A stretch of DNA of 62,741 nt, filler included, from Klebsormidium nitens (lineage: Eukaryota > Plantae > Klebsormidiophyceae), in the NCBI GenBank assembly GCA_000708835.1. It is 6 parts of 6 records of this genome, joined end to end, with 100 filler letters (N's around TTAATTAATTAA, not from the genome) between each part and the next. Parts side by side here need not be neighbours in the genome. Positions count along the whole stretch, not along the records: positions 58,054 to 62,741 come from DF238481.1; 5 more parts are not named here. The stretch is one strand, 5' to 3'. Of this stretch, positions 1 through 62,741 are shown piece by piece. The position numbers and the translations under genes are program-made. The notes beneath the pieces are model-generated. The model had not been told where the DNA came from, did no database searches, and saw only the letters and a list, made by a program, of their open reading frames with translations. Position 1 is the first letter of the stretch, and every line of letters starts with the position of its first letter.

Positions 1-545
1 TCGCGCAGGAGTACAATCACGTAGTTAAGGGCATACTAGGCCCGGGAGTGGCCTTTGATGCCGTCGCCGTAGGATCATATGCGCACCGCAACCGCCGGTT
101 TTGGACAAACGGCATACCATTTGCCCTATTAGAAAACATGGTGCAACATGCATTTCAAAACCTACCTACCCAAACAGTATGCGACATAATTGAAAACCAT
201 CATGAAGCACAGCTAGCTGCTCATGCATCGGTGCCAGGAAACTACGCAGTCAACGAAGTAGGCGAACCAATACGAGCTTTTGCCACATTCGTAACAGTCA
301 AGGGTTCACATGCGTATAGAGATAATGGGCACAGCCTACTTATTAATACAAACACCGGAACCTTAGAAGAGCCAACTGCTAATGAAAGAGAAGCTGCCAT
401 GGGATTCATGGTAGGAACAACTGCGCATGAAGCAGTTTCAGAGGCAGAGCGCAGGAGAATGCTCGGAGGCACCATGGATATGTTTCAAATTAAATTCCTA
501 ATAGGAGCAATCATGGTCTTTCAGCACGCCTTCTTCCTAAATTGA
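1..545 (+). pseudogene. DNMT3-like C5 cytosine methyltransferase, C-terminal half (motifs VIII-X), within the retrotransposon pol frame
   Basis: FDAVAVGSYAHRNRRFWTN resembles DNMT3 IDAKEVSAAHRARYFWGN. EREAAMGF..GTT...VSEAERRRMLGGTMDMFQIKFL resembles DNMT3 ELERIFGFP.HYTD..NMSR.ARQRLLGRSWSVPVIRHL. The frame is open from the window start. Confidence 0.8.
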
Positions 546-1169
546 CGGCGCGCTGAGTCACAACTAGCCAAAATACGAGATCCTAGTGTGACTCGCCTAG
601 CAATTTTGAGCAACCTGCCAACAACTCACCTCATATCCCCTCACGAATTACATAAATTAGCAGTGATCAATCACAGATCAGTTATGTCTCACCCCGACTA
701 CCGCAGCAGATTGCATAGCGAACGCCCCGGGTGGTATGTTTCCTATGCAACGGGGGGGGGAGACTAGATTCACTCTGCCAATTATTACCTGAATACAAAA
801 ACAAATTCAGAAGATCAAGCAGGCACAACAGTTAGCTTAAACCAGACTAACTCAAACCAAGATAGCCTTGACCATCCCCTCAGCAGACAAGAAGCCAAAC
901 TTCAACTGAGACGCGCAAGAAAAGGCGGAGAACGCTCGCCCGGCGAGCACGGGAATCAAAAATATGATTCCAAGGATCAGCCAGAGAACGGCAGATCAGC
1001 CGGACATCCAACGCAGGACAGTTCAGGCCCGCAGCCAAGACGCGCTGCCGGCACCTCGGACCAGCCGAAGGAAGCCAATAAGCAGACATATCCGACGACA
1101 GGACCTGCAAAGGACAAAGGTTTAACTGTAAATCCTGCAAAAACAGCAGAACAAGAATGGAGCTGGCCT

Positions 1170-2843
1170 ATGGGAGAATCGCTGACAGAGACACAGCAGA
1201 CACAACTAACTGAACTCCTAGACAGCTTTAAGGACATCTTTGCTTTCAATATGCAAGAGATGACTACCATTCCTGGAGTGGAAGTCGAAATTCCAGTCAG
1301 CAACGAGACACCAATATTCAAACATCAGTACCGGTTAGCGCAGTCAGAAAAAGAAGACTTGGCGTAGCAAGTGGCAGAACGCCTCAAGAATGGCCTCATC
1401 AGACCATCAACTTCACAATGGGCCTCCCCCATTACTATGCAACCAAAGAAGGACGAAAACGGAGATTGGACGCAGCGCAGAGCTTGCGGAGACCACCGTG
1501 GCCTTAACCGAGTAAGTGTCACTGACCACTACCAGATACCAACACCAGAAGAAATATTCGACGTCATAGGCGATGCTAAAGTCTTCACTACTTTAGATTT
1601 TCGGCAAGGTTACAATCAGATACGGATCGCAGAAAATGATCGCTGCAAGACCGCATTCTGGGGAGCAGATGGGTTATACGAATGGTTGGTTATGCCATTT
1701 GGGTTGGAAAATGCACCAGCATTCTTTCAGAAGGTCATGCCAGACCAAACCCTCCGTGCCGAAAGGGCTTTTTGCCGCTGCTACATTGATGACTTAATTG
1801 TGTTTAGCAGAACTTTCGAAGAACACCTCAACCACCTGAAACAAGTGTTTCAACGACTCAGAGATAGAGGAGTCAAATGCCATCCTAAGAAGATGCGCGC
1901 CGCCGTACCCGACGTAGGATATCTGGGACACCTAATCGTCCCCGAAGGAACCGCAGTGCAGGAGAAGAAGGTGGAAGCAATCTTAAGAATCCCACCCCCT
2001 CCAGATGTAAGCGCACTAAGAGCCTTCCTAGGAAATGCCGGATACTATCGGAAGTTCGTAAAGAATTACAGTAAAATAGCACACCCACTAAATCACTTGC
2101 TACAGGAAGGAATATCATATGACTGGACGACTGAGTGCCAAACAGCGTTTGATACGCTAAAGACGCACCTAACAGAAGCACCCATCCTTCGCAGGCCCGA
2201 CTTCAACCGCGAGTTCGGATTGCACACCGACTGGAGTGCACAAGGGCTTGGTGCAGTACTCACCCAGCGGGATGATGAAGACAACGAGTACGTCGTTGCC
2301 TATGCCAGTCGCAGTTGTAACAAAACGGAACGCAACTACTCCAGCTACCACGGTGAGTGCCTAGCTGCGGTCTGGGCTGTTTCCCACTTCAAGTATTACT
2401 TGTACGGCCGCAAGTTTACTCTGATTACAGACCATGAACCGTTGGAATGGTTAATGACCAATGAGAAGCTACGGGGAATGCACGCCAGGTGGGCTAACAT
2501 TCTTCAAGAGTATGACATCTACATCAAACACAGGTCTGGCGTTAAAAACCTAGATGCAGATGGATTGTCTCGCAATCCGCTTCCGTCAGAGGTAGATTCT
2601 ACCGGTGCCAGAATGGACCACGTCCAACCGAACGAATCGAGTAAAAATCGCACCTCAGAGCGATCCAGTGCCACTAGAAGTCAGAAAGACACTGAAGCTT
2701 CGAATAGCCTGCTGACTATTCAGAAGGAGGGGATTGCTAACGAGAGCAAGCCGCCCTCAGTTGACTCGCCCAGTGTAATAGCCACAATGCTAGCTAGAAC
2801 TGTTAGTCAACAATGGACTGCTAAGTCGACTGAAAGCAGCTAG
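1170..2843 (+). pseudogene. Reverse transcriptase + RNase H (Ty3/Gypsy pol), one internal TAG at 1365-1367
   Basis: IRPSTSQWASP, LDFRQGYNQI, VMPFGLENAPAFFQ and YIDD for RT. TDWS..GLGAVL, VAYASRSCNKTERNYS and TDHEPL for RNase H. Confidence 0.95.
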
Positions 2844-3223
2844 GGACGACCAATCCAGAGCGAAGTCTATCCTTTCCATCATGCAAGTCGACATGTGCAT
2901 GCAGGCTCAAAGAGCAGAGGCCTGAACCCGGGAACAACAAGCCAAGTTGACTCCTATATTGTGCTGAGACTGTCGACGGGGGACCTGCCGACTACAGGAC
3001 ACGTCATGAAGCAAAAGGCATGCGCTTCAAGGCAACTTCGCCCTAGGGTAAGTGCTGACACCTCAACCATAACCCATGCCAATCAACCGCACGAAGCACA
3101 AGATCCCCGAACCGCCCAGGATCTTCATGTCACTCAGGAATTGCGATTCCCTCTGGCGAATCTTCCGCGCAAGCTCCTCTACAAGTCAATTCTGCCTCAG
3201 ACCAATCCCAACCAGAATTAGAC

Positions 3224-4792
3224 TTGGTAACTAAGTCAGTTGCCGGCGTCACGGGCACAGACGCAACCGACTCTCACTTCCAGGGGACAGATAAAGATGG
3301 CGACCTCCTAGGTGACGACCCGGAGATGGCCCCCATCCCTGATATCTGGTCTGATCACAACACAATACAATATCTGCAGGATAATTGTGTCTACCCAAGC
3401 CACTGCGCCAGCCCCAAGGAACGGGACCGAATACGGCGAAGAGCACAGAGCTACTACAAGTTTGAAAACCATGCTCTCATGAAGCTGACCAATGATGGTA
3501 TCTTAAAACGAGTACCGGCGCCCGAAGCTAGGGCAGCCTTAGTAGCCGACATACATCGGCAACTAGGTCATTTCGGTGTAAGAAGAACTTACTCCCTCTT
3601 AGAACCCACACACTGGTGGGTCGGAATGTACGAACAAATCGCGCAGCTAGTAGCTAGCTGTCAAGTGTGCGACCGAGTAAAGACCAGTTTCAACATCAAA
3701 GATTCAGTACTCAAACCTTTGCCGATCATGGGTTTAGGGTACCGGTGGAGTTGCGACCTCGCAGGGCCGCTTCCCCCATCAACAACTGGATATCTCTACA
3801 TTATGGTCATGATAGAACACTTTTCGAAGTGGCTAGAATTAGTTCCACTTCCTGATAACAATTCAGAAGAAACTGCAAAGGCTTTTCTTCAAGTCTGCAC
3901 CCACTGTGGCGCACCTGCCGAAGTACTCACTGACTCTCAGGGACAGGAATTCCAAGGAGAATTTGACACCCTATGTAAAGAACTCTTGATTGATCATCGC
4001 GAAACCTCACGCGATCACCCTCAAGCTGACGGCCTCGTTGAACGCGCTGTTCAAACAACTAAGCGAGCCGTGCGTAAATATGTATTAACACATGCAGTTG
4101 ATACCTGGGATAAGTGGATTCCTTGGATTGCCATGGGATACCGCATGTCAAAGCAAGAATCACTAGGAGACTATTCACCTTACTTCCTAATGTTTGGCAG
4201 ACATCCCGTGGTAGGAGCAACCCTCCGAGAAATGGTCAACACACCGGTTGACCTAGATAGCCCTGACACGTGGAACGAAGTCATAACTGCACGTGCAGAG
4301 GAATTCAAGAAAGCTATACCCATAGCCTTCAACAACTTGCAAGCAGCGCAACACCGAGATACCCTATGGTATGCCAAAACCCGAACTGGCAACTGGAGCC
4401 CTAAAGTCAAACGGTTCGAGGTAGGAGACCTTGTCTACCTGCGTCGCAAGAAAGTAGACACGCTCGACGTAAATGTCGGCCGCATTATTCAGAGAATAAA
4501 AGAGGTCCTGCCCAATGGCGTACTCAGGCTGCAAGGCAGAGACGGCAAAACGGTCAAAGATCACGTTGAGAACTGTGCTCCGTGTCACAACCCAGCCATA
4601 GACCTCACAATGGACACTACACTTTTCGGATACGATGAGGACTGGGCCTGTCAAATTTGCAAAAAGACAAACCGACCTGCCAAAATGCTTATATGCGACT
4701 ACTGTAGCGAAGGCTACCACATGGACTGTCTGGACCCACCCATCTTGAGAATTCCGAAAGGAGATTGGTTTTGCCCACGATGCGCTTTATAA
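3224..4792 (+). CDS. Retroviral-type integrase (HHCC Zn finger + DDE core) with C-terminal PHD finger
   Basis: HRQLGH...CQVC, then DLAGP, TDSQG and VERAVQT for the DDE core. CQIC..CDYC..GYHMDC..WFCPRC (C4HC3 PHD) at about 4649-4783. Confidence 0.93.
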   Translation: MVTKSVAGVTGTDATDSHFQGTDKDGDLLGDDPEMAPIPDIWSDHNTIQYLQDNCVYPSHCASPKERDRIRRRAQSYYKFENHALMKLTNDGILKRVPAPEARAALVADIHRQLGHFGVRRTYSLLEPTHWWVGMYEQIAQLVASCQVCDRVKTSFNIKDSVLKPLPIMGLGYRWSCDLAGPLPPSTTGYLYIMVMIEHFSKWLELVPLPDNNSEETAKAFLQVCTHCGAPAEVLTDSQGQEFQGEFDTLCKELLIDHRETSRDHPQADGLVERAVQTTKRAVRKYVLTHAVDTWDKWIPWIAMGYRMSKQESLGDYSPYFLMFGRHPVVGATLREMVNTPVDLDSPDTWNEVITARAEEFKKAIPIAFNNLQAAQHRDTLWYAKTRTGNWSPKVKRFEVGDLVYLRRKKVDTLDVNVGRIIQRIKEVLPNGVLRLQGRDGKTVKDHVENCAPCHNPAIDLTMDTTLFGYDEDWACQICKKTNRPAKMLICDYCSEGYHMDCLDPPILRIPKGDWFCPRCAL

Positions 4793-4801
4793 TTTCAAAG
4801 C

Positions 4802-4812
4802 AAGAAAGGGGG
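4802..4812 (+). promoter_or_regulatory. Possible polypurine tract of the Gypsy element
   Basis: AAGAAAGGGGG lies about 10 nt after the integrase stop. It is not followed by a canonical TG LTR start, so the call is uncertain. Confidence 0.35.
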
Positions 4813-4936
4813 CAACGTTTTAACTATGCTTTCACTTATGCAGGAAGCATGGCGTCCAGCTCAACACAACCATCAGGGTTAAAACAAGTTCAGGGTTCAG
4901 GTTGGGGCCCACCCCCAACTCCTGGTCTGGAAGATC

Positions 4937-5556
4937 NNNNNNNNNNNNNNNNNNNNNNNNNNNNNNNNNNNNNNNNNNNNNNNNNNNNNNNNNNNNNNNN
5001 NNNNNNNNNNNNNNNNNNNNNNNNNNNNNNNNNNNNNNNNNNNNNNNNNNNNNNNNNNNNNNNNNNNNNNNNNNNNNNNNNNNNNNNNNNNNNNNNNNNN
5101 NNNNNNNNNNNNNNNNNNNNNNNNNNNNNNNNNNNNNNNNNNNNNNNNNNNNNNNNNNNNNNNNNNNNNNNNNNNNNNNNNNNNNNNNNNNNNNNNNNNN
5201 NNNNNNNNNNNNNNNNNNNNNNNNNNNNNNNNNNNNNNNNNNNNNNNNNNNNNNNNNNNNNNNNNNNNNNNNNNNNNNNNNNNNNNNNNNNNNNNNNNNN
5301 NNNNNNNNNNNNNNNNNNNNNNNNNNNNNNNNNNNNNNNNNNNNNNNNNNNNNNNNNNNNNNNNNNNNNNNNNNNNNNNNNNNNNNNNNNNNNNNNNNNN
5401 NNNNNNNNNNNNNNNNNNNNNNNNNNNNNNNNNNNNNNNNNNNNNNNNNNNNNNNNNNNNNNNNNNNNNNNNNNNNNNNNNNNNNNNNNNNNNNNNNNNN
5501 NNNNNNNNNNNNNNNNNNNNNNNNNNNNNNNNNNNNNNNNNNNNNNNNNNNNNNNT
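4937..5556. other. Assembly gap (620 N)
   Basis: Run of N. Confidence 0.99.
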
Positions 5557-5895
5557 AATCGAATCAAACAGCTAGTGCATAGCTACCGCACTTGGTATGC
5601 ACTCATTGACCAGATGCACAGGGAATTGCTTGCACTGGAAAAGGACAACGATCTTGATCGCACATCGATCAGCGTGCGCCAGTATTTACTTGCCAAATGG
5701 CCGCGCACTGAGTTCAACGAAGTATTGGAGGAGTGCGCCGCGCAATTTCCCCAGGGAACCATCACCACCAGACGCATGAGTACACCGCGCAGAGACGCAA
5801 TGTTAGAATTCATCGAGCGCCAAGTCGATGTGGGACAAAGTACTCATACCGCGGACTGCACCTATTTCTTCATGCAACGGTACGGCAACATTTAG
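5557..5895 (+). CDS. Hypothetical ORF fragment, 5' end in gap
   Basis: About 112 open codons (NRIKQLVHSYRTWY...MQRYGNI), A-rich like the neighbouring retroelement. No domain recognised. Confidence 0.35.
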   Translation, partial: NRIKQLVHSYRTWYALIDQMHRELLALEKDNDLDRTSISVRQYLLAKWPRTEFNEVLEECAAQFPQGTITTRRMSTPRRDAMLEFIERQVDVGQSTHTADCTYFFMQRYGNI

Positions 5896-6023
5896 GATCA
5901 ATCTGTGAACAGGTAAAACTACGCCCCCGCTCCGTGATCTTGGGTCAGAGCCGATGCCATACTTGTATGGTGGCAAGGAATAACTCTCCACATGTCAATC
6001 TAACACATAGCAACTCACAGGAA

Positions 6024-6123
6024 NNNNNNNNNNNNNNNNNNNNNNNNNNNNNNNNNNNNNNNNNNNNTTAATTAATTAANNNNNNNNNNNNNNNNNNNNN
6101 NNNNNNNNNNNNNNNNNNNNNNN
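6024..6123. other. Assembly gap placeholder (44 N + TTAATTAATTAA + 44 N); same at 16120-16219, 37806-37905, 42948-43047, 57954-58053
   Basis: An identical 100-bp construct occurs five times. The 12-mer places stops in all six frames. Confidence 0.97.
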
Positions 6124-6461
6124 ACAGGCCAGAAAGCATTGCGCAAAGTCGGACTAACGATGTTGAAATAGCCTTTCGATCTTCCACCGTGGCACGCAAT
6201 CCAGCGGTTGAAGTGACAGTGGCTCACAGAGAGTTCCGGGGGGGTCGTTGGATCCAGAAGGCGGCACACATCTGGGGGCGGGCGACCATTCCGTTCCGCT
6301 CTGGCGAGCAGCAAGCCAGGTTAATCAGAACTCAGAACAGCTAGTTAGGCTTAAGCCCTGGTTAAGGTTTGAACTTGAAGTTGCAAGGCAGCCTGGCAAG
6401 CTTCCCTAGCTGCGTCTTTGTTTTGGCATGAGAAGGAGCTCTGACAGGTACCAACCGAAGC

Positions 6462-9400
6462 ATGGCGTCTGGCCCGGTTGAAGCTGCGGGAGCCGCAGCC
6501 TATGATCCAAGAAGTGAGGACGAAGTTTGTGCAACAGATTTGGCAGCCTGGTGTCACAGCCAAGTAACGCCACCTCCAGACTGGAAGGACAAAAAGTCAC
6601 TGCCCCCTTGGATAATCCCTGAAATAAACCCCAAGAAAGGGCCATCAAAAGGTCAGGCTCCTGACCCTAGGTACTGGCCTAACATGAAAAGGGAGTACCC
6701 AAACGCTGTGCAAGCTAGTAGGGGCCAAGATTTTCTGCACCCCAATCACTTCCATCTGGCTGGCAAAGTTGTCTACTTTGTTTTCTGGCAATTCTTCTTT
6801 GGGGAGCTAATCCCCATCATCTGCTGCCCCAAGTGTGAGAGTGCTGACAGGGTCTGTGGTGACGGCTGGTCTCTAGACAAGATGAGGAGAGTGTGTAGTG
6901 CGAACGCGCCCGCTTTCCTATTCAGCAAGGTCTTCCGGTGTGGGAAGGGCAAGAAGGTGGGAGAGGGTTGCCCAGGTGAGTTTGTCATGTACTCTCTTTT
7001 GCACGGTGTCTTGTCGACTTTGCCACATTCTGAAGTATGCATGATAGCGCTGGCCCTGCAGAAACTTACATGTTGGTCGTGTTGGCTTCTCTGATGGTGA
7101 AAATATCATTGGCATGTTGACACAGTTTTCTGTCTTGCTTTGTAGCTGCACATTGCAGTGTCAATATTGTCCTGACAATCACAAAGCTTCAAAGTTTGCC
7201 ATCTGATTTGCAAGCACAACTATGAATATCTGCATCCGTTCTGCTGAAGTGGCAATCTGCTTCTCATGTGGTTGCTCGTCTTGCAGCAAATGGTGGCAAG
7301 GCCTACCAGTTCCGCTCTCATGATGAGGGCGTGCTGGACCAGATTCGGCGCAAGCAACCAGCTGTCTTGGAGCAGCTCGCAATCGTTTTCACCCGAGGGG
7401 GAGCTATCGAGCGCAGTCTTCTTGACACCATGGTTCGCAATGTTGTAAGCGGGGCGTCTCTGGCCGATCAGCAAAAGATGGTGCGCGAGGCGCACATGCG
7501 CACTTTTGTCCAGCACAAAGCCACATACATCCAGTACGCTGCAGCAAGAGTCAAACTCCGACAGCAGCAGAGCGGGGCACTTCTTTTCCCCGGAGTTGCT
7601 CAGCCAACCCCTCCGGCCCCTGCTGATTTTGGAGAGTATGGGGACAGGGCGGGATACCGGGGCTGGATTCCTTCAACGTCCTGGCTAGCAGGTTAGTCAA
7701 AACAAGTTGGGGAAGCTTGTACCTACATCGACTTGGAACGTGCGGCGCGCTCCAGAGCGTCGCAAGTTGAGCGCACCTGAAGCATGTTGCTATATGTTGC
7801 TGCCGTTGTTGCAACAATTCCTGTTGTCAAAAACCTAGGTTGCAAGGACTTCATTTGTAGGCAACTTCTTATGAGCACTGATTGGATTCTGCAGACTTTT
7901 TGGGACCACGCTGTGACTTGTTTGAGCATTTAACAAGAGTCCAACGGGCAATCAAACATTCTGGACAATTTCTTCCAGTCACTATTCGGTCAAATGGTTT
8001 GGTTGAACCTGGAACCTGAAAAAAGAACGCTGATCAGATTATCTGTTACAGTTTGGCATGGGCACCCTTTGGCTTGCTGCTGGTCTCTAAGTAATGTGCA
8101 CTCCCAAGTCAGCTTTTCGAACCTGCAAATCTGGGTGCCTAGCAATGTGAGGTGATCTGTTACTGCAAGCCCAACCTCATATGGGCTTTTCTCTAATACA
8201 GGTGTCATCCTTGCGTCCCTCACTGGGCGGCTTGCGTTTCTTGAGCGCCACCTCGCTGCGGTGGATGGGGTTTTCTGGCGGGGAGATCATACCTTCCAAG
8301 CAGCCTCTCGAATTCGATCAGCTGACGGGCGCAAAGACTATGCAGCCATCTACTCGGTGATGAACGAGTGGTCGCAGATCGTCGGGCAGTGGGCTGTGGG
8401 GGACACCTCATTTGACGAGTATGCTGTGGGCCTGCGGGATGTCCTCAAACGTTACGATGACCATGGGTTTCAGGTGCGCTCAATATCACCCTTTAAGAAG
8501 AATGCTTGAATTGGGCGGGTCTGTCTTGTTCGCGACAACTCTTGAAAGGCTGATGCGTTGAAGCAGTGCTCCTTTTGATGTACATACGAGAATCATGCTG
8601 AGTACCTATTTCATTCCCTGCCAAGTTAGGCCGTAGTACTCTGAAGAACGAGAGGTGCAACGGAAGAACAGAGCACCAAAACCTGCCCAATATGCCCTGA
8701 GGAACTTTATATTGGTGTTATCCTACGCACGTCTCTAGATCTTGCCACTTTGCCAAGTTTGTTTTACTGGATTCAGTCATTCTGGTCACAGCTGCCCAAG
8801 TTCATGTGGGTCGACAACTCCCGAACGGTCGCCGCCCAGCTGTACGGTGCCATACCCAGTCTCAGCTGGGTTCTGGAAGATGCCACCCACGTCATGCGTC
8901 GGGTTTTTGAGACCATTCCGGATGCCCACTCTCTCAAAGGTAGGAGTATCGTGTCAGCTTGTTGTTGGGCAATGGTTCAAGTGCTGAGGACGCATGCAAA
9001 ACCCCCTCACTTTGATTCGAGTGTGCTTTCCCCTTGTGTTTCTTCTGCTCTTCATGAAGTCTAGACCGAGGGTTATTTGAAGACGGTGGAACCTGCACTG
9101 GCTGGTTGTCAGTACTGACTGTATTGTATGCACTTCCGGATTCAAATTTTGTCTTCGCATCATGTGAAAGCTTTTGCCTTCTTGGGTTGCACGAACACAG
9201 CGCGCAACGCATGTTACTGGAGCCCATTGTGTGAACCAACAGAAGATTGGTCTAACAAAGAGCTTGTTCTTCTTATACAGCTGACTTTTGTCGGGACTAC
9301 TCGGGCGCGATGTTCAAGATCCACCAGCCGGACAAGTGGGCTTTGCGCGAGTTTCTCCTGGAAGGAGGTCCGGGAAGGCGAAAGTGGACACAAGCTGAGG

Positions 9401-12400
9401 TGGCAGCTAAGCCTGGGAGCTACTGGCGAGCGCGCTGCCGGCACACCATCCCTGCCCCGCACGAGCTTGCCAGTGGGGTTGAAGCGGTGATGAAGAAGTA
9501 TGAGCGAGGAGTGTGCGCCATCAACGGTGATCCCCTCATCACCGATGAAGTCCAGCGCGTGCACAACCTGCAGCTGCAGCTCATGCAGGAGGGCTTGCTT
9601 AGTGGTAAGCTTTTCAAAGTGCCCTAAGGACTCTGTCTGTTCGACTTTGTGCTCGGAACCTGATTGCGTTTCTAGCTGCCTGACTGTGTTTTAGCTAAAA
9701 GCTTGTAGCTCGTGCTTGTTCAACTTCAGTGGGTGACTCAGTTGCGGAGTGACGCTGAGGTTCGTTCTGTTGCCGCCAGAGGGCACATGTCCGCTCTTCG
9801 TATTGACGCCGGAGTAACGATTAAGCAAGCTTGCAACGCTCATGTAATGCTACAGTTGGAAAACTTAAAAGGACATGCATATCTTACAATCTTTTCGCCA
9901 CTTGCAGATCCGCTCAACGTGGACGAGATGTACATCCGGATCAACGCCCCCGGCTGTATGCCCCGCTACATCGGTGTGCGGGGCTGCTCCTCGCTAGAGG
10001 GCTATCACCGACACCTGAACGCGCTGCTGGACGGGGAAAACTACTCCCCGGAGCTTGCGGGGGCTCTTATTGCCTTGTTCAATTACCGCTGGAATTACGA
10101 GTGCGCCGTCCGCAGCAAGGGGGCAAGAGACTGGGGAATGTTCGACCACTGGCTGCTGGAGGAGATGCAGGACACGTGCGCAGCGATGGGGTGGCCAAAC
10201 CCCTGTCCTGAGTGGCGGCGCGCTCCGGCTACTCAGGAGCGCTTCGGCGTCCATGCGGCCCCCGCCGTGCTGAGGACAGGGGTGTCGCAGCGCGATGAGG
10301 AGGACGAAGCCGGTTTCCTCGATCAGGAGGCTGTGTTCGTCGAGAATCTTCTCAACGAGCAAGAATCAAAAAGCAAGCAGGCTGCTAGTGAGCTGCCCAC
10401 CATTCAATCAACCTTCTGAGAGCGGAAAGAGGAGGCTCGAGAGGAGAGTTGTTACTTCTTTTTGATGGGGAAGAGCTGGTATGGTCCTTGCTTGATCATC
10501 AAGTATCTCTAGGGCGAAGTGATAATCCAGAAAAGAGGTTTGGGCTTTGAACGGGGTGCTCATTTTCTGTTCACAGTGTCCATACTGTGATAGCAGGCTG
10601 CTCTACCAAAGTTGATATCACGTTGATAAGCAGCTTAGCATATGTAAACCCAAAAGATCTTGGTATAATTGCCTCAGAATGTAGTGTGTTGTACAATCAT
10701 CTGCATCATTGCTTACGACTGAGTGTAAAATTGACCAGGACGGAATACTGTCATTTGCAGGCTCGGTTCTCTCTTCGCCCACTTCCCCTCAGGACGGACA
10801 GCCTGCGCTTGTGCCTGATGCGCAGCAGGGGGGCCAGTCCGTACCTTCGCTCCCCCCCCAGCACGACGGACAACCTGCACTCGTGCGCCCCGCATACCAG
10901 GACGGGCTGCCTGCAGTTGAGTTGCCCCCCCGCCAGGATGGACGGCCTACGCTCGCGCGCGGTGCCGTGCAGCAAGAGGGGCAGCGCCTGCGTTCGCCCC
11001 CCCCGCGCGAGGACGGACGGCCTGCGTTCGTGCGTGCCGCACAGCAGGACGGGCTGCCAGGGGGGCAGTCCGCCCCTCTCTCCGAACCCTTCGACAACAG
11101 GGCGCCTCCGAACCTGCGCGCCACGCCGCAGCCAGGGGGGAAGTCCGCCCCTCTCTTCGAACCCCCCCCCAACAGGGCGCCTCCGAACGTCCGCGCCGCG
11201 CCGCAGCCAGGGGGGCAGCCGGCCTCTTCCTTTCCTCCCCCGCCGAACGGGCAGCCTCCCAACTTCAGCGCCGCGTCGAAGCCGGGGGGCCAGCCTGCCT
11301 CTCACATCGCCCCCCCTCAAAACGGGCAGCCTCCCTGCGTCCGTGCCGCGCCACAGCCGGGGATTCAGCCGGCCTCTTTCTCCCCCCCCCCGCGAACGGG
11401 CAGCCTTCCCACGTCAGTGCCTCGCCACAGCAGGGGGGTCAGCCCGCTCCTCGCCCCCCCCACACTCCAAACATTTGGCCTCCAGTTGCACCGGCTGCAG
11501 CGCCATGGGGAGGGCTTCCCAATCAGTTCCCCCCCTCCTCCTCGGGCGCACCACCTCCAATCGAGCCCGCTGCTCGGCAACCACTTGGGGAACACCTTGG
11601 AGGAAGTGCGCCACCGCTTTGGGGCCAGCCTGTGGCCACTCCTCACTTACACGGCCCACTTCCCAAGGTCGTGTACGGCTCATCGCAACTAGGAGGAGAG
11701 TCAGTTGCCGCTCGGGGACTCCGCCATGAGAAGCTTGGTAAGACATTGTTCTTTCAAGTTTTCTTGTGCGGCTGCAAGAGGTTCTAGATAGCTCCATATA
11801 TTACAAATTCTACTCGAATTGAAGGCTGATGCGCACAAACTGTAGGTGCTGGAACATTGGATTCGTGTCGGCAACCATGTTAGTGTGGGCTTTCCTGTTC
11901 CTTTCGAAGGTTGCATATGAACCACGTTTTGCAATCTGCAGCGTCAAAGAGAAGGCGGGTCGACCGAGGAGAGTCTGCCCCGTTTGGCCCTACATCAGGT
12001 GAGATCTTGACTGTCGTCAACTTATACAAGTCGATTTTTGACTTTGTTCAAATCATCGCAAGTACGTTTGACTTCGTCAAGGCTCGAATTGTTGCACAGG
12101 AAACTGGTCAAAGCACTTGACTGAACAAGTAAGTATCCTTGTTTGTGTAAGTCATTGAAGATTGAAGCACTTGCATGGATCTCCGACAAGTGGAAATGCA
12201 GATTTGTGTATCTGAAGCTCAATTGACAATACGACTTACGCTTTTCTCAGGTCCAGCGGACTTCTGTGGATCTTTCTATGCCCCCGGAGGAGGGACGCAG
12301 CCGGGCTCTTCATCAGGTGATTAAGAAGCTTTTGGTTCTTAGAGTCTGATTGAATTTAGATTCTTCATTGCCTCGGATTCTTCATTGCTCCGTGTGGCCT

Positions 12401-13381
12401 TCGATCATAATCCATTTTTGAAGACTGAAGGACCTCTACGAGTTTGGTTTGTACACCTGGCAGTAACACTTGACTCTTGGCAGTATCTATTTGAGAAGCA
12501 ATTGTCGAGCTTGTGTTTGAAAGACTGATTGGTGTACCTTGAAAAGCACTTGTCGGAAGTTTGTCGAGGGTTTGTCGAGCTTGTATCTGAAACACTGATT
12601 GCAATACTTGAAGCTGGAAATTTTTTGATATCGTTTATGTTTCCGTTCAGAGACGGGAGAACTCACCGGGCAGTCTGGTGAGAACGTGCATCAACGGTCT
12701 TCGAACCAGGCTGTTCAAGAGGTGAAAAGACACGGGCGACTTCCATTCATCAAAAAGCGGGGCGTGAGACGGCCAGCGCTTCGCGAATTGACTCGTCCGG
12801 TCTCGACCCCTGCGGAGATCCGGCTGTTTTCCGAGCTCTATTCCAGGCACTCTGCCAAATCGTCTACGAACTGGGTCAATATGTGTCACGAGTGGAATCA
12901 AAGGGCAGCTTTGACGGTCTCTCAGATCTCTGGGGCGGACAACGCGATCCATCAGAAAAGCATCTCTCATCTGAAGCAGTACGAGAAGGGCCTCGTCAAA
13001 GAGTTTATCCGGAAAGACCCACTCAACGCTCTTCTCGCTCACAATTCCCTCTCTTTGCAGCATCCAAATGCTGCACCTTCGACCACCATGTACCCGTTCG
13101 CTACTGGTGGCGTTCATTTTCATCCCTCCACTCCACTCTATAACCCCTTTTTCGCACCCACTGCATACTCACCTTTTGCAGCCGTGCCCATGGGGGCCGG
13201 TAGTGCACACCCCTCCTTCCACCCATCGTTCACTATCACAGCGTCACAGGTTCCCAGTGGTCAGTCGCTCTCTTCTCGACCGATCAAGAATAATAGGGGC
13301 GGCAAGGGTGTCAAGAAGCGTTGTAGAAAGCAACCTGGTTGCGGCCAGCTCATAGGACAGTGTAGATGTCCAAAATCTTGA
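6462..13381 (+). CDS. Spliced DDE transposase-like protein (DUF6729-type, DxxH motif), about 1320 aa, 10 exons
   Basis: Phase-compatible GT-AG exons: 6462-6975, 7287-7691, 8202-8473, 8792-8939, 9281-9604, 9908-10387, 10761-11737, 11942-11998, 12251-12316, 12651-13381. Motifs are CPKC, FRSHDEGVL, GDHTF, WVDN, EDATHVMRR and RGCSSLEGYHRHLN. It needs one extra C in the C10 run at 11382-11391. Confidence 0.75.
10780..11460 (+). repeat. Imperfect coding tandem repeats (QDGQP/NGQPP...AAPQPGGQPA) in exon 7 of the transposase-like gene
   Basis: Recurrent aacgggcagcctccc and cgccgcagccagggggg units at about 60-bp spacing. Confidence 0.75.
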
Positions 13382-13816
13382 ATTGTATTTATGTACCATA
13401 AACAAGATATTCATAGCAAGGCCAAGTGGTTTGACATAGTATAGCACGTAGCATGGTTTTTGTTGTAAATGTGATTGTAGAGCTTAAACTTCGATAGCCG
13501 TTATGAAGGATTGACTAGGAGGTGACTAGATTTCAACCCCATTTCAATAAAGAATCCCTGTTAAGAAAAATCAAATATTGCGTAATTGCGCTTGCCTAGC
13601 TTTACATATATTACATTGTTATATTTGCAAGCACCATGGTTTAACATTTCAGATACAGGAATGAATAAACAAACGGCCCCCTAAGTGTGTCCAAGCAATA
13701 CGTATGTTTAATAATATAGCATGCATACTTTATGCATGGCCCGGGCAGTGCAATCGACTGCTCATTGCATGGTTTTGCGTTAGCGCGGCGCGCCAGCGGT
13801 CGGGCGGCCGGGGATT

Positions 13817-13952
13817 GCTACTAGTAGCGTGCTCGGCGCGCGTACACGCGCGCGCGCTGAATTCTGAATTACAAGGCCATTTTCGGGGGTCGTTCCGACC
13901 CCCCAGGCCCCGGGGCTTCGCCCCGCAGGACCCCGTGGGGCCGCCTTCGGCG
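13817..13952. repeat. GC-rich palindrome/hairpin cluster
   Basis: GCTACTAGTAGC (13817-13828), GCGCGCGT-AC-ACGCGCGC (13836-13853), GGGGGTCG-TTC-CGACCCCC (13885-13903), CGGGGC-TTC-GCCCCG (13911-13925), CGCC-TTC-GGCG (13942-13952). Confidence 0.8.
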
Positions 13953-14279
13953 ACCCCGACCCCCCATTTTCGCTCAAAAAAACGCCCCGACCTGTACAAT
14001 ATTTTTTGACCCAGGCAGCACCGTGACTGCCCGGCCGGCGAGCTTGGCGCGAACAGGCAGCTCCGAGTCGGAATTCAAGTGCAGAACGATTCATCCTTCA
14101 GATTCAAATTCAAACTTGCTAGGTCTGGCCTTTGAAAGTCGGAGACATAGTGATACAGCTGGCAAGCGAGCTCATTTGGCTTGTACTATCATTGAAATCT
14201 GAAGGCTCAGTGAGTCAGGGACGTAAGCTTTGAAACCTGCACTTTGTGCATCGCTGATCGATGCAGGCTGCCAGATACA

Positions 14280-15575
14280 ATGGCTCCCTTATGGCAGGAG
14301 CTGCCGTTCTTCAGCGTGCTTGTCAGTCTTATGAGCACAATTGCAGCACGCACGCTGGGCCAGCCTCTCCCCTTTGCACGCCGGTCGCATCAGATGGATA
14401 CTGAGGACGATGATAGAGTTTACCTCATTGTTGGATTGTCCTCTTTGGACATTTCGGAGGATCTCCTTCCAATTGAGAAGGATATGACTGGCAAATTCTA
14501 CATCAAGCCTTGCAGCCTGGCCTGGTGGAACTCCTTCTATCAGGATGTTGCGTCAGATGAAGCCAGATGGCATAAGTTGCTAAGGGTGAGCAGAGGAACT
14601 TTCCAAGAGCTAGAAGAGGAACTCAAAGAAGCTCTGGAAACTAACGTTCCCAAGTTTAGCTTCTCGAAGATCCCCAATCGAATCTTGACAGTAGACCGCC
14701 AGCTTGCTATGACTCTCCATCGCTTAGCAACGGGCAATTCTGCATTTACCATCAGTGAGCTCTTTGGTGTAAGCGAGCCTACGCTCTATCTCACAGTTAG
14801 GAAGGTCTGCAGTTCCATTTGGTACAAGCTCAAGCCTCAGCACGTCTTCCTGCCATCAACTCCAGCAGGCATGCAGAAGGTCATAGATGGGTTTGAGGAG
14901 AAAAGGGGGCTGCCAAACTGCTGTGGGGCAATTGATTGCACCCACTTCGTCCTTGAGCTGCCAAACAAGGAGACATCCACATGCTGGTTCGATCGAGACC
15001 ACAACTACAGTATGATCATGCAAGGGCTGGTGGATGCAGACGGAAAGTTTTTAGACGTTTGCATTGGCTGGCCTGGAAGCACAAATGACTCAAGGGTCCT
15101 CAGGAATTCGGAGTTATGCCACAAGATCATCAATCAAGAGTGGCTACAGGGCCCCACTAAAAGGCTACGGGGGTGTGATGTTGGCCAGTACATTGTCGGA
15201 GACTCCGGCTTTCCAGCTTACAGCTGGCTAGTTGTTCCATATCCAGGGGACCATCTTCCTGAAGTCCGCGACCGCTTCAACTACTTCCACTCATCCACGA
15301 GAATTATTGTCGAATGCGCCTTTGGAAGGTTGAAGGGCATTTGGAGGATCCTGTTGCGGAGGATCTACAAGCCAGACATCAAGTTCCTCCCCATTACCAT
15401 TGGGGCCTGCGTTGTGCTGCACAACATGATGCTGCAAAACGGGGACTACGTCAACGAGCGGTTGATCCCTTTGCCTGACGAGCCGGAGCCGGCGGGACCA
15501 AACGGAGGGCGCGGAAACCAAGATGCGGCGAGCGTGAGAGATGCTTTAGCAGAGTATCTCTTTTGGAATTGCTGA
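14280..15575 (+). CDS. PIF/Harbinger DDE nuclease (HARBI1-like) #1
   Basis: GAIDCTH, IVGDSGF, RIIVECAFGRLKGIWRIL and ACVVLHN. Intronless. Likely ATG at 14280. Confidence 0.93.
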   Translation: MAPLWQELPFFSVLVSLMSTIAARTLGQPLPFARRSHQMDTEDDDRVYLIVGLSSLDISEDLLPIEKDMTGKFYIKPCSLAWWNSFYQDVASDEARWHKLLRVSRGTFQELEEELKEALETNVPKFSFSKIPNRILTVDRQLAMTLHRLATGNSAFTISELFGVSEPTLYLTVRKVCSSIWYKLKPQHVFLPSTPAGMQKVIDGFEEKRGLPNCCGAIDCTHFVLELPNKETSTCWFDRDHNYSMIMQGLVDADGKFLDVCIGWPGSTNDSRVLRNSELCHKIINQEWLQGPTKRLRGCDVGQYIVGDSGFPAYSWLVVPYPGDHLPEVRDRFNYFHSSTRIIVECAFGRLKGIWRILLRRIYKPDIKFLPITIGACVVLHNMMLQNGDYVNERLIPLPDEPEPAGPNGGRGNQDAASVRDALAEYLFWNC

Positions 15576-16861
15576 TCTAAGGACACAGCAATCTTCCATC
15601 AAAACTGGTGTTTTATAACACCACCTTCAAAGGAACATTTTTCAACTCAATTGGAAAAGCCTCCTAGATCTTGCAAACCACAATTTGTAGCTGGCACTTT
15701 CAGGATACTGCCCATCATGCAATGTTTGACCGCATTAGGGATCATTAGGGATCCTCAGAGAAACCATTTTTAGAAGCCTTGTTTCCGTACAGTTTCTCAG
15801 AAGACAAATCGAGTCCGCAGGTGTCTCTGCAAAGCTGACGATTCGCCCAGCCAGAATGATCCGAATTGTCAAGTATTGCCATCTTCGAAGGGATGCCTTC
15901 TACTTCGTATTCTTATTCAGCTTTTAAGAGTTCGAGACTGAAGGTTCTTTTGCTAGCAAACCAAAAGTACAGCTCAAAACAGCTAATTCTCTTTACACAT
16001 GACTATTTTGCATGAGATTTCAACAAAGCAGGGCCTGCAAGGTTAGTTACTCCAAGGAATCGACGAGGTAATCTACCTCAGGCTAGCTAAGGGGGCTTTC
16101 ATGATACCGGCGGGCTTCCNNNNNNNNNNNNNNNNNNNNNNNNNNNNNNNNNNNNNNNNNNNNTTAATTAATTAANNNNNNNNNNNNNNNNNNNNNNNNN
16201 NNNNNNNNNNNNNNNNNNNCCTTCGCCAGGAACCTTTCCCGATCTCGGGACCGACGACACCTGTAGTATGATTCCGGAGTCCCCCTGTCGCGGACAAAGA
16301 ATCTAGGCCCTTCGATTTGCATAAAAGTTGCATCGAACGGCGCTGATCGTACAACTTTCACCGGGCGGCCGCGTGAAATTCGCAGATATTGTAAGAGGGG
16401 TTACAGAATAGGTGAGAACTCAACCCCCGGCGGTTGTTTCCTCAGATCCGGAATGTCCTGAGATCCGGAACCTGAGATCAAGTTCTGTACGCTATTCTCC
16501 ACACCCGCCCTCCCGAGCCCCTTCCGACCGTGACTTCCGAGCTAGCGGCCTCGCCGGCTTTGTCGCGCTATGAAGCTACTCACATAGTAATATGGAAAAT
16601 CGATAATACCGAGACGAAAGATTTCTGATCGGAGTGATATGATAGAACGGCCATACCATGTGACTGCTAATAGTACTTGCACAAATGGTAATATGCGGTT
16701 TCTTTTACAATATTGGCGAGACTGGCCGCGCCCGCCATTTTGGCGTCACACCGTGACGTTCCAGTTGGCGCGACGTACCTTGCGTTTGCAAGCTTTGGCC
16801 CGAACTTGAAGCGGCGAAGGGCTTCCCTTTCCATCGCCGCAACCTTCAAGTTTCCTACACG

Positions 16862-18425
16862 GTGCTGCTTCACAGCCTCCTGTTTCCCATTCAGGAGCAG
16901 TCCTCCAGAGCAGTGGGTGTGTTAGACGAAACGACCAGTATGCTTTTGGGCAGCCGCTTGTCGGGGCTCGTGCCCCGCCTCCGAGCAGCGAAGAGGGGTG
17001 TGACCTGCCACCCCTTGAGCAGCGTGCTCGTCGGTTCCCAGCTGGGGAGCAGCCGAAGCAGTGCAGGGCTCGTGGTGCCGGATTGCAGCGGGATCATTGA
17101 GCCAGCATTCCGCTGGCCAGGGAGAGCTGGGCCAACCCCATCTGACAGGTATGCTGTTATTCATGCAGACTGAAGGCAGCTGTTGTGGAAGCAGCTGTTG
17201 CAACCTGGGTCACTCCTAAATTTCATGTGACAAGCATGTGGCGACAGCATATTTGCAGAGCCTTGAGTACTGAATCCTGAAAAACAGCATGAGCATGAGC
17301 ATGCCTTGTGTGGTTTCGACTGGTGGCTACGATTCGCTGTTGTCATGCTTTGCCTTATTGCTGCATTGTTTGCAGGTCTTTGGGGGAGGCAGACATGGCG
17401 CGTCAAGAGTCCGAATCAATCAGGGGCGAATTTCGTGGGTATTCGGCCGAGGTACGAAGTTAAGGGAAAGGCTTTTGTATTTGCTACTGGCTCAGGCGGT
17501 AGCCATGTCAGTGCTCTTTAGACCACACCAGTTGACAGGTTGCTATGGTTGCTGTGTCTTTTTTATTGACGTTGACTATCCTGCCTCTAAAGACACCCAC
17601 TGCCGTCGGCAAAAAGCATGTTTCTCTTGCAGGAGCGATGCAATTATCCCACCGGAGTCTCTTAGGTCACCTTCTGGTTGAAGCCCGAGGTGCCGTTTGC
17701 AAAGTTGGTGTGCCTGGACGCTGCTTTGCAGGGCTTCAACCAGTTCCAGGGCTACAGGCTGAAGGGGTACATCTTCTACCCCGACGTCCGCCTCGTGAGT
17801 GCCTAGACGGCTTTTCAGGCTCATTGATGTATAGGCAGAACCTATTTGCAAGCAGAATTGGCTCTGCAGGTAGTTGTCTTTTTGGTGTTATATACAAGCG
17901 GCGCTTTTCAGATCCTGTAGTAGGGGGTCTGTCGAGATGAAGGCTTTCTCTGCTTGTTGTGTCTCCAACTGTCCTACTGTGGCACGAGTACGTATGTTCT
18001 GACCACTCTGTCTACCTGCAGATGGCAGAGGGGAGCGGTGAGAGCTTCAATGAGCCATGGCCTGTTTTTGCCAAGGCTCTCTCGAAGCACCCGCTTGCCA
18101 AAGTGGATGTTATTGTGGAAGAGAAGGTACGTAGCTTCGAACCGAACTGGGCAGGGACAACCCTAGTCTGGCTTGTTTTGCAGCCTGCTTCAGTCGCTTG
18201 TTGCATGCTCCTGCTCATCAAGGCACGACCAAAACATGCTCACATTGAGCAATTTTCTTTTCTCAGGACGATGCTGAGACGCTTACAAAAGCGCTTGAGC
18301 CTCTTGTGAGACGGATTAGCACCTTTGACAGGACCGGCTCACGGCCAGAGTGGATCGACCCCGCTGTCGAGATGAGCAGAATGCGAAAGAAGCTGCATAG
18401 GCAGAGATTAGACAGCGGAGGCTAA
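16862..18425 (+). pseudogene. Multi-exon hypothetical gene with an in-frame TAG
   Basis: Phase-compatible GT-AG exons give ...SDRSLGEADMARQESESIRGEFRGYSAE|ERCNYPTGVS*VTFWLKPE|GFNQFQGYRLKGYIFYPDVRL|MAEGSGESF...VIVEEK|DDAETL...RLDSGG*. The TAG is at 17663-17665 and the 5' end is unclear. Confidence 0.5.
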
Positions 18426-20059
18426 GAGGTTTCTGCTGAGCTTGCGAGCTGTGCGAGCTGTGCAGGCGACTCTGCGCTTTGCGCCATCTGAAGCTAGTCC
18501 CTCACTCAGCCGACTTCAATCCGTCTGAAACAATGAAGTATCGTGATTGACACTCTGGTCGATCTAGATTCTTCTTTCGTTGCGTGACAGGAACAGTTCG
18601 AGCTTGTTCTTCCTCATTTTCTAGGGCAACGCCTGCTCGATTTCACTTTTTCAGAGTGCCTCATGAAGAGGTGCTTCTGTGAAATATGATCGTAATTTTA
18701 AGTTTGTTGAGGGCCGATGTCACTGTGCGCATATCTCTAAGATAGAGAAGCAGAGATTTCGAGTGGACTTGAAAGATGTCCAATTATTTGAAGCGTCCTC
18801 GTCGACGATCTGGCAACCCACCATGTGTGCATCTACCGGTATAAGCATGTCGTACATATATCAAGACCGCTCTATTCTGGATGTGCCACTGCATGGACCG
18901 GGTACAGTGCCAGGACTCTGGCAGTCGTATTAAGCATGGCACATCAATGTCTAATGGGACTTATATACAGCATCATTGTCATGCTCAACGTACGTACCGT
19001 CAACTTAGATTGCTCTTCTAATGCATGGGCAGGCCTATCATGTGCATTGCATAACCGCTAGCTTGCACTATAAAATTTTGCAGCTCTTCACCAAACAATG
19101 GCATGATAGATAAGTATAGAGAAGGCGTTAAGGCTTCGCATTCATCGGATGCATTAAATGAAGCCGGACTACACAGCTCTGGTTTCCAATTTTCCATAAC
19201 TTGATCCCCTGTGGAGCCTGCCCCATTTTGGGCGGTACTCTGATGTACGACTACTTACGAGTAACGGCAGTGACCGCGCATCTATTTGAACAACCTTCTG
19301 TGTTTTGACACCTGGCCGAGCAAGCATTGTATTCACCTGTGACTGAGCGTCAGAACTGCATGCACAAACATCAATTCTCGGTGGTCCCTGCATCCGAGCA
19401 CCTCTCTAATGTTTGCGGGCCTTTCATCGCAAATTTGACTCTCTAATTTGTGACTCTCATGAGTAACCAAAGAGCTTGAAACTTCCGCAGCAAAGTCGAA
19501 TTGCTGTCCATTCTGCTCAAGAAGCTCTCGATCGTCTCATACCTTCCCGCGTACGATCTCTCTACTCTCGTATTGTCTCCCGTTAAGCTGCGCAGCGCTT
19601 GGCTCCTGCTCGCCTGGGTGCAGCGTCAGGTTGTCCCGGCACCAGACCACATGGCAGCAGAGGCCACGTGTCCTTAGCCAGCGGCGCAGCTCCGAGTCGG
19701 ACAGAGCCTGCGAAATAGAGTGTAGTTGGTGTGGAACATCCCCTCTCAGATTTCAAGGGCAACAAGGAGCTTATCTGATGTAGTGACGTCGGAAAAGGAT
19801 GCGTTTGGATCTTCAGAGCACCAAGATTGCCTTGCAGAGCAAGGTTTCCGCCAACGCTGTCCGACGTGCTTGCAGCTTTTGACTCCAATTTGGGCAGCGA
19901 GTCACGTATTGGGCAAAATACGAGTGCAAAGCAGGGGAGAAACTGATTCCAACCCCCTAAAAACCACCCGGATCGGTGCAAAAGCCCGACCTTCTATTTA
20001 CAACCCCACATCTGAAAGTTCAAGAATTTATGCACCCATCCTCCTCCGTGTTCGAGCAT

Positions 20060-20945
20060 AACGCTGAGGTTTCACCTTCTGCTTGCCCTTCTTCTTCTCG
20101 GGCTCCTTCGTCTTTACAAACGGGAAAAAGAAAGTTCGAATTACATTTCTTACAAACCACAAAATTAGGCAAAACACATTAGAGCACATCACTCCAGCCT
20201 CATCTTCTGCTTGCCCTTCTCCTTCTCCGGCTCCTTTGCGTTGACGAACGGGATAAAGTTCAGCCCCACCCAATTTCGGAAGATTGAGAAAAACCATCCA
20301 AACAAACTGCAAAGAACTTGTACCGAAAGAGCACATTGCTTCAGCCTTGCCTTCTGCTCGCCCTCCTTTTCTGGCTCCTTGGTCTTGACGAACGGGATGA
20401 AATCATGAGGTCTCGGATGGAAAGTAAGGCATGACAAAGCACGAAAGTCGAAAGCGAGGCACAGGTGATACCTTCTGCTTGCCCCTTCTCCTTCTCCGGC
20501 ACCTACTTTTGAACAAACCGGATTGAATTGAACCCCACCAGCGAGACGAAACTTCGAATTATACGTCCTACAAACCGCAAAATAAGACAAAAAAACTTAT
20601 TCAAAATATCGCTCCAGCGTCACCTTCTGCTTGCGCTTCTCCTTCTCGGCCTCCTTTCCCTTGTAGATCGGAACGAAGTTTAGGAGCCTCAAATGGACAA
20701 TAAGGCATGACAAAGCACCGAAACCAGAGAGTGAGGCACAGCTTCTGCCTTCTGCTTGCCCTTCTCCTTCTCCGGCTCCTTCTTGACGAACGGGATGAGA
20801 TCGAGCCCCCACTAAATTTGAGATTTTGATCTTAAACGTCCCCACAAAACGCAAACTCACGCAGAAAAAACTTTTAGAGCACTCGCTCCAGCCTCACCTT
20901 CTGCTTGCCCTTCATCTCCAGCTCCTTCTTCTTGCCGAACGGGAT
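20060..20945 (-). repeat. Seven degenerate tandem copies of the SerRS last-exon end (FIPFVKxKEPEKEKGKQK + GTGAGG donor-like site)
   Basis: The unit caccttctgcttgcccttctccttctccggctcctt...acgaacgggat recurs about every 135 bp with two alternating spacer types. Confidence 0.85.
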
Positions 20946-20999
20946 GAAGGTCCAGCACCACCAGCGGTTGCAGACACGCGGGGACCTTGACGCCGTCTG

Positions 21000-21490
21000 G
21001 AGTCTGGTGCGTCTCCAGCAAACAGCACAGCGTGCGCTGCGTTGCTGTCAGCGTCGAGTTGAGCACGTGCGTGTAGTGCTTCTGGGGGTCGTTCACCTGT
21101 GGAGATAGAGTTCCAGAGATTCAAAAAACCGGTTCCCTGAGAAGATTAGTTTCTATGAGTTCCAGCAAACAGCACAGGGTGCGCTCTGTTGCGGTCAGCG
21201 TCGAGTTGAGCAGGTGCGTGTACTGCTTCTAAGGGTCGTTCATCTGGGAAATCTTGAACGCAATAGCTTCAGAATCATCCCCGATGTCAAGCTCCCGAAA
21301 TTCCGACAGACAGCGTGCGGTCCGTTGCCGTTAGCGTCAAGTTCAGCAGATGCGCGTACTGCTTCTGGGAGGGCTTTCATCAAGAATTCGAGAAGTAAAC
21401 ATGACAAATGTATGGAGAATGAAGACCTTAAAGGTCGGCAACAAGCACAGCGGAGTGCCGTGTTGTGATCGAGTAGGCGCATACTCCGTC
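21000..21490 (-). repeat. Four tandem copies (one real, three degenerate) of the 5' part of the SerRS LNSTLTAT exon
   Basis: cagcaaacagcacag..gtgcgct..gttgc.gtcagcgtcgagttgagca recurs at about 21015, 21165, 21305 and 21440. Confidence 0.8.
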
Positions 21491-23111
21491 TTTGGGAGCG
21501 CGCGTTGAGAAGCCATCTGTTTTTGGGGGGTTTGCGACGGCAGGAGTCTCAAGTTCGGGTAATTACAACGTGACTATACGGTCTTGTATACATAAGATGC
21601 CCGGCAAGCAGACTCGAAGTCATGTAGACAGAACACGTAATCAATGTTTCTGACTTGTACCAGCACAGCAAGCAATTGCATGAAGGGCAGCATGCGCCTT
21701 TAGCCAGTCACCTTTTTTTCTTCGGACTCGTCAACTTCCATTTTACCTTCCAGAGCAGGTTCTTCTACACCGCACTGCTCCAAGTTGCTCAATTTTCCTT
21801 CATTCTGGTCAAGCGAAACCTCGCCCTCACTTTTCGCGCACTTGCTGGGGCGCTTTTCCGGCTAGAGGACCAGACACGCAATAATGGTACCCAAAGTCTC
21901 GATTGAGGTTGTCTTGATGGCATTCCCAAAGTTTCAGTGTCGCGATGTTACTTGATGTTAGTAATGAGAGAGAACACGGCCCAGGCTTCTTCTGTCATAC
22001 GGTGTAAATCAAAGAGAGTGCCGACCAATGGTTTTCAGCCTTTCAAACTCTCCCTCTTCCTTAATAGTAGCGACCTGAAGCCATTCACTGGGCAAGAAGC
22101 ACTGATCCTATAAATGCAACGGAGCAACTCAAAAATTCCACGTCTAAATGAAAGATCTAGGATTCTCTCACCTTCTTGATCCCATAACGTGTTTCAAGCC
22201 TCCATGACTGGTAGTCCGTGCAGTTTGAGCATGACACGATTTCTCGGTACGCTTTAGACGCCGGGAACCACGCCTCGAGGTCGTACTTCTTGGCCGCAGC
22301 GTCGTTCAGCGCGCCTGACACGATAGAAACGACCCGGTACGGCAGCTCCAGCGCCTGAGGGGGAGATTTTTCCGTCAGACGGCTAATGGAGGGCACTGAG
22401 TGGTGATGATCGTTCTCGTGATTAAGTCAGTCAGAACTAGATGCTCTTGACCTTGGCACGCTTTGGGAGCAGTATCTGTTGACGTGTCCATTTCGGAGGC
22501 AAGCCAGGAAATCACAGGGAACACTAACACGCAATTCTGAGAAGCGGAGGGAAGCAGACTTGACGAGTCACTAACTCGAGCAGGAACAAAGCTCACAAAA
22601 GTGCACCAAACTTGATAGGCAATCCTTTTCAGATGCAAGACAGAAGGACAAATTCAGGCGAGCAACCGTAGGGGGAAAAACCTCTGAAATAAGGTCCAGT
22701 ACATGCCGTGTAAGCACGGATAAGTGGTCGAACGACGAACGTCGGAGGTTTGACGTGATTGCCTAACACTGAAATTTCAGCTGATAAGAGTATCACAAGA
22801 GGCTTCACCAGACACTAGACGGCCCAGCACGATCCATCTCAAAAACAGCGTCATCATTCCTCCTGAAAAGCACGACATGCTGGGAACAGTCCACATTGCA
22901 AAGCTCCAGGGATTCCGATCGACGAGAAACGGATGGGCTAGGCAACTGAAACAGCGCTTTAGCATTAAGGAACGAACTCTCACCTGGTCGAAGTCCATTG
23001 AGTTCTTGAGCATCTCCACGTGCATCTCCCACAACGCGTTCTCCAGCGGGCTGGTCAGCACGAACTGCTCCACCTTCTCGAACTCGTGCACGCGGAAGAT
23101 ACCCAGCGTGT

Positions 23112-23650
23112 CCCGCCTGTGGCTGCCGGCCTCCTTGCGGAAGCACGTGGAGTACCCCCCGTACCTGCCGGAGAGCATAAGCTATGAGACGCAACATTTG
23201 ACAGCATAAGGTATGTGAGGCAACAGAAACGCCCGTGGCTCCCGGCCTTCGTGCGGAAGAACGTGGAGTCCCCCGCGTACCTGGCGAACAGCATAAGTCA
23301 TGTGACGCGACGGTTGAAAGCATAGGGTATGTGAGGCAACAGATACGCCCGTGGCTCCCGGCCTCCTTGCGAAAGAATGTCGAGTACTTGGCGCACCTGG
23401 CCAGGAGCATAAGCTATGTGACGCGACATTCGAGAGTATAAGGTATGTGAGGCAACAAACGCCCGCGGCTGCCGGCCTCCTTGCGAAAGCACGTGGAGTA
23501 CTCAGCGTACCTGGCCGGAAGCATAAGCTATGTGTCGCGACCTTAGAGAGCATAGGGTATGCGAGACAACGAAACACCCGTGGCTGCCTTGCGGAAGCAC
23601 GTCGAGTGCCCGGCGTACCTGGGCGGGAGCATAAGCTATGTGAGGCACTA
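23112..23650 (-). repeat. Five tandem ~115-bp copies of the intron end + acceptor + first ~50 nt of the SerRS motif-2 exon
   Basis: cccgtggct.ccggcctccttgcg.aagcacgtggagtac...gtacctg...agcataagctatgtga starts at about 23112, 23232, 23348, 23462 and 23578. Confidence 0.9.
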
Positions 23651-26600
23651 GCAAGGACGAAAATTGGAAAACCTTTCGAGTCTTTCTTTTGACGTACTGA
23701 ATTTCCCCCCACAAGTACAAACTATCATAGGTGAGAGAGCCAGCCATGCTCCACAAAATGGTCACGGACAAGTCTGGAACAATCATTTGGGGCCAAGTAG
23801 CTCGGGATAATGTCTTTCCATTGTCCTTTCCGGCAATCGTTGAGCTGAACGCCGTCAAACAGACTGGCCACTCAGATTGCCCGAGGCGCTCGAATTGGCC
23901 CTGTGACGCGGCGCTCACATCAAGGGATCCTGAGATCCTGAGATCGTGGACTTTACGAACCACCTTGTTGACCCTCTGCTCTGTAAGATGATGCAATCCG
24001 CCGACTCGCCAGCAGTGAACGGAAGAGCATCCTTTCTGACTACACTTTAACGACCTCAAATCCTGTCAAGGACTACGCCGAGAAACCAATAACCGTCCTT
24101 CGTCACTCACTTGATGGGCAGGCTTTTCGCGTCCATCCAGTCCCCCCGATGGTATGCACACAACGGTTGCTCTGACGTGGCAATCAGGTACTTGTCGTCC
24201 CCCTCGCCTGACACCTGGCATGCAAAAAGCAAGGATACTATCGGGTGTGGCATTCATCAGATGAGATAGGGCTTCTAGCAGGACCACGATACAAATCTAA
24301 GTCTAAGAGCGCATTTTGCGATGGATAAGCAAGAGAAACAGGCACACACCAATGCGCCGATGCTACGACTGCTCAACACGACGGGAACGGGGCAATCTGC
24401 AGACGCATTGGTGAAGTACTTTCGAACTTGGGAGCTGCAAGGGCAGGCTGCAGAAACTTCATCAAACGACCGAACCCCAAACTCTGTTTAAGAGGATCGT
24501 CACCATTCCTTTTTCCTTTGCAAACGATGACATCGAGGCGCCACCTTCTCATCTCGTCTCGATGAGATGTAAGTGAAGGAAGAGAAGTCGAGATATGTTG
24601 CTGCAAGCAATGACCGAATGCCTATGCTCCATCGGAAGAAAGACTAGCAAAGATGAAGCGCAGCCTCACCTTGTAGAGATCCTCATCGAACTGCGCAAGC
24701 TGCGCGCATTCCGCCATGACGTCCTGCTTCATGAAGAAGGGTGTGTGCAGCGGTGTAAAGCCACGCTTGACCAGGAACGCCAGCCCCGAGTTAATCAGCG
24801 CCTGGTTCAGCAGCACGCCCGCGCTATTCAAGTAGTACCCCCGGTTGCCAGCAACACCCGTACCTGCAAAAGAGAAAGCGGCTCATCCTTCTTGGAGCGT
24901 TAAAAACCATTGCCCGAAGATTCTCGAGCGCTTCGGAAGAAACAAGTTATACCCCCGGTTCAATTTGACACTGTCTGAGAAGGCAAAAGATTCGATAATC
25001 GGAGGATGCACGATCCTTCATTGCCGGAGCACCTCTTGCTGCGGGAAAGTAGTCTAGCAACCCCAATTCCTTAAATATTGACGATATAAACAAAAACATT
25101 GCAAGCGTTTCGATCGAATAAGTTTCTGCAACATTTACCTCACCACGAAGTCACTGCACATTTTGGCAGGCTTCGTTCTTGCGCGGGATGCCTACGATCA
25201 GCATTTCTGTCCTGATTGCAAAGCTTTTACAACTACTGAATGAAAAGCATTGTGAAGCTGCTGTGAAAGCAGGACTACAGTCCAACGGGTTCTGCGTCTT
25301 TGAGATGGACGGGACAACGAGATTATCCGATTTAAAGGTCAAAACCTGCACGAAGCTAAAAACCTACACAACATCGATTCTCTGCAGAAAACTGACCTTT
25401 TCTGACGTCCGCAATGCCGAGCAGTTCGACAAGACCTACGTGGTTGTACAGCTTCTTTTCGTGCCGCTCCGTCCCCCATTTCCGAACCACCCCGTGAAAA
25501 TCCTGAAAGAAGAAGTTGTGGCCTCAAGCACAGTTCTTACTCAAATCTGGCTGAGACAGACAGGCAAACGAGAAGCAACAAACAGAAAATGAATCAGATA
25601 GAGAAGCATCCCCCTCATAACAGCAAATCAATGAGTTTCTGACTTTGGAGGCTAGAGCAAACTCTCCAATGCACTTTTGAACGACTGCACGATGGAATGT
25701 GGCGTTCGAAGCTGCGCTCTCGCCATGTGAGGGCGGATCGACAGGGCCTGCTTTTTCAGGGACCGCCTCTTGGTAATCCCCAAGTACGGTGCTCAGTCTG
25801 TAGTTCTTCAGCACAACGCTCGTTACCCAACCCTGCTATGCATAAGACGCCTTCTCCGAGCTTTTCTCCTTGTTAACTTGCAGGCCCTTACACGGACCCT
25901 GCAGTCTTCAAGACTTGCAGCCTTTCATACGGGCCCTACAGCCTCTGACTGACAAGCTGAGGCGGCCCTCACCTTCTGCAAGTACCGTCCCCCAGCTTTT
26001 CCAAGTTCATAAATAAACGAATAACCACAAAGGGCTGCTAAACGCATTGCTATAACAGTGGTTTTGAAGAAAGAACGTTAAAGAGGACCATAAAGTGTAA
26101 AACCAAGGAAGACTACCAATCAACATGGGCTCCGACTTGCTCACCTCTTCAAGTTGCTGTCCGAACTCTCCGACTGGTGCGTCAACGGGCGTTTGGGAGG
26201 CTTTCAATAGCGCCTGGTTGTGCTCCCCCGGCTGCCTGACAGTGGTGCCTGACAACAGGAAGGAGATTGTTGTTAACAATCTCGATGACGTGGGCACTTG
26301 CCAAACGAATAAACGAGGGGTTTCGCAAGCCTCCCAACGAAGAAATAAATTATGAATGACAATCAGCAGTTGCTATCCGGTCAATCGAGGGGTTTGCAAG
26401 CCTCCCAACGGGTTGCTGCAAATGCCACAAGACTACACGCAATGTTCCTTTAAGGGGGCACATGTAATTGCATCACGAGTTTCGAGTTGTCAGGTCGGAA
26501 CCAAGCAATTACGGGACAACTCAGGCTGCTCAGCAGCGGGTTTTGGAATAAGACACGTGGCAGGCATCTGAGCAGCGCGCGCGCCAGCTGGCACGCACTT

Positions 26601-27170
26601 CTTTCGGACGTAGCGAGAGGAGGGAGGACCGAGCTTCGGCTCTCACGGGGCAAAGAGGAAAGCGCCAGCTCGTGCCCCCCGCTGAACGTTTTCGCAGGGG
26701 CTGGAGCTTTCGCGGCCTGCAAAACAAGCGCATCCCTGAGGGCAAAGCTCACTTTGAGTGCAATGTTCGGGCTTTGCACTACTTGTTCGGGACTCTCGCA
26801 GAGTCGTTTCAGATTGAGCGGAATTGAAAGACATGCTATACCCAGAGCTGAAACGCCAGGGTGTGATTCCGAAGGCCCCAAGCCACGTGCTCAAGCCAAG
26901 CACTGAGCCCAACACCTGATGACTCGTTCGAGAAGGATGATGGCTATTCGGCCTGCTTTTGCTGCCTGTCTCATAGCCTAGAATTACTTGAAAGCCGGAA
27001 TTGGAGCACTAACAACCCGAGCCAACTCCTCAATCGTCACACGGTTACTCAGAGTCTACGAGTAGGCCTCTTCTGGGGTGACAAGCGAAAGGAAGCTCAA
27101 CACCTTTCAGTGACTGATACTATATTTTGAGTGTCCAGATCCAAAGTACGTTAGGAAAGACGTTGCTCAC

Positions 27171-30100
27171 CTGATGTTGGGCTGCGACTTGTAGGATCTT
27201 GTCCTCGGCAACGGTGACCCGCCAAATCCAACCGTCCGTCTCCGTCTCCATCATGACTCCCGCCTTGTGCACGACGTCCATGACGTCAGCTCGGGAGGCG
27301 TCCCCTCCCAGCGCCTCCAACGCCAGCGCCAACAGCCGCCGTTACCTTCAACAGGACAATTTTATGATGGCATGGCCCATGAAGGGACAGCTCGATAATA
27401 AACCTTCTTTTCTAGCATTATGGTGTTCGATCCCTCCTGCCTCGTCAGGGGAACTACTTGTAGAGAACTCTAGATTCGGGAGAAACTCCCCAGCAAGGCC
27501 TTATCGCCAAAATTTGCATGTTGGAGCCGGATGGGGAGCAGTGCAAAGGTAAGACCAAATTGTCCAAGTACAGGAGTCTCGTTACCTGGGGGGTGGCGAG
27601 GGAGGTGCCGCCAGCGAGCCCATAGACGCCGTACGTGGCAAGCGCACCTGCCACGTCATCTCCTGCGCCATGGTGGAACCCGGGCCCACACGCACTGTAT
27701 CGCTCTCGGCCATTGAAGGCAAGGGCGGAGACAAGGAACCCATTGGCCCCTGCAACGGGAATATTGGTTCAAAGGAAATCTAAGAGCAAGCCAGCCGCTA
27801 AAGGTGTGGGCAATGCAATTCAGAAAAAGCCAAGGACGCGCTATAACGCAGTGACTTTTGGCAGTTTGTACTAGGCAACGCACCTTGCCGCATCCCTTCG
27901 AACGTAGCCGTAGGATCGATCGAACCATTATTCGGAGCAGCAGCGACCACAATGATTTCGCTGCTCATCTGCGAAGAGAAGAAAGAGAAGATCTTGGCCG
28001 TGCTGCCCCTGAGCGTTCTTCCAAATTGGGCACATGCAAAGGGCCATGCTCACTAGCAAGCTGAGAGAGCATTGTTGAGCTTCACAGACAGCTTCGAATA
28101 TAACGAGTGACTCAGGGGAGCCGCCTCCGCTCAAGCAAACACGTGCTCCTGACGAGTGCTCCAACACATACGCAGCCTTGCAGACAAATATATACTGCAC
28201 AGACTCAATGCAACTGAGAACTCACCTGCAACTCCCAAATGAGGTCATTGACGCTGCTAGATCGGTACGAAGCGGCCGAGTAGGTAAGATTTAATATTGG
28301 GGTGTTGACTTGGTTCTCAAGCGCATGCTCGTACACCCTGCATCAAAAAGCTTGCAACGTTAACGCTAGAGATGCGACAAGGCGTGATCTCTAGTGTAAA
28401 AGCCAATGATCCCATACAGCCGGCGTTTCGATTTTTCCTCAGTCACTTCTAACCCATGGTCGATTCGAGCAGGCCCAGCACTTAGCAGATAGCCGCTTGT
28501 AGAAGCAGTGGTTGCCCTGACTGTCTTAAAAGCACGGAGCAATACAGAAATCCTGCATACCATTTGATGGCCTGCTCCAGCCCGGCCTCGTTGACGTTGC
28601 CATTCGCATCTGGCGGGGGGACCTGGAGACCGCCAAAAAGCACAATTGTGCCTTACAACCTTGGCATGGTGTAAAGCAAAGTGCAGGCAAGGGCACCCAA
28701 CACAAGAAGCTAAGGACAACGGTTCCGAATCAACAGGCACAAGGCAGGCCAGCAGGCAATGAGCACAGGGCAAAGATGTAGGACCCGAAAGCACTCACAT
28801 GAGTATGAGACCTTTTTCGGAGCAGTCAGAGGCGTCGCAGAAATCACCGTCTACTCTCTTTCGACCGCATTAATGCACCACTGCACATTGGAAGGTTTAG
28901 TACAAGGGGTTGCAACGACGAGTTGCAGTCTTACCTCAACGACGTGCAGCGTTGCCTTGGGCGCATACCCCAAGGTCTTCCCTATGATCCTGCTTGCAAC
29001 GAGCGTTCCGTGCCAGGGATCCAAGCTAACACCGGTGAGAAGTTTGTGGCTGCAAATGAGGAAAAAGACGTTAATTTCCATTACGAACCAGCTCCGAAAA
29101 CATCCTAATGAGGACCTATAAGCTTCTTGCTGCAACGTTGACCAAGTCAAAACACCACAGCTCTTGAGCATACTTCCTCTAACGTCCGATTTGCAAAGCA
29201 GAGGTGAGCCAAGCAGATGATCAAAGATATGTTGGGACCACAGTCCTGATCGGGAATGATCGAAGCGGGAACTTGCAGTGGAGGCTGACTTACACGTGTA
29301 GCTTGCGATCCAAGAGCTCCGGATGCTTGGTGTCGACGCTTTGATTAACATCGTAGACTGCAAGTGCACAAGGAAGTCATGAGAATCGATCCTGGCAGAC
29401 ACTACTACTTCTGTTCGTGCAGGGCGAGTCAGAGGCATACAAGCGAAAACACTAGTCTAGCTCACATCACATGGAGCTCAGAAGTAGACACTCACTAGTG
29501 ATGCCCTTCCCCAGGAGGCGCGTGTTCCTGATGTAGGGCGCCGGCTGCAGCCCAATCGGGACCCTCTGGTGTGACAGCTCTTGGGACCAGCACTGCTTGT
29601 GCTGGTCCCACCCCGTCAGCACCCCGATCTTGCCATCGACCGTGAGGGAATGTTGCGCTTGGAAATATTCAAAGACCTGCAACATCAACAGGCAGGAGTA
29701 GCTTACAGAGCTTAAAAGTGAGACGAAACAATCACTGGAGCAGCCCCCAGAGAAAGCAGAACAGACGTGGAAGATTGGGGTTCCAGATTCTGAGCAAGTG
29801 CTTTCACAATACCAAAGCAGAACTGAGCGGATAGGCACTGTTCCAAAACGTAAGCCCTTACCGGCTTAACCAAGGAGGAGGCGGCCCTCTTGGGCGTGGT
29901 GGGCCTGGCCGCTCCTTCTGTCACGAAAAGATATGTGAGCTGGAAAACAAGTTGACCACTGAGCGCCTTTTTGCCAGAATTACCATCAGATCGCGCCTTC
30001 AATTGCCATCATATGAGCAATGGTAGATGTCCACGTCAGGAGTCCTGGGAGCTGCAAGCTGCCCAGGATGCTTGTGTCTCTTTTGTTGCTTTGACTCGTA

Positions 30101-31630
30101 CATGTTTCATTGGAGAATAGCAACCCCTCTTGATGCAGCATCGAATCTTTGCAACTTGCAAAGTCAGGTCTTGTAAGGAACCAATTGAGAGCTTTGACAG
30201 GCGGATGCATTCAACGTGTGGTCAGACTCTGCTGAGAACCTCAAGTTGCCAGATAAGAGGAACAGCCTGAAGCCATGTACTTGAGGAATAGGTTGAAGCC
30301 AGCAACCTTGCTCTGAATCAGCCGAGACCTTTGAGACACATTTTGTCTTGCCTGAGAATAGGGTATTCTGGCCCTTCAGAGAATTTCAATGTCCAGCGTG
30401 CTATTTTCGTACTTGCCCTACTATGTATGAACCAGAGGAGAGCTCAGAAGCAGCACAACCTTACCAGTTCTTGCCTTGTTGCCTAATTCCTGGATCCCCG
30501 TTAGCCCCTACATGGCAGATGGACAACAGGAGTCAGTGAACTTCTCAGGCAGGTCGAACGACACCTTGTGCAGAATCTCCAGCGTGTTCCCACTCAGCGT
30601 GCCAAACAGAGAGCCATTTCCATTAATGATCTGAAAGAGGGGAAGCAAGGGGCAGCTTGAAACAAGGGGCAGTGCTCATTGAAGAAACCAGCACACTATC
30701 TTTGAGTAGCTTTGACCCATATGCTGGCACCATATACGTGAAGCACGAAAGATGTTGAACATTAGGGGAGAAGCAATGATGTGGTTGTGAGGCAAGCAGA
30801 GAATTTTTCCCGTAAGAGAGAAGCAAGATTTGCTATGAGGGTCTCCCGAGAAAAAGCTGAATGCAGGTCTCGTCCAAATGCGTGAAAGTAGCTTCTGACT
30901 TACAAAGTAAAAACGTTTTCAACAAAACCACCTGTGCACGCAAGAAGTGACAATCTTGCAAGTGCCGAGCTGGCGCAGAGGTTGAAACTGACAATCAATC
31001 AAAAGCAGTCGGTGCACAAAAGCAGTGCAGTGTTTCTGCTGGTGCAAAAGCACAACAATGAGACTGCAAGTTAGATGCTGCAAATCGACACGCAGTGTCA
31101 ATGACAGCTCTACAGCTATGACCATGTCAAAAGGGGCCCCGGATTCAGATTACTGCTTCATATCATGCAGTTCATCCCAATGAGAAACAGCTTGCAGTTG
31201 CGCCCTATAGCTTTCCAAAGAAGGATTCATGTACAATGTGTGCGAGGTCTACCAACAAAAAACTATTTGCTTGAGTATCAACGATTCAAAAGTCTGAGGA
31301 ATGAAAGAGTCTTTCTTTCAGAACTGGCAGCAGAATCCAGGGTAAGAAGGATCGCAAGAAAATCTGTCCCTTTCCTATTTGGTGGCACCACCATCCTCCA
31401 ATCCTCAGCACCCTTGCTTACTGCTTTAGCTGCTATGCTGCTTTAGCGCAGCTGATTCAAAGAACAAGAAGCCGACAATTCCTTGCATCGCACTTGCCAG
31501 AGGACTTGTTTCAGAAGAAGTGGTTGTCATCCTAGCCAGATACCCCATGCATACCTGTCCTGCTGCTGAGACCACAAACCTCCGCACGGCCCCCTCCACC
31601 ACCTGCGGCACACCCCTCCACCGAAACATC
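27171..31630 (-). other. Scattered exons of one or more unidentified minus-strand genes
   Basis: GT/AG-bounded coding-like blocks, for example 27171-27345 (*RRLLALALEALGGDASRADVMD...), 29496-29676 (VFEYFQAQHSLTVDGKIG...) and about 29850-29940. Gene model not resolved. Confidence 0.35.
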
Positions 31631-32813
31631 CTTGCCCCCAGTCACCACTTCACATGGATTTAGGAAATGCGAGATGCGGGGCGGTTTTAGTAGCTCGCTT
31701 GCAGAATTTTGTGCAGCACAATCAATATCCCAACTGCCAGTAAAGGCAATGCGCCAATACTGCCGCTGGCGGTCGCTCAGAGCTCAGAACTACTACTAGT
31801 AGCTCCCACCAATTGCAAAGGAGCATCACTACTTAGCTGGTTGCATTGCAAGCCAGCCCCTTGCATGCCATTGCCATTGCCATTGGCATTGCTGGCAAGC
31901 GGTACCAAGTCAAATGTGCCGATCAAATTGCCAAGTCGCCGTACGATCAAGATGGTGCTCAGCCACTGGCTAATGTTAGCAACGTGCTTGCAGATATTCT
32001 GTTCACAACCTGATCACTGGCATTATCTTTCCCTGGTGGCAATTTTCGTCTCATTCTAGCTAGTCGCTCAAGCTTTGTTATCAGCTCTCCTCCGATGGAC
32101 GTTTGTTTGACATTTGTGGAAGGAAACCTTGAAAACTAAAGGCCTGACTCATCGTCTCCGTCATGCCTGGACCTGCATCTTCTCTTCAATTGAAGAGCTT
32201 TGCAGGCCTGCCTGATGTCGAGATACCTAGGTGGCAGGCTCAAGTCTAAGATTGCCCGTCTGGTCGGAGTCTCGATGACGTTACAAGTTAAAGATCCTGG
32301 TTATCCACCTGGTTATCCCTTCGCACCGAGCATTTTGCCACTCACAGTCCCTGCTTTTGCTGATTCCCCGACGGCTTTGGCGACGGAGGTTTGCAGGATT
32401 ATCCGTATTGATTTTTGCCAAGTCGCCGTACGTTCCTTTCTTTCCAGAAAATGCTGGCAGTGGTTGCCAGAGCTGCGCTTGCAAAGTACCTACCTATCTA
32501 CTACTTGTTCTCAGAATTATGAAAGGGTGTTGGAAATTGGAACGCCCAGGATGCCATAAGGCGATTACTTTGTTGGGTACGGGCTTGTGAAGAGAACATC
32601 ACTTTGTGAAAGGCGTGAGACATCGGCCTGACCGCCAATGCCCTCCGCGACTGTCACTTTAATTTACTAATAGATTATTCCATTGGCATTGGCATCGCTA
32701 GCTTCTCTTCTTACGCAGCCTGGGCTATGCAGGGAAGATGGCGCTCTCGCAAGTATGCGCTCGCATATGTGACCCTTTCCTGCACATTCTGGCCCTGACG
32801 ACCTCTCCATCTG

Positions 32814-35069
32814 TTGAGCCATCATGTGCATCACATTCTCACCCATATGCAGCGCGTTGAGAGCAATCAACAGGAGTTGCCCACAAGTGGTTTACTCATC
32901 AGGGGCCTTTGGGTTGACGACAGCGCCCTTGCTAGAATCCTTCCCGTGTGGTGGTACTATTGGTTCCTAGCGTCGCACAAACACTACCGTTCATGCCCCC
33001 CACTATGTGTTCACAAGTCCAGATATTCAGAGGTCAGTGCAGCAAAAGTTGGTGAGGAGCAATGCAGCGCAACTAGAGTGGAACAGGCCGTTGATGCTGG
33101 TGAGCGTGCTGACGCCAGCAAGGGACGCAGGATTGGACGGAGAAATGTGTTGATATTGGCGGCGCTGACGGTTTTGGTGGGCAACACAGTAATCGGTGCA
33201 TCGCCGGCACACGCATATAGGCCTCCGCCAGAAGGTGAGATACGGCGCAAGAAATTGAAGGAATCTAGTAGGAAGTCAGTTTCAATTGCAGGGTTTATAA
33301 TGTTTGCGCATTTGTTCTGCCTGACGAGAAGTTGGCGTTAAAGGGAGGCTTGCTCCACCTTCAGCGATGGAACAAGCAAGTAATGCAGCGAACGGGCTTT
33401 TGGGACGGAAAGCTGACAGCAAACTCTCGACAATTGATGCTAGGACTTAAGGTCCGGAAAATGGTGGTGGCAGTAGTAATTGAAGTCAGACGTGAGCATT
33501 TTCAGAGACCACTCGACCCCTTGGATGGTGAAGTCTTCGATAGGCAGGCACTCTTTGGTTCCGTGTTGGTAGCGCCCACTTTGAAAGTGCGTGAAGTGGT
33601 GGGCAATCAGGCTGACAGTCCCTGAAAGCCTTTGGGAATGAGAGCTTTCAATGCGATTGTGCGCCCAAAGCGCCCAGATTGACAATTACAATCGCTATTT
33701 GTGGCACCGCCTGCTGCGTACAGTAGCCTGGTTGGGTTGTGCTCAACGCCATACTCCTAGGTTCAGGGCGGCCTTGAAAGATGATTTCAGTGCTTTATTC
33801 AATGATCCTTTCATGTCTTTTGTGAGCACCGAACTTGGAACTCCGTTTATGCCTGGCTTCGTTGATACACAAATCAATTTAGCCGGCTGAGTTGCCTTGT
33901 CCTTTCAAATTGACTAATAGGCCCGGTGCTTGTCTAAGTTAGATTTGAGAGAGTGTACGTAGGGAGCCGATAATTATCAAAGCTAAATGTTATTCGCACT
34001 GCCCAGGTTTGTGCCGGTAAACTGACCGGCTCGACGGCTTCACCCTCCTCCTTCCCGACTACTGGGTATAAGTCCGGGGGAGCGGCGCCGAGGTGCAGTT
34101 CCGCAGCCCCCAGACTGGTGACAAGAACCTGTTTGTCGCGGTTAGCTCGCCTAGTCAACACGGGTTAAGGATTTGGGTTCGCCGGAGGAGAGGGGCAAGT
34201 TTATCAAGAAGCAGTACGTGGCGGAGTACATGTTGACGCGGCTGGGCGTGCGGCGGACGGCGGAGGTCGTGAGTGCAAGCAGTAGAGAGGTGGAGGTGAG
34301 GCAACGACCATGTCTCATCCCGTCCTACTTTTTCTTTCCTTTCGTGTGTCGTTTCAAATGTATCCTCCCTTTGCAGTGGCGATCTTTGCTGTTCCCTGCT
34401 TTCCTTTGCATCTGGGTTTTGCTGTCCTTTCTCTCTGCACCCTTTTCTTGATTCTCAGGTAGACACTTCTACGCTGCTTTTTTTGAGTCTTGTAGAAACC
34501 GCGACAGAGCATATCTTCGTCTGTTATTTGCTGTCGTTCATTTGGAGGATCGTTCTTTCGTACGTCCGCCCTACGAGAAGTTCGACATGTTGGCTTAGAT
34601 GCGGCTCCCTTTTTCGGCATCCCCTCTTGAACCTTTGCACGGCAGCCGCCTTGACTGAGAATTCTTAGCAGAGGTGAATAACATCTGGATTGAAAGACTT
34701 GTTTCTTGGGCTTCCAGACCTTGCAACCAACCAGACCTCGCACAACAGACAGTGAAGTCGGTCTCTATTTTAAAATCCCGTTTGCCTCTTCCGCAGGAGG
34801 GTAAGCCTTACTACCAGATTGAGATGAGCGTCAAGTCAGAGGCGAACTCCAACCAACTGGCGGTCACCCCCAAAGAGACGGTCCCGTTCGTGGAGTGGGA
34901 GAGGAGATACATCACGGTTCAGGCGGTCGAAAATAAGCGGCTATACGAGCTGCGAGTACAAATACCGGCTGATAAATATGCCCAAGAACGGGCGCTTTTG
35001 AAAACGGTGCTAGACTCATTCAGGACATTCCCTGTTGAAAGCTTCGAAGGAGGCAAGCCTCTTGGATAG
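32814..35069 (+). pseudogene. PPD1: PsbP-domain protein 1 (PPD1)-like thylakoid lumen protein, pseudogene; 5' end uncertain
   Basis: Tat-type signal (GRRNVLILAALTVL...PAHA) ends exon 1 at 33234. Exon 34007-34295 reads DGFTLLLPDYWV*VRGSGAEV.FR...DLGSPEE...QYVAEYMLTRLGVRR. Exon 34797-35069 reads KPYYQIE...EWERRY...VENKRLY. TAA stops at 34018 and 34069, plus a frameshift near 34165. Confidence 0.85.
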
Positions 35070-36084
35070 ATTGAGAGCATGGGGGCCCTCCAGTATTTTC
35101 TAATCCGTGGACCTGCATGTGTCCAATTAGTGTCGTGCTGATTGCCCTTCAGACACAGCTCACATGTTCTGCATACGGCAGCATCAGATGACAGCGCTTG
35201 TAAGTCTTCTGGCCACGATTATAACAAGGCCTGGTGGATGGATGCATGACCAGGGCTGCATGCTGCGAGGAACCAATTTGCATGGCGCACATGTCAGCCT
35301 GCGACCGTATGCTGGCTTAACATATATTGTGCTAGAGCTGGCACAATTTAACAATGCCGGCTGCTGTGACCTATAAGGCTAGGCGCCTGAGAACGTAGTG
35401 AAACTTGTCGATGCATGCTCAGTGATGCACATCATATGTGCACATATGAGCTCACATGAGCGCTCATATATGTTCAATCGACCGTTCAGTGCACGCTCCC
35501 GACATTCGCCTGGCACACACGAATTGACTTAAGTATACCGGCCTGCCAGAAAGAGCTCTAAAGATATGGCTATGGCCCATATACTATACCTATATCGCAT
35601 CTCACAAGTATTCAATAAAGGAATATTTGACATTGATGGATGTCGCGACGAACAGGCTTCATCAATGCCTTGCATGATAATTCTAAATGCATACTGACTA
35701 TAAGATGCACTGCATCACCAGATTATTTCATGCATCACTGAATGTTCAATGATCGTTAGCGCAACTCAAATGCTTACTTCGGCGCGGATGTATACATTCG
35801 GACGCAGATGCAGATGCCAAGCTGCCATACGCTTGCAGAGCTCTGAGTCTAAAGGACTGGCCATTTGATCATGAACCATGTGCAACTGCTGGTTCGGGTG
35901 GTCCAATATTGGCCGACTGCGATTTCTAGGGCACTCAGTGCTGGCCCGCTAAACACGTCTCATACTTTTGCGAAGGCTTTACCTTTAAACGTTTTGACAT
36001 GATCTAGCTTGATCTTATGCGGCACCAAATGTTCTAGTCATCCAGCATCGACCAGGGCCGTGGCACACTCTGTATTGAAGCATT

Positions 36085-37100
36085 TCAGCATAAGCATGTA
36101 ATAAGCGCCACAGTGATCTTCAGGCTCATGCCTGAACGACTGGCTTGCCCCATCAGCATCTTCCGAAGTCCGCCGGTATAGCGACTCCTCAGCTTCGCTT
36201 TCAAACTTTGCTGCCTCGCTTTGAAATCGCCCGTCTCGCCCTTCCCGCCAATACTAACCCGATATCCGTTTGAAGCTTCCGGATCATAACCCCACTCGTC
36301 GTCAGCACTCATCTCGTACCCGGTGGGCCGTTCCGGACTGCCCGCAACCCCGTCCGTGCCTGTAGTGCCTTGAGCACCATCCGAATCATGCCACGTGTCA
36401 GCATCTTGAAGGTCCACGTGGGCCTGCTTGTACATAGCGGCGAGCGTGCTGGATTGGTCCACGTAGAGGGCCTTGTGGTGCTGGAGCTGCTTTCGCAGTT
36501 GGGCGTGGACTGCGTACATGTACGGCTCCTCGGGCTAACTGGTGGAATGGAATATGTAAGTTCACGTTTCGACAGGAAACAAGCTTTTGCAGGTAGGGCT
36601 TTGATGTAGTGCCGAGCTTTCTGAGGGAATAGGGCGAATTGAGACTGAGGGGTGAATAGCAGGACTCCTTGAAACGCAAACGTCAGGTTTTTGACTTCAT
36701 GCAAGGCACCAGCGAACAAAAGGTCCCGGTTTTCCCGGCCTTGTACAATCACATAAATGCACCAACTGCAAGAAGGCTTCTGAGCGGTCTGCAAGAGGTC
36801 AAGATACTGAGCACGCTGCAAAGCGACCGGTTGCTGTGCTGACAACAAAGGAGCCTTCTCGGATCAACCACGTTCATTTCACAAGTTGCAAGTGACGGAA
36901 GGACCAGATCCCTGCACGCCGCTCGCTAACGCGGCGTGAGGTTACCAGATGAAGACATGACATTGTCCCGCGGCGCCACGTGGCAGCTCACCGGCTCGCC
37001 ACGTTGACCAGGTACGCCAGCGTGGCCTTGTTCACGACGACCCCCACGTCTTGGATGTCGCCGCCAATCACCTCCACGGAACGTGCGACCTCAAAAGATG
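36085..37100 (-). CDS. Hypothetical spliced gene, 3' exons; 5' part unresolved
   Basis: Coding-like exon ...VEVIGGDIQDVGVVVNKATLAYLVNVASR|gtgagc and a last exon YMYAVHAQLRKQLQHHK... ending at 36085. No domain recognised. Confidence 0.4.
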
Positions 37101-37906
37101 CAACGCTGTTCATTACCATCCGACTCCACTGAGCTAACCCACCTTGTGTGTCACCTATGGGAGTATGACTTGGTAAAGGAAGACAACATGGGTAGCGTTG
37201 ATGCTTTAAGGGAGTGCGTGCAAACATTTCGGAGAAACTTTCAACGTAGCGCAACAAGATTGGGGGAAGTTGGAATGCCAATCGGCAACAGCCACTTCGA
37301 TGGGTGTGCTTATAATAAGCAGGTAAGGCGCTTTACCGTGTACATGGCTTGGAAAACCTCTGCTCTGGATGTTGTGATCGTTCTGCGTCGGACATAGGCA
37401 GCCTTGTACGCTGCCCATGGCAGATCCTACATCGCATACCAGCGTGCTGCTGCCTGTATCACTCCATCAACACCCATCATAAGCGGCCTCCACTGATCAC
37501 GGATGTGTTTTGATTGTCCGCACTCGCTATGCAGCCTGAAAAGTCCTTTTTCTTCCACCGGGGATCTTCTCGTCCCCTGTTAAGAGATCCTACTAGGCCT
37601 CGTCCCTAGCACAGATACTTCCCCTCCCATTTCTTGATCTCCCCACGCCGAAAAAGGGCCTTCCTGGTATACAAGCAGCTCCAACAATAGGGCCTGGTCC
37701 CCAACCAAGGCACCTTTTTCGCGCCTTGCTGTACTTGTGACGGTTGGACAGGGTCACACGCTGCCTGTCTACTTCACATGTGCGGAAACCATGCGAAGCT
37801 TCTCANNNNNNNNNNNNNNNNNNNNNNNNNNNNNNNNNNNNNNNNNNNNTTAATTAATTAANNNNNNNNNNNNNNNNNNNNNNNNNNNNNNNNNNNNNNN
37901 NNNNNC

Positions 37907-38464
37907 ATGCCGTCAGGCTGGGCCCACTCAGTGGTTACAATGGAAGATGCGGTTGGCTTGGCTGGCAACTATTTATCGCGTGAGAATTTGGCTGGAATAG
38001 ACTTCGCGTTATTGGAGGAGGCGCGGTCAGCTGGTTTCGAAGGATACGAGCTCTTACAGTTCGTTGCCAACCATAAGAAGCAGGTTGCAAAAGACATGGG
38101 AGTTACAGTCAGGGGCCTTGATCGCATGCAGCGCGAGGCTCAGGAAAGTGGGGCAGCGGCCATGGATGCAGAGGGGGAAAGATTGACGAAAACGTTCCAA
38201 GCAAAGCACACCAAAAAAAGCGGGCGGGGCAAACAGAAGCAAGGAAAGGGGAAAAGTGTCCGCAAAGTTGGGCGCAACAGGTTCTGCAACCATCCAGAGC
38301 ACGACCCAAACTGTGCAAGGACGCTCAGGGAGCGTGGTGTCCCGGGCGTCTGGTATGGCAAGACGGTCACGATGTGCAGGGCGTGCGAGTCGAGATTTAG
38401 GAGTTCAAAGAAGCTGCATGAAGGGGACCTTGCGACACACTTGGGACTTGGCCCAAAGGATTGA
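37907..38464 (+). CDS. ORF fragment with a JmjC-like C-terminal strand and a Cys/His cluster; 5' end in gap
   Basis: MPSGWAHSVVTMEDAVGLAGNY resembles JmjC VPSGWWHAVLNLED.VA.T.NF. It is followed by a basic stretch and CNHPEHDPNC...WYG..VTMCRAC. Confidence 0.55.
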   Translation: MPSGWAHSVVTMEDAVGLAGNYLSRENLAGIDFALLEEARSAGFEGYELLQFVANHKKQVAKDMGVTVRGLDRMQREAQESGAAAMDAEGERLTKTFQAKHTKKSGRGKQKQGKGKSVRKVGRNRFCNHPEHDPNCARTLRERGVPGVWYGKTVTMCRACESRFRSSKKLHEGDLATHLGLGPKD

Positions 38465-39197
38465 AAAGGGCGCTCGATTGCTGTGTAGACAAGAGTAGTT
38501 GTTGCCTCAAGACAGAGTGAGTGGCACTTAAATGAAATGGTCAGTGTACCTCGCTTGCGAACTGATCAGTACAACAATTTGAAGGTCACACGTCGTACTC
38601 AGCAAGTACCCTGTGTGTATTTCGAGCAGAACGTATGCTGCTCCTTTCGACAGATGACGTAAGTGCGATGCATATGGATGTGTCTCAACGCTTGTATATA
38701 TACAACTTTGCATGTATCTTTATTTGCAAGTACAAGCATAAGGTCCAGCTCATAATACATGTGTCACATACAAGCGAATGTATACATCCTCGGAATGAAA
38801 GTTGCCATTCGAAGCAACCGAGACTCGTATGATGGAGTGCAACAAAGTGAAAATGGCTGAAACCGAGCAAGAGGAGATCTGTATTTGCGGATGACCGCTT
38901 AACGTCCTATTGATCATACGTGTGTCACATGCGAGCGAATGTACATGCTCGAATGAAAGATGCCGTTTGAAGCAACCACGGGTAGAAGTGCAAAGAGCAA
39001 TAAAGTGCAAAGTGCAAAGTGCTGGAACTTACGAAGCAATTGAGTGCGAAATTTCGGAAGCACTTAGAATTCGTGTGCAAATAAAATAGCCTAATGTTTT
39101 GAAACCACTGAGCTCATTGAAACAGTAAACATGTAAGCTACTCCTGATCATTATCGGACTGGACCAAACTGTTGCTACATTCCGTGGTCTATCTGCT

Positions 39198-40706
39198 CTA
39201 TTCATCAACTTCCATCTCGTCCTCGGACTGTACTTGGATGCCAACCGAGCTAGCATTATGGGCCCGCTCTTGGTCGTACAGAAGCCTGCAGAGGGTTTCG
39301 CGGTATTGAACCCCAAGTCGGTACGCAGTCTTCTCCTCAACTGGCTCATCCTCGTCAAGATCAACTCCATCGGAGCCCAAGTCTGTCCCAACTGGCCCAC
39401 GCGCGTTGCTTCGAGGTGGCGGCTGGTGCTCGACATCGGATGGGGTGTTCATTGAAGACGCTGCGCCAAGGATCTCGTTCGCTTCGCGGTACCACTCCTC
39501 ATTGATCTCGTCCTTGTGCACTTGGCAGATGTTGTGGAGGACGAGACAACAAGCGATGAGATTGGGAGCGAAAGCGGTGTCGACGTCCAAGCGCTTGAGG
39601 AGAATGGACCAGCGAAGCTTTAAGATTCCAAAGGCGCACTCCACGGGCATTCGAGTGCTGCTTTGAATGAAGTTCCAGAAAGCACGCTCTCTGCTGAGAC
39701 CCTCTTTGCACCCCAAGAAGGGAGTAAGCATGTAGGTCCGGGGTTGGTATGCTGCGTCACCAACTAGAGAGAACCCTTGCAGAGACCCATCCTCGCAGCG
39801 ATCAAAGGCCTTGCTTCGCTTGAAGAGATTGTAGTCATGAAGACTACCAGCCCACCCAATATCGTAGTTCCAGAAGCAGCTATTGAAGTCAACTATGCCT
39901 TGGAGTAGGATAGAATGATACCCTTTCCGATTGTAGTAATCCGCTGGCCACTCTCTAGGGGCAATGATTGGAATATGGCTGCCATCTATTGCCCCCACTA
40001 CCCGAGGAATCCCTCTCAGGCGCATGAATCCACTTGCCATCTTCCTAAGCTCTGGCAGGGTGCTGGGCCACTTTAAGTACTGAGGTTTCAAGATGGACAG
40101 CACAGCATCCACAAATTCATGCAGAATGTTGGTCACTGTGCAGCTCCCTATGCCAAACATGTCCGAAATGACATTGTTGGTGGTCCCGTGAGCTAGCTTG
40201 TACATCACAGCTGCTACCTTTAAATGGACAGGCAATGGCTCCCTCATTCTAGTTGATGCTCTTGTAAGAGCTGGAGCGAGCTCTCTACATATTGTGAGAA
40301 AGATGTCCTTGCTCATCCGCATTCTGCTTTTGAACATTTTGGCGTTGTATGATCCCAGCAAGAAGACGTCGCAGAACTCAGATTGCCTTGGAAAGCTCCG
40401 AGCTTCCTTTACTGCATACTGAACAGAGCCCAACCCTGTCGTCAGCAAGACGTTTCCCATCAGCATGCCCGCTGGAACTATAAAGAGCTGTGCCCTGGCT
40501 GCCACGATGGTAGTCTCGGTAAGAAGGCTAACGATGAGCAGGACAACCTCCATGGCAGTTACGCAGAGCACTTGCCTAACTGCTTCAGATGCCATGATGA
40601 ACGCTGTAGCTGAGCAGTACTGCGGCGGGCCTTTGCAGGAAGAGACCTCGGGAACTGCAGCTGGAACGAAGCTTTCATCAAGATTTGACGCTTTGGTACA
40701 GCTCAT
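39198..40706 (-). CDS. PIF/Harbinger DDE nuclease #2
   Basis: GAIDGSHI, HSILLQGIVD, LVGDAAY, RMPVECAFGILKLRW and CLVLHN. Confidence 0.93.
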   Translation of the reverse strand: MSCTKASNLDESFVPAAVPEVSSCKGPPQYCSATAFIMASEAVRQVLCVTAMEVVLLIVSLLTETTIVAARAQLFIVPAGMLMGNVLLTTGLGSVQYAVKEARSFPRQSEFCDVFLLGSYNAKMFKSRMRMSKDIFLTICRELAPALTRASTRMREPLPVHLKVAAVMYKLAHGTTNNVISDMFGIGSCTVTNILHEFVDAVLSILKPQYLKWPSTLPELRKMASGFMRLRGIPRVVGAIDGSHIPIIAPREWPADYYNRKGYHSILLQGIVDFNSCFWNYDIGWAGSLHDYNLFKRSKAFDRCEDGSLQGFSLVGDAAYQPRTYMLTPFLGCKEGLSRERAFWNFIQSSTRMPVECAFGILKLRWSILLKRLDVDTAFAPNLIACCLVLHNICQVHKDEINEEWYREANEILGAASSMNTPSDVEHQPPPRSNARGPVGTDLGSDGVDLDEDEPVEEKTAYRLGVQYRETLCRLLYDQERAHNASSVGIQVQSEDEMEVDE

Positions 40707-40819
40707 GCAGTTTGTGGCGCCAAGTCGATGAATTTTTGAATGGCGCGGGAGAGGTTTAGGGGTTTGCCTGCCACCGTGGCACGTTTGAGACTCTTGTGCC
40801 GGCGGTTGTGCCGCGACGC

Positions 40820-40943
40820 AGTTTCACTGGCGGCCGGCAGAACTGCAATTTTTTCGCATTTTTTGGACTTCCGGGCAAGTTCCAGGCACCAAATAATTAA
40901 ACTTAATGTTGTGCCGTCCGCCGCTAGTGAAACTAGAGCCTTA
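40820..40943. repeat. Probable Harbinger #2 terminus: imperfect inverted repeat, terminal GCC and TTA target site
   Basis: AGTTTCACTGGCGGCCGGCA (40820-40839) is inverted relative to TGCCGTCCGCCGCTAGTGAAACT (40912-40934). The segment ends ...AGAGCC|TTA at 40940/40941. Confidence 0.5.
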
Positions 40944-43267
40944 GGCTTAGCCTTAGCCTTAGGGGGACAGCGTATGGTGCGTGCACAACCTAGCCGGATT
41001 CAGTGAGGGCGGCCGTCGCCACTCCGTGATCGGAATCCTTGTTGACTTTGCCTGTACTGCGGTTTGAAAAGTCGGCGTACCATCTACCGGTAACCGTACC
41101 TACTACGCGTCAGCATGTGCTCAGCTACCTAGATTCCGACAGGGCCCTGCGCAGTGCGCATCCGGCATTTGTGGGCTGGGGTGCAAACAAGATGTTGCCC
41201 TAGGGTGCTTTTACGCCCCAGGGATGTATCCGGGGGCGCTTGGCCATTTCCCCGGGGCGCAAGCCCCGATAGGGCTGTTACACTTGAACATGGTGCGATC
41301 GAGACGACCCCCGGTCAGCCGATCAGGCTCGCCGGGCAAATGCCCTGTTGGTTTCATTGCTCGGATTTGGCAGCTGCCGGACGCAGCCGGAGGCCCCGGT
41401 TCGGTCGGGGGTTCGCGTTCGAATGCTGGATTGGGTCGTAAAGTGCCCGACCCGAGGGCCATCCGGTTGTGTGGCAACCCGATCAAGATTTCTTACATGC
41501 CTGATCAGGTCAGCCGGAGGTCCGGGTGATGGGTCTCGGGCCGTTTTTTTTCGCAACTAAATCTCAAGTGTAACAACCGGCCTACCATGCCCCCTTCAGG
41601 TTTGAGCCGAAGGCCCTGGGGCCGGCGCTGCTGCGCTAGGGGGCTTTCGCTCGGCGGCTCTCTGTCCCGGCCCTGTTGTGCGTTTCGCGGCCCGCCCGCA
41701 ACGGTCAACCCCTGCCCGGCGGCTTCCGTGCGATGCCACGTGGCGCCTCACGGTGCAATGGTAAATTTCGGCCAGTGTGAAGATTGATTAGGGTTCACGC
41801 AATTTAATGGGTAGGTTCATGACTATAAAGCAGCACAAGCTAGATACAATATACAAGCATTCCAATCTGATACAGGCATATGCATCTTCTCGAATTATAC
41901 GGACCGAGATGATCCGCTCTGCCTTCCTGTCCCCAAAGTGATACAATTTGCACATGTGAAAGCACAGCAATTGAATGACAGAAAGGATGGTGCTTGGACA
42001 GTGGGGGAAGCTGACAGCCCTTCCTCGTGTGTCCACCTGCCTTTCTCCGAGCAAATGGCCATTTGAATATAGAGCATGATCATTCATTGCAAGCATGTGT
42101 GAGTAATAAGATTGACTGATTGAAAGAAAGAAACAGGCCTGCCCGTCTTATTTATGATTGCTGTCTGGATGGATTGTCCTGATTGAATATAGAATCCAAT
42201 CTCGCTACTGTAGGACGTAAACTTATTCTATGGAATGACTATTGCTTGGGGGCTGGGCCAGAAAGAGAACATCAAGAACAGCAATGCAGTCCCTGTGTGT
42301 GCCTAAGCTGATTCTGTGCATTCAATTTGAACAAGCATAAAAAATTTTCATGCATTTTCAAAGGAGTTTTCCCGCCTTCCTAAGAGCTTCCGCATTGATT
42401 AGAATTTTGGTGCCGGGGGGATAAAGTGTCATACCTGACAAGGAAAGGAGAGAGAGAAGGGTTGTCAGTAGTCCACCTGCGCAGAGTCTTCAGAAGCTTG
42501 GCCAGTCAGCAGAGGAGCAGTCTCATAAGAGTCTTCGTGCATGTCCAAAATCATGAGAAGGGCCCCTTTCTGGCCCAGCCCCTTTGCTTGCGTCGCTGTC
42601 TCGTGTCTATTTGCTATCAGTCCTAGGAAGGAAGCACCTGTTTGCTTTGTTTGCTGTAGCTAAAAGTGACGAAGGTTTCTGTTCTGTCTTGCGAAGGAAG
42701 AAGATTGCTTGCTAGACAAAGAACGGAGATTTCCTTCATCGCGAAGTTGAGGCAGCGCGCGACTTCAAACGTACACTTATTGACGTGGCAGACTCTGACT
42801 GGGCTAGAATTGCTCAGATAATTCCGACCGTCCGATTTCGGTCTGACGCTGCAATTAAAAATCGAGGGTTTAACGTACGTACACCTGGACTGTGTGCCTC
42901 GGTTGTAACGATTACGACTGGTTAAGCCTAACCTCGTTCTCGACAGGNNNNNNNNNNNNNNNNNNNNNNNNNNNNNNNNNNNNNNNNNNNNTTAATTAAT
43001 TAANNNNNNNNNNNNNNNNNNNNNNNNNNNNNNNNNNNNNNNNNNNNCCACATGTTCCGGTCGGTACAGCCGTCCAGATTTCGGACACGTGGGACGCAAA
43101 TCAGACCGCCCTCATCTTTTTCAGCTGGTCCGACGTCCGAACAGTGGCTAGACCAGCCTAGCGAGACTGGCGAGGGCCAGGTGATACCTTCTGGTTTACC
43201 ATCTGCATTAACACAATTCGAGTTTGCATAGAGCCCTCGTTCGATTTTTCGAGAAAGGGCGCTCATC

Positions 43268-44482
43268 ATGAGATTATACGAAAGGATCATGGACATGGGC
43301 CGTGCAATGTTCATGATCATGGTTGTAATTGCGGGACACGTTGAGGATTATAGCATAGATGTAGGGGGAAGAGATTGGTGGGTATTCCCAAAGCAACAAA
43401 CAGAGTGGGACGTCATCCAAGGCGAAGTATGGAGGATGTCCCCAGCCTTACTCGATCAGAAATGGATTGAGAATTACAGGATGTCATACATGACATTTGA
43501 AGAGCTAGTCGAGGAGCTCCGGCCTTACATAGAACATCAAGATACCAAATGGAGAAAGGCCACAGATGTGCACAAAGCAGTGGCAATGGTTCTTTTCCGG
43601 TTGGCAACGGGGTATTCTCCCAAGCATGTGGGGCGCTTCTATGGCGTTGGAGGAAGCACCGTTATTAAATACACCAATCTGATTGTAGATGCACTTTCCA
43701 ATCCCAACAAACTGCTCAATAAGCACATACAAATTCCAACGGCGGGCAACCTAAAGAGAATCATTGGTCGATTCAAAAGGGGGACTGGCCTGGACAATAT
43801 GGCGGGCGCAATAGATGGATCTCATATCAAACTCTACAGAAAACCACCCAATCATGAAGTTCCGGCTCAATACTGGAGCCGGCACGACTTTCACTCCATC
43901 CTATTGCAGGGAGTATGTGACTATGACCGGGTCTTCTGGAGCGTCTGCGCACGACAACCCGGAGGATGCCATGATGCCACCCACTTGAGGAGGTCTTCGA
44001 TCTGGGAACAATTGAGAGGGGGCACAGTGTTACAAGAACCAGTCGTGCGCATAGAGGGCAAGGACGTGAAACCATACATAGTTGGAGATAGTGCATACCC
44101 AACCATGTCCTTTCTGCTCAAGGCATTTAACAATAGAGCAACCGGCAGTCCCGAGCAGAATCTCTTCGATAAGTATCTCAGGAAAGGTAGAGTGAAGATT
44201 GAAAATGCCTTTGGTATTCTGAAAAATAGGTGGCTCATCCTCAAAAACCTTAATGTAGGTCTTCATATGGCACCAAAGGTAACCATTGCTTGTTGTGTGC
44301 TTCACAACATCTGTCAAAGAGCAGGAGAACCAGGGGACAATCCTGAAGTTCTAGATCCACATCCAAACGATTTGCACAATGCACCCATCCCTCCGCTGCA
44401 GTCTGAGTACAGCAGTAAAAGAGTAGGTCAAAATATCAGATCTGCGCTCTTCAGAGACTTTACAGCTAGAAACATTGAGTAA
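43268..44482 (+). CDS. PIF/Harbinger DDE nuclease #3
   Basis: GAIDGSHI, HSILLQGVCD, IVGDSAY, RVKIENAFGILKNRW and CCVLHN. Confidence 0.94.
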   Translation: MRLYERIMDMGRAMFMIMVVIAGHVEDYSIDVGGRDWWVFPKQQTEWDVIQGEVWRMSPALLDQKWIENYRMSYMTFEELVEELRPYIEHQDTKWRKATDVHKAVAMVLFRLATGYSPKHVGRFYGVGGSTVIKYTNLIVDALSNPNKLLNKHIQIPTAGNLKRIIGRFKRGTGLDNMAGAIDGSHIKLYRKPPNHEVPAQYWSRHDFHSILLQGVCDYDRVFWSVCARQPGGCHDATHLRRSSIWEQLRGGTVLQEPVVRIEGKDVKPYIVGDSAYPTMSFLLKAFNNRATGSPEQNLFDKYLRKGRVKIENAFGILKNRWLILKNLNVGLHMAPKVTIACCVLHNICQRAGEPGDNPEVLDPHPNDLHNAPIPPLQSEYSSKRVGQNIRSALFRDFTARNIE

Positions 44483-44539
44483 TTGTGAGCTAATGTTCTT
44501 CCCATGTGCAAAGTCTTTGGATTCGAAACCCTCTTACCT

Positions 44540-45583
44540 TCAATCAGTGGATCCAGGAGGCATGCCTCTTCTCATCCTTTCAAATTCAGCTTGCATTCTC
44601 AACTTCATTTCCAGCATGGCCAGGTTGCTTGCCGCTTGCTGCTGCGCCGCCCTCTCTTGCGCCTCCGCCTTCTGCTGCGCCGCCCTTTCCTGTGCTTCAA
44701 TCTTAAGCTTTGCAATCTCTAACGCGCTGTTTGCACGATTTGCCTCTATCTTTTCCTCCAACTCGAAAGCCTTTGCCATAAACTCAGCCTGATTCTTACT
44801 ATACAGATCCAGGCTCCTCGACATTGCAGTGGTTCCACTTGGAGAAGCTTTGAAGAGTTTGTTTCCCCGCCCTTTACTGTTCAGCTGCCCGTTGACCCCT
44901 GCCTTTCCCGCATATTTTAGAGGACTGACCATCTTACAGTCATCCCCAGTCTCGTCTTCAGCTTCTAACATTGACGTCCGTTTTCTGCTCCCTCCCACAC
45001 TGTCTTCCACCTTGGATGCCTGTTCCGTAGAAGAGGGTTTCTCAGAGGGAGTTTCTTTGTTGTTGACTTGCTCGTCATCGTTTTGTGCCTCCTCGGGAAC
45101 CCAACCTGGGTCCCTCATGCCCTCTTGCTCGAACTCTTCTTCTTCAGAACTCCGCCGCGGTGGAGAAGGAACTTTCTCCACCCCGCTGTCAACTGCCCCT
45201 GGAATACCTGAAACCTTTGGCAACTTTCTGAGATAAGGGCCAAGGCGCTCAAAATGCACCCATGAGCTGTTGACTGAGCCTGTGCTGGTCTTCTTTCCAA
45301 ACTCGGTGGTGTACCTCTTCTTTAGACTGTCTATCTTTGACTTGCATTGCTGCACAGTGAAGTGCTGCTCATCCTCTTTCAAGAGCTTATTGATATCGTC
45401 TGTTATGGACTTCCAATTGTGCTTTGCAAAATTGCCCTGTTCAATTCTTACAAACTCTGTGCCCCAAAGGTCAATGAAGCGTTCCTCCATGATCACACTC
45501 CAAACAGCAGGAGCAGCCTTGCTCTCTGGTGGAATTTCTGCTACAGCAGCGGGAGCGTCTGCTCCTGCGGTCACAGCCGCCAT
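44540..45583 (-). CDS. Myb/SANT-like (trihelix) DNA-binding partner of Harbinger #3
   Basis: WSVIMEERFIDLW...NWKSITDDIN...TVQQCKSKIDSLKKRY...SWVHFERL, with a C-terminal coiled coil. Likely start is MAAVTAG at 45583. Confidence 0.88.
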   Translation of the reverse strand: MAAVTAGADAPAAVAEIPPESKAAPAVWSVIMEERFIDLWGTEFVRIEQGNFAKHNWKSITDDINKLLKEDEQHFTVQQCKSKIDSLKKRYTTEFGKKTSTGSVNSSWVHFERLGPYLRKLPKVSGIPGAVDSGVEKVPSPPRRSSEEEEFEQEGMRDPGWVPEEAQNDDEQVNNKETPSEKPSSTEQASKVEDSVGGSRKRTSMLEAEDETGDDCKMVSPLKYAGKAGVNGQLNSKGRGNKLFKASPSGTTAMSRSLDLYSKNQAEFMAKAFELEEKIEANRANSALEIAKLKIEAQERAAQQKAEAQERAAQQQAASNLAMLEMKLRMQAEFERMRRGMPPGSTD

Positions 45584-46547
45584 AGCTGGCAGATCCTGGC
45601 ACAGCCTGGCAGCTCGCCCTTCCTGAAGTTCGCCTAGAAAACCAGATTCAGATCTACAAAAGCGTTCCCTTCTGGCCACTTCGATGGGCAACTGGAGCAA
45701 TTCTTGCGGCAGTCTTGGCCGCAGTCCAGCCCAAGCCTGATTTTCCTGGGAATCTGAGGTCGTCCGACAACTGCCACGTAGGCGGACGGAAGTCAACGAC
45801 CGTCGACAACGACAAAAGTATGGCGAAAAAGTTCTGGCCGCCGTCGACGGCCAGAATGACCTGAAACGTCGAAAACAGACCAACGGGAGTCGGTTTTCAG
45901 TCATGTGTGATCGCTGTATGAGTGGGAGTCGGGATCGTTCAATAAATTCAAAGTTCAAAACGCGCTGCAAAATCTCGTATAATCGCATCGTACGATCAGC
46001 GGCACTCCGAGAGTCTCCGATGCGTTATCGGACGGCGAGTGGAGGTAAGAATGGCATGACGTCATAACGATTGTTAAGACCAGTATTTAATTGAAATTGA
46101 ATACAGCCATCGGTCAATAATTGCAGTACTCCTTCCTGTACATACGTTATGTACACAAGTACGGTATCGCGTGCTCATCTGGCACCTGCTATCCTGGGTA
46201 TGATTAGCTGCTGCTATGCATGCTGCTGCAGCATGCATCCATGGTCGATCCTTTGCGTATGACTCTGAGCTTTTGGTGAACCTGAACGGTCATTCCAAGG
46301 TGGTGGTCACTTGTTGCAAATTTGACATTGTTCCATGAGGTTCTCCCTGGCGTTGAAAATTGGAAGCGCTAGCCTGCTCAAGTTGGATTCGGAGCCGACC
46401 GCTGGCGTTCGTTCCTTACGCGTTGTCAATTCATCTAGCTGACGGAAAGCCCCCCTCAAGGCACGGGGCTTTGCATCCTTGAGATACCTCATCACCATTG
46501 TTCCGGCTAATTGCCCTGAGACGGCCGCAGGTTGAGGGTGTACCAAA

Positions 46548-49500
46548 ATGCAGGCAAACACCATGGCTCAGTCATGTGCCCCCCATAGCTTCTGTCCTCC
46601 TCAGAGATTGGACCTTACCCAGACGCGCTCTTCTCTTTGTTCTGAGAATTCCCCATTCTGGAAGAGTGAGCTATTAATGTGGCCATGCAAACAACGTGCT
46701 GGCAGGAACATGAGCACCTTGTTCCCAGCGCTTCGCTTTGCCAGTGAGCACGTCAAAAGGAGGGGTCAGAGCTGCATTAGAGCAGAAGCTAACAATGGCC
46801 AGGGAAGAGGCCAGGTAATGTGCGCCGGTGGCCTCAGTATGGGAGAGAGGTCAGAAGAACGGATGCGTAATTCAGGACCGGCAGCTAAAGAGGCCAATCC
46901 AAAGTGCAATGCAATGCAATTGCAGCATGCGGAGAGGGAGTGCGGTCCAGCTCAATGCAAAGATTACAAGGTGAGCTGAGGATTGGCAGCTCATAGCGGA
47001 AAGGGCAACTCTTGGGTGAACCGGGTGCAGGCATGAGACCACGATGCTCACAGTGAACGCTGGCTCAGACAATTTGCATGCCAGTATCTCAACAGCCAAC
47101 AGGCTAGCTCTTTCAACTGGTCCGCGGACTAGCACTGACAGACAGAGGGTGGCCGTCTGTCGTCATTTGCCGCCAGAATTCTTTCTTGCCAGGACTCAGC
47201 ATAGCTGCTTCTTATACCCCAGCAATCATGCCTTGGCTGGTAAGGCGGCTCTCAAGCCCTTTCAACACTAGGAGACTTACCGCAGTCCACTTGTCACTTG
47301 CAGCGCTGGAGCCTTCTTGACTGGGGCCGGCTGCTGGGGGCGGTTGCCATTGGAGTGGTGCTGTCGTTGCAGGTCCCAGTGGCTGGAGGGGGGAGGGGGC
47401 AGCACGCCCTGGCAGCGTCTACGGCAAGTGTACGGCTTCGCAGCCACAAACTTGTACAGATTACCCCCTCAAAGCCAACACACTTTTCCATTCTGTAACC
47501 CCCTCACAGCCACACGCTTTTTAGATTTATTTACCCCCTCAAAAGTGGAAAGTCCATGTTTGGGAGTTGGGCAAGTTTCTGGTGGATGATGGAGGAAGGG
47601 ACGCTCCTGGTGAGCAATTGGTCAATGAACGTGGTCAATAAACCTACAGTGTGTTTGGGACTGTGACGGAGGACCCTTTTGCACCTCCCTTGATGGTAAG
47701 TTGCGGTTACAGCCCAACTGATTAGGTCAGCAATGTCGGGGCTCAACTTTTGACTGGTGCAGAGTTTTGCGGGTATGAATGACATGGGCAACATTTGCAG
47801 CGGGTCGGGGCATTACGGTGCTCAATTCTGCATCTTACCATCCTTCTGGAGTATGCACGATTGCACCAGACCTGCCTGGCCATGCTCGCTTACGTCCTGC
47901 AGTGGTTGTTGCCATCAATTTGCTGGCGAGCCACATCCTGACTGAATCCTTCCAGGTAGCACTGTAACAGAAAGTGTGTACGAGGAAATGTGTTTCTGAC
48001 ATTTTACAATACTCTTCAAGCACAGCTGATGTTCACATCATCCAGGATGGCTACGGGTATCAGATGGTGGCAACCATCTAGAAAGAGGCAAAACTTCAAC
48101 AGCCCGACGGATGTGCAGAATGTTGAAGCCTTTGAAATATCCGGGTCTAAATCAAATCCTCGTGAACTGCATGAGACGTGAAGAAACGTCCCCCCACCCC
48201 GCTTCAATTGCAGTATCGTGCCACGCCATTTCGTCCTTCCGGTCCGCTTACTGCGCTGCCAAAGAGTCCGTACTTTGAATCCATCGATAAACCAACCATA
48301 TCAAGAAACTGACCCTCCATTGACACTCCTGATCTGTCTCCAGGTGAGTAGCCGCTTTGTCCAGATCCCCATCCAGCGCGCTCCTCTCAAGATGGACAAA
48401 GGCGACATCACGCTGGGCGAGCGGGCGATCTACCTCCTGGACTACTTCTACTCCACGGAACCCTGGTCCAAGGTGAGCGCGGGCACCTTATTCTAAAACT
48501 GCAGTGAACCCTGTTGTTGTCCTTGACAAGATTTGGGCTGAGTTCTAGACGTGAGCTTCCTCATTGGAAGGAGGCTTGTCTGGCTGGCCATGTTGCCGTG
48601 CTGGTGGTTAGTTCTCGGCATTGCTTCTGTCAAGTGAATTTCCATAAGCAGTCAGGGGCTGCCTTCTGGAAGGTTCTCAAATCCGAGATCACAGGAAAGG
48701 CTCATTGTTATCGACCTTCACATTTACAAGCAGGACTACCATCGTGACTGTCTTGCATCTCCTGACATGACTGGTCCGCCTACGATTTCATAGCCGTTAA
48801 AGCTATTGAGTTCCTGCTCTTGACTGCAGACCCTAATTCTGCTCGTCATCACGGGCCTGCTGACGACGATCGGCGGAATGGCCTACTACAACGTGGCGCG
48901 TGAGGACCCAGAGGGTTCGAAGGACTTCCGAGAAGCGTTCTGGGCCTCCTGGACCTTCGTCGCTGACCCTGGAACACACGCCGGGGAGGTGGGCTGATAT
49001 TGCGCTCGAGCGAAGTTCAAAGTTTCAAGCGCTTGTCTTCCTGAGAGCCATAAAAAGTTGACGAGTAATCCATCTGGATAGGAACCTGCAGATCTGTCTG
49101 CTCAGAAGTGCTTCGTCTCTGTCTGTGACATGCTGATCTTCTTCTGCTGCCTTTCTCTGTCCTGGCACCAGTCAGTCGCCTGAGCATACCCCCAGTTACA
49201 ATACCGCAAACTCATTTTTCAAGTTGGCCAACGAGATTGTGACGCGTGTACAGGCTTTTCGGCTCGACGCAGGGACTCAGTGATCAGTAGGGTTCCGTTC
49301 TTCTCTTTGCCATCGAAAGTTCGACAAGCCAGCGTTGCCGGACATTCATTTCGCGCCTTTTCTTTGCAGGACACGTGGCAGAAGCGGCTCGTGGCGGTGC
49401 CGCTGACCATTGGCGGCATGCTGTTCTTCGCGTTGCTGATCGGACTCGTGTCGGACGCCGTCAGCAGCAAAGTGGACGGCCTGCAAAAGGGGGCGAGCAT

Positions 49501-52500
49501 CGTCATCGAGAAGCACCACACCCTAGTCGTCGGTGAGCCGTGCACCTTCTTGCAGGCGTCTAGAGCTTTAAGCTTTCAGACTTCTACGCTCGACTCTGAA
49601 ATGTCTGGCAAATCGAGGGCCGAGGGCAAAAGTCTGGTGGCTGCAAAGCTCAAAAAGAGAGCCCCGCGAATGATAGCACCACGATGACAATGCTACGCGG
49701 ATTGAGACCCTTCGATTGACCTGATAATTATACCGACAACTTTTCATCGCCTGGACAAACGCCGAGCGTCTATACGGACTGACGCACCTCAAAGCCGCCG
49801 ACAAGAGTCCGTCGTAAGGAGAGACATTCGTCAAAAGTGTCCAAGTGACGAGTAACTCTGCGGCATGCTAAGCGTTCGAGGATCTCCAAGCATGACCAGT
49901 AGCGGTACTGTGGGTTTCAGGAAGGTAACAGCTGTCTTCCTCAAACTTGGCCCCCCGATTCAAGCTTTGAACTCTAGTCCGTCGTCTCGAGCCGTTGGTT
50001 GCCAGGCCCGTCGTCAATCCCACGTTCCAGGACCAGAACCATGCTCCGGAAGTCTGAGAACCCAATGGCAACTAGACGCGAACAGCTGTGGATTGTTTCA
50101 CTTTGAACGATTGCCCCGCGGCACGCAGGGTGGACTCCGAAGACGGTTCCGCTGGTGGAGGCGCTGTCGATCGCCAACACGGACCGGAAGCACAAGAAGA
50201 CGATCGTGGTGCTGGGCGAGAAGGAGAAGGAGGACATGGACGCGGAACTGCTCGACAGCATCCCCGTCAGCGCACGCGGCGGAACCAAGGTGGGCACCGG
50301 AGCTCGAGATTTTGGGATTCGGGTTGAGAGGATGCTTGGGCTGTCACTCGTCGCTTATACTAAAATAGAATCTATACCATGAGTCTGTTCTCTTTGCGTC
50401 GAGAAAACCTAGAGAATGCTCGGCTTCTGCTGGGCAGTAGTGCCAGGGGTCGTTTTTGCAATCTGCATTTCTCCTTGCAGTATCTTTGTGCGTCTCTAAA
50501 CTACTAAGGGTTTTTGACTATTCTACAGTAGCCTGGAAGGCGATTATCCTGCTCTGCTCCTGCTTGTTTCAGCTCATGTTTTTCGACACGGGCGGGCGAG
50601 CTGCTGAATCCTGATCGGGGCAATCAGACGGCATATCTTTGACCCAATATGTAGAGCAGAGACTTTAACCAACGGCGATGTTCTACGTTCTTGTGCGGAA
50701 ACAGGCGCCGTAAACCATTATAAGTGACTACGAAAATTGTTGAAGGCATCCTGATGCAGTTGTCTCTCAATCCTCGCTTGAGTCGTGAAACCCTTGAGCT
50801 TTCGAATGAGAAGTCACATGTCAAAGATGGGAAGGTCAAAACCCGTTGCACCGTCACAATAAAGGGGCCAAGGTCTCTAAGACGCACGCAGCTTTGCCTT
50901 AGCGTATGGTTCACACAGCCAGTCAGATGTGAGAGCTTTGCATTCAGCACAGAGCGTCGGTGATCTCAGCCTGACGTTATGCAGGTCATCAGCCGGCAGG
51001 GAGTGGCCACGTCGCTGGAGGACCTGCGGCGGTGTTCGGCCGACGGGGCTTCGTCGATCGTGGTTCTCTCGCCTACGGGGGGGAGCCAGAACCCGGACAG
51101 AGTGGATGCAGAGGTAACGGCCGACGATTACAACTCGGAGTTGGACTCCTTTTGACCCTTTGATCGGTCTCCAGACGAAGAATTTCTTGGACGAACAGCG
51201 CACCCGGAAAAGCAAGGTCTTTGTCGGTCTCGGGGCAGTTAAAGAGTCGGATTCACTGCATCCTGTGACTAATCAACGTCCTGCAAAGGCAGCATATTTT
51301 TATTTTGCGGATAGCCCATCTCGAGCCTGTTTTGCAACAGGTGTCAGCGCTTGAGCCCTGCGACCTTTCTCAGTGTGAAGGGCTTGCTCTGCAACTCGCT
51401 CGAGATTGAGTACTCTCTCACATTCACAAGACGCTTAGTTCAAATAAGCCCTACCCAGACCCCAAAGATTCATCTCTACGGGTCACGTTTAACACCAGGG
51501 ACGGCTTGTCCAGTAACTTTTACCCGGCACCTGTTACTCGGCTGATCCCCTCCTAAACCCTTTATCCAATCCTGAGGTTCGGAACGATATCTCAGATCGA
51601 TCCTCGAAGCTTAGACTCTGAAACCCTGTTTCCTACGTTTCCGCAGGTCCTGCAGACGTGCCTGGTGCTCGCGCACCTGCCCAACATGCACGCCAACATC
51701 ATCGCGGAGTTTGCTGAGCTGGACAACGTCGAGATCCTCAAAGAGATGCACAGGACGCTCGTCAAAAAGTCGCCCATCGCGGCGCTGCCAGAGGGCAAGG
51801 AGAGCGCCGTTCCGGCGGAACCGAGCCTGGAGGAGGACGGAAACGGAAGCGCCAAGGGGCGGTCCCGGAAGATGGTCCCAATCGCGGCTGGTGACGTGGC
51901 GTCGCGCATGCTGGTATACAGAGCACTGGAGCCGGATCTTGCGTTTGCGATGGACGAGTTGCTGACGTTCGAGAAGAACGAGTTCCGCTTCAAGGAGTGG
52001 TGAGTGCCGGATTGTTTCTTCACGAGAAGGAAGCTTTCTAAAATCCAACGAAGTCGGGTGCACGGGACGTTTATGGAAAGATTTAAGTTGCGGTCGTAGC
52101 TACTTTACGGACGCGGTTCAACGACTCTGCACATGCGTATCTTGAAGCTTCAGGGGGGACCTGAGAAGAGCAAACACAAAGTACGTCCTTCTGGTCGTGT
52201 GTGAAGGTCTTCCGAGGATCCCCAGAGGTCAATAGCAGCATCTGCCGTCTGCAGGCGGCTTGCCGTATAGAACGCAGCTGCGCCGAACAACTTGCCTTGG
52301 AATGCACCTTAAGATCTGCTCTTAAGCACTGCTGTCTGAACTGCCCTGGTTCTAACGACCTGCCTTCGGTCCGGACTCAAACACGGGGAAACGTCGTGCT
52401 CTCACAATCGCTTATGTGAGCGTCACTGAAGTACTTTAATAAAGAGATCTCTTTTGCTGCTGCAACGCAGAAAGCCTGCTATTCTTGGAGCCGTGACTCA

Positions 52501-55500
52501 GGAGGCGTGTAAACCTGAATCAACAGGATCTGACCTTGAACTGCTGAACCAAGAATCGGTCACTCCTTTCATGATAACCTAGCCGGCGTCCTTCTTCCGT
52601 TGAGGCTCTAAATCAGGAATATACGCGGCAGGAAGGATAACTCGTCCCCTCTCTGGTGGGATGAGTGTCGGATTCTGGGGAAGGTACGGGTTCCGAGCGG
52701 ATCCAACCTTAAGCCTATGTATTCGGTGTTAGTAGGGAGCTTATCAGTTTTGGTTCTTGTAATCAGACCGCCATTTTCTTTCAGGCCGGAGTTGGTCGGC
52801 AAGACGTTTGCTGAGGCCGTGTTCATGTTCAAGGACGCCATCCCGTGTGGCCTGCGGCGGCGCCACGTGTCCGATTATGGGCGGCGCAAGATCCTCGTCA
52901 ACCCGGCCCCGGACACGGTCATCGAGGCGAGTTACCCATCCATCTTTCAAATGCTCAAAAGCCATTCCCTCGAATAAATGGAATTGAGTCTGCCATCAAA
53001 CGCCGGAAGACGTGCCGTGAAGGAGTTTCGCAGCAACGGTTGTCTGGCCTGTCCCCAAGCATATGTCAGAAGCTCGAGAGGCAAGTGTTTGCGCGCTAGT
53101 TCGCCGATTTCCGTCGTTGCTTTCATTCCAAAGTAGAAGGCCTCAAAGTAGAGGGCGTTGCGAGACGTGTCACACACGGCGACTGCATGCCCCAATTATC
53201 ACCCTTGCAGGCGCTCGAAAAGCCACGTGGGTCAGGATCACAGCGACAGGCAGTCGATATATAAATCGCAGTCTGTATGCCTCTAATCCACGTAAGGCAG
53301 ACGCCCTTCCTGACCCTCGAATCGAAATAAGAATTGAAGTGCAGAAGGGCGACCGTTTGCTGGTGATCTCGCGCGGCGACGACACGTATCGGCCGGGCGC
53401 AAGCGAACAGCCGGGCCCGATCGGACTGCTGCAGCCATCGAAAGAGAAGTTCCAGCCGTATACCAAGCTGCTGCTGTGTGGCTGGAAGAACGACATGTAC
53501 GATCTACTCAGTCTCCTAGATTGCATCGCTGCGCCAGGTGAGGGCGGCCAGATGATTTCAGGCTCTTATAGTTTCTCGTGTGCGATACTCTGCATGTGTC
53601 TAAGGTCTCAATCACAGATGTTGCTAAGCTTTTGCTGGGGAAGTTCTTTCAGTGTCTTATGTATGCGCCGGATCGACCAGTCTGTGGCCCGGTCGGCGCA
53701 GTGCTTGTCCACTCTTCTGCGTGATACGCTTTGATTACTTAGGTTGGCTTTTTAGCAACATTTCTTTTGAAGAAGGACAGGCTGCGGTATTATCCCATTG
53801 AAAGCCAGTGCCTGTCTCTTTTCGCAATCGAGAGCGAATGAGCTAGCCATCAATTTTAATTGCTTCTTTCTCTTTTTTTCACAAGCCTGGCGAATAACGG
53901 GAAAGCGTCACTGTGTTGATCAGCAGCCACGTGTCTTGTATTCTGACGTCAGCGGCTTGCGTTTCCGCGCAGGCAGCGAGGTCCACATGATGTCGGAAGC
54001 GTCCAAGCACGCCCGGGAGCACGAGCTGGCCACGGGGCCCCGTCTCAAGAACCTCAAGATCAAGCAACGTGAGCTTTGCAGCTTCCGTTGTGCTGATCGC
54101 GGTCCGACAGGGCCTGGTGTTCTGGCGGCCTGGGACCTGCAAAATCTCTCCGTGGTTGGAACACCCGGCTGCGGGGAAGGTTCATTGCTTGCAAAAGGGT
54201 GGTGAATCTGGTTTGTCATTATGCGATGTTCCAGCTTTCTCCTTCATTGCCTCCAGTTCTGTGCGGCTTATTGTTGCACCCAAAGCTACGGCGTTTCAGC
54301 AAGAGTGAGACCAACACCAGACTGAGGGAGCGGAGACTGTCAGACGGTCTGGACGACTCGGATTTTAACGGCGATGTAAGACGCAGTCGTCGGCTTGTTT
54401 GTGCAGTGTACGGGAACCCCGGATCGCGGCAGGACCTGTGCTCGCTGCCGCTGGAGGAGTACGACCGGGTGATCCTGCTGACCAAGAGCGGTGGGGAGGA
54501 GACTTGTGTGAATAATCTCGACGTGTCCACCACCACCACGGCCATGTATATCCGCCACGCCCAGGTGCGCCAGTTCACACGCGATTCGTATTTGGTCGGT
54601 AAAACATGTTATGGAGATTCTTCTCGACAAAATAACATCAACAAGTTCTGTCCTAGTCTACTAAACGCAACAGTGGTCGGGCATACACTAATCAAGAAAA
54701 TGATGACGATCTCGACGATGATTATGGTCTCGACGTGGTGCCCCAGTTTCTACCCTCAACCCCGAAGCTAGCTAGGCACTCTCCTCTGCTCATAAGACCG
54801 TATCGGGAATGACTTCGCGACTGCTTGTGACAATCGCGTGTGCAACAGGTGGAGCAAACCGGGGTGCACCTTTGCTGTGGATTTACAATGATAAGCTTAG
54901 TTGCACTTGTGCCTGTTACCGCAACTGCCCATTAGCAAGTAGAGCAGGGGTGCAACATGGTTGTTAGCCGCTAACAAATTCCTGGTTCCAACCGTGCCTC
55001 AACGATGACAAGTGGAGCGCGACAACCCGGTTTTTTATCGCGTGATAACCGCGATCAGAGCCAGGATTTTTTTATTGTTATCTCAAATGTAACCCCGTTA
55101 TCCAGATGGAGCGCGACCATAAGATTGCACCAAAAGGTCTAAGCGCAGTACTTGACCTCAGCCGTGTGGTTCACGTATTTCTTCGTCTGCATGTGTTGCG
55201 TGGCCATCCCGGTGGCACCAAAAGGAATGACCCTAGCCTTAAGGGTGTGGTTAACCCTACCCCCCGGTTTGTAGGTGGAGCGCGGCTACCCGGGGTGCAC
55301 CATCGTGGCAGAGCTGCAGGCGGGGCAACTCCGTCGGTTTTGGAGCTGGTGCAAAAGGCCTGGCCACCCGGACTGCACCCAAAGGAATAACCACAATTCT
55401 GACCCTCACCTTAACCGTGTGCTTAGCCCCGGTTTGCAGGTGGAGCGCGGGAACCCCGGGTGCACCATCGTGGCGGAGCTGCGGGCGGGCAACTCGGACG

Positions 55501-57065
55501 GCCTGGAGCTCGTGCAAAAGGCGTGGCTCGACGACTATATCGTGCCCGGCGCCGTAAGCATGCTGGCCCGCGGAATGTTGCAGCGTGCATTTCCAGCAAT
55601 TTCTTTGGGCTGATTCGCTTGGCTGATTTGTGTCCGCCGTAAATTAGTGTTTGGGTGTCTAGGGTTCAGCTGCAGGAAAACCGACCTTTTTCGTGTTTTG
55701 TTGCCCGGAGGTCTTTGGGTTTCTTCTTTTTTTAGTTGATTGGCTGAAAAGAAGTGCGACAGCCTGGCACGACGTTGCAAAAAGGACCACCAACCATCGA
55801 ACAATTGTCACGTTCGGCCGTACTTCCTGCGTTTCGATGCTCCTTCGTTTCAGCTTCCTTGCAACCTCGGTGCCTAGACCTCACATCATTAAACTGGTTT
55901 CGCTTTGCTTTGTCGACGTATCCGCCACGGGTGGCTGGTTGCCGACAGGGAACCGCTTCTGAATCTCCTTTTCGTCATGTTGATAAGAGCTGGACTGAGG
56001 ACAGGCTATCGTGCAATCACGCCACTCGACAAAAATGGCCGCCGTCACTTCGCATCGTGCATCTGGTAGAACGTTCGAGGCTTTTCCTTCGCACAGTGTC
56101 GGATGGGGCCGGTTATCCAAGACCTTCCTACGTTCGTCACCGCGTATAGCCGCTGTCGAACCAAGCCTACCCTGTCCAATTGGAACGAAGCCAAACTTCT
56201 CCACATCAAAACACCGCTCGCATTATTGTATTTTCCGTTCCCTAGGTGGAGGCGCGCCTGCTGGCAAACCTGAAGCGAAAGACACAAGTCGCCGCGTAGC
56301 TCGAAGATCGGCGCTTTATGAAGTCATTGTACACTTTGAAGGGATTTATCCCTTTGAGGCACCGGCCTGACAATTATGGTTTTATTCCCCAGGTTGAGGC
56401 GCGCGTGCTGGCCAACCTGGCGGAAGACACGGACGTGGGCGCCGTTTTGGACGAGGTCGTCTCCGACTACGGCTCCAATTTGAACATGCAGCAAGCGTCA
56501 GCGTACGTGCGCCCGGGGGAAGTCGTTTCCTTCTTCGAGCTCCAGCGCCGGGCCATGGCGCAGAGGGACTTGGTGCTCGGGTATCGGAACCGGGCGGCAG
56601 GGGGGGAGTGGGTGCTCAACCCGCCGGAGAAGCACGCGCCGCTGCAGGTAAACTTTTGGTTTCGTGATTGATAAGCTCCATTAATGATGAGGTTATCCTA
56701 ACAAACCCCAATTCTAACCCCCACCATAACGAGCAAGTACACAGAGACAGTAGTTTTCTTCGATTTCAACCTTACCTGAACACCGAGGCTATCTCATGAA
56801 GGGATGACTTCTTTGAGTAATTGTCGCAGCAAAGAGTTGGCAAGCAGAAGCAAAGCGCGCCACATCCAGACTCCCAACAAGCGCCTGGGACTCTTATCTG
56901 GATCACCTTGGTTTGGACCTCTGTGTACCACTACAGCAGTTCAACCCCACCAGCCCCCCAGCGTTGAATCATCATCCATAGCATTGGATATTTAATGAAA
57001 GCGAGACTGTTTCGCTGCAGTGGACGGAGGAAGACCGCCTCGTGGTGCTCGACCGGGGGCTTTAG
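46548..57065 (+). CDS. CASTOR/POLLUX/DMI1-family cation channel, apparently intact; 5' exons uncertain
   Basis: Phase-consistent exons 48365-48472, 48830-48988, 49370-49532, 50129-50289, 50985-51113, 51647-51999, 52785-52926, 53345-53537, 53973-54068, 54407-54564, 55440-55553, 56393-56647, 57021-57065. Motifs are WASWTFVADPGTHA, GGMLFFALLIGLVSDAV, HTLVVGW, DAIPCG, GWKND and VLNPPEK. A possible first exon is 46548-46970. Confidence 0.9.
54849..55439 (+). repeat. Intronic degenerate copies of the acceptor + start of the downstream channel exon (VERGNPGCTIVAEL)
   Basis: AG|GTGGAGC...GGGGTGCACC-like copies at about 54849, 54938, 55013, 55106 and 55275 precede the real exon at 55440. Confidence 0.8.
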
Positions 57066-58132
57066 GGAGCGCGCCGGCCTGACGTCAATACTCGGGCAAT
57101 GCAAACGGCGTCGGGCGCTCCCGACAAGAGCGCTGATAGCATGACCCCGGCGACAGGATATCAGATAGGCCAGCTGTGATGCCGTCGGATGAGGTCAGGG
57201 TGCAGGTCTCGAGAATACCCAGAGCAAGCGCGCTTACCACAACTTGTTGGTAAATTATCGTTCTGTGCTCTGGCGACCTTGGGTTGGGGGGTTGAAGGGT
57301 CAGCCCTTGAAATGGGGGGTGGGGTTTGTTGGTATTCATTGGGATCAGCGGCGCTCTCCGGCGCACGTTGGGTCCAGATGAGTTGGACCGACACATTTGT
57401 TAGTGGTAGGCACGTCAAATGCTCCTGATAGATTCAGAATGCAATGCTGAGGCAAGGCAAGGTGATTCCGTGTCTAGATGAAGGCAGCGCGGCCATCCTA
57501 CCCTGTATGTTGATCGAGTCTAGGAAGATAAGTAGAACTAGTTAAGGTCAACACCATGTTGCCAGTGTGTTCAGTAGTCGGTTCTGCCAGAAGGAAGCCA
57601 TTCTGCAGGCCCAGCAGATGTAGGAAAGGTAGAGCAGCAGATGTGGCAAGGTAGTGAGAGGGGATAGACTAGCTTGTCTTTGAGTATGGCCCGCTTCTTG
57701 TAAGGCGGGGCTAGTACATGCAAAACGGATACGTGCAGTGTAATCTAAAGTAGGAAGACCAGAAGGTCTCATGTCCACGCGTTTGACTCAGAATATTCCA
57801 CGATTGTTTGTGCACGTTGCACATACGCATGCGCATAATCTGCAAAGCTTCGCCGCATGTGACTTACCGGCCTAGTGTTTTATAGTAGAATCCATACTTG
57901 ATACAGTCCGATCAGGCCTACCCATGTGGGCTGCTGCGCAATGCGCTGCACACNNNNNNNNNNNNNNNNNNNNNNNNNNNNNNNNNNNNNNNNNNNNTTA
58001 ATTAATTAANNNNNNNNNNNNNNNNNNNNNNNNNNNNNNNNNNNNNNNNNNNNTCCTAGATCTCCTCGAAATTTTCTCTGAATCTGCTCTATATCTTCTC
58101 AAAATCTAAGCGGTCGGGCGGACTCCGGGTCT

Positions 58133-59104
58133 GTGAAACGCATCTTCTCAGCAGGAAGTCGTGAAAACACCTCAGGCAGATTGGAGAAAGAGGAGTATCC
58201 GGTGCCAGACTTTGTCATAAAAAGAGACTTGTTCGTGGGAACATGCATACAACCCCAGAGGAGACCATCTGGTGAAGTGCAGCGCCTGATGGAGACAAGA
58301 GTGTGTCATCTGCAGGGGGCATCCCTAGGAGGCACTTTGTTCGGAAGAACGGCAGGATTTCCTCGGGTACAGAGTGCACTGCCACGGAGAGGAGGTCCTG
58401 TGATGACTGCGTCCAGACCCTTGTCAAAGTTGGTGCGGATAGTCGATCCAGAATCAGGCATTGAGAAGAAGGTCAAATTTCGCAACCAAGCTTCCTTATC
58501 AGATTACTTACGAAACAAGGGCATTGGATCTCTTCGTGAGATAGACTCAGAAGAAGCTCCTTACAGTGATGACTTTGACGACATACTTGATGGTCAAACA
58601 TACCTGTCCGATTCACAGAAACTGGAGAGTACAATTCAACTTGTTCGGCGTGAGCGGACCAATGTCATAAAAGGGGAAGAGGACGAGTTTGCAGAGGCAC
58701 TTGTGAAGCTGTTCAGTCAACGAGGGGTGTCTCTGAGAAACAGACCTGAACTCCGGACTCTTGCACAAAGGGAAGTGGATGCCGTGCTTGTGGGGAACAA
58801 TTGCGTCGTGATTGGATTCTGCTGCACCAAGCTGGACGAAGAAGAACTTCGAGATGCCTTCGACAAAGTCTCCGGAATTCTGAATCAAGCGGTCCTTGGT
58901 GATCCTGATCTGTCTTTCCTGCTGGTCGACAAGGTTTTTGTGACACAGATGGCTTCCTATATCCCACATGAGAAGCTGTCCAAGCTGGAGGAGTCCGCAA
59001 GGAAGAAGACGATCATGCTCGTCAAAAGGAATGGGAACAACTACTCCTTCAGAAGTCCTTCCCCTGTGCAAACGTTCAAGCGGCCAGCAGCACGGATAAT
59101 GTGA
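58133..59104 (+). CDS. Intronless hypothetical protein with a possible degenerate PD-(D/E)xK nuclease-like core
   Basis: EEDEF...REVDAVLVGNNCVVIGFCCTK resembles the E...D-x(8-12)-E-x-K pattern, but the last E/K pair is not conserved. Start codon uncertain. Confidence 0.45.
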   Translation: MKRIFSAGSRENTSGRLEKEEYPVPDFVIKRDLFVGTCIQPQRRPSGEVQRLMETRVCHLQGASLGGTLFGRTAGFPRVQSALPRRGGPVMTASRPLSKLVRIVDPESGIEKKVKFRNQASLSDYLRNKGIGSLREIDSEEAPYSDDFDDILDGQTYLSDSQKLESTIQLVRRERTNVIKGEEDEFAEALVKLFSQRGVSLRNRPELRTLAQREVDAVLVGNNCVVIGFCCTKLDEEELRDAFDKVSGILNQAVLGDPDLSFLLVDKVFVTQMASYIPHEKLSKLEESARKKTIMLVKRNGNNYSFRSPSPVQTFKRPAARIM

Positions 59105-59214
59105 CACAGGTAAGCGTTTCCACCCTCTGAGTGCAAACTAGGAAGCCTAATCAACATTTCCGCAATGTGTTAGCACTTAAAGGAATTGTGCAAAAGAAAG
59201 TAAAAGGGAGCAAG

Positions 59215-60027
59215 ATGGTTTGTTACAGGGATGGAAAGATTTATGTCATCAGAAACACGTTGAATGATTTGCTGTACATAGGAAGTACCACCGTCCCATT
59301 GTGCAAACGGATGACAAGGCATCGTTGTGATAGCAGGAAGGAAAGATGCAATTCTTCAAAATTCTACCAGGCCATCTCAAAGCTTGGTGAAGAACGCTTT
59401 TATATTGAGCTTTTAGAGAGGTGTCCATGTGAAAGTATTGAAGAGTTGAAACGCTATGAAGGACAGATGATTAGAAAGTTTGATACAGTGACGAATGGTT
59501 ACAACTCGGAAATTGCTGGACGTAATTCTGCAGAATGTAAGCAGGATGAAAAGGATAAGCTAAGGGGAAAGTATGAAGAAAGCGGGCGGGCTAAAAAGGC
59601 TGTATACTATCAGAAACATCGAGAGAAAGAACGAGCGAAGCAAAAGGTATGGCGGGAAAGTCATAAGGATCAGATCAAGGAAAAGAGCTTGGAGTACTAT
59701 GCTGCTAACAAAGATCTGATTGCTGAAAAGCAGAAATCTTACTCAGAGGCCAACAAGGAAAGAATTGCTGTCTATCGCAAGTTGTATCGCGAAGCAAACA
59801 GAGACAAGCTAGCCATGTACCGAAAGCAGAGATACCTGGAAAAGAAAGAGCAGCTTAAAGCTGCAAGCAAAGCGAACCATGAGAGGAATCGAGATAAGGT
59901 TCTTTCTAGAAACAAAGAACGGGTCAAGTGTTCAGTTTGTGACAAAGAGTTGACCAGACCATCTTTGCCTCGCCACATGAAAGCAGTACACAAAGACTTG
60001 TCTACAACTCAACAATCTCCTGACTGA
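59215..60027 (+). CDS. GIY-YIG endonuclease with a K/E/Y-rich helical repeat region and a C-terminal C2H2-like finger
   Basis: YRDGKIYVIRN...LYIGSTT..LCKRMTRH, YIELLERCPC...LKRYEG, NGYN, and CSVC..LTRPSLPRHMKAVH. Likely ATG at 59215. Confidence 0.88.
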   Translation: MVCYRDGKIYVIRNTLNDLLYIGSTTVPLCKRMTRHRCDSRKERCNSSKFYQAISKLGEERFYIELLERCPCESIEELKRYEGQMIRKFDTVTNGYNSEIAGRNSAECKQDEKDKLRGKYEESGRAKKAVYYQKHREKERAKQKVWRESHKDQIKEKSLEYYAANKDLIAEKQKSYSEANKERIAVYRKLYREANRDKLAMYRKQRYLEKKEQLKAASKANHERNRDKVLSRNKERVKCSVCDKELTRPSLPRHMKAVHKDLSTTQQSPD

Positions 60028-61255
60028 GTTGAGCAATCTTATTTATGCACTTATCAATCTGCTCACGCAAGTCTTTGATCTGCTGCAGCTTGGTGTTTTT
60101 CTGAGCCTCCTTCGCGGCCAGCTCTTCAGGGCTCGTGCTTATGTTGTAAAAAGCTTGGACGTCCACGCTATTCCCCATTTGATAGGCAAGCTCCTCGCGA
60201 GCTTTGATGCTAGGATTGGTAGCTAGGAATGCAGTGATTTTCAAATGGCGAATTGCATTACATCCGATTGACGCTTTCAGGACTCTTTTGAAGGTATCTG
60301 TGACACACTTAGAGAAGGTACCACTAGTGTAGGGATCTTGATTTGTGTTCTGGAACAGCCACTTTCGTTTATGTTCCATCATGCTTGTTTTTGTGATTTC
60401 AAATAGAACTCCCGTCAATTTCACCTCATACTTGTCATACGTCTTTGCTGTTTTGTAGTTTCCTATGCACATGTCTACATACTTGTTGCGTGTATTAACA
60501 AACATCTTGTTCGGCTCCTCAGAATGGTTGAAATCTGCCTGACTTTTTATGACCTCCATCTGACAGAAATCCTTAAGTCTGCGCGGAGGGATGATACTAT
60601 ACATGGCAACTAAAAGATGGTCTCTGCTTGCAAATTCATCTTTGCGTAATCGCTTCTCGCATTCCAGCACGTCTCTCCATTGAATCGGTTTGCCGTTCAG
60701 CATGATGCTAGCAACCTTCGGCGCATTATCTTTTGCTATCTCTTGTGCCGAACCTGCAGCAGACATCATGGCGTCGTAATATTTCTGTTGCACCGCATCT
60801 GTCACCTGCAGAGTAGTGTGCTTAATCAGCGAGACAAACGCTACCAAATATCCTGTGCGCGAATTCATGTTTGGGTAGCGATTCACTATGTAGTCTATTA
60901 CTTTGTCTGGCTGGTTGATAAGCTTTTGCATGTCGGTAGCCTTCAGGCACTTTGCTATGAAAGAAGTCTTGCGCACGTAGTCAGCCTGTGTGTCGGTTGC
61001 AAGATTCACGTTTGCATCGATCTGTCTCGAAGTATCTGCAACAGTGACAGTCTTTTCTTTGCCTTTACCTTTTGCTGCCCTCTTAGGTTTAGGTGCAGGC
61101 TTCGGAGCAGGTGGTGGTGGTGGAGTGGCAGGTGCGGGTGCGGGTGCTTTGCTTCTCGTCGCTCTACCTACCGCCGCCGCAGCACTCGATGGACCTGGCT
61201 CGTCATCGAGACTGATCACTTTACCAGCATTTCTTGATGTGCGTGTCTTTGCCAT
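60002..61255 (-). CDS. Tyrosine recombinase (viral/PLV type)
   Basis: MYSIIPPRRLKDF (R), NYKTAKTY (K), GCNAIRHLKIT (xxxR), LAYQMGNS and QAFY (catalytic Y). Confidence 0.88.
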   Translation of the reverse strand: MAKTRTSRNAGKVISLDDEPGPSSAAAAVGRATRSKAPAPAPATPPPPPAPKPAPKPKRAAKGKGKEKTVTVADTSRQIDANVNLATDTQADYVRKTSFIAKCLKATDMQKLINQPDKVIDYIVNRYPNMNSRTGYLVAFVSLIKHTTLQVTDAVQQKYYDAMMSAAGSAQEIAKDNAPKVASIMLNGKPIQWRDVLECEKRLRKDEFASRDHLLVAMYSIIPPRRLKDFCQMEVIKSQADFNHSEEPNKMFVNTRNKYVDMCIGNYKTAKTYDKYEVKLTGVLFEITKTSMMEHKRKWLFQNTNQDPYTSGTFSKCVTDTFKRVLKASIGCNAIRHLKITAFLATNPSIKAREELAYQMGNSVDVQAFYNISTSPEELAAKEAQKNTKLQQIKDLREQIDKCINKIAQLSQEIVEL

Positions 61256-61329
61256 CTTTCGTCTTTACTATATGGAAGATATATAAACTTCTGGTTCATT
61301 TCCCGCACAAATTATCTCATTAAAACTAA

Positions 61330-61569
61330 ATGGAACAGACGAAGGATATTTCTATTGACGAATACAAAGCTATGCACGCTTTGTGTTGCAAGTTCTACTA
61401 TAAGAATATTCCTGAGGAAAGAAAAGAGATCATGCGCGAAAGGCAGCGAACTCGGAATCGCGAAAAGTACCATAATGACCCAGATTATAGAGCGAGGGTC
61501 AAGAATTACATGCACAATTACTACGCTAAAAAGAAGGCAGCAGCATCCGCATCAGAGCCAGATGTCTGA
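61330..61569 (+). CDS. Small basic hypothetical protein (virus-like)
   Basis: ATG-started 79-aa ORF with REKYHNDPDYRARVK, divergent from the recombinase. Confidence 0.6.
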   Translation: MEQTKDISIDEYKAMHALCCKFYYKNIPEERKEIMRERQRTRNREKYHNDPDYRARVKNYMHNYYAKKKAAASASEPDV

Positions 61570-61648
61570 AGTGCTCGCGCCAAAAACTTTTAATTTTGTG
61601 ACAAATGAAAACCATTTAAAGAAATGACACCTAATATAAATAGTAAGA

Positions 61649-61981
61649 ATGGACATCGAAACGCTAACCGCTACTATAAAAGCATTTGCGCTGACCCAGA
61701 TTGCTGAACACATGGAGAAAGTCGGACAGAATCTGACTGCGTCAAAGCAAACCAAGAAGTACAAAGAAGATACAGAGTATGCTGAAAAACTTCGGACTGC
61801 TGCTCGCGAGCGTTTTCACAGACTCAACAAGGAAGAACGCGACCAGATTAATAAGCGAAGCAATGAACGCTATAAGACAGACCCTGAGTATCGCGAAAAA
61901 AAGAAACAAAAGGCAAAAGAAAGATCAGCGAAGGTTCGTGAGGAACGCAGGGCAGCAAAGGCAGCCGCTTCCCAGAAGTAA
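61649..61981 (+). CDS. Small basic coiled-coil hypothetical protein (virus-like)
   Basis: ATG-started 110-aa ORF with ERYKTDPEYREKKKQKAKER. Confidence 0.65.
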   Translation: MDIETLTATIKAFALTQIAEHMEKVGQNLTASKQTKKYKEDTEYAEKLRTAARERFHRLNKEERDQINKRSNERYKTDPEYREKKKQKAKERSAKVREERRAAKAAASQK

Positions 61982-62046
61982 TTTACATTCCCTTTTTTGA
62001 CCAAAATGCAAACTACTTAAAGACAATTCATTTTTTCTGTTCACAT

Positions 62047-62741
62047 ATGGATACCCCGGCGGCACTATTTTGTCTCCCGGGCAAGTGTATGCACAACTTT
62101 TGAAAGAAAACCTCTTCTTAAAGACCGGCGCAAAGTCGTTCCGTTACTTTTATTACGCCGGGGGAAACAAAGAAGGTCGGTTCGACTATTTCTTGAAACG
62201 GTTTGGCAGTTCCTCTGATCAGCCCGACTTCGTGGAAGAGTGTGAATGCACTCATTGGATCAAAGAGAATTGCTACGTGGAGTATATGCCCGACGACGTG
62301 CGATGCAAACCACCCAAACTGTTTGTGGTCGGGAATTGCTGCATCTAAAGTTTCTGCCTCGTGACAATCAGGGCAAGACCTGTTCAGACTGCCGTATGCC
62401 GCACAAGAATCGCAAAGACAACTACTGTACCCCCTGCCGCGAAAAGCGCGACGGTCGCCGCTGTAACGAGTGTGGCGAGAAACAAAGGAAGAGTGAGGTA
62501 GGCTACTGTCCCGACTGCCGGGCAGCTTTCGGCCGTCGGATGTTCGAGAATCGGATGAAGGAGATTGCGCAGATTGCCCGCCGTCCGATGGACATTAATG
62601 AGTACATGCCACGGAAAATCGACCGCGACACGAACCCCGACGAGATTGACGTACGTCCGAAGTATGTACCAGAAGCCTCAAATTGTGTTTGGCCAATGGG
62701 CAAGTACAAGGGTAGGTTTGTACACGAGATTGAAGAGAATT
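62047..62741 (+). pseudogene. Cys-rich Zn-finger protein, frameshifted at about 62346, runs off the window
   Basis: CECTHWIKENCYV...VVGNCCI[shift]KFLP...KTCSDCRMPHKNRKDNYCTPCR...CNECG...YCPDCR...WPMGKYKGRFVHEI. Confidence 0.7.

Follow-up and report, generated by a model that had tools for sequence, protein, structure and literature searches.

Introduction

In protists, elements of the Polinton-like virus (PLV) type are thought to live as genome parasites and also to give their hosts heritable protection against giant viruses. The terrestrial alga Klebsormidium is a streptophyte placed near the land-plant stem. In K. nitens, Bellas et al. (2023) recorded seven PLV-type major capsid protein (MCP) genes, and they described insertions of 15-30 kb in which a primase-helicase is accompanied by a tyrosine recombinase (PMC10120064). 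Yutin et al. (2015) traced the OLV11-like recombinase family through PLVs, the OLV group of virophages and Aureococcus anophagefferens virus (AaV; PMC4642659). In the searchable literature we found no paper that maps the Klebsormidium gene block described here.

We analysed a stretch of K. nitens DNA of 62,741 nt (the window; assembly GCA_000708835.1), the last part of which is a 4.7-kb contig (DF238481.1, positions 58,054-62,741). With a probability of roughly 0.8, we read this contig as an internal segment, from the integration and early-replication end, of a Polinton-like, virophage-sized element family that is endogenous in Klebsormidium. Such elements are already known, and the contig is neither a new class nor the edge of an element. 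An earlier, sequence-only reading had suggested an integrated PLV or related DNA virus in a probable charophyte. The virus-like assignment is supported by the recombinase family and by the hallmark genes of related loci, and the host guess fits Klebsormidium, given the K. nitens members of the candidate capsid family and a Klebsormidium subtile transcript.

The element family shares much with PLVs and their endogenous algal copies (PMC4642659, PMC10120064). It is probably of the same size class (at least 24 kb here, against about 14-40 kb for PLV genomes), combines a GIY-YIG nuclease with an A32-like packaging ATPase (here in relatives), and has a primase-S3 helicase in place of pPolB and a tyrosine recombinase in place of the rve integrase. 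Many integrated copies per genome are likewise typical, and streptophyte hosts, K. nitens among them, have already been listed with PLV-type MCPs. Unlike in PLVs, neither Pfam nor the PDB recognises the candidate capsid protein of the Klebsormidium lineage from its sequence. Two very large ORFs (777 and 1657 aa, in L014) also lack any family match, and the one terminus seen carries its 85-bp inverted repeat within itself; no pair of terminal inverted repeats (TIRs) was found.

A closely packed and nearly intact gene block

The contig contains six closely packed genes without introns (Table 1), with intergenic gaps of 65-111 nt and a tail-to-tail overlap of 26 nt between the GIY-YIG and recombinase genes; about 88% of its length is coding. 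The packing and the lack of introns had been recognised from the sequence alone, with the gene count put at five rather than six. No Rfam families were found. Integration at a tRNA gene was considered and rejected, as there is no tRNA gene in the contig or at the termini of its relatives.

Table 1. Features of the 4.7-kb contig, in window coordinates
Feature	Position	Strand	Evidence
ORF A, element gene	58289..59104	+	synteny in L011, L012
Promoter-like motif YTTAAAG	59176..59182	+	39 nt before GIY-YIG start
GIY-YIG nuclease, 270 aa	59215..60027	+	PF01541, PHROG, I-TevI matches
Tyrosine recombinase, 417 aa	60002..61255	-	family alignment, profile vs PDB, fold
Small basic protein, 79 aa	61330..61569	+	same place in L001-L006, L011, L012
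Small basic protein, 110 aa, possibly DNA-binding	61649..61981	+	relatives, phrog_19880
Cys-rich (zinc-ribbon-like) gene, frameshifted, cut by contig end	62047..62741	+	homologues L001, L014

Five of the six genes are open and one is frameshifted; the copy is nearly intact and its decay slight, in line with the intact recombinase and nuclease frames and the early decay proposed previously. The single frameshifted gene of that proposal is the last one, judged against intact homologues of 292 aa (L001) and 259 aa (L014). Its homology is split across two reading frames, its nucleotide alignment with L014 contains two gaps whose lengths are not multiples of three, and about 30 codons are missing beyond the contig end. 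The two open pieces, searched separately rather than read through the frameshift, gave weak double-zinc-ribbon matches.

Host sequence flanks the contig on neither side, and the copy's own ends lie beyond it. Together with the shortness of the contig and its five open genes, this would also suit DNA from a free or episomal virus in the sample, or from an organism grown in co-culture. We consider such a non-integrated origin unlikely, given the frameshifted gene, the numerous family copies, diverged and in part decayed, that lie in long contigs, and a near-identical ORF A in the K. subtile transcriptome; repeated copies, moreover, break assemblies, so short contigs are expected. Contigs of 79-136 kb hold related copies, whose flanks differ; one of these copies adjoins reverse-transcriptase genes. 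IMG/VR, scanned with the recombinase profile and with the candidate MCP and the ATPase, yielded no relatives and thus no sign of free virions; a scan of JGI metagenome contigs with the candidate MCP likewise found none. We continue to read the contig as probably part of an endogenous element.

Both ends of the contig fall inside the element

The element edge had been placed at 59,131 from the sequence alone. The ORF upstream of this position, ORF A, is instead part of the element family, in which it is conserved. It comprises 271 aa counted from the first Met, with a conserved core beginning at a later Met, and has no match in Pfam, PHROG or the PDB. Its homologues P0169 (L011) and P0171 (L012) occupy the same position beside the GIY-YIG and recombinase genes, and on the strength of this synteny we rejected the possibility that ORF A is a host gene. 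Because it is collinear with the K. subtile transcript P0222, to which it is 97% identical, ORF A can be taken as intronless.

The compositional shift that had been taken as a border exists numerically, with GC of about 0.50 before 59,100 and about 0.41-0.46 after it. GC rises again to 0.54-0.55 past about 62,250, however, and the shift therefore reflects gene-to-gene heterogeneity inside the element rather than a boundary between host and virus. The stretch at 59,105-59,215, where a TIR had been anticipated, is the intergenic region ahead of the GIY-YIG gene; neither there nor elsewhere in the contig did we find inverted or direct repeats of note, only short matches at chance level.

In relatives, the terminus is sharp and lies about 1.1 kb beyond ORF A, and so outside the 4.7-kb contig. 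It is common to three copies, the sequences beyond it being unrelated, and the relatives' terminal region has no counterpart in the contig. Judged by these sequence comparisons, the element continues past both ends of the contig. The earlier suggestion that the recombinase sits near an element end is roughly right at best, as its distance from the terminus in relatives is 2.8-3.2 kb.

A tyrosine recombinase with viral structural neighbours

Searched alone against Pfam, PHROGs and PDB sequences, the 417-aa protein matched nothing, nor did a shallow profile of 11 sequences; a first AF2 model from this 11-sequence alignment was poor (pLDDT 56). A deep profile search retrieved 1991 relatives at E <= 1e-3. 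In a family alignment of 99 diverse members, R226, K268 and Y370 do not vary at all and R336/H337 hardly vary, which bears out the R-K-xxxR-(G)N-Y residues named in the sequence-only reading. The His-II position (333) is N, S or T throughout the family, and position 362 is His in 89 of the 99 relatives and Asn (N362) in the present clade.

PF00589 is matched by 24 of the 99 family members, and the family profile matches integrase 3nkh, the archaeal XerC-like recombinase 4a8e, XerA, Tn1549 Int and XerD in the PDB. A later AF2 model reached pLDDT 87.7 and pTM 0.75. Foldseek comparison of this model with the PDB returned XerA, Cre and lambda Int, the top matches all being tyrosine recombinases with 310-360 columns aligned. 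Because the Pfam matches of the relatives, the profile matches and the predicted fold agree, we assign the protein to the tyrosine recombinases (PF00589-type), with a modelled two-domain fold. A disordered Pro/Ala/Lys-rich N-terminus (residues 1-66) is followed by a helical core-binding domain, a catalytic domain bearing R226, K268, N333-x-x-R336-H337, N362 and Y370, and a long C-terminal helix (376-416). Given the Asn at position 362, activity of the enzyme is an assumption.

Structural matches in BFVD include proteins of Tetraselmis virus 1, AaV (E 2e-13), Pyramimonas orientalis virus and Heterosigma akashiwo virus 01, as well as a Qinghai Lake virophage protein (E 1e-5); the closest viral matches are algal giant-virus proteins. 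Judged by these neighbours of the model, the protein is consistent with membership of the OLV11-like family (Organic Lake-type virophages, PgVV, AaV). It shares with that family the core-binding and catalytic domains and the R-K-R-Y residues, and the AaV and Qinghai Lake virophage proteins are among its closest structural neighbours. In contrast, sequence identity is 15-20%, the His positions differ (N/S/T at 333 in the whole family, Asn at 362 in this clade only), and the Klebsormidium protein adds the disordered basic N-terminus and the 40-residue C-terminal helix.

Related loci carry replication and packaging genes

L001 matches positions 60,008-62,714 of the window in unbroken order, with 77% nucleotide identity, and there the primase, PriCT and D5 helicase come directly after the shared block. 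The order ORF A, GIY-YIG, recombinase, two small genes and then primase-helicase is kept in L011 and L012, with the zinc-ribbon gene also kept in L012. Across eight related loci taken with 10-kb flanks, the collinear unit is repeated at 70-80% identity; it extends over at least 24 kb in relatives, with one end reached.

The window itself holds no capsid, penton or ATPase gene. A downstream search for hallmark genes had been suggested as a check, and the relatives do carry a primase-helicase immediately after the block, as well as an A32-like ATPase and a candidate capsid gene. The L001 ATPase (2229-3170) has Walker A and B motifs, matches phrog_2666 (E 5.6e-6) and shows full-length homology (E 8e-16) to the ATPase of L016, which itself exceeds the Pox_A32 (PF04665) cut-off (25.4 versus 22.8 bits). 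The recombinase sits in a virus-like gene set, with viral proteins as its nearest structural neighbours. Cryptons and DIRS elements also use a tyrosine recombinase for integration into eukaryotic genomes, but they carry neither a packaging ATPase nor a primase-helicase, and DIRS elements carry reverse transcriptase. We rejected membership of either group, since a primase-helicase flanks the recombinase in all relatives and the elements carry the packaging ATPase.

The candidate MCP (family A3, P0172) measures 385-435 aa in relatives, and K. nitens members are present. Its gene position, together with weak, sub-threshold Capsid_N matches in 3 of 24 members (E 0.04-0.09), makes it a candidate for the major capsid protein of the element. 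Its profile gave only a spurious PPR match in the PDB, and it had no match in PHROGs. The family is found at 22-36% identity in PLV-like metagenomic contigs; one such contig, which also encodes a helicase, has a distant A3 member two genes from an A32-type ATPase. In relatives, the candidate MCP gene lies between small ORFs, none of which was recognised as a minor capsid (penton) gene.

That the candidate lacks a significant match to known capsid families or solved structures would be in keeping with a capsid-less mobile element, such as a Crypton-like tyrosine-recombinase transposon, or a replicon of the transpoviron or plasmid kind that encodes its own primase-helicase. This is very unlikely in our view: relatives carry an A32-type packaging ATPase of full length, for which a role without a capsid is not obvious, the metagenomic contigs that hold the candidate MCP family are built like PLV genomes, and K. 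nitens is already on record with PLV-type MCPs.

The closest matches of the recombinase raise another possibility, namely that the block is part of a giant-virus (Nucleocytoviricota, NCLDV) insertion rather than a small PLV-like element. Distant members of the recombinase family share contigs with TBP, SET, DOT1 and TFIIB-like genes, and the recombinase family also occurs in algal giant viruses, as do GIY-YIG nucleases, D5 primase-helicases and A32 ATPases. NCLDV core genes (PMC5294986) and phycodnavirus-like inserts have both been reported in Klebsormidium. Against this, the collinear unit recurs across the eight loci, with a sharp terminus beyond which the sequences are unrelated. A giant endogenous viral element would be expected to hold several core genes over more than 100 kb, and within 10 kb on either side the loci contain no PolB, VLTF3 or Pfam-recognisable NCLDV capsid gene. 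A giant-virus origin is, on balance, quite unlikely, and the small, PLV-like element remains our preferred reading.

Pieced together from the relatives, the element carries in succession the two very large ORFs, the candidate MCP, small genes and the A32-like packaging ATPase, followed by an AEP-PriCT-D5 primase-helicase, the zinc-ribbon protein, the two small basic proteins and the tyrosine recombinase on the opposite strand. Beyond the recombinase, a variable slot precedes the sharp terminus with its inverted repeat; in the window's variant this slot is occupied by the GIY-YIG nuclease and ORF A. The recombinase, with Y370 as the nucleophile and R226, K268 and R336, may integrate the circularised genome, site-specifically near the terminus. 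The primase-helicase would then replicate the genome, and the ATPase and capsid proteins would package it.

More tentatively, the family may represent a recently active PLV lineage specific to Klebsormidium, with a capsid protein too divergent for recognition by sequence and a recombinase clade marked by a His to Asn change; we regard this as possible rather than probable. If true, its nearly intact, transcribed copies would point to an undescribed system of small and giant viruses in Klebsormidium algae. Mapped and nearly intact, and with one of its genes transcribed, the family offers concrete loci at which to ask how far the copies have decayed and which small viruses accompanied the giant viruses reported in Klebsormidium.

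A GIY-YIG nuclease in a variable slot

The GIY-YIG call made from the sequence alone holds, with a score above the Pfam cut-off (PF01541, 31.1 bits, E 2.9e-7; cut-off 22.6) and an alignment of about 90 residues to the I-TevI catalytic domain (1mk0, E 9e-6), in which the GIY and YIG tyrosines, Arg, Glu and Asn are all in place. The protein also matches PHROG homing endonucleases (E 1.5e-17). Behind its I-TevI-like catalytic domain (residues 8-98), the protein has a DNA-binding part made up of a basic region of helical repeats and, at the C-terminus, a C2H2-like zinc finger; I-TevI instead has a zinc finger and a helix-turn-helix. The C-terminal repeats showed no significant homology to the two small basic proteins by BLASTP.

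Divergent homologues (28-36% identity) fill the same slot in L006, L011 and L012, and the gene is absent from the corresponding slot in L001-L005. The gene thus occurs in only part of the relatives, and is most simply seen as a homing-type nuclease carried in a variable slot. Such patchy presence is expected of a mobile nuclease gene, and is shared with I-TevI-type homing endonucleases along with the catalytic domain; unlike these, the Klebsormidium nuclease has no intron or intein context around it.

Small basic proteins and a promoter-like motif

The 110-aa protein shares 63-77% identity with its counterparts in relatives, and matches phrog_19880, annotated as a transcriptional regulator (E 8.8e-6). 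It has one short motif in common with the 79-aa protein (E 8e-4).

The motif YTTAAAG, found ahead of the GIY-YIG gene, occurs again at 61,615 and 62,016, respectively 34 and 31 nt before the next two gene starts. The contig contains five plus-strand sites where 0.77 are expected. These positions suggest that YTTAAAG may act as a promoter-like element. In relatives, the motif lies 22-37 nt before 5 of 53 genes, compared with an expectation of about 0.7.

The fragment carries six compact genes

The piece under study, 58054-62741 of the window, represents a genuine and almost undamaged fragment of an endogenous Polinton-like element from Klebsormidium. It constitutes one entire 4,688-bp contig with six densely packed, intronless genes, intergenic gaps of 65-111 nt, and a 26-nt tail-to-tail overlap between the nuclease gene and the minus-strand recombinase gene. 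At the level of genes, the sequence-only reading was accurate: it had reported packed intronless genes, recombinase residues, a GIY-YIG domain and one broken gene.

Genes of the piece, short recurrent motifs and candidate terminal features of related elements
Feature	Source	Coordinates	Strand
ORF A	window	58289-59104	+
GIY-YIG nuclease	window	59215-60027	+
Tyrosine recombinase (417 aa)	window	60002-61255	minus
Small basic protein	window	61330-61569	+
Small basic protein (110 aa)	window	61649-61981	+
Cysteine-rich gene	window	from 62047, running off contig end	+
YTTAAAG	window	59176-59182, 61615-61621, 62016-62022; further sites 59854, 62117	+
85-bp inverted repeat arms	L004	13847-13931, 14288-14372	
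~100-115-bp sequence	L004	13602-13719, 5785-5900	
~100-115-bp sequence	L001	13107-13205, ~5470-5568	
~100-115-bp sequence	L012	1592-1697	
~100-115-bp sequence	L014	15498-15605	

All but the last of the six genes are open, and the recombinase is full length relative to its best relative (417 versus 420 aa). The broken sixth gene, also noted earlier, has its match to intact homologues of 292, 259 and 190 aa split over two reading frames. Because of this split, and because the nucleotide alignment with the closest homologue contains two gaps whose lengths are not multiples of three, we count one certain and a second, probable frameshift from the sequence; the contig end removes a further ~30 codons.

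The nuclease passes the PF01541 cut-off (31.1 bits versus 22.6) and matches PHROG homing endonucleases (E 1.5e-17). Its residues 1-98 align with the I-TevI catalytic domain, retaining the catalytic Glu position, and its C-terminal part consists of basic repeats and weakly matches a C2H2 finger. The basic repeats (residues ~125-235) resemble the small basic proteins, though this similarity is not significant. These two proteins have a short motif in common (BLASTP E 8e-4); the 110-aa protein also matches phrog_19880, 'transcriptional regulator'.

The recombinase resembles giant-virus and virophage proteins

As a single query, the 417-aa protein had no match in Pfam, PHROGs or PDB sequences, and a word search returned 16 close relatives (55-83% identity), every one of them in a metagenome or an assembly of raw reads. 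Because family scans gave it no identity, we ran an exhaustive profile search, which recovered 1991 relatives at E<=1e-3, of which 607 reached E<=1e-10. When 99 diverse family members are aligned, R226, K268 and Y370 are invariant and Y219, P224, T269, R336, H337 and M360 nearly so, in agreement with the residue pattern initially proposed. PF00589 is matched by 24 of these members and the SAM-like N-terminal domain by five. Against PDB, the family profile matches integrase 3nkh (E 2e-5), an archaeal XerC-like recombinase (4a8e), XerA, Tn1549 Int and XerD.

An AlphaFold2 model built from the deep alignment (pLDDT 87.7, pTM 0.75) has top PDB fold matches that are all tyrosine recombinases, over 310-360 columns. 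Its best matches in a viral structure library are to Tetraselmis virus 1 (7e-14) and Aureococcus anophagefferens virus (AaV; 2e-13), with others to Pyramimonas orientalis virus, Heterosigma akashiwo virus 01, Hokovirus and Harvfovirus; one protein from a Qinghai Lake virophage matches as well. These modelled similarities are consistent with the OLV11-like family, described in Polinton-like viruses (PLVs), Organic Lake-type virophages, PgVV and AaV (Yutin et al. 2015, PMC4642659).

Residue 362 is the catalytic His in 89 of the 99 members and Asn in the window's clade, and the His-II position is N/S/T family-wide. The model also has a disordered, Pro/Ala/Lys-rich N-terminus (residues 1-66) and, past the nucleophile Tyr, a confident 40-residue C-terminal helix (376-416). 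Distant family members (~27% identity) occur on two contigs, L007 (NCBI GCA_013558315.1) and L010 (JGI 3300045972), with dense gene packing and TBP-, SET-, DOT1-, TFIIB- and Clp-protease-like genes; both are probably giant-virus genome fragments.

Related elements continue into replication and packaging genes

Window positions 60008-62714 are collinear with the related contig L001 at 77% nucleotide identity. In L001, L004/L005, L006, L012 and L014, this block is followed by an AEP_C962R primase, PriCT_2 and a D5_N/DUF5906 helicase. Small ORFs occur farther along, as does a 314-aa P-loop protein that carries Walker A and B motifs. This protein matches phrog_2666 and shows full-length homology (E 8e-16) to an ATPase of the metagenomic contig L016 that scores above the Pfam Pox_A32 cut-off. 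Because of this packaging ATPase, we consider it unlikely that the element is a capsid-less transposon.

Adjoining these genes is a protein family of 385-435 aa, A3, that includes four Klebsormidium nitens proteins and had no match among PDB sequences. Three distant members have sub-threshold matches to the giant-virus capsid N-terminal domain. The distant member in L016 lies two genes from the A32-type ATPase, on a contig that also carries a helicase; a closer member, in the PLV-like contig L015, adjoins a GIY-YIG gene. We regard A3 as a candidate major capsid protein (MCP) of the element family. Upstream of the candidate capsid gene, L014 has two further large ORFs (1978-4311, 777 aa; 4348-9321, 1657 aa) with no Pfam family match, parts of which recur in fragments in L002.

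The collinear unit spans at least 24 kb. Its copies sit in contigs of 79-136 kb, one adjoining reverse-transcriptase genes; they differ by 20-30%, with varying degrees of decay. A non-integrated origin is a less likely possibility for the single contig studied here. Giant-virus core genes have been reported in Klebsormidium (Gallot-Lavallée and Blanc 2017, PMC5294986), but the piece is unlikely to belong to a giant-virus insert given the small size and bounded nature of the repeated unit and its lack of other core genes.

The terminus lies beyond the contig

The sequence-only reading had placed the edge of a putative integrated PLV or related DNA virus within the window, at 59131-62741, with a compositional shift, and had proposed a terminal inverted repeat at about 59105-59215. 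ORF A, upstream of this edge, has five database relatives, two of them on L011 and L012. Both contigs share the window's order of ORF A, GIY-YIG, opposite-strand recombinase and small basic genes, then AEP primase and helicase; the zinc-ribbon gene is also kept in L012, with no match found in L011. ORF A is therefore an element gene, and the proposed edge does not hold. GC content does change, from ~0.50 in ORF A to 0.40-0.46 in the following four genes (0.54-0.55 in the last), but with an element gene on its far side the step at ~59100 is ruled out as a host/element boundary. The supposed repeat is the intergenic region 5′ of the nuclease gene.

A terminus is instead visible in relatives. The ORF A homologue in L012 is preceded by 0.9 kb of sequence that is 93% identical to the element-ending sequence of L004, which adjoins a different gene set. 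Three copies align with near-identity to one point (near L004 14389, L012 916 and L002 14429) and are unrelated past it, a boundary that, as judged from the alignment, represents a discrete terminus whose flanks differ between copies. The terminal region includes an 85-bp inverted repeat (arms 98% identical, 356-nt spacer), a candidate attachment or terminal structure. None of this region is present in the piece, and the terminus of the window's variant should lie ~1.1 kb left of ORF A, past the contig end. A second element end was not found in relatives.

Recombinase and nuclease folds and catalytic residues, a gene order shared with replication and packaging modules, and the discrete terminus with differing flanks in relatives are directly supported. 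In the proposed mechanism, the recombinase would integrate a circularised genome at a site near the inverted-repeat terminus, the primase-helicase would replicate it, and the ATPase would package it into a capsid of the candidate MCP. Found in the window, L006, L011 and L012 but missing from L001-L005, the nuclease would be a mobile passenger in a variable slot.

Klebsormidium context and minor features

Seven PLV-type MCP genes were previously reported in K. nitens, and insertions of this type were described as 15-30 kb long, encoding either a primase-helicase or pPolB together with either a tyrosine recombinase or an rve integrase (Bellas et al. 2023, PMC10120064). In the literature searched, no paper joined Klebsormidium to a described PLV genome map. 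The coding part of ORF A is collinear with a Klebsormidium subtile transcript at 97% identity; a second K. subtile transcript is 60% identical by BLASTP and 56% in the multiple alignment. A canonical splice-donor-like CAG/GTAAGC (59105-59112; / denotes the junction) immediately follows the ORF A stop codon.

A few kb past the element end, L006 (a 113-kb contig) carries reverse-transcriptase genes together with one gene that weakly matches Phage_integrase (17499-19305 and 20860-20900), which may represent a DIRS-like retroelement adjoining the viral one. Each element has two copies of a ~100-115-bp sequence, one close to the terminus and the other in the gap that flanks the helicase gene. Its L004 copies match in either orientation, indicating a partly palindromic sequence, which could be an origin or regulatory site. 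Finally, YTTAAAG occurs at five plus-strand sites in the piece (0.77 expected), three of them 31-39 nt 5′ of the start codons of the GIY-YIG, 110-aa and last genes. Five of 53 genes in relatives, primase genes among them, have it 22-37 nt upstream; the motif is possibly a promoter element of the replication module.
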